The notes below the pieces were generated by a model. It searched no databases. It was given only the letters and a program-made list of their open reading frames with translations, and was not told the origin of the DNA. The position numbers and the translations under genes were made by a program. This document shows positions 1 through 53,615 of a DNA stretch of 53,615 bases, in pieces. Source of the DNA: a virus (lineage: Duplodnaviria > Caudoviricetes). The DNA lies in the IMG/VR virus record IMGVR_UViG_3300006802_000123, positions 1-53,615 of that record; one strand, given 5' to 3'. Position 1 is the first letter of the stretch. Each line of letters opens with the position of its first letter.

Positions 1-3000
1 ATTCTCTTGAGCGTGTGATCCTTCTAGCAGGCCGACGTTTGTTTCATCGCTGCTACTTCCTCCACCACCGGACGTACTGGCTGCAGATGATTTTCTTCTT
101 CTTGTAGATGGGCCTCTTGAAGCGGCACTCATACCTCCACCTCCGCTCATACCTCCACCGCCACCTCCGCTCGTACCTCCAGAAGTAAAGTCTGATGCTT
201 TATCAATTAGTTCCATTATCTTTTGTTTTAATGCTAATCTATCTAAACGTTCAAACTCTTTATATACGTTATCTGGAATCTTGAAATCTTTTAAATTTTT
301 AACAGATGATGTTAGTTCTTGCCATTTTACGCTAGTCCAAAATTTAAAAAATTTGTCCATATATGTCAGATTTTTATCAAATCTATTTTCATTGATACCA
401 TTATCGTCTACTTCATCAATTCCTTCCATTACACCTTCTACGAAAGTTTCATACGGCCAGTCTGCTATTTTTGAATCAGGTAATGCTATTCCTCCAAGTT
501 TTTTTATTTCAAGTAGAAAATTTGTCATTAATGGTAAATTTTTATTAAATTTTTCTGGATCTGGGTTAAACCCATCTGGGTCACCTACATCTACTATACC
601 ATTCATTATATTGTTTACTAAGTCTTCGTAAGGATAGTCTGCTAATTCTTTTGAGGGTAATCCTATTCCCTCTAACTCTTTAAGACTTCCCATAAATTGT
701 TTTATCAAAGGAATATTAGCATCTATTTTAGTTTTGTCTACATCATCATCATCACTTAGTTCCCTTAAGGCATATATCATTTCTTCTGCTACATTTTCAT
801 AGTCAAAATTTTCAAGAGCTTCTAGATTACTTACACCTCCTAAGTCTTTCAACATAGCAAGAAACGTTTTTGCTGTTTCTATATTAGCCTTTATTGTTTT
901 GTCATCTAATCCTACGTCAAACTCATCTAAACCATAAACTATTTCTTCTGCTACATTTTCGAAATCAAAGTCTTCTGCCTTTGCTATAGAATCCATTCCT
1001 GACAAAGCACTAGTAAATGCTTTAAACATTTCCATAGTGCCTTTAAATTGCTCTACATCTATCTTAGCCCCTTCCGAACCTAAATCAGATAAGAACTTAA
1101 CAAATCCTTTTGCATCAATGTTACCTGTAGCAATTTTCATAGCACCAGATGAAGGTTTCATTCCTTCTAGTTTTGATAAACCTTGTATGTATACAGCAAG
1201 TGCCCCAGTAAATGCGTTAATCTTTTCAGGATCAGCATCTAAACCTGATATACTAGTTACGAATTCTTTGAAACTATCTACTGGTAGAACAATCTTTTTC
1301 TCTTTACCAAAAGCCGCTAATAGTCCGTCTACTATACCAGTCTTTGGCGGCTGGAATCTGTTTAGTGCCTTTATAAACATCTCTAGTGCAGGAGTGTATT
1401 TTTCTATATTTTCTACGCTTATTTGTGCTTTAGATAATTGTTCCATTCCTTTAATAGGGCCACTAAAGTCTACTTTACGGCTAAATACAGATCCTTTAGC
1501 CTTACCTAAAGTTGCCATTGCTTTTGCGTATATTTCTAATGCTTCAGATTTTGCTTTGAAGTCATCAACTTTAATATCTAAATTTGCAAATTCTTTTAAT
1601 TTACCCATAATATCTTTACCACCAAAGAATTTAGTAATTCCTCCCGCTGCTTCACCTAACATATTTCCTATACCGCCGGCTACACCGCCTGCACCAAATA
1701 CCGCTAATCCTGCTCCTAATCCAAGAACACCCTTACCTACAGCCCATAACTTTTCTCCGTCTAGCTCTTCAAACTTCTGTATAGATTTAGCCAAAAGGGG
1801 TAAAGATAGTGATACTACAGCAATAGCAGCAGCAATACCTACACCAAGCAATGTTATAACACCGGCAAATACTCCTGCACCTGCAAGTACTAGGCCAGCC
1901 TGTGGACCACCAAATGCTTTAAAGAAACCTGCTATTCCTTCACCTAGACCTCTACCTAAACCACTCAATCCTGTACCTAAACTGGCTAAACGTCCCATTC
2001 CTCCACTTGCAGCTCCGGGAAGTCCACCACCGCCTCCGCCACCCATAACTGTTCCAGCAACGGTAGATGCTGCGCTAGCTGCACCACCTTTAAACATTGA
2101 AGCCACTTTATAAGCAACGAAAGCAGCAGTTAAAACGCCTGTAGCGATTGTTAACGCATCTAGGGCTTTCTTATGAGTTGATAAACTCTCAACCATACTT
2201 TCCATTCCCTTTCGGAATTTAATTTCTGTTTCCTGTCTGCTTGCTTCTGCGTCTGCTATAGCACTGGTGCCTGCTTCTGTTGCTCTATCTCTGGCTTCTT
2301 GGGCCTCTTTCATTGCCTCTACTTCATCTATACCTCCGCGTTTTGCTTGAGTTGTGTCAAAACCCGCATCTTTTAATCCTTGTACACCCATAGCTTGCAT
2401 TACTACAGGACCAAGTTCACGAATTCCCGCCATCGCACCTTCTTTTAGAGCCTGAGAAGTTTCGGCTGCGCGTAATTGTGCTGTCTTTGTTTCTGCATCT
2501 AGGATAGCTTTGCGTTCTTCTTCTGATCCTGCTGCTGCTATTTTCTTAGCAGATTCTGCGGTATCTTTAGTTAATTTTTCTGCCAATTGTGCAGCATCTT
2601 TGCCACCTCTTTCAATCATCATCATTGCTTTAGCAGAATTTTCATCTATAGCCGCGCCACCTGTATTCATAAGTGTGATATAGCCTGCTTTCATTTCATC
2701 AGACATACCAATTGTTGCTGCTGCTATTTCTGCTGATCTTACTTGTTCAGCAGCTGTCATTTCTGCTGCTTGTTTCCTCAATTTAGCCGCTTGTTCCTCA
2801 TCACCCCTAGCTGCCGCTTCTTTAGCCTTTTTCTCTAATTCTGCAGCCTCTGCCATAACACCAGCCGATCGTAATTGTTCAGTTTCTAACGCAGCCTGTG
2901 CTTCCATGGATCTTTGGGCTTCTTCTGCACTTTTACCTGTGATTTCTGACAATATCATCAAATCTTTTACATATTGTCTGCTTATAGACGCTTGAAGACC

Positions 3001-3762
3001 ACTTTCAACATTCATTTTATTGAACATCTGTCCGGTGGCTGCTACTGTCTTAGCGTAACCGGCTTGCATTTCCATTAACTCTTCGAAACCAATACCTAAT
3101 CTACTAAACTCTGCTCGTTGTTTCTCGGTGACCTTAGTCATCTTCATGAATGATTCACCGGCTGAATCAGCACCACCTAAGAATACACTGAAAGATCCAC
3201 TCATACCCTTCATAGTAGAGTTTAGTTTGTCCATGTTATGGTAAGTGAATCCGGCTTCTTTAGCCAATGCTTTCATCTGTTCGCCAGTAGCACCCATACC
3301 AGCACCAGACTTAAATGTAGCATCTCTCAATGAAACTACTGCGTCACGATATATGTTGACTTCTTTTTGTAATGCACCCAATGCTTGTATACCAACCCCA
3401 AGCACTTTGCCCATAAGACCAAATTGTGATACTATTCCTGATGCACCGTCAGTAGCAGCATCTATAGCAGCATTGTATTTTTTGAAACTTTTCTCAGTGC
3501 TTTCTAGGGCATTAATAACATTTTGAGTAGTTCTGATTGTAGTATTCGCAAGTTCATTTTTTACTCTGTCTTTGACTGCTTGTGCTTCTGCTGCTTTTCT
3601 TTCTGCTTCTGCAACCAAACTACCGGCTGCGCTGACTTCTTGTAAACCATCAGCGGCTGCTAGTCCAGTATCACCTAATCGTCTTAAACGTTCTTCAAGA
3701 GCGTTTATTTGTTCTTGCAATTGTTCAGTATTGAGTACGTTTTCGTCATTACCGCCTAGCAT
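1..3762 (-). CDS. Tape-measure-like tail protein, >1250 aa, 3' end runs off the window
   Basis: Absent from the ORF track, probably because it has no stop inside the window. The minus frame was open wherever I spot-checked it, from ATG 3762 (AAGGA upstream; alternative in-frame ATG at 3771) to position 1. It starts MLGGNDENVLNTEQLQEQINALEERLRRL, is Ala/Gln/Lys-rich and helical, has a hydrophobic Gly/Ala middle segment and ~54-aa repeats, and lies next to a tail chaperone-like gene. Confidence 0.75.
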   Translation of the reverse strand, partial: MLGGNDENVLNTEQLQEQINALEERLRRLGDTGLAAADGLQEVSAAGSLVAEAERKAAEAQAVKDRVKNELANTTIRTTQNVINALESTEKSFKKYNAAIDAATDGASGIVSQFGLMGKVLGVGIQALGALQKEVNIYRDAVVSLRDATFKSGAGMGATGEQMKALAKEAGFTYHNMDKLNSTMKGMSGSFSVFLGGADSAGESFMKMTKVTEKQRAEFSRLGIGFEELMEMQAGYAKTVAATGQMFNKMNVESGLQASISRQYVKDLMILSEITGKSAEEAQRSMEAQAALETEQLRSAGVMAEAAELEKKAKEAAARGDEEQAAKLRKQAAEMTAAEQVRSAEIAAATIGMSDEMKAGYITLMNTGGAAIDENSAKAMMMIERGGKDAAQLAEKLTKDTAESAKKIAAAGSEEERKAILDAETKTAQLRAAETSQALKEGAMAGIRELGPVVMQAMGVQGLKDAGFDTTQAKRGGIDEVEAMKEAQEARDRATEAGTSAIADAEASRQETEIKFRKGMESMVESLSTHKKALDALTIATGVLTAAFVAYKVASMFKGGAASAASTVAGTVMGGGGGGGLPGAASGGMGRLASLGTGLSGLGRGLGEGIAGFFKAFGGPQAGLVLAGAGVFAGVITLLGVGIAAAIAVVSLSLPLLAKSIQKFEELDGEKLWAVGKGVLGLGAGLAVFGAGGVAGGIGNMLGEAAGGITKFFGGKDIMGKLKEFANLDIKVDDFKAKSEALEIYAKAMATLGKAKGSVFSRKVDFSGPIKGMEQLSKAQISVENIEKYTPALEMFIKALNRFQPPKTGIVDGLLAAFGKEKKIVLPVDSFKEFVTSISGLDADPEKINAFTGALAVYIQGLSKLEGMKPSSGAMKIATGNIDAKGFVKFLSDLGSEGAKIDVEQFKGTMEMFKAFTSALSGMDSIAKAEDFDFENVAEEIVYGLDEFDVGLDDKTIKANIETAKTFLAMLKDLGGVSNLEALENFDYENVAEEMIYALRELSDDDDVDKTKIDANIPLIKQFMGSLKELEGIGLPSKELADYPYEDLVNNIMNGIVDVGDPDGFNPDPEKFNKNLPLMTNFLLEIKKLGGIALPDSKIADWPYETFVEGVMEGIDEVDDNGINENRFDKNLTYMDKFFKFWTSVKWQELTSSVKNLKDFKIPDNVYKEFERLDRLALKQKIMELIDKASDFTSGGTSGGGGGGMSGGGGMSAASRGPSTRRRKSSAASTSGGGGSSSDETNVGLLEGSHAQEN
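779..960. repeat. 20-bp exact direct repeat ATTTCTTCTGCTACATTTTC (779-798, 941-960), 162 bp (54 codons) apart
   Basis: Read directly; marks an in-frame internal repeat of the tape-measure-like protein (FDxENVAEE). Confidence 0.85.
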
Positions 3763-3804
3763 GTCCGTCATCCTTAAAATTTTGTTTGACTACGGTTTTA
3801 CCCG

Positions 3805-3812
3805 TATAAATA
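3805..3812 (+). promoter_or_regulatory. T4-type late promoter TATAAATA for the 3859 gene
   Basis: Exact T4 gp55 late consensus in the intergenic gap; a gp55-like gene is present in the window. Confidence 0.7.
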
Positions 3813-3817
3813 TAAAG

Positions 3818-3825
3818 TATTTAGT
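3818..3825 (-). promoter_or_regulatory. Late-promoter-like ACTAAATA for the tape-measure-like gene
   Basis: Reverse complement of TATTTAGT; TAAATA core about 55 nt upstream of ATG 3762. Confidence 0.5.
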
Positions 3826-3858
3826 ATTGGAAAAACATACCCTAAAAGAGGACAAACC

Positions 3859-4689
3859 ATGAGCGATAACCCGTTAAAAAGATATTTCCGTAAACCTGCC
3901 GTGTACATTAAACTACCCAGTGGCGGCAAGAGATACACCCCTGATGTATTAACTATGCCAGCATCGGGTGAAATAGCAGTATATCCAATGACTGCTTTAG
4001 ACGAAATTACAGCAAAAACTCCAGACGCTTTGTTCAACGGAGAAGCAATGGTCTCTATCATCAAGAGTTGTGTTCCTGATTTTAAAGACCCATGGAAGAT
4101 CAGTAGTTCTGACTTTGATGCTGTTCTTATAGCGATCAGGTCTGCATCTAATCAAAGCATTTATAAAATAATGTCTAAATGTCCAAACTGTGAGGAAGAG
4201 TCTGAATTTGGAATAGATTTAATTCCTGTGCTATCTCAATTGAAAGAAGCAGATTATGAACAAGATTATCCTTTTAGTGATCTATACATAAGATTTAGAC
4301 CATTAATATACAAAGAAATGAATGATGCTGGTATCAGTCAAGTTACTATTAACAAAGAACTAATGGATCTAGATAAGAACAAAGATTTACCAGACGAGCA
4401 AAAAGCCAAAGGCTTAGAAAAAGCAGTAAGAAAGATTACTGAACACACTATGCGTGTAGTTGCTGGAGCAATTGAATACATACGAACCCCAGAAACTATA
4501 GTTAAAGATAAGAGATTAATATTGGATTTCTTAGTCAATTGCGATAGTAGTTTATATAATGCTGTCAGAGACAAGAGTATTGAATTAAAAAATGCTACGG
4601 AATTAAAACCTGTGACTATAATATGCCCCGACTGCAAGCATTCATATGAACAAGAATATGGATTGAATCTATCAAATTTTTTCGACTAA
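3859..4689 (+). CDS. T4 gp26-like baseplate hub / tail assembly chaperone
   Basis: 276 aa; IKLPSGG, PMTALDE and DFDAVLIAIRSAS motifs; two CxxC pairs (CPNC, CPDC); ends LSNFFD; GAGG Shine-Dalgarno. Confidence 0.75.
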   Translation: MSDNPLKRYFRKPAVYIKLPSGGKRYTPDVLTMPASGEIAVYPMTALDEITAKTPDALFNGEAMVSIIKSCVPDFKDPWKISSSDFDAVLIAIRSASNQSIYKIMSKCPNCEEESEFGIDLIPVLSQLKEADYEQDYPFSDLYIRFRPLIYKEMNDAGISQVTINKELMDLDKNKDLPDEQKAKGLEKAVRKITEHTMRVVAGAIEYIRTPETIVKDKRLILDFLVNCDSSLYNAVRDKSIELKNATELKPVTIICPDCKHSYEQEYGLNLSNFFD

Positions 4690-4726
4690 GGCTTCTTTAT
4701 TCGACACCAGAGTCTATAAAGAAGCT
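4677..4726 (+). promoter_or_regulatory. Programmed -1 ribosomal frameshift signal
   Basis: In-frame slippery heptamer T TTT TTC (4677-4683), 7-nt spacer, then a perfect 10-bp stem GCTTCTTTAT (4691-4700) / ATAAAGAAGC (4716-4725). Confidence 0.75.
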
Positions 4727-4913
4727 ATTTGATCAATTTGATGTAGACGTATCTACTATACGAAAGAATTGTTTACAACTTGCTTGGTATATGAGAGGCA
4801 GTGTGTCCTATGAAGACGTATTAAATATGTCCGATCATGAGAGAACTCTTATATCAGAAATAGTTGAAGCCAATCTAGAAACTACTAAGAAAACTCAAAT
4901 GCCTTTCTTTTAA
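4683..4913 (+). CDS. gp51-like small hub assembly domain, probably expressed as the -1 frameshift extension of the 3859 gene
   Basis: The -1 frame reads RLRLLYSTPESIKKLFDQFDVDVSTIRKNCLQLAWYMRGSVSYEDVLNMSDHERTLISEIVEANLETTKKTQMPFF*. There is no ATG/GTG/TTG between the in-frame stop at 4647 and ATG 4791. Not in the ORF track. Confidence 0.7.
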   Translation, partial: RLRLLYSTPESIKKLFDQFDVDVSTIRKNCLQLAWYMRGSVSYEDVLNMSDHERTLISEIVEANLETTKKTQMPFF

Positions 4914-4919
4914 CTTTAG

Positions 4920-4982
4920 AGTTGTCCTTTGGACAACTAACACCTGCGCTTGCCTCCGGCTTCGCTTGGTGTTGTCTTTTTT
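4920..4982 (+). terminator. Tandem hairpins followed by a T6 tract; possible intrinsic terminator or DNA hairpin element
   Basis: AGTTGTCC-TTT-GGACAACT (4920-4938) and AACACC...GGTGTT (4939-4973), then TTTTTT (4977-4982), just after the stop at 4913. Confidence 0.45.
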
Positions 4983-4997
4983 ATTAAATGTTAAATA

Positions 4998-5333
4998 CTT
5001 GCCGCCTCGGATGTCCATGGTAGTGCTACAAGCACTACCAGAATCAAGACTTGCCTGCCCATCATCCATGCTGTTTATTCCCCGTCACACTAGCCTATTT
5101 GCTGCACAACGCTACCGGTTGCCCTATAAAGTTTATTGGGACTGTAGTTTGAGTATTACTCAAGCAACGCATGTTTTGTATCATCAAAACAGAATAGATA
5201 CAAACTCATTCAGGGTTCGCTAACCTGTCGATTGCCCTGTCGGTATTCCGTGTATCTCTACACGCTGCTCCAGTTCTGCCGGTAACTAGTAGTACTAGAC
5301 TGGCTCAAGGAGAGTCGAGGTGCCCCGACCAAA
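4998..5333. ncRNA. Unrecognised large structured non-coding element (candidate ncRNA)
   Basis: About 48% GC by hand count over 5001-5330, in an AT-rich genome; at least eight stems, including a perfect 10-bp stem (5018-5027/5031-5040), a hairpin with a GAGA tetraloop on the minus strand (5249-5264) and a possible pseudoknot (5172-5204); no credible ORF. Confidence 0.6.
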
Positions 5334-5882
5334 CTAATTTTCAGAAGTTTTTAAATCTATTATATTAGTACTATTGGTGCCACAATATGCTTTAAAGATG
5401 TCTTTGTTGAGCCTAAAAAAGATGTCAAATTCTATAATTATCCAATCGCCGTGTTCTTTAGAAGTGTAATATAAAAAGTGATCAGTAACATAAGTCTTAT
5501 TAGATTGAACTGCTACGAATTTACCTTTCCTGTTAAATTTCATGAATAAAATATTTAAATCACTGGGTTCTGCTACAGTCAGCATTTGTCCTAACCAATC
5601 GTCAAATACTTTACATTCTCCTGCTAGTACTTGATGAAAAGGAAAGTCTTTGTAACTCTTGCATTCAGCATTCATTAAATTGAAACTTTGTCCGGGTACG
5701 ATATCACCCTTGAAACTGCGTATCTGCCCTTCGTGTAATATTTGTGTTCTGCTAGTGTTCTTACCACCTACATAAGCACCTGAGCCTGGAGCCCTGATAA
5801 AACTTTCTTGGTACAAGTCAGAAAGATAATTGGCTATCTCTCTTTCAAAATTGTTTCCTTTTGCTTTCTGTGGACTAGGCAT
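5334..5882 (-). CDS. Holliday junction resolvase, Hjc-like PD-(D/E)xK nuclease
   Basis: KGNNFEREIA N-terminal helix, GDI and AECKSYK catalytic motifs; directly downstream of gp46/gp47. Confidence 0.8.
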   Translation of the reverse strand: MPSPQKAKGNNFEREIANYLSDLYQESFIRAPGSGAYVGGKNTSRTQILHEGQIRSFKGDIVPGQSFNLMNAECKSYKDFPFHQVLAGECKVFDDWLGQMLTVAEPSDLNILFMKFNRKGKFVAVQSNKTYVTDHFLYYTSKEHGDWIIIEFDIFFRLNKDIFKAYCGTNSTNIIDLKTSEN

Positions 5883-5893
5883 ACTGTAATTAG

Positions 5894-5901
5894 TGTTTAT
5901 C
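5894..5901 (-). promoter_or_regulatory. Late-promoter variant GATAAACA upstream of the resolvase
   Basis: One mismatch to the GATAAATA motif used elsewhere in the window; lies in the short intergenic gap. Confidence 0.35.
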
Positions 5902-5917
5902 TTTGTAGCCGAAAAAT

Positions 5918-7681
5918 TTATAATACTTCATTAGAACTACTGTATGAAGTGAAGCCGTTTTCTTTGATCACTCTTAATACACTAGGTACTCTACCCGCTA
6001 ACTCTTCGCGATGAGAAACTAACCAGATACTTTTTTCTCTGCGTCTAGACATGTCTTTCAAGATAGCCATACTGTTTTCTACACCTACAGTATCTAGACC
6101 TGAGTCAATTAATTCATCGATAAAGATAGTATTGATAGGATGATATAAACTTTCCCATACATCTCTAAAAGCAAAACTCAAACCCAGAATCAATCTATTT
6201 CTTTCTCCCCTAGAAAGATTGTCAAAGTCTAACTCGCGACCTAATTCGGTTATCTCTACATTCAAATCATTTTGAAATACTACTTGGTGTGGTAGACCTA
6301 TTCTATCTAAGTAATGAGTTAATCTAGAATTCAAATAACTTAAATTCTGATCAATGATTTTTTTACGTATGAAAGAATCTTTGCTGGTCAACAAGTCAAG
6401 CAAGAACTTTTGATGATCTAATACTCTGTTTAATTTATTAATATTATCAAAACTTATTTCTTGCAGGGCGTTCTTCTCCATTTCTACTATTTGTTCAGAA
6501 TATGGATTAGTTTCATCTTTTCTCAAATCAACTTCTTTGATGAGACTATCTAATTTACTCCTATGATCAAATGCTTCTTGCTCAGTATCATAGAACAGTT
6601 TAGGTAATGGCCCAACCTTACCTATATCATTTTTAGTAGTTTCTAATTGTTGTAATAGAGAAGACCATTCTTCTATATTTTTTACAGATTCTTTTAACGC
6701 TTTTTCTTTATCTTTCAATACGCTTTTATGTTTCTTGTCATGGAATTCTTGACCACAAGCATAACACTTGTTATCTTTCAAAGAAGTCAACTCTTTTTCT
6801 ATCTTTTTAACATTCTTTTCTTCTTTGGCTATATCACTTTGAGTTCTGTCTATAGCCTTATTAAGGTCAGCGATATCTTTCTTACGCTGGTTAAACATTG
6901 CTAGATCCTTGTGACCTTGCAATTCTTTTTGAATGTCTAATTTCTGTAGTTCTTCTAACTCGCTGGTTAGATTTGATACAGTTTCTGTGTGTTTAGTATC
7001 CCAGAGTTTTTGTTTTCTTTTGAGAGCATCAATTTGCTCTACAATTCTTTTGTTTGCTTCTTCTATTGCTTTGATTTTGTATTCTTCTCCGGTAAGTTGA
7101 TCTTTAGTATCTCTTACTAGATTTTTAACGGTTTCTGCTTTTTCAGACAACAGAGTTATACCTAATAACTGTTCAATTACAGTACGCTGTTCTCCCGCGC
7201 TCATTGCTAAAAAGGGAGTGCTATAAGTATTCAACGCTACTATGTGTTTGAACATGTCAGGTGACATGCCTATGGCACGTTCGATTTCTATTTGAGTTTC
7301 TTTATTTTCTCCCTGAGCGTCATTTTGTGATTCTCTTATGTCAGAGTTCACATAGAATTTTAATATGTTTGGTTTTCTACCACGCTCAATCTTATACTCT
7401 ACTCCATTCGCGCTAAACTCTAGCGTGACTAACATACCCTTACCATTTGTTCTATTGATAAGATTATCTTTTCTTATTTGATTTAATGGGGTACCAAACA
7501 AAACATAAGACAAGCCTTGAATCAAAGTAGTTTTACCAGTACCATTTCTAGCACCGTCACCCCCTAGATCAAGGTTCTCTCCTAATATTAGTGTTAGTTC
7601 TTTACTGTCAAAGTTGACTGCTTGGGTTACTGCACCAATAGACAAAAAGTTTCTAAGTGTTAAATTTTTAAGTGTTATCAT
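5918..7681 (-). CDS. gp46: Rad50/SbcC-like recombination ATPase (T4 gp46-like)
   Basis: Walker A GARNGTGKT, coiled coils with zinc hook CYAC, signature LSRGE, Walker B IFIDE, D-loop SGLD, H-loop VSH. Confidence 0.95.
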   Translation of the reverse strand: MITLKNLTLRNFLSIGAVTQAVNFDSKELTLILGENLDLGGDGARNGTGKTTLIQGLSYVLFGTPLNQIRKDNLINRTNGKGMLVTLEFSANGVEYKIERGRKPNILKFYVNSDIRESQNDAQGENKETQIEIERAIGMSPDMFKHIVALNTYSTPFLAMSAGEQRTVIEQLLGITLLSEKAETVKNLVRDTKDQLTGEEYKIKAIEEANKRIVEQIDALKRKQKLWDTKHTETVSNLTSELEELQKLDIQKELQGHKDLAMFNQRKKDIADLNKAIDRTQSDIAKEEKNVKKIEKELTSLKDNKCYACGQEFHDKKHKSVLKDKEKALKESVKNIEEWSSLLQQLETTKNDIGKVGPLPKLFYDTEQEAFDHRSKLDSLIKEVDLRKDETNPYSEQIVEMEKNALQEISFDNINKLNRVLDHQKFLLDLLTSKDSFIRKKIIDQNLSYLNSRLTHYLDRIGLPHQVVFQNDLNVEITELGRELDFDNLSRGERNRLILGLSFAFRDVWESLYHPINTIFIDELIDSGLDTVGVENSMAILKDMSRRREKSIWLVSHREELAGRVPSVLRVIKENGFTSYSSSNEVL

Positions 7682-8820
7682 TCGAATGGATTACCCCCGC
7701 ACATAGCAAAAACGTCTGGTTCTTTGTCAACATATTCTTTTAGTAGTGCTGCATTTTTTTCTAATCTAGGAAAAATATCTCTTCTAAGTTGGTTAACACT
7801 ATCCAACGTTGGATATTTTTTCTTAAAATTTTTCAATATGTTTATGATCGAATACATCCTGACATCTTTATCTTCTTCTACATCATAATAATGATTTTCT
7901 AAGATATCGTCAAATACATCAAATCCCGTTTCTCTAACAATTTTTATTATTCCTTTTGAACCAAATATTATGGGAACTTGATACCAACCAAATGCTTTCC
8001 AAGTTTTTTCTGAGATATGCATCCTATAACAATTAGTTTCTACTACTACGTTTATTAAACATTTATAAAAAAACTCGCTGGGAGGACCATGATGAATATA
8101 TTCTTTGTCTTCTGCTGATATGGGATAGGGAAAAGGAGCCATCATTTTTTTGTAAAAATTAGCGAGGTAACTCGCATGTTTAAATCCAAGAGAAACTACC
8201 GAAATTTCACTGAAATTCATTAATAGTTCTCTAGTGAATGCTGCCTTTTCAATACTTGATCTTCTGGCTAAGGAAAGAAAATACTTGTCACACTCTATAG
8301 TAGAAAAATCTATGTTACTTTTTAATAATTTGTCATGCCATCCCGAGTAATTGACACAATGATTTGAGATTGTTTTTATTTTAAATTGTTTATGTTCTAG
8401 GTGCGGGATCGCTACAGAACCTATAGAAGCAATGAAAAAAGAATTAGTATGATTATATCCTAGAAAATTGACGAATGTTTTAGCATGTTCTAAAAATCCG
8501 GGTACTGTTTCATACAGAACCTTTACTATAATAAATTTTTTCTTTGTTATTTTCTCAGAAAGGTAATCAGCAATGTACCTATTAATCTCTCTCGCATATA
8601 ATGGATGTACTATTAGTCTTCTTCCGCGTACTATGGAATCCATATTACTTAATTCAGGGGATGATTTTATAACTAACTCTTGTACTTCAGGGGTAGGTAA
8701 AAAGTAGTATATTTTTAAGTAATCAATTACAACAATATCTTCACCTATATAGGTGACCCAATCTTTATTTTCCCATAACGTTTGATCAACAGCTGACAGG
8801 TAATCGTCTATCTTAGACAT
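7678..8820 (-). CDS. Hypothetical protein with glycosyltransferase (GT10/fucosyltransferase-like) C-terminal motif
   Basis: INVVVETN...HISEKTWKAF...VPIIFG resembles the GT10 E-N/(T/S)EK/P-I motif series; ATGA overlap with gp46. Confidence 0.5.
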   Translation of the reverse strand: MSKIDDYLSAVDQTLWENKDWVTYIGEDIVVIDYLKIYYFLPTPEVQELVIKSSPELSNMDSIVRGRRLIVHPLYAREINRYIADYLSEKITKKKFIIVKVLYETVPGFLEHAKTFVNFLGYNHTNSFFIASIGSVAIPHLEHKQFKIKTISNHCVNYSGWHDKLLKSNIDFSTIECDKYFLSLARRSSIEKAAFTRELLMNFSEISVVSLGFKHASYLANFYKKMMAPFPYPISAEDKEYIHHGPPSEFFYKCLINVVVETNCYRMHISEKTWKAFGWYQVPIIFGSKGIIKIVRETGFDVFDDILENHYYDVEEDKDVRMYSIINILKNFKKKYPTLDSVNQLRRDIFPRLEKNAALLKEYVDKEPDVFAMCGGNPFE

Positions 8821-8824
8821 AAGT

Positions 8825-9841
8825 TCATAAACCCCTGTAGATATCTAGTAGTATTCTTGGATCATAAAACTGACTTTCAATATTGCTGATTTGATCTATG
8901 ATAATTTGATCCACAGATTCAAACTTCAATTCACCCGGAGCAAGATCCTGAGAGTGCTGTTCCATCTTCATAGGTATTAGTGACATCTCTCTTAGACTGT
9001 ATTCGGGAATCAATGTTTCTTTAATGAAGTTGGCTTCTTCATAAGATATGTCTATATCCAAATGAACTCTAACACTGGCTCGGGAAATTAATAACTTTTT
9101 TGGATCATCTAATATATCACTTAATTTATAAACCCTAAATACTGGTTGGGCGTCCCAAGAATAGTATTCTGGTTCTTCTCCCCAGGCTAGTACCATCATG
9201 CCCCTAGCGTCATCACTAGCATCAGCATAATTGTGAGGGAAACAGTTGCCAATATATCTGATATTTTTTCTTGCTTGTCTTTTATGGAAATGGCCAGAGA
9301 ATACCTGATCAAAGTGAGACAAATGTTTTTCATTGATCTCACCATGATCAGGCATCTCTACCATAGCATTCATGTAGAAGTGGGGAAGTTCAAGATGAGC
9401 AAATAGATACTTGCCCTTTAACTTCTTGAGTTTCTTATACTCTTCTCCAACTAGCCACGGAGCAACTACTACATCACCCTCGACTATCCAGTCGTTAGCG
9501 ATGTGTACGTTTGACAGATGCTTCGCCCACTCTACAGAATGTATATCCCGGCGATCACGATAATAAAGATCATGATTACCTGGAATGAAAAAGACTTGTT
9601 CGAAGTTATCGTTTAGTTTTTCTAAGGCTCTCAAACCAAATTGCAAAGTATGCATGTTGATGCTAGACCTGTGATGATTCCAATCACCCAGAAAGAAGCA
9701 GGTCTCGCAGTTCTCTTGCTTGGCTTTGCTAATGAACCAATCGATGAACTCCGAACAGTCTTGGTTATGTTGTATACTGTTACTCTTCAAACCAAAGTGT
9801 ATGTCAGTACAAACAGCGGCTTTTTTAAACAAGTTGGCCAT
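8825..9841 (-). CDS. gp47: Mre11/SbcD-like recombination nuclease (T4 gp47-like)
   Basis: Calcineurin-like phosphoesterase motifs DIH, LGD, GNHD, AHLE, GHFH; paired with gp46. Confidence 0.95.
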   Translation of the reverse strand: MANLFKKAAVCTDIHFGLKSNSIQHNQDCSEFIDWFISKAKQENCETCFFLGDWNHHRSSINMHTLQFGLRALEKLNDNFEQVFFIPGNHDLYYRDRRDIHSVEWAKHLSNVHIANDWIVEGDVVVAPWLVGEEYKKLKKLKGKYLFAHLELPHFYMNAMVEMPDHGEINEKHLSHFDQVFSGHFHKRQARKNIRYIGNCFPHNYADASDDARGMMVLAWGEEPEYYSWDAQPVFRVYKLSDILDDPKKLLISRASVRVHLDIDISYEEANFIKETLIPEYSLREMSLIPMKMEQHSQDLAPGELKFESVDQIIIDQISNIESQFYDPRILLDIYRGL

Positions 9842-9847
9842 CTAACT

Positions 9848-9876
9848 ATCTTATGTTAATATTTTTGCTTTTGCAA
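9848..9876 (-). promoter_or_regulatory. Sigma70-type promoter TTGCAA-17-TAAGAT for gp47 (probably leaderless)
   Basis: -35 at 9876-9871, -10 at 9853-9848, 17-bp spacer; ATG 6 nt after the -10; no Shine-Dalgarno. Confidence 0.6.
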
Positions 9877-9885
9877 AAGTTATGG

Positions 9886-10773
9886 TCATTCTTCTGTCAA
9901 CTTCATGTCCCTCATCTGCCTAGTGTGCGATGGGTTCAATCCATTCATTTCTAAAATGTCATCTCTGATATTTTGATTTCTCTTTTCTGTGTTCAATACC
10001 CTGCAAAAACTATTAGTGATAGCAGCAGTATAATAAGCGAAAGGGTTGCTAGATTTCGCTTCATTGAAGCGTAACCCAACATATGTTAGTTGAAGTATGG
10101 CGCTGTTACGCATCTCATCATTATATGTATATCCCCTCCAGTTATACTTCATAGCATATTTTTCACATAGCATTATAAACATGCGGGCTAGTTTATCAGT
10201 TAATTGACCATGATCTTTATTAAAATGTCCGGTCTTTACTCCGTTTGTCCAATGAGATTTGCCCACGCAAATTAAAGTATTATTTTCATCTATCTTAAAG
10301 TGCTGGAACGGAGGAAAATTTACCCTAACATGTACCATATCATCAACTTCTTTAGCAGTATCTTTATCGTCTAGTTCATCAAAATCTATCTGGTCAGAGT
10401 CTTCAAATTCTATGATGTCTTGTACTGTTTTCTTTTTTATTACTTTTCTTGGTTGTTTTGGGGCTACTGGAATGTGATCCCAAGTCATGACCCTGAATAC
10501 TAAATCAGTCTTGGGTATATCTTTTGGATCTATCTTAGTGCCAGTCTCTTGACTTAATCTGGCTGCTCTGTTTTCTCGGGCTTGCTTAATAGTATCTCTT
10601 TTAAGACAATATGCTAGACTTTTTTCTAGTTTGGCTTCGGGCATGTCAACTATAAAATCATATTGATGATACTCTGCCCTAGTAAAGCAACAGTAAGAAC
10701 TTTTGCTCAGGTGAATTTCTTTTAATATATCTTTATTGTTTAGATAGTTTACTGGTCTTTTTGCTGTAGACAT
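9886..10773 (-). CDS. gp55: Late transcription sigma factor (T4 gp55-like)
   Basis: NYLNNKDILKEI, NWRGYTYNDEM, FNEAKSSNPFAYYT motifs. Start placed at ATG 10773 (AAGGA Shine-Dalgarno) because the longer start at 10821 falls inside the promoter. Confidence 0.88.
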   Translation of the reverse strand: MSTAKRPVNYLNNKDILKEIHLSKSSYCCFTRAEYHQYDFIVDMPEAKLEKSLAYCLKRDTIKQARENRAARLSQETGTKIDPKDIPKTDLVFRVMTWDHIPVAPKQPRKVIKKKTVQDIIEFEDSDQIDFDELDDKDTAKEVDDMVHVRVNFPPFQHFKIDENNTLICVGKSHWTNGVKTGHFNKDHGQLTDKLARMFIMLCEKYAMKYNWRGYTYNDEMRNSAILQLTYVGLRFNEAKSSNPFAYYTAAITNSFCRVLNTEKRNQNIRDDILEMNGLNPSHTRQMRDMKLTEE

Positions 10774-10800
10774 AAGTTCCTTTATATTATTGTTGCACAA

Positions 10801-10829
10801 ATGATACACACCTGACAGCATAATGTCAA
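10801..10829 (-). promoter_or_regulatory. Sigma70-type promoter TTGACA-17-TATCAT for the gp55-like gene
   Basis: Perfect -35 (10829-10824), 5/6 match at -10 (10806-10801), 17-bp spacer. Confidence 0.8.
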
Positions 10830-10862
10830 GCCTTAGTATCTAAAAACGCCGATTTTAAATAT

Positions 10863-10870
10863 GATAAATA
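10863..10870 (+). promoter_or_regulatory. Late promoter GATAAATA for the baseplate operon
   Basis: The same octamer precedes several structural genes (18052, 18721, 42466, 43244). Confidence 0.7.
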
Positions 10871-10883
10871 TACACAGACATGC

Positions 10884-10891
10884 TATTTATG
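10884..10891 (-). promoter_or_regulatory. Late-promoter-like CATAAATA pointing toward gp55
   Basis: Reverse complement of TATTTATG; matches NATAAATA. Confidence 0.4.
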
Positions 10892-10921
10892 TGTCTTTAA
10901 TTTAGTGAGAGAATAATACAT

Positions 10922-12508
10922 ATGGCTACCTGCAATGAAATATTAAGTAACATGCAACAATTTGATGCTGAAGTGCGCGGTGCCACAGGGATCGTCGAGA
11001 ACCTTTATGACGAGGCTTATGATTTAAAGTTAAAAGTAGACTCCTATGCTACCGGATCCGGAATTTTGCTTTTTAACAATAAAGATGACTTACTTTTTGA
11101 GGCAAAGAATTATTTAAACCAAGTAGAAGTGTATCAAGTATATGATGCAGATTATGAGGCTAAAGGACGAGATTTACTGAGCCAAGCTACAGCAGGTAAT
11201 TGTCAAGCTGCTATTGACTATTATAACAATACTCTTGTACGGGCAATTAATTATCTTGGTGTTAGAATACAATCAACAAAAACACTTTTAGGAAGAATTA
11301 TAGATACAATAAATTCTGCTACGGAACCGGAGCCTCCACCAGTAGCAGACGAGCCGGCGCCCGTGACACCTGAATCAGACCCTGCATTGCAAGATCCAGT
11401 AGCAGATCCGCTAGCACCCGTAATAGACGAACCCCCGCCGGTAACAAGCGAAGAAATAGATCCTAATTTTGACCCCAATGATCCACTGGCACCCGTAATA
11501 GACGAACCCCCGCCGGTCACCGATCAAGAGATAGACCCAAACGCTGACCCAAATGGTTTTGATGATGTATTAGATCCCGAAGGATTAATAGACGAACCTC
11601 CAATCATTGATGAAGATCCAGCATTTTTAGACGGTGATCTAGATACTGACGAAGGATTAAACGAATTTTTAGGAAGCGATGAAGGAGACGAAGGAGGAGG
11701 TGCTGGCGGTGCTAGAGCATCTGGACCCAGCGAAGCGCAAGCAGCAGCATCAGAGGGAGATTGGAGAGTTAGACTTTCTTTAGCAGCCAGCTCGGAATAT
11801 TTGTATAAGGCTGCCGGTTTAACCGGCGATATAATGTCTCCACTAAGGGCAACCAATGGTATTGTTTTTCCTTACCTCCCCACTATTACAGTAAATTATT
11901 CTGCTAACTATAACGAAGAAACTCCTGCTCACGCTAACTATAAAAATCTATTCTATAATAATAGCAACGTGGGCGACGTTACGATCACGGCAGATTTCAC
12001 GGCACAAGATTCAGCAGAAGCATCTTATATGTTAGCGGTAATTCATTTTGGGAGATCAATTACTAAGATGTTTTATGGTCAAGACGAAGCCCCGCCCAAT
12101 GGTGTACCTCCACCGCTAGTGTTTTTGACAGGAGTAGGAGATTTTCATTTCTCTAATCATCCACTAGTTGTGTCGGGATTTCAATTGACTTATCCCAACA
12201 ACGTAGATTATATCAGATGTACACCGGGAGAAAATATTGGACTAGCAGATCGTTCTATCGCAGGTACTATCGAGCAAAGAGCCTTTACTAGATTGAATGG
12301 TGCAGGCAATAGCATCACCCCGGGAGGATTGAGACCGCCACCTAATTTTACGGTAATCAATCAACCTAACTATATACCAACAAAAATGACTATAACATTT
12401 ACTTGCAAGCCAGTAGTATCTAGAAATATCATTAGTAATGAATTTAGTTTACGAGATTATGCCTCGGGTGCTATATACAGTAGACCAGGCAGAGGAGGTA
12501 TCTGGTAA
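10922..12508 (+). CDS. Baseplate tail-tube initiator/cap-like protein (gp48/gp54-like) with N-terminal extension
   Basis: C-terminal tube-like domain (GIVFPYLPTI...ITADFTAQ...PPPLVFL), position just before a gp53/LysM-like gene, acidic Pro-rich linker. Confidence 0.6.
   Translation: MATCNEILSNMQQFDAEVRGATGIVENLYDEAYDLKLKVDSYATGSGILLFNNKDDLLFEAKNYLNQVEVYQVYDADYEAKGRDLLSQATAGNCQAAIDYYNNTLVRAINYLGVRIQSTKTLLGRIIDTINSATEPEPPPVADEPAPVTPESDPALQDPVADPLAPVIDEPPPVTSEEIDPNFDPNDPLAPVIDEPPPVTDQEIDPNADPNGFDDVLDPEGLIDEPPIIDEDPAFLDGDLDTDEGLNEFLGSDEGDEGGGAGGARASGPSEAQAAASEGDWRVRLSLAASSEYLYKAAGLTGDIMSPLRATNGIVFPYLPTITVNYSANYNEETPAHANYKNLFYNNSNVGDVTITADFTAQDSAEASYMLAVIHFGRSITKMFYGQDEAPPNGVPPPLVFLTGVGDFHFSNHPLVVSGFQLTYPNNVDYIRCTPGENIGLADRSIAGTIEQRAFTRLNGAGNSITPGGLRPPPNFTVINQPNYIPTKMTITFTCKPVVSRNIISNEFSLRDYASGAIYSRPGRGGIW
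11405..11606 (+). repeat. 75-bp-period repeat encoding DPLAPVIDEPPPVT..EIDPN.DPN
   Basis: 29-bp exact match at 11414-11442 and 11489-11517; a third degenerate copy near 11586. Confidence 0.9.
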
Positions 12509-12819
12509 TGCCAAATCAGATTTATTCATCAATTAGCCCTTATTATCTTACACCATTGGCTAACAACACTTATCTAGATTTTTGGGTAGGTAGGAAAATT
12601 ACTCCCCGAGCATCTGATGTTCAGTATGTTATACCTAAGGTGTATGAATTCAGACCAGATTATCTAGCATACGACTTGTATCAAGACAGCAGATACTGGT
12701 GGGTGTTTGCTGCTAGAAATCCTAATCGATTAGGTGGTGATCCTTATTTTAGTTTCGTAGCCGGTCTACAGATATACATACCAACGCTGAATGAAATAAA
12801 GAAATCTTTGAATTTATAG
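12508..12819 (+). CDS. Baseplate wedge protein, gp53/LysM-like
   Basis: RPDYLAYDLYQDSRYWWVFAARN...GLQIYIP is typical of gp53/tail-X proteins. Confidence 0.8.
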   Translation: MPNQIYSSISPYYLTPLANNTYLDFWVGRKITPRASDVQYVIPKVYEFRPDYLAYDLYQDSRYWWVFAARNPNRLGGDPYFSFVAGLQIYIPTLNEIKKSLNL

Positions 12820-12828
12820 GATTATTAA

Positions 12829-14925
12829 ATGGCAGACGACGATAGCACAACAGAACCGGCGGCATCACAAACTCTATTCAGTGTTGGAGATACATCAAAT
12901 CCAGATTCACAGTATCCCGGCAGACGATTAAAAAATCCTTTAGGTTTCATGGCAAGTTATACCTATAACTGGACTCTTTATCTAGTTACTCCTGAAGTTT
13001 ATGCTGCATGGACTGTAGCAGGATGTAGAGACGTACCAAATATAGGTAATGGTGCCTATCCTATAGTTGCTAGCGGTGGTATAAACAATAGTAATAGTGT
13101 CTATACCAGAGCAGAAAGTATTCCTTTTGATTATTTCATAGACACTGTAGATATAACTACTATTGCTGCTTCAAACCAAGCGCAGGGTGGTCCTATAGGT
13201 TTCGAATTTAAATTTAGGATCACAGAACCAATGGGTTTTTCATTCATCAATAACATGAAAAAGCTAGAAAGAGAAGTAGAAGCAAAACATGGATACAAGG
13301 CTAGTTTTATAAAACAACAATTTTTAGCAGAAGTAAAATTTTACGGCTGGGACATGGAAGGTAATTTAGTTAAGGGATCGGACGTATTTGATAGTTCGGG
13401 AGAAATAGATCCCGCTAGCGATGGTAATAGTTTGTTTAAGCGTGTGTTTGATGTTGTTATTCAAGGCATAACTTTTCAGTTAGGTACTCCTAAAGGTACC
13501 CAATATGAGATGAAATTTGTAATAACTAACAGAGATGTACAAGGAGCAAAAACTGGTTGGGTAAATAAAGATATCACACTAAGTGGTATAACAGTTGATG
13601 AGGATCTTCAGTCGTTGGTTAAACAACTAAACGAACAAGAAGAAAAAGATGTTGCAGATGGAATTAAAACGTATCCTAACGTTTATAAAATAAGTTATGT
13701 AGATGCAGAGTCTGCGGCAATAGGAGCAGCGACAAAGGTTAATCCAGACGATTTACAAAAAACTAGATTTCCTATGCCCGATATTCAAAACGCTGCCGAA
13801 TCAACTGAAGCTGCTGCAGCTCAAGCAGCCGCAAATAATGTTCGGCAACCTATCAATAGAGCGGGCCAATCTATTCTTTTTGTTATCGATGATATCATAA
13901 AAAATAGTTCATATATGCGAGAATTATTAACTAAGCTGCTAGCAAATCAAACTCAACCACCACCCCCTGTACCGGGTCCTGGTACAGGAGACTTTAAAAC
14001 TCTGGATAATGATAACCAAAGGAAATTGTCTTGGTATACGGTTAGCGTACAATTAGGTACCAATAGTCCTGCCAGATGGGACCCAAAAATTAATGATTGG
14101 GCTTGGAATGTAGAATACAAAATAATTAAAATGTACACTCCGGTTATTACTGCGGCTTACATAGGAGATCAGTATACTTATTTTGGCCCACATAAAAGAT
14201 ATGAGTATTTGTTTACAGGAAAAAATAGTGATATAATTTCTTACAATCAAAATTTTAACAATCTTTTTTATCTAATAGCATTTGATAAAGATGGAGAAGG
14301 AGAATTTGTAGCACCTGATTCAGCTATATCTAAAAAAGTGGGTCAAACTCAAGGAGATAACCAAAGCGGTGCAGGTCCGGGTCAACAAGCACAAAATGCT
14401 GTGTTAACTAGTTTGTATGATCCATCAACTTATGCTACTGCAAAAATGAGAGTTTTAGGAGATCCTGATTTCTTGTGCGCTATGCCTCAGGTAACAGCGG
14501 GAAGTAGTAGCATAGGAGATACAGTAACCGGAGTATATAATCATTTTTATCATGATGTAGCAGGCGGTGATAAATTTCAAATAAATCCTCAAGGTTCTGA
14601 AGTTTGTGTAGAAGTAGATTTTAAAGAGGGTGTTGACTATCAACAAGATGGAGACGGTTTACTTAGTATTAACACATCTATACAATTCTGGGAATATCCT
14701 GAAGATATAGCGAATATAATAAAGGGTGTAGCCTATAAAGTAATCAGAGTACAGCATAATTTTTCGGCTGGTAAATATGAAATGGAAATGTCAATGATTC
14801 CTATAGTATTTCCTAAGGGCGGAGTGTTAAAAGTAGTGAATGAACAAGGCGAAGTAACAGATGCTCCTCCTGCGGATGGCGGGGGTGAGGGTGAGGCAGC
14901 TGCTGCCGGGGATACTGAGGCCTGA
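12829..14925 (+). CDS. Baseplate hub protein (gp27/VgrG-N-like)
   Basis: Lies between gp53-like and spike genes; C-terminal MRVLGDP and YKVIRVQHNFSAGKY hub-like motifs. Confidence 0.6.
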   Translation: MADDDSTTEPAASQTLFSVGDTSNPDSQYPGRRLKNPLGFMASYTYNWTLYLVTPEVYAAWTVAGCRDVPNIGNGAYPIVASGGINNSNSVYTRAESIPFDYFIDTVDITTIAASNQAQGGPIGFEFKFRITEPMGFSFINNMKKLEREVEAKHGYKASFIKQQFLAEVKFYGWDMEGNLVKGSDVFDSSGEIDPASDGNSLFKRVFDVVIQGITFQLGTPKGTQYEMKFVITNRDVQGAKTGWVNKDITLSGITVDEDLQSLVKQLNEQEEKDVADGIKTYPNVYKISYVDAESAAIGAATKVNPDDLQKTRFPMPDIQNAAESTEAAAAQAAANNVRQPINRAGQSILFVIDDIIKNSSYMRELLTKLLANQTQPPPPVPGPGTGDFKTLDNDNQRKLSWYTVSVQLGTNSPARWDPKINDWAWNVEYKIIKMYTPVITAAYIGDQYTYFGPHKRYEYLFTGKNSDIISYNQNFNNLFYLIAFDKDGEGEFVAPDSAISKKVGQTQGDNQSGAGPGQQAQNAVLTSLYDPSTYATAKMRVLGDPDFLCAMPQVTAGSSSIGDTVTGVYNHFYHDVAGGDKFQINPQGSEVCVEVDFKEGVDYQQDGDGLLSINTSIQFWEYPEDIANIIKGVAYKVIRVQHNFSAGKYEMEMSMIPIVFPKGGVLKVVNEQGEVTDAPPADGGGEGEAAAAGDTEA

Positions 14926-14949
14926 AGATAACGGAAGAGGTTAACAACA

Positions 14950-17900
14950 ATGGCAGAGAATACAACAAAAATTAAGGGTCCGTTGAAATCAGACACACCG
15001 GCTGCCGGTGGGGCTACATCTAAGCCGTATCCTATCATAGGTACAGTAAAAAATAATATTGATCCTCTACGCATGGGTAGAATGCAAGTATATCTAGACT
15101 ATGGTACAGGAACTGATCCAGATGATGCTACTCAATGGCGAACAGTTCGCTGGGCCATGCCATATTATGGTGTGACAAGACCACAAGCATCAGACGATAA
15201 CTGGGGAGATTTCGTAGCGAATCCTACTTCATACGGAATGTGGTATTCACCGCCTGATATAGGTACTAAAGTTATTTGCATATTCATACAAGGTAAAGAT
15301 GATTATGGATATGTGATTGCTGCTATTCCTGATCCTGAAACCCTTCATATGATACCTGCGATAGGTGCTTCAGACAATGTTGTGTTAAATGGTGGTGAGG
15401 CTAGTTCATATGGTGGTGCTACAAGATTACCAGTAACTAATTTAAATATACAAAATACAGGCCTTTCAGAAGGACTAAACTTTTTAAATGAGGCTAAACC
15501 AGTACACAGTTATAGTGCTATGGCCATGCACCAACAAGGTATATTAAGAGATCCTGTGCGAGGTGCTATAGGTTGTAGTGCTAATAGAGAAAGCCCTTCT
15601 AGAGTTGGTTTCGGTGTAAGCACTCCGGGTAGACCCATATATGAAGGTGGTTATGATGACGCAGCCATTGCTAGTGCAGCGAACCCTGACACTCCACCTG
15701 AAAACTTGCGCGTTATCGCTAGAAGGGGCGGTCATTCTTTTATTATGGACGACGGAGACATAATAGGTAGAGATTGTGTAATAAGATTAAGAACTGCGCT
15801 GGGTCATCAAATTTTAATGAGTGATGATGGTCAAGTAATAAGCATACTAGCGTCTAACGGACAAGCATATATAGAGTTAGGTAAAGAAGGTACAGTAGAT
15901 ATTTTTGCTACTAATTCTATCAATCTTAGAACTCAAGGTGATTTAAACTTCCACGCAGATAGAAATATCAACTTTCATGCTGTTGAAGACATTAATATGA
16001 AGACAGGCAAGAATTTAAATATTGACACAGAGAAGAAGTTTAGTCATAGGATAGGAAAAGACTCACAAGTATCTACGGGCGGTAAACATACACATAAAGT
16101 TAGTAATGCTTGCAGTTTTGAATCAGGCGGTGACATATCATTGGCTAGTGTTGCTATAGCATATGTTAATGGATCAAAAGTAAACTTAAATTCAGGTGCC
16201 ACATCTACTATTCCTTTAGAAGTAGATCCTATACCATTGCTTGCTCATACAGACACATTATGGGATCAATCAGTAGGATGGGCTGCTGTTCCCGGATATC
16301 TGCTAAGTGTGGCTAACAGAGTCCCTGCCCATTATCCGTGGGCTAACGCAGGACAGGGCGTAGACGCTAAAGTAGATTCAGACGCGGCTAGTAACTTACC
16401 AGCAGCACCTACATCAGCAGCATCTGCGGTGAACCAAGCAGCAGGATTAGATCCTCCTATACCTACTTCAGTAGCAGCAGGAGCAGCCATGCCAGCAGTA
16501 GGTGGAGCAAGCGCGGCGCTAGATCAAAATACTACTAGCAACATGTTGGGAGCAGTAGCAACTACGGTTGCTAATGGACCAGCAGCCGCTGCTACACAAA
16601 CAGGCAGTGCTATTGTAGATGGAACAGCGTTTATAGGACAGTTTGGTCAAACGCCTGAACAAATGGAACTGGGTGGATATCTGAAGCCAGGGTCATCTAC
16701 ACTTGTCAATAGTTTAGTAGAATCAGGGTCTAATGCGTTTGCATCTATGACCAATAACTTGTTTACTGGTAAAGATGGTGTTAATAGTTTACAACAATTC
16801 ATAGATAATATAGATACTCAAGCCTCATCTATGGTCAAGAATTTTCAAGCATCACAAAATTATTTTACTGCTGCTGGAGTAATGACAGGTAAAGAACATC
16901 CTACGCAGATAGCAGGTATAATACAAGCAGGTGTTACTCAAGGATTAGAAAATACTTTGAACACAGTTATAAATGGCTCAGGCGCCGCTGCGACACTAAA
17001 GGAAATCGCTTCGGGTAATTTTGCTGCTACATTAGCAGAAAACGTTACCAGCGGAAAAGCTTCTATTTCTGCTGCACTAAATTTAGCACAACAACCCCCA
17101 AGTTTAGAAAGTTTATCAGCAACAGCGAAAGGTATAGCAGCATCAGCATTTGCTCAGGTTACTGCGGGATTCAAGCCCTTTGAAGCAGGCGTACCACAAA
17201 ATCTAAAAGAAATAGCCAAACAAGCAAGAGAATCGGTGCAGGGAATTGATATAGGTGATGCATTAGTAGGGGCGGCTACTTCTAGTTTATCTTCGGCAAT
17301 AGCAACAGGAGTAAACAATCTGATAGGTGGTCAGAGTACAGTAAACAACATCGTAAATCAAAGTCAAAGTGCTATTAATGATCTAGCAAGTGATGTTAAT
17401 AATTTGATCAATTCTAATAATGACTTGTCAGGTAATCAATTAAACAATCTAAACAATCTTAGCGATAGTTTAGATTCAGCAGTTGGATCATTGAACAATA
17501 CGCTTAATAATCTAGGTAGTTCGTTAATGGATGAGGCTAGCAATTTATTAAATAATGCTATAGAAACCGAATTAAATGAACAGTTTAACAATCTAGTTGA
17601 TAGTATATCTGGAGGCATTTCGTCTGGACTATCACAACTTGGTTTATCTAATTCTGCTGCTACTGAACTAATGTCAGCCATATCCGCTCTTGGATCAGGT
17701 GGTTCTGCTAGCATTAAATTGCCTTCAGTAGGAACTAATACTTTTAACAGAGCAGGTTTAACTGCTGCTATAAGCAATGTGTTGGGCAATCCTAAGATAC
17801 CTATGCCAAATTTTGCAGGTGAAGTCGCAGGCGCGGCAGTAAGTGCTGCTGAGGGTTTAATAGAAAATCTAAAGTCTAAGATAGATGAAAATCAACAAAA

Positions 17901-18033
17901 ATCTGATAAGGTGTTTAGTATAGAAGAAGCAGAAGCAGCATTCAATGAAGCAGAAAGGAATTATCCACCCGGTGATCCTAGAATAGTTGCGGCATATCAA
18001 GCGTATGTAGACGCAGTATACGCTAGCCTATAA
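14950..18033 (+). CDS. Central spike protein (T4 gp5/VgrG-like) with long C-terminal extension
   Basis: OB-fold motifs DPLRMGRMQV and PPDIGTKVICIF; beta-helix start GHSFIMDDG and GHQILMSD; RVPAHYPW followed by ~560 further residues. Confidence 0.8.
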   Translation: MAENTTKIKGPLKSDTPAAGGATSKPYPIIGTVKNNIDPLRMGRMQVYLDYGTGTDPDDATQWRTVRWAMPYYGVTRPQASDDNWGDFVANPTSYGMWYSPPDIGTKVICIFIQGKDDYGYVIAAIPDPETLHMIPAIGASDNVVLNGGEASSYGGATRLPVTNLNIQNTGLSEGLNFLNEAKPVHSYSAMAMHQQGILRDPVRGAIGCSANRESPSRVGFGVSTPGRPIYEGGYDDAAIASAANPDTPPENLRVIARRGGHSFIMDDGDIIGRDCVIRLRTALGHQILMSDDGQVISILASNGQAYIELGKEGTVDIFATNSINLRTQGDLNFHADRNINFHAVEDINMKTGKNLNIDTEKKFSHRIGKDSQVSTGGKHTHKVSNACSFESGGDISLASVAIAYVNGSKVNLNSGATSTIPLEVDPIPLLAHTDTLWDQSVGWAAVPGYLLSVANRVPAHYPWANAGQGVDAKVDSDAASNLPAAPTSAASAVNQAAGLDPPIPTSVAAGAAMPAVGGASAALDQNTTSNMLGAVATTVANGPAAAATQTGSAIVDGTAFIGQFGQTPEQMELGGYLKPGSSTLVNSLVESGSNAFASMTNNLFTGKDGVNSLQQFIDNIDTQASSMVKNFQASQNYFTAAGVMTGKEHPTQIAGIIQAGVTQGLENTLNTVINGSGAAATLKEIASGNFAATLAENVTSGKASISAALNLAQQPPSLESLSATAKGIAASAFAQVTAGFKPFEAGVPQNLKEIAKQARESVQGIDIGDALVGAATSSLSSAIATGVNNLIGGQSTVNNIVNQSQSAINDLASDVNNLINSNNDLSGNQLNNLNNLSDSLDSAVGSLNNTLNNLGSSLMDEASNLLNNAIETELNEQFNNLVDSISGGISSGLSQLGLSNSAATELMSAISALGSGGSASIKLPSVGTNTFNRAGLTAAISNVLGNPKIPMPNFAGEVAGAAVSAAEGLIENLKSKIDENQQKSDKVFSIEEAEAAFNEAERNYPPGDPRIVAAYQAYVDAVYASL

Positions 18034-18051
18034 AGTAGACTATTTTTAACT

Positions 18052-18059
18052 GATAAATA
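18052..18059 (+). promoter_or_regulatory. Late promoter GATAAATA, 5 nt before the ATG of gp25
   Basis: Motif ends at 18059, ATG at 18065, no Shine-Dalgarno. Confidence 0.7.
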
Positions 18060-18064
18060 ATATT

Positions 18065-18700
18065 ATGGCAACATATATAGGATTTTCCACTCAGTTTTCT
18101 TGCCCACCTATAAGTTCAGAAGAGGGTCTTTCCGGTGTAGGAACAGGTAATGTAACTTCGGGTTATGTTAGTACTTTTACTACTATATCACCACGAAATT
18201 CTAACTTAACTACAGGTACTACTACAGGTACTATGGCCACTGGAATCAGCACAGGCACATATAGCATAACAAAGAGTTCTAGACCTAAAACAACTGATGC
18301 TAGACCAGGATATGCAGGTGCTCCCGGAACAATACTTCAACCAGTAGTTCCCGGTAAAAAATTTAGAATAGTTGACGAAAAACTGGTGTTATTAGATTTA
18401 ATAAATGCATTGAATATCAGGGAAGGTGAAAAAGTAGGTAATCCGGGCTATGGTTGCAGGATATGGAACATAGTATTTGAACCAAACGATTTAGAATCTA
18501 GGAAATTGTTAGAAACTGAGATAAGAAGAGTAGCTTCTCAAGATAAAAGAATTATTATAAATAACACTACTACTTATTACGCACAGAACGGTGTTTTAGT
18601 AGAATTAGAGATATCCGTAACTCCCTTCAATAATGTATTCAATTCTAGAATAGCATTTGACGTAGAAGACGGCAGAGCGACATTTGCCTCTTTAGCTTAA
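18065..18700 (+). CDS. gp25: Baseplate wedge / sheath initiator (gp25-like)
   Basis: REGEKVGNPGYGCRIWNIVFEP...DKRI is the gp25/GPW signature; precedes gp6. Confidence 0.88.
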   Translation: MATYIGFSTQFSCPPISSEEGLSGVGTGNVTSGYVSTFTTISPRNSNLTTGTTTGTMATGISTGTYSITKSSRPKTTDARPGYAGAPGTILQPVVPGKKFRIVDEKLVLLDLINALNIREGEKVGNPGYGCRIWNIVFEPNDLESRKLLETEIRRVASQDKRIIINNTTTYYAQNGVLVELEISVTPFNNVFNSRIAFDVEDGRATFASLA

Positions 18701-18720
18701 AAAGTAGCATTTTTACCTTT

Positions 18721-18728
18721 GATAAATA
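18721..18728 (+). promoter_or_regulatory. Late promoter GATAAATA for gp6/gp7
   Basis: Intergenic copy of the recurring octamer. Confidence 0.7.
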
Positions 18729-18749
18729 ATTAATTAGCAGAGATAAGAT

Positions 18750-21700
18750 ATGGCTACAAGTTCTAGACAAGCAGCACTATTTGGTATAAATGACTGGAAA
18801 GCAATTTATCAGACTTTTCGTGAGGCTGATTTCCGCAGTTACGATTATGAAACTCTCAGAAAGAGTTTTATAGACTATTTGAAAATTTATTACCCAGAAA
18901 CTTATAACGATTATATTGAAAGTTCAGAATTTATTGCTTTACTAGACGTAATAGCATTCATGGGTCAAGGTCTAGCATTTAGAAATGACTTGAATGCTAG
19001 AGAAAATTTTATAGATACTGCTGAACGCAGAGATTCAGTAATCAAATTAGCGAATCTAGTTGGATATACCCCAAAACGCAACTTAGCGGGACAGGGTTAT
19101 TTAAAGATCAACAGCATTAGAACCACTCAGAGTATTACTGATCTTAACGGTTTTAATCTGAGCAATTCTACTATATTATGGAACGATCCTGCAAATCCAA
19201 ATTGGCTAGAGCAATTCAACACTATATTAAATGCTACATTGATCGACAGTCAAAGAATAGGCAGACCCGGAAATACCACAGAAATTTTAAATGTCATTAC
19301 TAGCGAATACTCTATGAGAATTCCTAATAATACAATACCTACTGCTCCATTTAAAACAGACATTGATGGAGTTTCTACTAGTTTTGAGTTAGTTAGTGTT
19401 TCTACTGTAGGAACTAATTCTGTATATGAATTACCCCCAGCACCTAGCGGCAGATTTAATTTTTTGTTTAGAAATGATCGTCTTGGATTTGGTAGTCCTA
19501 ACAATGGATACTTTTTCTATTTTAAACAGGGCACATTAAGAACTTCAGAATTTTCTATTCGTCAATTAGTGTCTAATCAAGTAGTACCTATAGATATAGA
19601 GGGTATCAATAATACTGATACTTGGTTATATCAAGTCAACTCTGACAATACTTTAGATTTATGGCAGCAAGTAGAAAACATATATGCAGACGCATATCTA
19701 CAACAAGAAGCCTCTCAGAGAAAAATATTTTCTGTAAATTCTCGCTTCAACGATCAAGTAAGTTATATATTTGGTGACGGAGTATTTTCTAAAATTCCTA
19801 TAGGTAATTTTAGAGCATATCTAAGACAAACAAATGCCGAAACATATACCATTGATCCACTAGAAATGCAAGGTGTTACTGTATCATTTAATTATGTTTC
19901 TAGAGTAGGAAGAGTAGAACAGTTGTTAGTAGGTCTTGAACTTCAAGTACCGGTTTCTAATGCTCAAGCAAGAGAGTCATTAAGCGACATCAAATTAAGA
20001 GCACCTACTAGATTCTATACTCAAAACAGAATGGTTAATGGTGAAGACTACAACAATTTCCCATATACATATTATAGTTCTATTATAAAGAGTAAAGCAA
20101 TTAACCGTTCCTCGGTGGGTGTTTCTAAAAATCTTGATTTACTAGATGCTACTAAGAAGTATTCTAGCACCAACTCATTTGGTGACGACGGTGCATTATA
20201 TCAAGAAGAAAATGAAGGGTATCTAAAACTATCAATCACTAATACTAGTGATATTATTTCTTTCTTAACTTCTACACTATCATCTGCTTTAGCAAGTAAT
20301 GATACTAATCAGTATTATATCGTTAATTCAGGTGATCAGCCAACTGATTTTTATAAGAGATTTAACATCAACGAAGCATCAGGTGATGGTACTGTATATT
20401 GGCAATCAAGTATAGTAGATGCTAATACAAGCAATGGTTATTTTTATAATATAGATAGTTTGAATACAGTTCCTGTATTTTTAGGAACATATTCTTCAAC
20501 TAATCTGAAATATGTGACTATAGGAGCATTAGTAAAGTTTGTGGCTCCTGCAGGTTATTACTTTGATAACAATAATAGATTGATAGCAGGCATTCCTTCT
20601 GCTTCAGATAAAACACATTTATGGACAACAATTCTAAATGTCATAGCAGATGGTAGCAATAATGCGAAAGGTAATTTTCCTAACGGCAACGGTCCTGTAA
20701 CTATTAATGGTTATATACCAGCTGGTGCGATATTAACACAAGTAATACCAGTATTTGATAATTCTTTATCACCAGAAATTATTCAAGAATGCTTGATCAA
20801 TATAGAATTAGCAAAAGATTTCTTGTTGATTTTTGATAATACTTTAACTATTGATAAAGAAAGATGGTCTCTAGACGTTGACATGAGTAACACAAATTAT
20901 TTTGTGAAATTCATAGCCAACGCAGTTAATGAGTATACTGTAACTTACAAATCCTTAAAGTATTATTTTGGTAGTGTTAGTGACACTAGATTTACATTCG
21001 CAAAAGATGAACTTGTATATGATCCTTTCTCAGGTAAATTACTACAAGATTTCGTAAATGTATTATCTACTAATGTAGCACCTGATTCTACTTACGCATT
21101 AGGTAAAGATTACAGAGTAAATATCATAGGACAAACTTTAGAATCAGATGGTTATGCTAACGACTATCAAGTAGAAGTATCGTCAACTGATACTAACAAT
21201 AATCAAGTTTTTGTCAACCCAGACTTTTTTGAAGAATTAACTGGTGTTGAAGTAGGTAGCAGCAACATAGGTAAATATGTTTTCTTTGAATTAATTGAAG
21301 ATGCAGTAAATCTATCAAGATATCAAATAGTTCCTTCTGCTGACATTGTTTATACATATCCAACAGAAGCACTAGTAGAAGTAAACAAGTATGAATATCC
21401 ATTAGGAACTGTCTTTTACGCATACAATGAAATAGTAGTTGACAGCGAAAGAAACGGAGTATTTTATAAAACAGTTCAAGACCCAACTATTACTAGCCCA
21501 TTTTATATTTTAGTAGAGCAACCTCAATATACAGTAAAATCAGGCAGACAAGGATTTAGATATCAGTATCGTCATAATTCTAACAATACTACTAGGATAG
21601 ATCCTGCTACTACCAACATTATAGATTTGTATCTAGTTACTCAATCATATTATACAGCATATGAAAACTGGATCAAAGACACCACTGGTACTTTAGTAGA

Positions 21701-22169
21701 ACCAGATGCTCCTACTATCGCAGAACTAAACATTGAGTACAGCAAGTTGCAAGATTACAAAATGATCAGCGATAGCGTTATATTAAATAGTGTAGTGTTT
21801 AAACCTTTATTTGGTCCTAAGGCTGATCCTGCTTTAAGGGGAACAATAAAAGTAATTAAAGATTCAACAACAGGTGCTAGTAACAGCGAGATTAAAAGTG
21901 CGGTATTATCAACTATGAATGAATACTTTAGCGTAAACAACTGGGACTTTGGGGATACATTTTATTTCTCTGAATTAAGTGCTTACTTGCACGAACAATT
22001 AGGAGAGTTAATTAATTCTGCGGTATTAGTACCAGCAGACCCAACGAAACCATTTGGAGATTTGTATGAGATAAAGTGTGCTCCATATGAGATATTTGTG
22101 AATGGTGCTACAGCAGATGACATTCAAGTTATCGCTGCGTTGACCCCGGATCAGTTACAGGTTAGATAA
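18750..22169 (+). CDS. gp6: Baseplate wedge subunit (T4 gp6-like)
   Basis: [59 protein letters not shown]. Confidence 0.88.
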
Positions 22170-22171
22170 AA

Positions 22172-25100
22172 ATGGCTAGAATTAGAACACTTAACTTCTT
22201 ACCAGAAATATTTCAAACATCGCCCAACCAGCAAATACTTACTGCTTCGCTAGATCAGTTAGTTAATCCTCCGCAACTATTAAAAGTTCAGGGCTACGTT
22301 GGTAGTAAGATCGGGTATGGAGTAGACGCTAATGATTACTATGTACCTGAACCTACTAAAGTAAGACAAGACTATCAATTAAGTCCTGGAGTAGTATTCA
22401 CCCGTCCAGATCAGTCAGCAGCACAAGATTTCTTAACTTATCCCGGTTTGTTAGACGGGCTAGAGTTAGCAGGTAGCGTTGTAGATAATAATAACAATTT
22501 ATTTGAATCAGAAATTTATTCTTGGGATTCTTTTACTGAATTAGACAAGTTAATTAATTATCACCAGTACTACTGGATACCTGAAGGTCCCCCAGCAGTA
22601 ACTGTAGCAAGCGCAGTAGTGTATGCTATCAACAACTACGTAGTAACAGATTTAGCCAATGGTTATAACATAAGAGCTGTAGGATCAGGATCAGGCGCGA
22701 TTAATCCAACCCTTACTTTATTAAGGGGAGGCACATATACTTTCGCAGTTAATCAAGATAGTCCATTCTGGATTCAAGGTGAACCGGGAGTAAGTGGAAC
22801 TAGCCTGAGTAATCCAAATTTAAATGTACGAGAAATATTTGGGGTATCAAATAATGGTGCTTCATCAGGCGTTGTAACATTTTCTGTACCACCAGCAAAC
22901 GCTCAAGACGCATTTTTATTACCGGGTAACAGTACAGTAGACATCGTGTCTACTAAACCATTCAGCGAAATTAATGGCAAGAAATTATCTGAGATAGTAA
23001 GTATTGATGGGGTAAATCAACTTCTAGGCAAAACTGTATTGTTTTACAATACTGGCTCTCCTGACGAAGTTGGATATGTATCTTCTTATAATGATGAAGT
23101 TAATTATGATGTTAACAATCCTATCTTTGATGATCCTTCTACAGAAATTCAAATAGCAGCCTCTGCACCTAACTTCTTTACTATGGCTTCAGGTAGTACT
23201 TCGTTATTTGCTGTCAATGATACTATAGTATTTTCTGGTGGATTGGGTGGGGTAGTACCTGATCAGGTTTATTACATAAAAGAAATACTAAGCGGATCTA
23301 CATTTACTATTAGTCAAACTTTAGGTGGACCAGAAGTAACTTTATCTACAGAAATTACATCTACTACTGCTTATATCAACATAGGTTTTTATGAAGAAGG
23401 CTATTACACGAACGTAAATGACAATTTTTATACCATAACATATGTAGGCAGCGATCCTGTGTTAAGATTAGTGCCTAGTGGCTCTATACCTACTATGGAA
23501 AAAATTACTGCACAGTTAGGACAAAACTATCAAGGAGTAGGGTTTTATAAAGATATTTTTGGTGTAATACAAAGAATTCCCTATATATCAGCACCATTAG
23601 AAACTTTGTACTATCAAGACGGTGACAGCCCAAACAAAGTTGGCTTGATAAAAATTGTTGATAACAATCTTTTCAATGAATTAGATGTTGAAAGAGACAT
23701 ATTAGGAAAGAAAAATTTCACTTCTACTAATGGAATCACATTTACTAATGGATTAAAAGTAAGATTTGATGGTGACGTAGTACCTAGAAAATATTTGACA
23801 GATGAATATTACGTAGAAGGTGTCGGTACTGCGATAGAATTAATACCTGTTTCTGAATTGGTAGTACCAGAAGATTATGCTAATGATATTGATGTACCCT
23901 GGGATTCTACTAATTATGATATGGCTCCTTACGACAGCGCATTATCAGTTCCCGAATATCCAGATTACATGACTGTGGCTAGAAATGCTTTAAGCAGAAA
24001 TCCATGGTCTAGAAGCAATCGCTGGTTCCATATAGAAGTTATAGAGGCTACGGCTACTTATAATAATGATCCTTCTATATTATCAAGATTTACTTCTGGT
24101 AGTAGTAAAGCCAAGAGACCCATCATTGAATTTTATCCAAACTTGAAATTATTTGAGTCAGGTACTCTAGGCAAGAAACCAATAGACTTTATTGATCACA
24201 GAGCAACTGACGCTTTATCCGATGTAGCAGGATTATATAATTATTATCCTGACGTAGAAGTTTATACTGATTTTTCTGCAACTATTAATAGCGCAGGTGC
24301 TAATTTTATTGGAACGATTGTTACTACTACACTAACTGTGTCGTCATTAACGTCAGGCGAGATTGTACCTGGATCATACATATATGGATTCAACATTCCA
24401 CAAAACATGAAAATAGTTTCACAACTAACAGGAACACCAGGTGGAGTTGGTACTTATGAAGTTAGTATCGGATATACTAGTTTACCCAATATTGAAATAG
24501 AATCAAGAATTAATACAGCAACAATAACGATAGACAGCGATCAAGTAACTGGTAAATTCTTAGTAGGACAATATGTTAATGATTTAACGGGAATACTACC
24601 TAGTGATACGCAGATATCTGAGATATCAGGTGATACTACTTTAACTCTTACTTTAGTATTTGATGATTATCTAAGAATACTAGAGACTACAGATCAATCA
24701 CTAGTAGCAAATCGTAAACCAAACGAAACATACAAGTTGTTTGATGGAGCAAGAATTGTATTTGCTGGTGATAATGATCCTGAAATAAGATCAAAAGTAT
24801 TTACAGCAGACTTGTCTACGATAACACCGGGGTCAAGACCTATATTAACATTTAGTGAGACTTTCGACAGTCCCGCACTATTTGACGAACAAACAATAGT
24901 ATTAAGAGGTTACAATAACAAAGGTAAGAGTTATCTTTATGATGGCTTAGATTGGCAAGCGGGACAACAAAAAACTGATGTAAATCAACCTCCCCTGTTT
25001 GACATTTTTGATTACAACGGGGTGAGTTTCAGCGACACTTCAGTTTATCTAGGTACATCTTTCAGGGGAACAAAATTATTTGCATATGGTATAGGTTCGG

Positions 25101-28100
25101 GACCAGACGATCCTATATTAGATTTCCCATTAAAGTATAGCAGCGTTAACAACATAGGTGATATCAGTTTCGACGTATCTTTAAATTCTGATACGTTCGA
25201 TTATGTTTCTACTGGTTCTCCGGTAACGCTAAAAATTAATTCAGGATTTGTTCATGATTACGAATCTAGAACAGAGTACAATAGAGAATTAGGTTGGAAG
25301 AAAGCAATCGCTAAAAGCGCACAATATCAAGTATTTGAATTTAATTATGTCCCAGATCAAGGTACTAACACTTATACATGTGATATCAAAGCAATTGAAG
25401 AAGATCCAGATGTACCACACTGGCCTTCAGTAAAATTATTTGTCAACAATAGTTTGCAGTTTCCTGCTAATTACACATACACTACTACAGAAGATACAAC
25501 AACCATACATTTTGACTATAATGGTTTAGAAGAAACTAAGATTCAAGTACTAGTTTTGAGCGATCAAGTAAGTCAAGTAGGTTATTATGATTTACCTGTA
25601 AATCTAACCAATAATCCTTTCAACGACGATCTAGAAGTTATAAACATAGGTGATATTAGAAGACAGTATGCTAACATAGTTGCTAACTATCAGAAAAATA
25701 TTGATGTTATATTTGGTCCAAATAGTTTTAGAGATCAAGGAAATCTAGTTCCTTACAATAACATTGTTATACAAAATAGCGCATCTTTAGTACTACCTTC
25801 AGTATTTCTCAGAAAGAGAAATCATGATTTGTTTAATTCTATTTTGTATAACAGCAGAGAGTATGTAAAGTTTAAGAATCTATTATTAGATACAGTAGAC
25901 AAAACAGATTTTGCACAGAACTACGATCCATCGTATGTTCTAGATACTGCTATTGACATTATTTCTAGTTCACGTTCTCAAGAGCAACCTTTCTTCTGGA
26001 GCGACATGATACCATCACAGTCGCCATACTTGACTAATACTTATAACTTTAAAAACTCATTAGATGCTACTATATTTCCACTTGTTAAAGTATATGATTT
26101 TAGCAAAGCAAATTACAGCAGCGTATTGCTCTACTTACTAAGAAATGGTTTCACTTACCAATTAGTAAGAGATCAAGATTACACTATAAGTACCGATGCT
26201 CCTTCAGTAATAGTAAATGTAGGATTACAAGAAGGAGATCAGATAATTGTTAGAGAGTACAATCAGACTTATGGCAGTTATGTCCCAAATACACCAACTA
26301 AGTTAGGAATATATCCTGCATACAAACCAGAAGTAGTATTAGATGAACATTACATTGACCCCACTTGGTTCATAAAAGGTCACGATGGTTCATATAATAG
26401 ATTGTATGGAGACTATGATCAAGTTAATAACGTGTTAGTAGACTTCAGAGATCAAGTATTGTTTGAGTTTGAGATGCGAGTATACAACAATCTCAAATTA
26501 TCTACAGTACCTCCTATAATGCCTTATGATGTATTACCCGGATTCTTTAGACAAGAAACTGCGAAAGATTATGCTAAATTTTTAGAATCATATAGCACTC
26601 AATTCTTGTCTTGGATAGGTGAGAATAGATTAGATTATCAACGTCAGTATTATCAAATTAATGAGCCACTAACTTATAATTATAGGGGTAATACTAACAA
26701 GATAGATCAGCAACCTATACCAATGGGTTATTGGAGAGGTATTTACAATTACTTCTATGATACATATAATCCAGACACTACACCTTGGGAAATGATTGGA
26801 CTAACCCAGAAACCAGATTGGTGGGAAGATAGATACGGAGTAGCCCCATATACTAGCGACAACTTAGTGCTATGGAATGATCTAGCCAATGGTATTAATT
26901 GGAATAATGGCGACCCTATAGTAATAGAAAAATTAAAAAGACCCGGGTTATTAGACATTATTCCTGTAGATGAACAGGGTAACTTAAAAGAACCAATACA
27001 AACTTTAATCTCTTTCTACAATTCTAACACAGTACAAAGAGAATGGCAAGTAGGAGATATAGGACCTGTAGAATTCTCATATCGTAGAAGTTCTACTTGG
27101 CCGTTTGATGTTACTAGATTATATGCTTTATCAAAGCCAGCAGACTTTTATAACTTGTTTGTTGATCTAGACAACTACCGCTGGAGCGAAGAGTTTCAGC
27201 AGTACTTAGTAGATAATAGATCACATCTAAGACCAGAAGATTTAGAAATATATGGTAACGGTACTGCAAAAACAAGTTACATTAATTGGATCATTGACTT
27301 TGAGAAACAGTTAGGTGTTGATGCTCAGGCTAACATTCAAACTATGCTAGACAATCTAGACATAAGATTGATACATCGTTTAGCAGGCTTTAGCGACAAG
27401 ACTCAATTAAAATATTATGTAGAAAAAGGAACACCTAACAACTTAAATTCATCGTTGTTAATTCCAGATGAGAGTTTCGCTTTACTGTTATATGATAATC
27501 AACCTTCTGATAAAATAGAATATACATCTGTCATTGTACAGATAGTAGCAGATGGTTATCAGATATACGGTAACTCGCAGACTAAAGCATATTTCACGAC
27601 TTTAAAGCCACTAGCAAATAGTGATCAAATAGAAATTACAGTAGAGAATCAAAAAGTAACAGTACAAGTAGATCCTTCTGAAGTTGAAGTAGTTGTACCA
27701 TATGGTAAATTATTTTACACTGTGCAAGAGTTGTCTCAATTCTTGATAAATTACGGTAATTTATTAACTAAGAGAGGACTTGTGTTCAATCAGATTGAAG
27801 ATGGTAAACCAATCGATTGGCAGTATATGGTAGAGCAGTTCTTATATTGGGCACAAACTGGTTGGGATGCAGGATCAATCACTACATTAAATCCAGCAGC
27901 CAACATATTATTCATCAACAAAGAATCTTTGATTCCGCAACCAATGACGTTGAGAGAAACGAACTTTATACTAAATCAAAACTTATATCCTATCTCAACT
28001 AATGATCTTTGCATAGTACGTGATGGAACAGCGTTTAGTGCTTCTTGTTACAACAAGGGTGATGCTATGTCTTTAGCACAGTTTGAGATGTCAAATTTTG

Positions 28101-31100
28101 AACACGGTGTTGTTTTTGATAACGTTACTATATTTGACGATGTTCTTTACAATAGAATAACAGGTCTAAGACAAAACAGAGTATCACTAAATGGAACTAA
28201 GACCGCAGACTGGGACGGAACAGTATTTGCTTCTGGTTTCATATACAATCAAGACAACATAAAAGAATGGAGTAGATACGAGAAGTACACTAAGGGAGCC
28301 ATAGTCAAATATAAGAACAAGTACTGGACATCACTACAAATGGTGCAGCCTAGTGATACATTCTTAGAGAGACAATGGAAGATAACTGAATACAACGAAA
28401 TACAAAAAGGATTATTGCCAAACCCAAGCACTAGGTCTTTTGAGAGTTCATTATATTATAATTCATATGAATCCAATCTTGAACAAGATGGTAATCTATT
28501 AGGCTTCTCGCTAATAGGATTTAGACCAAGAGAATACTTAGAAGTTGCTGATCTTACAGACGTTACTCAGATCAACGTATTCAAAACTATGTTGCAGGGT
28601 AAAGGAACTAATAGTGCTGCTTCTATATTCAAGGGAGCAGAATTACCTCAAGGAAAAATAGATTACAATATCTACGAAAACTGGGCTGTCAAGACTAGTG
28701 AATACGGCGGCGTACTCAATGAGAATTTTGTAGAGTTTAGACTAAACGAAGATTTACTAACAGGCAATCCAGCAACTGTAGCATTAACTAATGGTGTACA
28801 TACACCTGACATGCAGCAGTATGTGCCGATGTACAGTTTATACAATTATGCTAGACCTCCCCAAGGCCCAGATATTTTATCAGTAACAGATTATACCGCA
28901 CCTAAATTATATCCTGATGCAGGTTATGTAAATTTTGAAGATGTTAAGATGTCTGCTTTCTTCTTCTCTCAAATGTCGATTGCTGTAAACACATCAGGTG
29001 AAGTAGTTCCAGTATCGAATTTTTATGTTAGAGACTATGCTTGGTTAGCAGATTATCGCAACAAGTGGCAAGTGTTCACACCAAAATCTATTGGTCAAGT
29101 ATCAGTAGTGAAGTCAAATGTGAATGGAACTTCTACTGTATCATTTGTAGAACCACATAACCTATCTGTAAATGAACCGTTTGTTATCGTTAACTTCGAT
29201 AGTTCAGTTAATGGTTACTATTATGTACAAAAGATATTAGATCAATTCCGCGTAATCATTAACTTAAATCTACGTTCTACTACTAGAGAAATTACAGGAT
29301 TAGGAGTCGCATTAAAGTTAACATCACAACGAGTTGACAAGCCATCTGACATCATTAATTTACCTTTACTAGACAGCGAATTTATTAAGAACACAGTATG
29401 GGTAGATGAGAACGGAGATGGTGGTTGGGGAGTTTACAGAAAGTCTATAAACTATCAATATGAATTAGAAATGACCAAAGAATCCAGTGGAGCATATGGT
29501 TCTGCTGTGGCTACTAATGAAATTTTAGGAATAATGACTACAGACTCACAATTAGGTGAAGCATATAGATATGTTTATAGTCCGCTATTTAAGAATTATA
29601 GATTAGTACAGACATTATCACAAGGTGCAGGATTTGGTACTAGCATTGCTCACAAAGATAATCTAATCTTTATATCAAAACCTGACACCGGAATATATTC
29701 TTACATCATTAACGATTCACAACTTGATGATAGCATGATACCTTATCAAGCAGTTATAACTAACCCCAGTGGAGTTACTAACTTTGGTACGTCAATGGCT
29801 GTGTCAGGTGATAAGAAATGGTTATATGTTTCTGATTATGAAAACAATGAAGTCTATGTGTATAGTCAACAGTCAATTGACTTTGATGCAGGTTATTTAA
29901 CTGTAGGTGAAACTTACGAGATAACTGAATTAGGTGATACTGACTTCACGTTATTAGGCGCAGTAGAAAATAAAGTGGGTATCGTTTTTGTTGCTACAGG
30001 CGCAGGTACTGGTACTGGTAAGACTAAACAAGTTACTTACAAACTATCAACTTCTATAACAATATCTTTACCAGACGGTGACGAGAAATTTGGTTATTCA
30101 ATCGCTACTGATTACAACGGTGACACATTAGTAGTAGGTGCTCCCGAACTAGATTCTGATGATAACTTATTAGAAAAAGTAGGTAAAGCCTACGTATATC
30201 AAAGAAGTTGGCAGCACTTTGAAGCCCAATTTAATCTACCAGTTCAATCGTTCCCTATATCATGGACACCAGATACTACTAATTATACACCAGTATCTGT
30301 AACAAGTAGCGAGATAGAGATCGGCGACAATATAGATGCAGACACCGCAGTAATATTCACTGGCGGTACATATGGTGATACTAGAATCGAACCAAACAAA
30401 GTTTACTATGTTTATGATAATCCTACAGCAACAACTATAAGATTAAAAGAATCTAGAAGCAGCGCAACTTTCTTGACTTTCGAAGATGGTTCTATCACTA
30501 GCGGAACACTAACTTCTCAAGACTCTCCGTTACACGTATATGTAAACGGAAGACTAGTCAATGATAACAATTACGCGGTAGTAGGAACTAATTTTATATA
30601 CACAAGTTCGTTGAGAGCAGGTGACATAATTCAAGTCAACGACAACAAATTCTATCTCATTCAAACACTAACTACTGGAGATCCAGAAAGGATAGGCGTA
30701 CAATTTGGACATAGTGTAGACGTAACTAAATGGGCTTCTGAGATATTAGTAGGTGCTCCATTCGCATTGACAAGCACTAACCAAGAAGGAGCAGTTCACA
30801 GATATACTAACGGTGGCGGTAAGTATGGCATGGTAGTAGGAACTGCACCTGCTCAAATGACTAACACAAGAACTGTGTTGATCAATGGTTATGCTATTAC
30901 TTTACCTAATAACTATACTGCTGATCAGATAGCAAATCTTATCAATACTACTCACGTAACTAATGTTCATGCAATGGCAACTAGTGATGGAAAATTAATT
31001 ATTGAATTGATTGACAAGAACTTATCTATACCTAATGAAAAATTATTGATAACAGGTTATAGCGAAGACTTGTTTGCTGATCTTGGGTTTGATGTTTATA

Positions 31101-34100
31101 CTCAAACACAAAAAGTATTATGCCCACATACTACAGGTAGAACTCAATTTGGTTACACAGTTAAATTTAATGAGTTTGATTCGTTCGTAGTAAGTGCGCC
31201 AACTGGCACTAGATATTCAAGTGTAACATTTGATTTTACTGACGATGAAAAATTAGACAACGACACTATTTTTGATAACAACGCAACTACTTGGTTAGAT
31301 GGATTTACTAACGCGGGTGCTGTGTACATGTTTGATTATTTGTCTAACTTTAACGAGAACCTAAATAACGTAGGTAAGTTCATATATGCTCAAAGTGTGA
31401 ACTCAAGAGACTTGTCATATGGAGAGCAACCTTTATATGGCAGAATGTTAGACTTCAGAAATAATAAAGTTATAATAGGTACACCTAACTTCCAAATCAA
31501 CAGTATGCTTGGTTGTGAAACAGTAGCGGGCGATATAGGTCAAGTTACTGTTTATAATAATAGTTCAGGAGTAAAAGATTGGAGTCTACACAGGAAATCT
31601 TCTCCTATCGTCAACATCGACAAAATACAGAATGCACAGATTTTCAGCGCAGCAACTAACGAAACTGAAATTAATTTAGACTATATAGATCCATTGCAAG
31701 GAAAGATATTAGGTGCAGCAAGACAGAATATTGACTATGTATCAAATATAGATCCTGCAGGATATAACAACACAGAAGCAAATCAATTTGGTAAACTATG
31801 GGGAGGAGATCACGTAGGTCAAATATGGTTTGATACTACTAATGTAAGATTTGTTAACTACCATCAAAATGATTCTGCTTATAACGCTAAGTACTGGGGC
31901 ACAGTATTTCCAGGTAGCGATGTAGCAGTTTATACGTGGATAGCATCAAATATTCCTCCACTAAACTATAATGGTCCAGGAACACCATATGATAGAACTA
32001 AGTATGTGATTGGTACTAAAGTAGACGCTGCCGATAATATCGTTCCAGTATACTACTTCTGGGCTAGAAATACAAACTTAATTGATTCTAATATAGGTAA
32101 AACATTAGCAGACTCAATTATAGCAGCATACATCAATTCACCAAAACGGTCTGGAATAAGTTATTTCGCTCCGCTCTTACCAAACGCTTTCGCTTTATAT
32201 AATTGTGGCGAATATCTAAATGCTAGAGACAGCGTGTTTCACGTAGGATATTCAATCACAGGTGTAGATGATCCAAGTCATAATGAATTTACTCTAATTA
32301 GACAAAATTATGCTAGTGACTTCTTGCCAGGCTTGCCCGGTGTTGGTAACATAACTAGACCAGAATCTTTATATGACAGAATGTTAGACAGTTTGTCTGG
32401 CGTAGATGAATTTGGTGATGTAGTACCCAACCCGTATCTACCTAAATCTGTACAGTCAGGTGTTTCGGTACGTCCTAGACAGTCATTCTTTTACAATCGA
32501 TATGAAGCACTAAGAAATTATTTAACTTTTGCTAATGAAGTGTTGAAGCAGTATCCGATATCGGAAGTAAGACCATTATCAGACTTCTTATATAAAGAAA
32601 ATGATCCTATATATGATGAAGAAGGAAACGTATTATTTGATAAGGGCGAATACTACTACACACCTGAATACTGGGAGTTCATAAACTGGTGGGCACCGGG
32701 TTATAACAATAACACTAAAGCAGCAGTACAAGTAAATGTTTATGCTGACTTAGCAAAACTAAATGTACCAGTAAGCACTATATGTAAAGTACTAACTAAC
32801 GGTGAAGGTAAGCAAGAAACTTATCGTTATGATGGTAATGGTATCTTTACTAGAATAGGTTTAGAAGGCGGTACTATTCAGTTCAAGATATATTTGTGGG
32901 ATTACGCAGAAGCAAGATTAGGATTTGGTGATAACTTCTTTGATACTACTGTATATGATTTATATCCTAGCGAAGAAACTAGATGGATCATCAGAGCATT
33001 AAATGAGCAACTTTTAATAGATGATTTATTAGTATATCGTAACAAAGGACTTGTATTGTTGTTTGAATATGTTGAATCAGAAACTACTGAATCTCAGAAC
33101 TTCTTACCTTGGTTATCAAAAACTTCATTGGTTGATGTATATCATAATGTAAGAAGTCTAGAACCTATCTCTGTATTTCAATCAGACAACTCTGAATTCT
33201 TGACTGGTTACATTAATGAAGTTAAACCTTATCACGTAGTAATAAAAGAATTCTTGTTTGTCTATGATGCACTAGATGTATTTGAGGGTAATATTACTGA
33301 CTTTGATTTACCAGCAAAATATAATTCTACAGTAGATGAGTTTATAACACCTGCTCTAGTTAAGGACAAAATTAACTTAAACGCATACAATGAATATACA
33401 TATGGTGATCCTATATGGTCTCAACCTGAATATACTGAATGGTATAACAACAGGGGAGTTTCATTAACTGGTCAGGTAGATTACTACATGACTAAACTAG
33501 TTTCATATGTTACTCTAGTTTCTCCTTCTATAGTAGTAGACAATGCTTCAGGATTCCCATCTAATGGCGTATTCAAGATGGGTAATGAAATAATAGGTTA
33601 TGCTAACGTTGATCGTAATCTTAACATTTTGTCAGGCTTGACTAGGGGACTAGAAGGTACAGAAGTAACAGATCACATTCCCGGTGAACTAATTTACATG
33701 GATCTTCCTCCAGTACTATTGCTTGACACAGGAAGATCATACGATAACCCTCCTAAAGTTACTGCTTATGTTGACACTAATTTATGGGGCGAACCTGAAG
33801 AAGAAGCAGAACTAGAAGCGATCATGGCTGCTGATTCTGTCTTACAGATCAAAGTAATAAATCCAGGTAAAGGATATCCTGTATTACCTGAAATATTAAT
33901 TGATCCATCTATCATTACAGTATTTTCTAGCGAAAATATAAATGAAAATTCTAATACATTAATCATATATTCACCAGCACTATCAACTGGTGACTTAGTA
34001 AGATATAAAGCAGCAGGTAATGGTACTAATATAGGTGGTTTACAAGATGGACAATGGTACTATATAAATGTTCTAGAAACAGTACCAACCGGTATTATAG

Positions 34101-37100
34101 CATTCTATAGCAGTTATGGAGACGCAGTAAATGATCATGAACGTATACCTCTAACAGTATTAGGATTTGGGGATGATCATACATTGAATCTGGGTGCCAA
34201 AGCATCAGCAATATCTACTGCCTTCCCAGTTAGACAGAACATTGAAACATTGAGATTTGACAGAACCACATATGACTCACAAGTCATTGACTGGGAAGCA
34301 GGTGCATTCTATGGAGCCTTCTTTGCTGGTGCGTACACTAACAGAGAAGATGTAGCGAGTTCTTCGATACTAATTGACAGCGAAGATCCGCCGATAGAAC
34401 TAATAACAGCAGCAGCACAGGGTGTAGTATTAGAAATAAGTGATGTACGAAACAATAGAGAAATTCTCTGGTCTTCATTTGAAAGAAATGTATCCAGTGT
34501 GATAAGTCCTGATACTATACGATTGACGTTTAATTCTTCTATGCCAAATGCTTCAGGATCTACTGTAGGTTTTGAAGTAGGTATGCCCATAAAGTTTGTA
34601 GGGGCTACAGGAACATCTGGTTTAGTAAACAATGAAACATATTACATAGCCGAAATAGTAAACGACAGCGACTTCAAGATATCTGAAACTCAGTTTGGTA
34701 CTGTAATGACTCTTGCTTCACTAACAGTAAGTTCAGCAGGTCTCAAAGCATATACAGCGCAGATAATTGACAAGGCTGTACTAACTGTAAATTATCCTGG
34801 TATCAGACAAGTAACATCAACACAAGCAAACACTAATTTTATTACTGCACCTATCAGTTTAACAGGCAGCAATGGAACTACAGGTTTATATGTTGATGTT
34901 CCAGTATTCTTTACAGGACAAACATTTGGTGGACTAGTAGAGAACGAAGTATATTATATTACTACTGTTATAGATAATGAAAGATTTACTATAGGTAAGA
35001 AAACTAAACCTGTAATGACTGACATTACTGAAACAGTTGCTGCAACTGATACTATCGTAGTTGATAGCACAGAAGGGTTCTCAGTTAATGACAGAATTAT
35101 ATTTACAGGAGAAACATTTGGTGGTATCGAAGCAGGTGTAGAGTATTGGATACTAGAAATTGTTAGCGATACAGAGATGAAGATAAGCATTGAAGGTCCA
35201 AACCTTGCTCCTTTGAGTCTGTTTAACGCAACAGGTAGAACACCTGTAATTAATCAGAAAGATACTTTAAGATTAACTAATGCTACGGGTGACATTACTA
35301 TGCACGTAAACTTGCCAGTAAGTCCTGGTCAAGTAACGGGTCAGTTGTTTAATTTATACAATACTTCAGATCATTACCCAAGCGTCTTATCAGCAGCATT
35401 TGACAATTTAGTAGAAAAAGACATTACTGCTACAATTGCTGGTGTAAACAGACTTACTATAGCAAATTATTCTGGTATAGATTTCTTGTACACAAATTTC
35501 CCATTCAGAGTGCCAACAACAGGTGGTGGACTAGTAGCAAATATTGTTTACTACATTAAAGATATAGGTGTTACTGAAATTATCTGCGAACAAACATCTA
35601 GCAGCGGTAATTTAATTACTTGTGATGATACTTCAGTACTGTACGCAGGAATGGAAATTACATTCTCAGGTACAGGACTAGGTGGTATCACAGTAGGCAG
35701 AGTTTACTACGTTAAAACTATAGTGAACAGCACACAATTTACTATTAGCGATAATCCAGGTGGAGCCGCTGTTACTTTAACAACCGAACCCGGAATAATG
35801 TTAGGTACTGGTGAATACTGGATAACTGCAAGTTCTACAGTAGGTGGAGCAGAACTAACACTAACTAGTACTATTGGTGGAACTACTCTATATCAAACAC
35901 CTTTGGTAGCACCAACATTTGATGTGAGTTATATAATAGGCGGCTACAGAGTATATCCAATCAATGTAGGAAAAGGATTTGCTTTAGACAATACTATCAC
36001 TATTCCTGGCAACTTGATAGGTGGAAGTAAGCCTGCTAATAATTTAACACTTACTATAACTGAAATAGATGAATTTGGTGGAATAGTAAACGTTATATGC
36101 GACGGCACACCAGCCGGCATAGTAAAACAATACTATCTAAAAGTAATAGGTCCATATGAAGTTGAAGTATATGAAGATTCGCTACTACAGATTCCAGTTA
36201 GCGGTGTAGGATTTGATTACGTTGGATATACATCTACTGATGTATTGTCTGTAGAATCATCATCTATATTTGGTTTTGATGAAAGTGTTAGCGCAGGTTC
36301 GTTCTTAGTAGGTGAAGAGTATACTATCTTATCTATTGGAGATACAGACTTTGCAGCAGCAGGATCTACATTGGTAACAATGGGTAGTTTTGTTCCCGGA
36401 ACTTTATATACAGTAAAAACTAATGATGCAGCGTTTGATGCTATAGGAGCAGGATCTACATTTACTGGTTCGATAGCACCAGGAACTGGTTCATTATCAG
36501 GATATGGCGTATTAACAATTACTGACGTTCTAACACCTACTGTTGCAGCAACTAATTTGATAGAAGGTCAGACATACACTATAGAATCTATAGGAACTAC
36601 TGACTTTACACTAGTAGGAGCACCTTATAATGACGTAGGAGTATCTTTTGCAGCCACTGCTACAGGTACTGGTACAGGAACAGGCACCGTAACTACAACT
36701 ACTGTAAGACTCAATCAAGAACTTTCAGGATCCGGGGTAACATCTGGTACTAAGATAATTGGATACTTGACTGGAGACGGTAATACAGGTACTTACTTAG
36801 TAGATATATCACAAACAGTATCTAGCACAACTATTACAGCATCTTCTCAACAGGATGTGACATTTGTCGCGCTTGGTGCAGGTGTAGGTGTTTCTGGTGA
36901 TGCATATGTATCTAGTTTTACTGCTACTACAGTAGGAGCAGGAACAGGTACAGCACTAGCAGGTTACGACACTCAATTGTTTGATTTGACACTAACTGGT
37001 ATAGTTATAGACGATGTTAGTCTGTTCAACAACTATGATGCTGTAGTCTTTACTGGTGATGTAGTGGGAGACATTGTAGCAGGAGAAACTTACTACATAA

Positions 37101-40100
37101 TTAACATATCAGGTAATAGAATTATAATTAGTGATACACCGCAAGGATCACAGTTCAACGTAAATTACACAGGTTCTACTCCTGACATGTATATAAGTAA
37201 AGTAGGTTCTTATGCGTTCTTACCTGAACCGTTCTACTTCAATCAGAGCATTGTAAGATTTAGAAACAGAGTTTATGTTTGCGTAGTGTCAAACAATGAC
37301 AATGAATTTATATATGGTAAGTGGGAAGAATTACGCCCAGAAGATAGGAGATTGAATGGATTAGATCGTGTCATAGGTTACTACAGACCAACTGATAACA
37401 TGCCTGGTTTAGACTTGACTCAAGTAGTATCAGGAATAACTTATCCAAACAGCATATATTCAGGAAATCCATTCCAGCCAAGTCTACAGTATGGTATAGA
37501 TGTCTTATTACAAGATCAAAAATTCCAACCAGAAGATGTAGATTTCGTAGCGATAACTTGGGACGGCAGCAATTATTATGCACCCGCTAACTTACCACTC
37601 AATACTTCTATAGCAACTGATACTAATCAGTTTGGCTGGGACTTAGTTAAGTTCTCTAACAATCCTCTGTCAATAACAGATTTGAAGTATGTTGGTAACT
37701 ATTACATAATGACTTCTAGCAATTCTGCGACAGCAATAATCAAGAGCGCAGACAGACAAGCATGGACTACTAGGGGTTATTACACAAATACTGACTACGA
37801 TTGGAATTCTACACAGACATTTAATATGAAGACTTTAAGTTCTGCTGGTCTTTCATTAAATTCTGTTACTTATCGTGATGGTTTATATATCGCAGTAGGC
37901 AGCGAGATCGTAGCAAGTAGAGATGCTTATATATGGAGAAGAGTATATCAGCCGCCCTCAGGCAGAAACTATGTATTGAATTATATAGATAACATCGAAG
38001 TGCCTGGCTTCTCGGGTTTAGTTGCTGTAGGTAAAGGATTAAGACCTGATTATACTACAGGCATAACTCTATCAGTAGATACTAACGTAATCTTAACTAG
38101 CACCGATGGTGGATATTCTTGGCAAGAAGGAGCGCAGTTCACAAATAAGGGATTCTACACAGTTTGTGCGGACGAAAACAACATCTTAATCATGGGTGAA
38201 GATGGTGCTATCTACATGAGCGCAGACGGAATAAATTGGAATGGTATAACAGAAACTAACGTGATCAGTACTAATACTTTCTTGAATACTGTAACAGTTG
38301 GTAATACATCAGGATTACAAGTTGGTGATAGAGTAAGATTCTCATCAGCATTTGATGTTATTACCACAGAAACTGATTATTACATTTATAGTTTATATTC
38401 ATCAGTACAAGTTATATTATCTACTGATCCAGGTTTAGGCTCGACTATAACTTTAGATGGTTCTAATCCAATCAACGGGCAGACTTTAATGTTCAAGTAC
38501 CCAATGCTATCTACTATCAGAAGATCATATTATGGTGGTGGTGTAGATATGTTAGGTCTAGACAACTATCCATCCGATTGGGTAATGTCTACTGAGACTG
38601 AAACTCCAATCACTGACGAAGATGCGATACACATGGGAGTTGGTGAGAACGGATTAATAATCACTTCTGCTGATGGCTATTTCTGGCAAGAAGAAACTTC
38701 AGGCACTACTGAAACTCTAAGAGACATCATATTTGTTAATGGCTTGTACACAGTAGTAGGTCACAATAACACGATATTGCGTAGCAATGATCAAATCAAT
38801 TGGACCATATATAACTATCTAGGTCAAGCAGAACCTATATATGACGTAGTGGGCGATGAGTTCACGGCAGGCTATGCACCTGAAGAATTAGTAGCGGGAG
38901 TAGTCAATGACAATATTACGCTAACGGTTAACACTAGACCCGGCAGCAACTGGCTTGTAACCGAATATGCAGGTGTAGGATATAACGTACACTCAACAGT
39001 ATTAACTCCTGTGTCAGATACTCAAACTGAATATAGTTTCTATGATCTAGTACAGAACCCAATGCAAGTAGCAGCATTTATTATCGATCCAGTAACTAAG
39101 TTAAGCACTTCAATATATGAAGGTATAGACTATACAGTAGATTGGATAAACGATAAGATCATACTTAATAATCCTCTAGCATTTGGTCTAGAACCAGAAA
39201 CACTAAGAATAGATGTGTATGAAGTAGGTAATGGAGATCAGTTAGTAAAAGCAAGCACTAGAACAGATCCATTACGTTACAATGACGAAACAGGCTTTAG
39301 TGAGATTTATCTGAACTGTAATTATAGCGCACCTATATCTCTAGGCAGTGGTGTGATCAGACCTGATTCATCTCCTGTTTATGTAACTGCTACTGAAACT
39401 ATAGCATTAACTAATTCTATCGTAGTAGAAGATATAACTAAATTTGTTGAAAATGGTCAGATATCATTTACAGGCTTTACTATTGGTGGATTGCTAGAAG
39501 ATACTCCATACTTTGTCAAGACAGTTAGTTACGCTACTAGTAGTATAACTATATCTGATACCCTAACTCCATCTGCTGTAGCAGGTGACACCGTTACTGT
39601 TACTGATGAGTCTGGGTTAATGACTACTGTTATCAATCCCGGTCAAGGAGAAGTATGGACTGATCCTGTTGTTTATCACAATGGTACGAAACTATTGTTA
39701 GGAAAAACTAGCAGAGCAGTAAGAACTAGTTCAGCAACTAATACTGTTACAGTACTTACTACAGGTGGAATATCAGCCGGAGACACTATCACTTTCTGTA
39801 TGTGCATGTTTGGAACTGCGATACAGCCTAATACATTATATACTGTTCTAAGCATAGTAGATTCTAATGAGTTAACATTAGAAGATCCAGATAATCCAGG
39901 TAACCCACTACCACTAGATGATGCTACTGGCGGCTCTATGTTTGTGACTAGAGATTATGCTATCGGTCTAGCACCAAATGACATCAATGCGAAATTGATC
40001 TTTAATACTGTTCACTATTATGAAACAGATTATATCGCTTATACATTGTTTGGTGAAACAGTTCCTCAACAATATTCTTACACATTACCTGAAACTGAAT

Positions 40101-42463
40101 TGTTTACTGGAAATGGTATAGAAACAGAATTTAATCTAAGCAATTTTGTTGGAGGAGATAACCCAACTAACGCAGTTGTAGAAATAGATGGTGTAAGACA
40201 AAATATATCAAACTACACGATATATCCAACTACTAATAACATTGTGTTTAACACTATTCCTGCTGCTAATAGCGTGATTGCGGTAACTACATATGCAAGT
40301 ACTGAACGTCAGTACTTTAACACTATATTTGGTGTAGCGGGTTCTGCTACTTCTTCATTCTTGTCATTAGTAGTTGAAGCAACTAATCACGTATCTATCA
40401 ATTACGATGAATTAGTGACTGCTGGATACTTTGAGATAGGTAATGACTACGTAATAGATACAGTAGGAACTACTGACTTCACATTAATAGGTGCTTCTTC
40501 AAATACTCCAGGAGTAATCTTTACTGCTACAGGTGCAGGTACAGGCGATGGTACTGCTTATGCAGGTTATGATGGCAGCGATTTTGATGTAAATCTAAAT
40601 TGGCTAACATTAGCGTCTGGATATACTACTACTGGTATGAATATAAACGATACTATAATATTCCAAGCACCAACTCTAGGTGGTTTAGTAGCCACTCAGA
40701 CTTATTATGTTGTTGAAATATTAAACAGCACAGAGTTTGTAATCTCTGAGACACCAGGTGGTGAACCAGTAGAATTGTATGATGACACAGGTGCTATGAC
40801 TACAACAGTTAATGCGATTACAGTTGCTAACATCGTGAACGTAACTAACACTCTATCTGAACCACTCGCTATAACGGTTGCTACTTCTTCTACATCTGGA
40901 ACTAACGTGATTACTTGCGTAGCATCTCCAGGCACTGCTAACTTTATCGAAGGTCAAACTGTTGAATTTAAGGTTGCTGACCCACTCAATGCATTTGGCG
41001 GTATTGACACAGAAGGAAGAGTTTATTTTGTAAGAAGCATTATAAGTGGTACAGAATTCACTATCGAAGACGAAGACGGTAACGAGATTGCTCTTACTAC
41101 AGATTCAGGAGTGATGGTAGTTTATGTAGGAGAAAGACCAGCAATAAGAGTAACTACTGGTGTAGCACACAACTTTAGTCAAAATGAGTTAGTAAGATTA
41201 GGTGGAATATCTGGTTCAGTACAATTAAATGATGACGTTTATTACGTACATGTTATATCTTCAACTGTATTTGACTTGTATTATCAAGCATACGATCCTG
41301 GATATAATGCTTACAATGATCCAGTAGTCAACTGCGATTCATACGAAGGTGGCGGTTATGCTTGGAGATATGGTTTGTTCAGAATGTATACTACATCTGC
41401 TAGTGCTACAACAACTGCTGGAGTAATCACTTGTGCTGATACTCAGAAACTAACAGTTGGTACTCCAGTAATCTTTACTCAAACAGGTAGTCTATTAGAT
41501 ACTGCTATACTAGGTGGTTTGATAGCAGGTAGAGTATACTATGTAAACAATGTACTAAGCAACACAACATTTACAGTTTCTGAAACTAGATACGGCGACG
41601 ATCTCACTCTATCTGCTGATTCAGGTTCTTGCTATGTAACTCAATGGGAACAGACTAACGTTGATAGACTCTGGGTAACTGTCAATGGTTACAGAGTACC
41701 TGCTGAATCACTAAGATTAGACAGAGCCAACGAAGTCAGCATTCTCGCTCCAGTAGTACCAGGTGATGTTGTAACTATCACTTCTATGGTGCCAACTGCT
41801 ACACCAGACGAGCAAATATGGCAATTGAACATAGACAGATTTGGTGAGACACAGATACACAGATCAAATCCAGAATCTAGAACTTGGTTAACTAAAGCAT
41901 TGTATGAACTAGAAACCGAGATGTATGTCAATGACGTAACAAGAATCACAAACATATTAGAACAAAATGTTATCGCTCCTGCGGTGACTTCTGGCATCTA
42001 CAAGATAGGTCTAACAGCAGACAAAAATCAAATTTCTACGGTTAAAGTACTTAATGTAAGCACCGGCGAGATTATTGACCCAGACAATTACTTAGTAGAA
42101 ATAGAAGGACTAGTACCATTCTTGAAGATCAGGGAAGGTAGTTATATCGCAGAAGGTAATGTTTTATTGATTACTACTCTAGTAGGTAATCAAGTGTTTA
42201 TTAACGGAGAGTACATAGGATTTACTTCCGTAGACTTTGAGAACAATATAGTCAAGGGACTAAAGAGGGGTCAGAACGGTACAGGAAGACAGTATGTAAT
42301 ACCTAACTATTCTGAAGTATTTGGATTATTATCTTCAAATAGGATGAATCCTAATGAGTATAATCAGACTTGGAATTCCTACTACTGGAATGAAGAAACA
42401 GGTGATCCCCTACAATTGAGTACGACTAACTCAGCAAACTTCTTTAAAGTGGATATTACCTAA
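22172..42463 (+). CDS. Giant 6763-aa mosaic virion protein (gp7-like wedge initiator with adhesin-like modules)
   Basis: Follows gp6; starts [12 protein letters not shown]; contains [14 protein letters not shown]-like and Asp-box repeats, CBM5/12-like motifs and many short beta-rich repeats. Confidence 0.75.
29490..31560 (+). repeat. FG-GAP-like beta-propeller repeats in the giant protein (approximate bounds)
   Basis: [67 protein letters not shown]. Confidence 0.75.
33900..41640 (+). repeat. A dozen or more copies of a small beta domain with F.G...GGL.....YY(V/I)..I.....F.IS (approximate bounds; further copies near 23240 and 30390)
   Basis: Examples: [17 protein letters not shown] (~34910), [17 protein letters not shown] (~35660), [12 protein letters not shown] (~40680), [12 protein letters not shown] (~41510). 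Confidence 0.85.
37530..38810 (+). repeat. Asp-box/BNR-like beta-propeller repeats in the giant protein (approximate bounds)
   Basis: [43 protein letters not shown]. Confidence 0.75.
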
Positions 42464-42465
42464 AT

Positions 42466-42473
42466 GATAAATA
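42466..42473 (+). promoter_or_regulatory. Late promoter GATAAATA, 5 nt before the ATG of a small ORF
   Basis: Same spacing as at gp25. Confidence 0.7.
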
Positions 42474-42478
42474 AATCT

Positions 42479-42628
42479 ATGAGCGACAAACACGTTAAAC
42501 CAACCAAAGATAACTCTAGAGACACTAACAAAACTAGAGAATTTGGTGGGGTTTATATGTCATCTCATATAAAGATTTTTGATCCAAATACTAATGAAGT
42601 ATTAGTTAAGAAAAGGGCAGATGACTAA
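42479..42628 (+). CDS. 49-aa small protein resembling the N-terminus of the next gene
   Basis: MSDKHVKPTKDNSRDTNKTREFGGVYMSSHIKIFDPNTNEVLVKKRADD*; fills the gap, and its stop abuts ATG 42629; not in the ORF track. Confidence 0.75.
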   Translation: MSDKHVKPTKDNSRDTNKTREFGGVYMSSHIKIFDPNTNEVLVKKRADD

Positions 42629-43243
42629 ATGATCACAATATCATACAAAATTGAAGGATTTCTCAAAATATTTGACCCTAAGTCGGGTGAAATTTTTGTA
42701 GAGAAAAAGAATGCTATCAACTACGAGAACATGTCAGAAGCCCTAGCAGATACTTTGAGCAGCAGGGGCTATGGAGAAATCTATGAAATGGCGTTTGGAA
42801 ATGGTGGAGCATCTGTAGACGAAACCGGAGTTATTACATATTTGCCCCCAAACACTACTGGCCAAAATGCTGCTCTTTATAACCAGACTTATAAGAAAAT
42901 AGTAGATGATACTAGCGTGTTCAATCTAGACCCAACTAGAAATAAAATGACTGTTTTGCACACTACTGGTAAGGTTTATACAGACATTTTAGTTCAATGC
43001 TTACTAGATTACGGCGAGCCTGCAGGGCAAGCAGCATTTGATAATAGCACACAAACAGATACTAATTTCGTATTTGACGAACTAGGATTGCTGGCAAATT
43101 ACGGTACAGATAGTTCAGGACAAGTAATAACAAGACTACTAACTCACGTAATTTTTCACCCAGTTCAAAAATCGTTAAACAGACAGATTCAGGTAGATTA
43201 TACTGTGAGGATACAGAGTCTAACTAACCTAATTACAATTTGA
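42629..43243 (+). CDS. Virion structural protein (baseplate/fibre attachment-like)
   Basis: MAFGNGG, LDYGEP, FDELGL, THVIFHPVQKS motifs; lies between wedge and fibre genes. Confidence 0.6.
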   Translation: MITISYKIEGFLKIFDPKSGEIFVEKKNAINYENMSEALADTLSSRGYGEIYEMAFGNGGASVDETGVITYLPPNTTGQNAALYNQTYKKIVDDTSVFNLDPTRNKMTVLHTTGKVYTDILVQCLLDYGEPAGQAAFDNSTQTDTNFVFDELGLLANYGTDSSGQVITRLLTHVIFHPVQKSLNRQIQVDYTVRIQSLTNLITI

Positions 43244-43251
43244 GATAAATA
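43244..43251 (+). promoter_or_regulatory. Late promoter GATAAATA
   Basis: Intergenic copy, followed by a GGAG Shine-Dalgarno. Confidence 0.7.
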
Positions 43252-43271
43252 AAAGAACGGAGCGACGAGAT

Positions 43272-44501
43272 ATGGCATATACAATAGTTAAAACAGATGG
43301 TTCAGTATTAACAACCATTGCAGACGGTACGATTAATACTACGAGTACATCTTTAGGACTACCGGGCAGAAATTATGCAGGATATGGTCAATCACTAGAT
43401 ACAAACTTTGTCCATCTTACTGAAAATTTTGCTGATACTACCCCTCCTTCTAATCCGATCAGGGGTCAGTTGTGGTACAATACAAGTGATACTACAATGT
43501 ACATTTGTCCTACTGATGGAGAATCAAATGGTGCTGCTTGGTTAGCACTTACCGCAACTACTAGCGGCGGTAGTACAACATTCGGTGAAGTTACTGTAAC
43601 AGGTAACTTGTCTGCAAACAATATCTCAGTCACTAACGGAATTACTGGAAACTCAATTACTGTAAACTATGCCACAGTAACTGTAAGCGCCAATATAGCA
43701 TCAGGTAATATAACAAATGGTAATATTACATCATTAACTACTCAAGCAATAACTACTGGTGGTGCTACAACAGCAGGCACACTAACTGGTGTTTGGACTG
43801 TAACTGGTTCAGCAGGTGGCTCTGGCGCGTCTGCAATGGTCTTTAATACAGGCGGTATCTACATTGATAACACAGGTAACTTGTATGGTATAAGAACTGA
43901 CAAGTACATGTATGCAAACGGTGATCCGATATCTTTCGCAGGTACTTATAGTAACTCTAACGTTGCTGCTTATCTACCTACTTATACTGGTATAGTTGGA
44001 TCAGGCGTTGGCGTTACATTCAGGGGTAACGTAATTACTACAGGTGGTGTAAGCACTGGTGGTAACATAACAGGTAACTGGACATTAACGTCAGGTTCAA
44101 GACTAAACGCAACATACGCCGACTTAGCAGAACGTTTCGAATCAGACACTTCTTATGAACCAGGCACTGTGGTTGAGATAGGTGGAGATAGAGAAATTAC
44201 TGCGGTCAAGTACGAACTTTCAGAAGATGTATTTGGTGTAGTTTCTGATACAGCAGCATATCTAATGAATGCAGGTGCAGGTGATGACGAAACTCATCCC
44301 CCAGTCGCAGTATCTGGACGAGTGCAAGTTAAAGTCACTGGTCCAGTAACAAAGGGCCAGAGATTGGTAAGTGCGGGAAATGGAATAGCCAGGGGTGCTG
44401 CTCCCGGCGAAGCAACTGCTTTTAATACGATAGGTAGGTCCTTGCAAGATAAAGTAACAGCAGGTCCGGGCACAGTTGAAGCAATTGTGATGTTAAAATA
44501 A
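43272..44501 (+). CDS. Short tail fibre/spike protein with C-terminal intramolecular chaperone (peptidase G2-like)
   Basis: N-terminal GRNYAGYG...ENFA...GQLWY attachment-like domain; Gly/Thr/Asn-rich shaft; YADLAERFESD..YEPGTVV and PVAVSGRV.VKV.GPV.KG chaperone motifs. Confidence 0.75.
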   Translation: MAYTIVKTDGSVLTTIADGTINTTSTSLGLPGRNYAGYGQSLDTNFVHLTENFADTTPPSNPIRGQLWYNTSDTTMYICPTDGESNGAAWLALTATTSGGSTTFGEVTVTGNLSANNISVTNGITGNSITVNYATVTVSANIASGNITNGNITSLTTQAITTGGATTAGTLTGVWTVTGSAGGSGASAMVFNTGGIYIDNTGNLYGIRTDKYMYANGDPISFAGTYSNSNVAAYLPTYTGIVGSGVGVTFRGNVITTGGVSTGGNITGNWTLTSGSRLNATYADLAERFESDTSYEPGTVVEIGGDREITAVKYELSEDVFGVVSDTAAYLMNAGAGDDETHPPVAVSGRVQVKVTGPVTKGQRLVSAGNGIARGAAPGEATAFNTIGRSLQDKVTAGPGTVEAIVMLK

Positions 44502-44512
44502 GGTACTAAAAG

Positions 44513-45487
44513 ATGAGTTACGCACAATATGGTCTGATTGAAGCAAGTGATTTTAACAGCCTAGTAGGTTCTGCTACTAACAATGGCAATACAGCAGCAG
44601 TAAACACACTAAACGCAGTATGGGCTACTGGTAATGGTGCAGCAGGATATGGTCAGACAGCAGTAACTCAAGTATCAGCAGGAGACATCGTGGCTGCTGC
44701 AAAATGGAATAATCTAGTTACATATACTAGCAATTGTGCTAGCCATCAAGGAACTTCAATAACAGCAGTTACCGCTCCTTCAGCAGGTGACACGATAACT
44801 TATAGATCCGCTATTCCTACTAACCTAAGTTCAATATACACAAGCAGACTAAACGCAGCAGGTCAGAGTGGAACTACTTCTAACGCAGTTACTACTGCAA
44901 CAACTTTCAATGATTTTGCTACTTTTACTCATACTGCTACTTTCGCAAATGCTGACGCAGCAAGACATTTTTTCAATGCAGGCGGACAATTAAAAATAAC
45001 TGTTGCTCAAACAGTTAACAGTTCTACAATTGACGCTTTGTTTGTTAATCTTTGCTCTAACGTTGGTACTGTAGTAGTATCATCACTAGGAAACAGTTCA
45101 ACAATATCCGTGAATGGTAGTACATTTAGCGGGGTAACTAAAGTAGGTGGTGGTGGAAACTCTCCAACTATAGACGCTACAAAAGGCTATTATGGATTGT
45201 CTACTGCTAATGCTACTATTTTCACGCAAGTCACATCTCAAGGACCATCTGGATACCTAAATTCTTTCATCAGAGTTATAGCAAAGACTAATGGTACGCA
45301 AGGTTCTAATAATGATAATGGAACAGTTGTGACCTTATATACTATTTTCGATGAAGATCAAAATGGTTTCGCAGTTAGCGCAGGATCACGTACTACGCTA
45401 ACAGTAACTTACCCAACTACAACTTATCTAGCAAATACTTGGGGTACAGTTTCACTAGCCGGCAGCGTAACAACTGCTAACGTATAA
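44513..45487 (+). CDS. Virion structural / fibre-associated protein
   Basis: Thr/Ser/Ala/Gly-rich, with GYGQ and ARHFFNAGG motifs; co-directional with the fibre gene. Confidence 0.55.
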   Translation: MSYAQYGLIEASDFNSLVGSATNNGNTAAVNTLNAVWATGNGAAGYGQTAVTQVSAGDIVAAAKWNNLVTYTSNCASHQGTSITAVTAPSAGDTITYRSAIPTNLSSIYTSRLNAAGQSGTTSNAVTTATTFNDFATFTHTATFANADAARHFFNAGGQLKITVAQTVNSSTIDALFVNLCSNVGTVVVSSLGNSSTISVNGSTFSGVTKVGGGGNSPTIDATKGYYGLSTANATIFTQVTSQGPSGYLNSFIRVIAKTNGTQGSNNDNGTVVTLYTIFDEDQNGFAVSAGSRTTLTVTYPTTTYLANTWGTVSLAGSVTTANV

Positions 45488-45512
45488 TAATTTTTTAAGT
45501 TAAACTGTTAGT

Positions 45513-45533
45513 TCTAAATACTCTTGGAGTATT
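45513..45533 (+). promoter_or_regulatory. Late-promoter-like TCTAAATA overlapping a hairpin that covers the Shine-Dalgarno sequence
   Basis: AATACTC (45517-45523) pairs with GAGTATT (45527-45533); GGAG at 45526-45529; ATG at 45537. Confidence 0.5.
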
Positions 45534-45536
45534 AGC

Positions 45537-45842
45537 ATGGATACTAAACAGTTATTATCAGATATCAAAGCACGATTCGCTCACAATTCCGCTAAAGCAT
45601 ACTTAAAAGACAAATACGAAAGTAAATTGATCGTAGCAGATCAAGGTGGATTGTGGAAAGCAGATTACGCAACTATCAATTTTTTAAATGCGTTTGATGA
45701 TGACCATATCGCCTTGATAGACAAATTTGATAATTTGGTCGTAGTGAATAGGAAAGAACTTTTAGAAAAACTAAAAACTCTGTATACACAAGTTACTAAT
45801 CAATGGCACGAAGAATGGAAAGAGTTAGAGGCTAAACGATGA
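45537..45842 (+). CDS. Hypothetical protein, 101 aa
   Basis: Shine-Dalgarno present; ATGA overlap with the next gene. Confidence 0.7.
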   Translation: MDTKQLLSDIKARFAHNSAKAYLKDKYESKLIVADQGGLWKADYATINFLNAFDDDHIALIDKFDNLVVVNRKELLEKLKTLYTQVTNQWHEEWKELEAKR

Positions 45843-46636
45843 GTAGAGGTGCGATACTATTCGCATTTAATTCTCCCAAATACGATTATTATTCAATGGC
45901 AGAGTTTACTGCTAAAAGAATAAATCACTATCTAGATTTACCTGTAACCATAATAACAGATAAAGAGTCTACACTAAGTTCTTCTGGCTATCAGTTCGAC
46001 AATGTTATTATTACCGAACCAGATAAAGACAAAAGCAATAAACGAAGTTGGGGTCTATGGATAAACAAAGGAAGATATCAAGTTTATGATATGACTCCTT
46101 ATGATGACACTATATTACTAGACGCAGACTACATAGTTAACTCAGATCAATTAAAAATTTTACCCGACATCACAACTGATTTTTTGTGTCACTATAACAC
46201 TAGTTATTTGATGGCTCCTGATGCTGGACAAGAAAGCGTATGTCAAGCATTTGATACAGTATGGGCTACAGTTATTTCTTTTAAGAAAACTAAACTAACT
46301 CAACAAATTTTTAACATGATGGAAATGATTCAAAACAACTATGAACACTACAGCAACATATATCATTTCCTGCTTACGCCCTATAGAAATGACTACTCTT
46401 TGACAATCGCGCTAAGAACTGTATATGGACATCTGTTAGATAACAGACATAAGATTCCCTGGAACTTAGTTCATGTTGGTACCGGCACTAAGATATATCG
46501 TGATAGTGATAATGAATACACTATAGTTTATGATAAATGGCAAAGGGGTAAGATAAAGAAAGAATACATCACTATCAAAGATTGTGATTTCCACGTACAG
46601 AATAAAGAACTATTAGAGGATATAATGAATGTCTAA
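45839..46636 (+). CDS. GT-A fold glycosyltransferase (GT8-like)
   Basis: TPYDDTILLDADY (DxD motif), RNDY, C-terminal HV.NK. Confidence 0.75.
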   Translation: MSRGAILFAFNSPKYDYYSMAEFTAKRINHYLDLPVTIITDKESTLSSSGYQFDNVIITEPDKDKSNKRSWGLWINKGRYQVYDMTPYDDTILLDADYIVNSDQLKILPDITTDFLCHYNTSYLMAPDAGQESVCQAFDTVWATVISFKKTKLTQQIFNMMEMIQNNYEHYSNIYHFLLTPYRNDYSLTIALRTVYGHLLDNRHKIPWNLVHVGTGTKIYRDSDNEYTIVYDKWQRGKIKKEYITIKDCDFHVQNKELLEDIMNV

Positions 46637-47426
46637 AGGATTTGTAATTTTAGCAGAAAATACTGAAAAAACAGATTACGTTAAGTGCGCTGAAGTTCTA
46701 GCGAGAAGCATTTATAAAACTATGCCAAACGCTAAAGTTTCTATAATTACCAATTCACCCACACATAGGGGATTATTTGACAAAGTGATTAATCTACCAT
46801 ACGGCGATCTAGCAACTACTAGTGACTGGAAATTGATTAATGACTTTCAAGTGTATGAAGCATCCCCGTATGATCATACTATAAAATTAGAAGCAGACAT
46901 GTTTTTGCCTAGATCCATAGATCATTGGTGGGATGTTTTAAAACCAAGAGACATCGTAGTATGTACTACTATTAGAAATTTCAAACAAGACATATCTAAT
47001 GAAAGACATTATAGGAAGTTCATTGATGACAACAGTTTACCAGACTGTTACAATGCTATAACTTATTTTAAGAAGAGTAAGAAAGCAGAAGAATTTTTCT
47101 CATTAGTCAAAGACATATTTTTTAGTTGGGACACGTTCAGAGATACTTTAAGATGTAATAAGAATGAACCTGCTACTACAGATTGGGTTTATGCTTTGGC
47201 TAGTCACATCATGTCTCCAGAAGTTACTACCATGCCGGAATTTAAAGAGATGAGCATGGTTCATATGAAGCAATTTATCAATAGGGCACCATCTGAAGAC
47301 TGGACTGCTGGGTTTATATATGAGTTGCGCCCAGAAGTATTCAGAATTAATACTATACCTCAGCAATATCCTGTACATTATCACGTTAAAAATTTCGCAA
47401 ATAAGTTGGAAACAGTATATGGCTGA
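46629..47426 (+). CDS. GT8-like glycosyltransferase paralogue
   Basis: SPYDHTIKLEADM aligns with the DxD region of the upstream gene; VHMK and HYHVK motifs. Confidence 0.7.
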   Translation: MSKGFVILAENTEKTDYVKCAEVLARSIYKTMPNAKVSIITNSPTHRGLFDKVINLPYGDLATTSDWKLINDFQVYEASPYDHTIKLEADMFLPRSIDHWWDVLKPRDIVVCTTIRNFKQDISNERHYRKFIDDNSLPDCYNAITYFKKSKKAEEFFSLVKDIFFSWDTFRDTLRCNKNEPATTDWVYALASHIMSPEVTTMPEFKEMSMVHMKQFINRAPSEDWTAGFIYELRPEVFRINTIPQQYPVHYHVKNFANKLETVYG

Positions 47427-47766
47427 AGAAAATACTGAAGAATATATCTTATTCTGGGAAGCACCTAAACTACAAACTTTTGAGTATAGACTTTATTACG
47501 ATGAAAAGGGTGAAGTTATTTGTTACTCTACTGAGAAATTACCCGGTAATTTCATAGTAGTTGATAAAGACGTTTTTATAGAGGCTCGACCCGATCTCAG
47601 GGTAATAGATGGCAAATTATCTAGAGCCATACCTAGCAGAATAGTAAATAAACTCACACCATCAGAAAAAGGCATTAAGTGTTCAGTTGACGATATAAAC
47701 ATATTAGTGTATGATGATAGTGTGCCTACTCAAAATTGGAAGATAAAAGTTTATGAGCTCAGATGA
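47419..47766 (+). CDS. Hypothetical protein, 115 aa
   Basis: In-frame ATG at 47419 (MAEENTEEY) overlaps the upstream stop; preferred over the start at 47320. Confidence 0.65.
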   Translation: MAEENTEEYILFWEAPKLQTFEYRLYYDEKGEVICYSTEKLPGNFIVVDKDVFIEARPDLRVIDGKLSRAIPSRIVNKLTPSEKGIKCSVDDINILVYDDSVPTQNWKIKVYELR

Positions 47767-48703
47767 TATTGTTGACGTAGCAGATTTGGATTGTATATAT
47801 CTCTCTTTTGACGAACCGCAGAAAGAAGAATTCTGGCTGAAGTTAAAGAACATGGTTCCTTGGGCCAAGCGAGTTGATGGAGTGAAGGGTAGCGATGCAG
47901 CACATAAAGCCGCGGGAGAAGCCAGCGATACTGAAAGATTTATTTTAGTTGATGGTGACAATATGCCCGACGAGTCATTTTTTAATATACAACTAGACTT
48001 CACTAAGGTAGATCCTGTCTTCAAGATTGCTCAATACAGATGGAAAGCTACAAATCATATTAATGGGTTAAGATATGGTAATGGTGGAATGAGTAGTTGG
48101 ACTAAGACTTATGTAGCAAATATGAAAACTCATGAACATAGCGATGGCGACGAGACAACTACAGTGGACTTTTGTTTAGAAGCCAAAGATAATATTTACT
48201 GGGCTATGCATGATTGCTATTCTACTACCTATCCTAATTATACTTCTTTTCAGGCTTGGCGTGCAGGATTCCGCGAAGGAGTTAAAATGAGTTTAGACAG
48301 GGGAAAGCGTCCTACTGTAGAAAACTTCAAAGAAAGTGTTGCTAAACGAAACTTCAATAATCTTACCATATGGCAAAATGTAGGTGTAGATGTAGAAAAC
48401 GGCATATGGGCTATATATGGTTCTAGGTTAGGCACTTACATGACTATGCTTACCGATTGGAATCACTCTGATGTGCAATGGTTTGATAATCTAGCAGAAC
48501 TGTGGCAAGATCATAAAGATAAAGATCCAGTCGTAGAAGCAGAAGTGATAGGCACTATTCTAAGAGATAAGTTAGGTTTACCTATCTGCACACTAGACAA
48601 AGACCAAAGTAAATTTTTCAAGCGTCATTACTTAACAGACAAACACAATCTAGGACCTCTAGTTAGAGAAATGGATGTTATAAGACGCATAGAAGGTTGG
48701 TAA
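47753..48703 (+). CDS. GT-A fold glycosyltransferase-like protein
   Basis: GVKGSDAAHKAA, FILVDGDN (DxD), YGNGG, AWRAGFREGVKM. Confidence 0.65.
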   Translation: MSSDDIVDVADLDCIYLSFDEPQKEEFWLKLKNMVPWAKRVDGVKGSDAAHKAAGEASDTERFILVDGDNMPDESFFNIQLDFTKVDPVFKIAQYRWKATNHINGLRYGNGGMSSWTKTYVANMKTHEHSDGDETTTVDFCLEAKDNIYWAMHDCYSTTYPNYTSFQAWRAGFREGVKMSLDRGKRPTVENFKESVAKRNFNNLTIWQNVGVDVENGIWAIYGSRLGTYMTMLTDWNHSDVQWFDNLAELWQDHKDKDPVVEAEVIGTILRDKLGLPICTLDKDQSKFFKRHYLTDKHNLGPLVREMDVIRRIEGW

Positions 48704-50103
48704 TGAGTTACGAAACACAAAGAATTAAAGATATAAAAGTAATAGTAGAACAACAGGCTACTCCCACTTTTTGTCTGGCTAAATGGCATCATGTGACGAT
48801 GTATCTACAGTCAGGTGAGACGCACTCATGCTATCATCCCAGACCTCACAAGATACCCTTGAGTGAGTTACAAGATAATCCATCTGCGCTACACAACACT
48901 AACGAAAAGAAACTAGAACGCAAGATGATGTTAGAGGGTAAGAAACCTGAAGGATGTCAATACTGCTGGAACATAGAAGCACTGGGACCTGACTATATCT
49001 CGGATAGGCATATACGTAATGCATCTATTTTTACTGATGAAAGATTTGAACAAACTGCTAAGGGACCGTGGGATCAAAACATAAATCCAGAGTATCTAGA
49101 GATCAATTTCGGTAATGAATGTAATTTCAAGTGCGGATATTGTCATCCAAAATATTCTACTAGATTCTATCAAGAGATCAAAGATAACGGCCCAGTAGAG
49201 TCTGTAAAAAATCATAGATGCGACATAGATTGGATGAAGTTATATCAGAGAGAAGAAGAAAATCCATATGTAGACGCTTTCTGGAAATGGTGGCCTGAAC
49301 TGCGTAAAACTCTGAATATCATGCGAGTAACAGGTGGCGAACCCACTATGCACAAGAGTACTTGGCAGTTGTTAGATGAATTAGAAAAAGAGCCTATGCC
49401 TTGGCTAGAATTAAACGTGAATAGTAACTTAGGTACTAAAAGTGCTTTGATAGAACGTTTAAGCGAAAAGGTAAAAGACTTAGTTGACTTCAGAAGCATC
49501 AAGAGTTTCAAACTTTTTACTAGTATGGACACCTGGGGACCTCGCGCAGAGTATATAAGAACTGGCTTAGACTTAGAATTATGGGAAAAGAATTTTCATA
49601 CCTACTTGACTAAAACAAACAGTCCCATAACCTTTATGATTACTTTTAATATCTTCTCGGTTACTTCGTTCCAGTCGCTACTAGAAAAAATGTTAGAATG
49701 GAGAAGTATGTACAATTGGTACGATCATCCTGATAATCCTCAGCATAGGGTAAGATTTGATACACCGTATCTAAGAGAGCCAATACAATACGATATCAAT
49801 ATCTTACCCAAAGATGAATACATGCCCTATATGTATAAGACTCTAGAATTCATGAAAGATAATGTAGATGATAAGTCTAGCAAGAAATTTAGTACTATTG
49901 AGTATGAGAAATTTAAAAGAGTTGTAGACTATATGGCTGAAACAGTATATCCAGAAGAAAAATTAATAGAGGGAAGACGAGATTTCTATAACTGGTTCAA
50001 TGAACTAGATGAACGCAGGGGAACAGATATGTTATCTGTATATCCTGAGATGTTAAATTTTTATAGGTTGTGCCAAAAAGCAAACAGAGAAAATCCATTA
50101 TGA
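48703..50103 (+). CDS. Radical SAM protein with N-terminal twitch/SPASM-like Cys domain
   Basis: CNFKCGYC and TGGEP; N-terminal CLAKW...SCYH...CQYC; start taken at the TAATG overlap. Confidence 0.9.
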   Translation: MSYETQRIKDIKVIVEQQATPTFCLAKWHHVTMYLQSGETHSCYHPRPHKIPLSELQDNPSALHNTNEKKLERKMMLEGKKPEGCQYCWNIEALGPDYISDRHIRNASIFTDERFEQTAKGPWDQNINPEYLEINFGNECNFKCGYCHPKYSTRFYQEIKDNGPVESVKNHRCDIDWMKLYQREEENPYVDAFWKWWPELRKTLNIMRVTGGEPTMHKSTWQLLDELEKEPMPWLELNVNSNLGTKSALIERLSEKVKDLVDFRSIKSFKLFTSMDTWGPRAEYIRTGLDLELWEKNFHTYLTKTNSPITFMITFNIFSVTSFQSLLEKMLEWRSMYNWYDHPDNPQHRVRFDTPYLREPIQYDINILPKDEYMPYMYKTLEFMKDNVDDKSSKKFSTIEYEKFKRVVDYMAETVYPEEKLIEGRRDFYNWFNELDERRGTDMLSVYPEMLNFYRLCQKANRENPL

Positions 50104-51329
50104 GTATAGATAAGAAATACTTGCTAGAAGAAAGCAAAGTATTTTGCATGTTTCCATGGCTACATCTTAATGTAACTCCTAGGGGTGATATATATCCTTG
50201 CTGTTCTAATGACTATCAAAATCCTTTTGGAAACACTAAAGAGATATCTCTTGAGCAAGCATTTAATTCACCTAAGATGAAAGAACTACGACTAGATATG
50301 CTTAACGATAGAAAAAATTCTATTTGTAATTTTTGTTACAAGCACGAAGAAGCAGGACCTCATAGTTTCAGGAACTATAGTAAAGATAACTTTGCTAAGT
50401 ATTTTGATGAGATCGTACCTACAACTCAAGAAGATGGTACTGTTTCAGAATTCAAGATGCGTTATTTTGATATCAGATTTTCAAATATATGTAACTTTAA
50501 GTGCAGGACATGTGGAGCAGAATTTAGCAGTCAATGGGCAGCAGAACACAGAGAAAATTTCGAACCAGATCATCCTATACTATTACACGCAGATGGAGAT
50601 ACTGGATCATTGTTGCAAGAAGTTCTAACGCACGTAGAACACATTGATCTAGCATATTTCGCAGGAGGAGAGCCACTTATTACTGACGAGCATTATACTA
50701 TTCTAGAAGAAATGATAAGGTTAGGTAGGACAGATACCACACTTAGATATAATACCAATGCTAGCAATATCAAATATAAAAGGCATGATATTCTAGAATT
50801 ATGGAAACATTTCAAGAGGGTGGAATTGAGTTGCAGCATAGATCACTATGGCGAGAGAGCAGAATATATACGTAAGGGAACAGATTGGGGTAAAGTAGAA
50901 AGTAATCTAAAATTATTCCGAGACTTGCCGCAAGTTGATTTTCAAATAAACACCGTTTTATCTCTTTTTAACTACACTACACTAGACGAATTCTATAACT
51001 ATCTAAAAAATAGGGATCTAGTGAGGCACTACGATTGGCATCATAGTTTGTATCTAGCGGTTCACCCTATATACTATAGTGCTAAAAGTTTGCCTTTAGA
51101 CATTAAATTAGCAGGTTCTTACAGGTTAAATAACTTTATATCACGAAACAAAGAGAGTTTGCCTTTAATTCATAGATTAATTACTTCGGCTATAAGTTTT
51201 GCTGAAGAAAGTAATACATGGGATGAAGCGAAAGAATCATTTTTTGCCCATACAACATCTATGGATAAGATAAGAAATGAAAGTTTCTGGAAAATATTCC
51301 CCGAATTAAATAGACTGCAAGACTTATGA
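50100..51329 (+). CDS. Radical SAM protein with N-terminal twitch/SPASM-like domain
   Basis: CNFKCRTC and AGGEP; N-terminal CMFPW...GDIYPCC...CNFC; ATGA overlap start. Confidence 0.92.
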   Translation: MSIDKKYLLEESKVFCMFPWLHLNVTPRGDIYPCCSNDYQNPFGNTKEISLEQAFNSPKMKELRLDMLNDRKNSICNFCYKHEEAGPHSFRNYSKDNFAKYFDEIVPTTQEDGTVSEFKMRYFDIRFSNICNFKCRTCGAEFSSQWAAEHRENFEPDHPILLHADGDTGSLLQEVLTHVEHIDLAYFAGGEPLITDEHYTILEEMIRLGRTDTTLRYNTNASNIKYKRHDILELWKHFKRVELSCSIDHYGERAEYIRKGTDWGKVESNLKLFRDLPQVDFQINTVLSLFNYTTLDEFYNYLKNRDLVRHYDWHHSLYLAVHPIYYSAKSLPLDIKLAGSYRLNNFISRNKESLPLIHRLITSAISFAEESNTWDEAKESFFAHTTSMDKIRNESFWKIFPELNRLQDL

Positions 51330-52621
51330 GTATAAACAAAGATAAAATAGAAAAATTGTTGAAAGAAGGTAAGCATTTTTGTGTTTTGCCTTGGATACAT
51401 TTTCATGCTTGGCCTAACAAAAACGTATTACCTTGTTGCATAGCAGATAGTTCTAGTCCTGTATCTAAAACTCCTTCAGGAGATGAAACGATATTAGATA
51501 TGATGAACTCTGAACAATACAAAGACGTTCGCCTCGCTATGCTTGAAGATGCCCCACTAGACATATGTAAGAGATGTTATGATGTAGAAGAGTTAGGTAC
51601 TTGGACTATGCGTCAAAGTCATAATACTAGACGGGGAGAAGAATATCTAGACTATATCGCGGAAACAACCAATGAAGATGGGTCATTGAATGAATTCAAG
51701 ATGGCTTACATGGACATCAGATTTAGTAATCTATGTAACATGAAGTGCAGGAGTTGCGGGCCAGACTGTTCTAGTCAATGGGCACAAGAATACTCTAGTC
51801 TTTGCAACAACAATAAAGATGAACTATGGGATAAACATAGGATAGACAAGATTATTATCAATAACAACGATGATAACACGTTCTTACCAAAATTAAAAGA
51901 GCATTTAAAAGACGTTCAAGAAGTTTATTTCGCGGGCGGTGAAATCATTATCCAACCTGAACACTATGAATGTTTAGACTATTGGATAGACAATAACTTA
52001 AATGAGCAAGTAGAACTAACGTATACTACTAATTTTTCTACACTACAGTATAAGAAAGATTCTAACTTGATAGGCTACTGGAAAAAATTCCCTAAATTAC
52101 AAATATGGGCTAGTCTCGACGGCGGGGGCAAACATGCCGAAGTCATACGTAAGGGAACAGATTGGGATAAAATTATCAACAACATTAAAATGGTAAAACA
52201 AGAAGTCCCTCATGCTAAATTTCAAATCACTCCCACTATTAGTATATGGAATGTATTTCAATTTCCTGATTTCTTTGACGAGTTAGTTGATCAACAACTA
52301 ATAGATATCAATGAAGATTCTGCACCTAGAATCAATCTTTTAACATATCCTTGGTGGGCAAATTTACAGATACTACCACAAAAAACAAGATATAAATTAG
52401 CAGAACGTTACAAAATATCTAGGGAACGTTATAAAAATAATGTACATATCGCTAATGGATTTAAGATGCTAGTATATGCTTTGTATGAAGGTAAAGAGAA
52501 TTTAGATGGCATAAAGCAATTCATGAGAGAGAACAACAGAGTAGATGAAGTAAGATCGGAAAGATTATTAGATGTTATTCCACAACTAGAGGAAGTATAT
52601 AAATGGGCACAAGAAAATTAA
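51326..52621 (+). CDS. Radical SAM protein with N-terminal twitch/SPASM-like domain
   Basis: CNMKCRSC and AGGE; N-terminal CVLPW...PCC...CKRC. Confidence 0.92.
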   Translation: MSINKDKIEKLLKEGKHFCVLPWIHFHAWPNKNVLPCCIADSSSPVSKTPSGDETILDMMNSEQYKDVRLAMLEDAPLDICKRCYDVEELGTWTMRQSHNTRRGEEYLDYIAETTNEDGSLNEFKMAYMDIRFSNLCNMKCRSCGPDCSSQWAQEYSSLCNNNKDELWDKHRIDKIIINNNDDNTFLPKLKEHLKDVQEVYFAGGEIIIQPEHYECLDYWIDNNLNEQVELTYTTNFSTLQYKKDSNLIGYWKKFPKLQIWASLDGGGKHAEVIRKGTDWDKIINNIKMVKQEVPHAKFQITPTISIWNVFQFPDFFDELVDQQLIDINEDSAPRINLLTYPWWANLQILPQKTRYKLAERYKISRERYKNNVHIANGFKMLVYALYEGKENLDGIKQFMRENNRVDEVRSERLLDVIPQLEEVYKWAQEN

Positions 52622-53571
52622 TTGAGATTTTCGCGCCAGAGCCATATGTTTCGATAACTTGGCAAGTGAATAATTTTTGCAATTATCAATGCAGTTATTG
52701 TAATCCCGGCAATTGGGGTGGAACAGAGTTAAACGAGGGTAGTCTGGATCTTTATCACAAGAATCTAGAAATCATTGTTAATAGATACATTGAAGCGGGT
52801 TATAAAAACTTTAAGTTTTTCTTTTCAGGAGGTGAACCAACTGCTTGGCCCAACTTTATACCTATATGTGAACGATTACATGAAAAATTACCCCACGCTA
52901 CTTTAGCGGTAAACACTAATTTGTCTAGACCACTAGCATGGTGGAAGAAACATTATCATTTGTTTGATGATATAGTTGCTAGTTTTCACATAGAATTCGC
53001 AAATAAAGACCGCTACGAAGAAAACAGTATTTTCTTATGCGATAAAGTAAATTATTTAAGCACTAAGATGTTGTTGCACGATGAGAGATTCTGGGAAGTT
53101 GTGGAGTATGGGAACTATTTGAAAACAGTAATGCCTAACTATTTCTTAGAATGGACTCCCTTATACGATGAAATGACTGCTAATACAGGACCATGGCATT
53201 ATAGTGATCCTGATAAAGTAAAATTTATAGAAGAAAATACTACAGATCAGAAACAAACATTACCTAAACCTGATAAACGTGCCGATACTGCTAGTTTCGT
53301 GAGATATGATGATGGATATTCTACACATTGCAATAGTAACGAAGTAATAGTAAAAGGATATAACTACTTCACAGATTGGACTTGTAATGTAGGAGACTGT
53401 ATTTTTATTAATCCTACAGGAGAAATGAGTCTAGCAAGTTGCGGTCAGGGAGGAGTTATAGGACATATTTTAAATGATGTGTCTAGGGTAGGACCTAAAC
53501 AAATAACTTGCAAAAAAGAATACTGCCATTGCGGTACAGATATTATCATACCAAAATTCCTGAATAAATAG
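52603..53571 (+). CDS. Radical SAM protein with C-terminal Cys-rich (twitch/SPASM-like) domain
   Basis: CNYQCSYC and SGGEP; C-terminal WTC...ASC...TCKKEYCHC. Confidence 0.92.
   Translation: MGTRKLIEIFAPEPYVSITWQVNNFCNYQCSYCNPGNWGGTELNEGSLDLYHKNLEIIVNRYIEAGYKNFKFFFSGGEPTAWPNFIPICERLHEKLPHATLAVNTNLSRPLAWWKKHYHLFDDIVASFHIEFANKDRYEENSIFLCDKVNYLSTKMLLHDERFWEVVEYGNYLKTVMPNYFLEWTPLYDEMTANTGPWHYSDPDKVKFIEENTTDQKQTLPKPDKRADTASFVRYDDGYSTHCNSNEVIVKGYNYFTDWTCNVGDCIFINPTGEMSLASCGQGGVIGHILNDVSRVGPKQITCKKEYCHCGTDIIIPKFLNK
53563..53570 (+). promoter_or_regulatory. Late-promoter-like AATAAATA
   Basis: Matches NATAAATA at the end of the last radical SAM gene, upstream of the next ATG. Confidence 0.45.
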
Positions 53572-53595
53572 TAAATTGAAACACAGGTAAGTACG

Positions 53596-53615
53596 ATGAA
53601 AAAGATATTAGTTTG
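53596..53615 (+). CDS. Truncated start MKKILV, possibly a Rossmann-fold (NAD-dependent epimerase-like) enzyme
   Basis: AGGT upstream; only six codons visible, so the product call is weak. Confidence 0.3.

What the first reader, a model, noticed from the sequence alone, without database searches (positions are those of the whole stretch)
4914..5333. Unrecognised ~420-nt highly structured non-coding element at a convergent gene junction
Seen: the largest intergenic gap in an otherwise tightly packed window, GC-enriched (about 48% by hand count over 5001-5330, versus 27% in the adjacent 60 coding bases) and largely tiled by stems: 5018-5027/5031-5040 (10 bp, perfect) enclosed by GGATG 5009-5013/CATCC 5063-5067; 5122-5129/5133-5140; 5149-5154/5158-5163; 5172-5178/5185-5191 crossed by TTTGTATC 5175-5182/GATACAAA 5197-5204 (pseudoknot or switch); CAGG(G) at 5211 with two alternative partners (5224-5227, 5235-5239); 5249-5254/5259-5264 with a GAGA GNRA loop on the minus strand; 5278-5304; 5314-5329. 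Knowledge: I see no hallmarks of tRNA, tmRNA, RNase P or group I/II introns. Inference: an undescribed large phage ncRNA or a structured replication-origin/primer RNA. Strand is unresolved: the GNRA loop and one G-U pair favour minus; two G-U pairs and a GTTAAATA late-like motif at 4990-4997 favour plus.
Basis: partly seen in the sequence, partly recalled or inferred. Interest (0 to 1): 0.85.

Follow-up and report, generated by a model that had tools for sequence, protein, structure and literature searches.

The report
New large structured phage RNA
The gap after a phage DNA-cutting enzyme gene encodes a roughly 340-base, intricately folded RNA that is conserved in many uncultured large phages, matches no catalogued RNA family, and has an unknown job.

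Summary
Window 4914-5333 is non-coding and GC-enriched, and it folds better than shuffled controls. It holds two things.

1. Positions 4914-4985 carry two hairpins that look like the terminator of the + strand baseplate-hub gene.
2. Positions 4991-5333, read on the MINUS strand, are a conserved RNA of about 340 nt.

The RNA sits directly after the stop codon of a PD-(D/E)XK endonuclease gene. It was found in 278 related IMG/VR loci, giving 137 distinct sequences including the window's. Context could be scored in 153 loci, and 152 of them had the same neighbours.

Covariation is very strong: 94.7% of cells are paired against 79.8% in shuffles, 50 of 80 pairs change on both sides, and slid controls collapse. 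The fold is a near-perfect four-way junction locked by two covarying pseudoknots, plus an invariant 10-bp hairpin. G-U outnumbers A-C 152 to 27, which fixes the strand. There is no conserved reading frame.

No match was found in Rfam 15, ARAGORN or 50,697 GenBank phage records. The whole genomes of the nearest cultured relatives, PA5oct and Atu_ph07, also lack it.

Function is unknown and no transcript data were available. My best guess, at about 35%, is an RNA partner or regulator of the adjacent nuclease. Short sub-motifs may already sit in a 2023 catalogue whose supplements I could not open.

The parts
4991..5333 (-). Conserved structured RNA. RNA position n corresponds to window 5337-n. 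90 of 346 positions are invariant in 51 sequences.
   Evidence: blastn hit 79 of 80 loci. nhmmer hit 120 of 120 pattern loci and 79 of 80 further loci. Alignment A1.
5313..5330 (-). P1, the 5' hairpin. It starts 0-25 nt after the endonuclease stop codon, or overlaps it.
   Evidence: All 7 pairs change on both sides. Only 68.9% of cells pair in A1, because this variable stem is poorly aligned. Stop-to-motif distance is 9-48 nt in 106 loci.
5268..5312 (-). P2 (CUCC 5309-5312 with GGAG 5268-5271, nearly invariant), enclosing the variable hairpin P2a (5282-5300) and invariant joining bases.
   Evidence: P2 pairs in 100% of cells and 3 of its 4 pairs never vary.
5249..5264 (-). P3 hairpin, with a GAGA loop in the window.
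   Evidence: 5 of 5 pairs change on both sides; 94.0% paired.
5113..5245 (-). Four-way junction core. P4 is 5241-5245/5113-5117, P5 is 5211-5239, P6 is 5171-5209, P7 is 5118-5168. Only 4 linker bases join the four helices.
   Evidence: Helices are 97-100% paired. P5 has 4 of 5 pairs covarying, P6 has 9 of 11, P7 has 3 of 6. Covariance model R1 scores 175.4 bits, E 4.5e-51, and finds a single copy in the window.
5187..5192 (-). Pseudoknot A, 5' strand (loop of P6). It pairs with 5071-5076.
   Evidence: 6 pairs, 5 with changes on both sides, 100% paired. Found blind by a covariation scan.
5071..5076 (-). Pseudoknot A, 3' strand.
   Evidence: As above.
5138..5141 (-). Pseudoknot B, 5' strand (UCCC, inside P7). 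It pairs with GGGA at 5079-5082.
   Evidence: The outer pair is UA 37, CG 10, GC 3, AU 1 in A1, with 94.7% of cells paired. It is 78.7% paired in A2, where gaps are placed differently.
5079..5082 (-). Pseudoknot B, 3' strand.
5083..5111 (-). P8 hairpin.
   Evidence: 7 of 8 pairs change on both sides; 99.2% paired.
5018..5040 (-). P9, a 10-bp hairpin whose sequence is almost invariant. The following UGG is also invariant.
   Evidence: 7 of 10 pairs never vary and 99.4% of cells pair. Used as the search pattern.
5009..5067 (-). Possible P10 (5063-5067 with 5009-5013), enclosing P9 and a variable linker.
   Evidence: 5 bp in the window. Only 3 bp, with one covarying pair, hold in 115 sequences. 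Weak.
4998..5005 (-). Conserved 3' tail, GCGGCAAG. It varies in parallel with the similar segment at about 5050-5060.
   Evidence: Alignment. Identity-type covariation between RNA positions 279 and 332. Unexplained.
4914..4985 (+). Two hairpins followed by a T run: a terminator-like end of the hub gene. This is not part of the conserved RNA core.
   Evidence: Fold. Both hairpins are kept in relatives through changed arm sequences. The tool's strict terminator scan found none.
5334..5882 (-). Upstream gene on the same strand: a phage PD-(D/E)XK endonuclease. PHROGs labels it a RusA-like resolvase.
   Evidence: Pfam PF24608, E 3.8e-24. phrog_244, E 6.9e-18. Upstream of the RNA in 152 of 153 loci.

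Best explanation
SHOWN. Window 4991-5333, read on the minus strand, is one member of a previously uncatalogued family of about 340-nt structured RNAs. The family occurs in a clade of uncultured large myoviruses distantly related to T4. Its fold has three parts:
- a 5' domain (P1-P3);
- a near-perfect four-way junction (P4-P7) tied to the strand after P8 by two pseudoknots;
- a 3' domain with an invariant hairpin (P9).

INFERRED. There is no room for a promoter between the endonuclease stop codon and P1. The RNA is therefore probably made as the 3' end of the transcript of the minus-strand gene series: late sigma factor, SbcD/gp47, an unknown gene, SbcC/gp46, PD-(D/E)XK endonuclease. It may then be processed out of that transcript. 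It acts as a folded RNA, not as DNA, as a peptide or as a mere terminator.

MECHANISM I COMMIT TO (about 35% on its own). It is the RNA partner of the nuclease encoded immediately upstream. It binds that protein through the junction-shaped core and controls or directs its activity or synthesis.

Other readings within the same broad claim are listed as rivals: an unrelated trans-acting RNP or ribozyme (about 30%) and a cis-acting 3' UTR stability or retro-regulation element (about 20%). The confidence figure below refers to the broad claim that this is a new functional structured RNA on the minus strand.
For: Conservation:
- blastn of the element hit 79 of 80 loci fetched through the endonuclease. 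The miss is a contig cut 62 nt after the gene.
- 79 of 80 further loci carry it; the miss is again cut at a contig end.
- There are 137 distinct full-length sequences including the window's, 58-76% identical to the window.

Structure:
- RNAalifold predicted 57 pairs, 33 of them with compensatory changes.
- My 80-pair model on A1 gave 94.7% of cells paired against 79.8% in shuffles, 50 pairs changed on both sides against 40.2, and a covariation score of 0.428 against 0.159. None of 500 shuffles reached any of these values. Slid controls gave 0.044-0.087.
- The core on A2 gave 97.0% against 79.9% and 0.499 against 0.167, with slid controls at 0.050-0.076.
- The top mutual-information pairs are the model's own pairs.

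Strand: 152 G-U cells against 27 A-C cells.

Non-coding: the longest stop-free stretch has a median of 65 aa and is spread over all six frames. Gap-run lengths mod 3 were 2518, 765 and 477 for remainders 1, 2 and 0. There is no codon periodicity.

Not a known family.

Synteny and adjacency.

Gene series upstream.
Against: - There is no transcript evidence of any kind.
- No promoter or tool-scored terminator was found for the minus-strand RNA.
- All carriers belong to one fairly narrow clade (endonuclease 62-100% identical). Constant synteny therefore says little about a functional link, and part of the covariation signal is inherited. The slid controls argue against an artefact.
- G-T wobble is also tolerated in single-stranded DNA, so the strand asymmetry does not by itself prove RNA.
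- PA5oct carries a gene with the same PHROG label (RusA-like resolvase) but no detectable RNA. I did not compare the two proteins, so whether they are homologues is open; if they are, the nuclease family does not need the RNA.
- The partner-of-the-nuclease mechanism rests on adjacency, on junction shape and on analogy only.
Confidence: 0.85

Rival explanations
1. A stand-alone trans-acting RNA, either a ribozyme or the RNA part of an RNP, whose function has nothing to do with the neighbouring nuclease. It would merely ride on the end of that gene series.
For: There are 90 invariant positions of 346, many of them in formally unpaired joining regions. Two pseudoknots and a three-way covarying position (92/207/224) point to a compact tertiary fold. 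Recalled: large ornate RNAs with such features have often been catalytic or RNP cores.
Against: No self-cleaving or other ribozyme family matches. There is no own promoter and no data on processing. The placement right at the stop codon is strictly fixed.
Confidence: 0.3
2. A cis-acting 3' UTR element. It would protect the transcript from 3' exonucleases or mediate retro-regulation of the upstream recombination genes.
For: It lies at the 3' end of a series of same-strand genes, starting 0-25 nt after the stop codon. Recalled: phage lambda controls its int gene through the downstream sib structure.
Against: About 340 nt with pseudoknots and 26% invariant bases is far more than a protective or RNase III hairpin would need.
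Confidence: 0.2
3. A DNA-level element that folds in single-stranded DNA, such as a replication origin, priming site or recombination hotspot.
For: It lies beside the recombination genes SbcCD/gp46-47 and a putative junction nuclease. The strand asymmetry would also fit single-stranded DNA.
Against: Two covarying pseudoknots and many invariant unpaired bases are typical of folded RNA. No direct repeats or iterons were looked for. No skew switch is visible in 3000-8000.
Confidence: 0.05
4. A very divergent member of a known large RNA family (RNase P RNA, group I intron, tmRNA, HEARO/omega RNA, GOLLD, ROOL) that the Rfam models miss.
For: None positive. Covariance models can miss extreme variants.
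Against: There was no hit above E = 0.71 in the window stretch, and only short CRISPR-repeat, miRNA or snoRNA noise there and in five relatives. ARAGORN found nothing. The element follows a complete ORF and faces a convergent gene, so it is not an intron.
Confidence: 0.04
5. A small protein-coding gene, or chance hairpins in a spacer.
For: ORFs of 85 aa (+) and 64 aa (-) exist in the window.
Against: No frame is conserved, most indels are not multiples of three, and there is no codon periodicity. Covariation lies far beyond the shuffles.
Confidence: 0.01

Closest known systems
GOLLD and ROOL RNAs (large ornate RNAs often carried by phages; Rfam families; cryo-EM paper PMC12286853 seen as search listing and abstract start only)
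   Same: Large, multi-pseudoknot, highly conserved non-coding RNAs. They are carried by phages, were found in environmental sequence, and have no known function.
   Different: No sequence or structure match. This RNA is about 340 nt; the sizes of those RNAs are larger by recall. It has a fixed place after a nuclease gene. Nothing is known about oligomer formation.
RNAs tied to an adjacent nuclease or recombinase gene: HEARO/omega RNA of IscB, the TnpB right-end RNA, IS110 bridge RNA (recalled)
   Same: A structured RNA strictly next to a small nuclease gene on the same strand. As with TnpB, it begins at the 3' end of the ORF.
   Different: The neighbour here is a PD-(D/E)XK protein (Pfam PF24608), not a RuvC-type one. 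No transposon ends are seen and there is no Rfam HEARO hit. There is no evidence for a guide segment. The stretch after the tail varies, but it is AT-rich spacer of variable length.
Autogenous RNA operators of T4 (gp32 pseudoknot, gp43 hairpin) and lambda sib retro-regulation (recalled; the gp32 operator is mentioned in PMC10690425, passages read)
   Same: These are phage nucleic-acid enzymes controlled through structured RNA in their own transcript. In sib the element lies 3' of a recombination gene.
   Different: Those elements are short (tens of nucleotides) and mostly lie 5' of the gene. This one is about 340 nt, lies 3' of the gene, and has a complex tertiary fold.
Candidate structured RNAs catalogued from IMG/VR by Fremin, Bhatt and Kyrpides 2023 (PMC10690425; outline, section 2.1 and matched passages read)
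   Same: They used the same data source and the same kind of evidence (covariation in intergenic regions). Pieces of this RNA may be among their 8,495 DNA-virus candidates.
   Different: Their candidates are 29-151 nt long. The text mentions candidates upstream, not downstream, of resolvase and RusA genes. The candidate lists are in supplements that I could not open.

Membership tests
Any of the 4227 Rfam 15 families | cmscan score at or above the family's gathering threshold | tested here: not met
   0 hits in the whole window. At E up to 10 over 4650-5450 there were 4 weak hits, the best at E 0.71 and 17.7 bits against a threshold of 50. Five relatives gave 1 weak hit at E 3.4.
tRNA / tmRNA | ARAGORN detection of a cloverleaf or tRNA-like domain | tested here: not met
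   0 genes in the window.
Group I or II intron | Interrupts a gene, with exon sequence on both sides | tested here: not met
   The upstream ORF is complete (Pfam profile positions 2-157 of 164). Downstream lie terminator hairpins and a convergent gene. There is no intron-family hit.
RNase P RNA | Match to the RNase P covariance models, including the conserved P4 region | tested here: not met
   No hit at E up to 10. I did not compare the conserved P4 sequences separately.
HEARO/omega RNA or TnpB-associated RNA | Adjacent IscB or TnpB (RuvC-type) gene, plus a match to the RNA model | tested here: not met
   The neighbour is PDDEXK_15. No Rfam hit.
GOLLD / ROOL | Match to the Rfam models | tested here: not met
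Intrinsic terminator (for 4914-4985 only) | GC-rich hairpin followed by a U run | tested here: inconclusive
   Two hairpins followed by UGUCUUUUUUAUU on the + strand, kept in relatives. The scan's strict rule found 0.
Protein-coding gene | Conserved open frame, indels in multiples of three, third-position variability | tested here: not met
Conserved structured RNA (generic) | Base pairs kept through compensatory changes, above shuffled and slid controls | tested here: met
Single-strand DNA origin of the rolling-circle type | Orientation-specific fold plus association with a rolling-circle Rep or a primosome system | not tested
   An orientation-specific fold is present. I made no search for Rep genes, and none is among the annotated neighbours.

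The most novel reading that the evidence does not exclude
The RNA and the 182-aa PD-(D/E)XK protein encoded right before it form a ribonucleoprotein in which the RNA directs, gates or scaffolds a DNA nuclease. That would make an RNA-dependent nuclease built on a fold not known to use RNA partners. Alternatively, the RNA is a new class of large ribozyme acting in phage recombination-dependent replication.
Probability: 0.15. Interest if true: 0.95.

Novelty: categorically new. Interest (0 to 1): 0.8.

Why it matters
Large RNAs with several pseudoknots and dozens of invariant bases are rare. By recall, past examples have been ribozymes, RNP cores or guide RNAs.

This one is abundant in uncultured large phages: at least 137 sequence variants, on contigs of up to 367 kb. 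It has a well-determined secondary structure ready for probing or cryo-EM. It also sits in a fixed place at the end of the phage's recombination gene series.

If it works with the neighbouring nuclease, it would open a new type of RNA-protein nuclease system. If not, it adds a new orphan class to the short list of ornate RNAs of unknown function.

I chose 'categorically new' because no known RNA family accommodates it. The broad category, a large orphan phage ncRNA, does have precedents.

Tried and rejected
**Known families.** Rfam was searched at gathering thresholds and at E up to 10 on the window and on five relatives, and gave nothing usable. ARAGORN found nothing.

**GenBank phages.** blastn in 'distant' mode against 50,697 phage records found no match with the window element or with two divergent relatives.

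**Nearest cultured relatives by gp46.** These are PA5oct at 49%, Phosso at 45% and Atu_ph07 at 44% identity.
- Neither nhmmer on the syntenic loci nor model R1 found the RNA. R1 was run on the whole PA5oct and Atu_ph07 genomes and, unfiltered, on the two loci (best 9.1 bits).
- The window control scored 175.4 bits in the same unfiltered run.
- The four ncRNAs reported for PA5oct lie elsewhere in that genome (PMC7318152, matched passages read).

**Cellular genomes.** The hairpin pattern hit 4 contigs out of 596 billion bases. None carries the rest of the RNA. By my own arithmetic about 17 such hits are expected by chance, so I treat them as chance.

**Promoter and terminator scan.** It found 2 promoter-like sites against 3.0 expected, and 0 terminators. 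This was not informative.

**Expression.** No RNA holder was listed by the look-up of sequencing runs. Read laying was not used, because only DNA contigs were on offer.

**First covariation scan.** One search was too permissive and gave 1591 pairs. It was replaced by stricter scans that count only two-sided changes and by mutual information.

**Candidate pairings left open.** The P9 strands could pair with the invariant ACUAC and GGUAG stretches, and the invariant CCAUGG could pair with itself or with CAUGG. These bases do not vary, or do not covary, so nothing could be decided.

**Literature.**
- Searches were made, plus for the frameshift. No paper describing this RNA appeared.
- These were word searches of open-access text only.
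- The supplementary lists of PMC10690425 may hold sub-motifs, and I could not see them.

Full report
**What is at the coordinates**

The interval 4914-5333 lies between two convergent genes.
- On the + strand a baseplate-hub gene (Pfam T4_baseplate, phrog_150) ends at 4689 in frame 0. Its -1 frame stays open to 4913.
- On the - strand a 182-aa phage PD-(D/E)XK endonuclease ends with TAG at 5334-5336. It matches Pfam PF24608 at E 3.8e-24 and phrog_244, which is labelled 'RusA-like resolvase'.

GC is 0.43-0.45 inside the interval against about 0.31-0.36 beside it. Both strands fold better than dinucleotide shuffles: z is -2.88 on + and -3.43 on -. The window has no Rfam hit at gathering thresholds. 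Over 4650-5450 only four noise hits appear at E up to 10. There is no tRNA or tmRNA.

**Relatives**

I used the endonuclease to fetch 80 related viral contigs.
- blastn of the minus-strand element hit 79 of them, 67-78% identical, directly downstream of the gene. The miss is a contig that ends 62 nt after the gene.
All 120 carry the whole element by nhmmer (E 4e-23 to 2e-93; the weakest are cut by contig ends).
- A second walk from a divergent endonuclease gave 80 more loci, of which 79 carry the element. The miss is again cut at a contig end.
- The locus sets overlap in contigs. A fairer count is 137 distinct full-length sequences including the window's, 58-76% identical to the window.
- Carrier contigs reach 367 kb.

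Of 153 loci with at least 700 nt on each side, 152 have the endonuclease upstream on the same strand and the hub gene convergent downstream.

The same pattern hit 4 contigs in 596 billion bases of cellular genomes. None has the rest of the element, and I treat these as chance.

**It is a structured RNA on the minus strand**

RNAalifold on 51 sequences predicted 57 pairs, 33 of them with compensatory changes. A blind scan for two-sided covariation on 115 sequences recovered those helices. It also revealed a long-range helix between the loop of one hairpin and a strand about 115 nt downstream, and a second crossing helix. The highest mutual-information pairs are these same pairs.

| Measure | 80-pair model on A1 | Core on A2 |
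|---|---|---|
| Cells paired | 94.7% vs 79.8% shuffled | 97.0% vs 79.9% shuffled |
| Pairs changed on both sides | 50 vs 40.2 | 34 of 50 |
| Covariation score | 0.428 vs 0.159 | 0.499 vs 0.167 |
| Shuffles reaching these values | 0 of 500 | 0 of 500 |
| Score when partners are slid 1-3 columns | 0.044-0.087 | 0.050-0.076 |

In the model's pairs G-U occurs 152 times and A-C 27 times. The folded strand is therefore the window's minus strand, the strand of the endonuclease gene.

There is no conserved frame. The longest stop-free stretch has a median of 65 aa and falls in any of the six frames. Gap runs are mostly not multiples of three, and variability shows no three-base period.

**Anatomy (RNA position n = window 5337-n)**

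- **5' domain.**
  - P1 (5313-5330) is a covarying hairpin that begins 0-25 nt after the stop codon or overlaps it. The distance from the stop to the invariant CUCCUUGAG is 9-48 nt in 106 loci.
  - P2 is a nearly invariant CUCC/GGAG helix around a variable hairpin.
  - P3 is 5249-5264.
- **Core.**
  - P4 (5241-5245/5113-5117) closes a four-way junction with P5, P6 and P7.
  - The junction has only four linker bases in all, so it is close to a perfect four-way junction.
  - Pseudoknot A joins the P6 loop (5187-5192) to 5071-5076. It has 6 pairs, 5 of them covarying, with 100% of cells paired.
  - Pseudoknot B joins UCCC inside P7 (5138-5141) to GGGA (5079-5082).
  - P8 is 5083-5111.
- **3' domain.** It has a weakly supported P10, then the 10-bp hairpin P9 (5018-5040), whose sequence hardly varies, and a conserved tail GCGGCAAG.
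- **Invariance.** In 51 sequences 90 of 346 positions are invariant, many of them in joining regions.

Three features remain unexplained:
- Positions 92, 207 and 224 covary three ways. This could be a base triple or an alternative partner for 224.
- Positions 279 and 332 vary in parallel rather than in complement.
- The P9 strands are complementary to two invariant single-stranded stretches elsewhere in the RNA.

**What is not part of the RNA**

Positions 4914-4985 form two hairpins followed by a T run on the + strand. This looks like the terminator of the hub gene. Relatives keep both hairpins with different arm sequences, although the strict scan scored none. Between these hairpins and the RNA tail lies an AT-rich spacer of variable length and sequence.

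**Setting**

On the minus strand the genes run in this order:

| Gene | Window coordinates |
|---|---|
| Late sigma factor, gp55-like | 9886-10821 |
| SbcD/gp47 | 8825-9841 |
| 380-aa protein with no PHROG match | 7678-8820 |
| SbcC/gp46 | 5918-7681 |
| PD-(D/E)XK endonuclease | 5334-5882 |
| The RNA | 4991-5333 |

The nearest cultured phages by gp46 are the jumbo phages PA5oct (49%), Phosso (45%) and Atu_ph07 (44%). PA5oct and Atu_ph07 show the same sigma-SbcD-SbcC order. Between gp46 or the resolvase and the hub gene they have 1-2 kb holding only tiny hypothetical ORFs. Neither nhmmer nor the core covariance model R1 finds the RNA there or anywhere else in those two genomes. R1 scores the window at 175.4 bits and finds one copy. 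GenBank phage records hold no blastn match to three family members. The family is therefore so far confined to uncultured phages.

**How it may work**

*Shown:* a conserved, compact fold on the minus strand, in a fixed position at the 3' end of the recombination gene series, with no space for a promoter of its own after the stop codon.

*Inferred:* it is transcribed with the endonuclease gene and may be cut out afterwards.

Beyond that the evidence is indirect. My odds are as follows.
- **About 35%: RNA partner or regulator of the adjacent nuclease.** The RNA abuts that gene in every locus that reaches far enough. Its core is a four-way junction, which is the shape such nucleases recognise in DNA. 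By recall, other structured RNAs glued to nuclease or recombinase genes turned out to be their partners. Against this, the clade is narrow, so synteny is weak evidence. PA5oct also carries a gene with the same PHROG label (RusA-like resolvase) but no detectable RNA; I did not compare the two proteins, so whether it is a true relative is open.
- **About 30%: an unrelated trans-acting RNP or ribozyme.**
- **About 20%: a cis-acting 3' UTR element.**
- **About 5%: a single-stranded DNA element.**
- **About 4%: a divergent known family.**
- **About 1%: a small coding gene or chance hairpins.**
- **Remainder:** something not considered here.

No RNA data could be obtained. That blank is recorded only under things tried.

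**Comparison with the known, and novelty**

The RNA fails every membership test I could run: Rfam, tRNA/tmRNA, intron placement and the omega-RNA context. In kind it resembles the orphan ornate RNAs GOLLD and ROOL. In placement it resembles the RNAs tied to nuclease genes.

A 2023 screen of IMG/VR listed 8,495 DNA-virus candidates of 29-151 nt (PMC10690425, section 2.1 read). Four literature searches found no description of the full RNA.

**Side finding**

In 112 of 113 distinct related loci the C-terminal part of the hub protein lies in the -1 frame relative to the N-terminal part. An invariant GATTTTTTCG sits at the junction, two codons before the frame-0 stop. In the window this is T_TTT_TTC at 4677-4683. 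This looks like a conserved programmed -1 frameshift.

Noticed in passing
window 4677-4689 and 4689-4913 (+): The baseplate-hub gene appears to use a conserved programmed -1 ribosomal frameshift. A slippery T_TTT_TTC sits two codons before the frame-0 stop, and a further 74 aa are open in the -1 frame. The same frame offset and an invariant GATTTTTTCG occur in 112 of 113 distinct related loci. One literature search (listing only) showed no report of this.
   Followed up: partly
window 4914-4985 (+): Two adjacent hairpins followed by a T run are kept in relatives through different arm sequences. This is probably the hub-gene terminator and possibly works in both directions. The tool's strict scan did not score it.
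   Followed up: partly
window 7678-8820 (-): A 380-aa ORF lies between the SbcD/gp47 and SbcC/gp46 genes and has no PHROG match. PA5oct has no gene at that position, and Atu_ph07 has only a small hypothetical ORF there.
   Followed up: no
L206 (PA5oct) 9017-11207; L207 (Atu_ph07) 7776-8884: In the nearest cultured relatives the place between gp46 or the resolvase and the hub gene holds 1-2 kb with only tiny hypothetical ORFs (117-453 nt). There is no homologue of this RNA by nhmmer or covariance model. This could hide an unrelated non-coding element.
   Followed up: partly
window 3800-7700: Near-identical DNA, sharing half or more of the sampled words, is held by runs labelled freshwater, marine and crustacean metagenomes. 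These come from 4 studies, one of which may be the source of the window.
   Followed up: no
window 5309-5312 with 5268-5271 (-): The nearly invariant P2 helix pairs CUCC (within CUCCUUGAG) with GGAG. By recall this resembles an anti-Shine-Dalgarno / Shine-Dalgarno pair. No start codon follows consistently.
   Followed up: no
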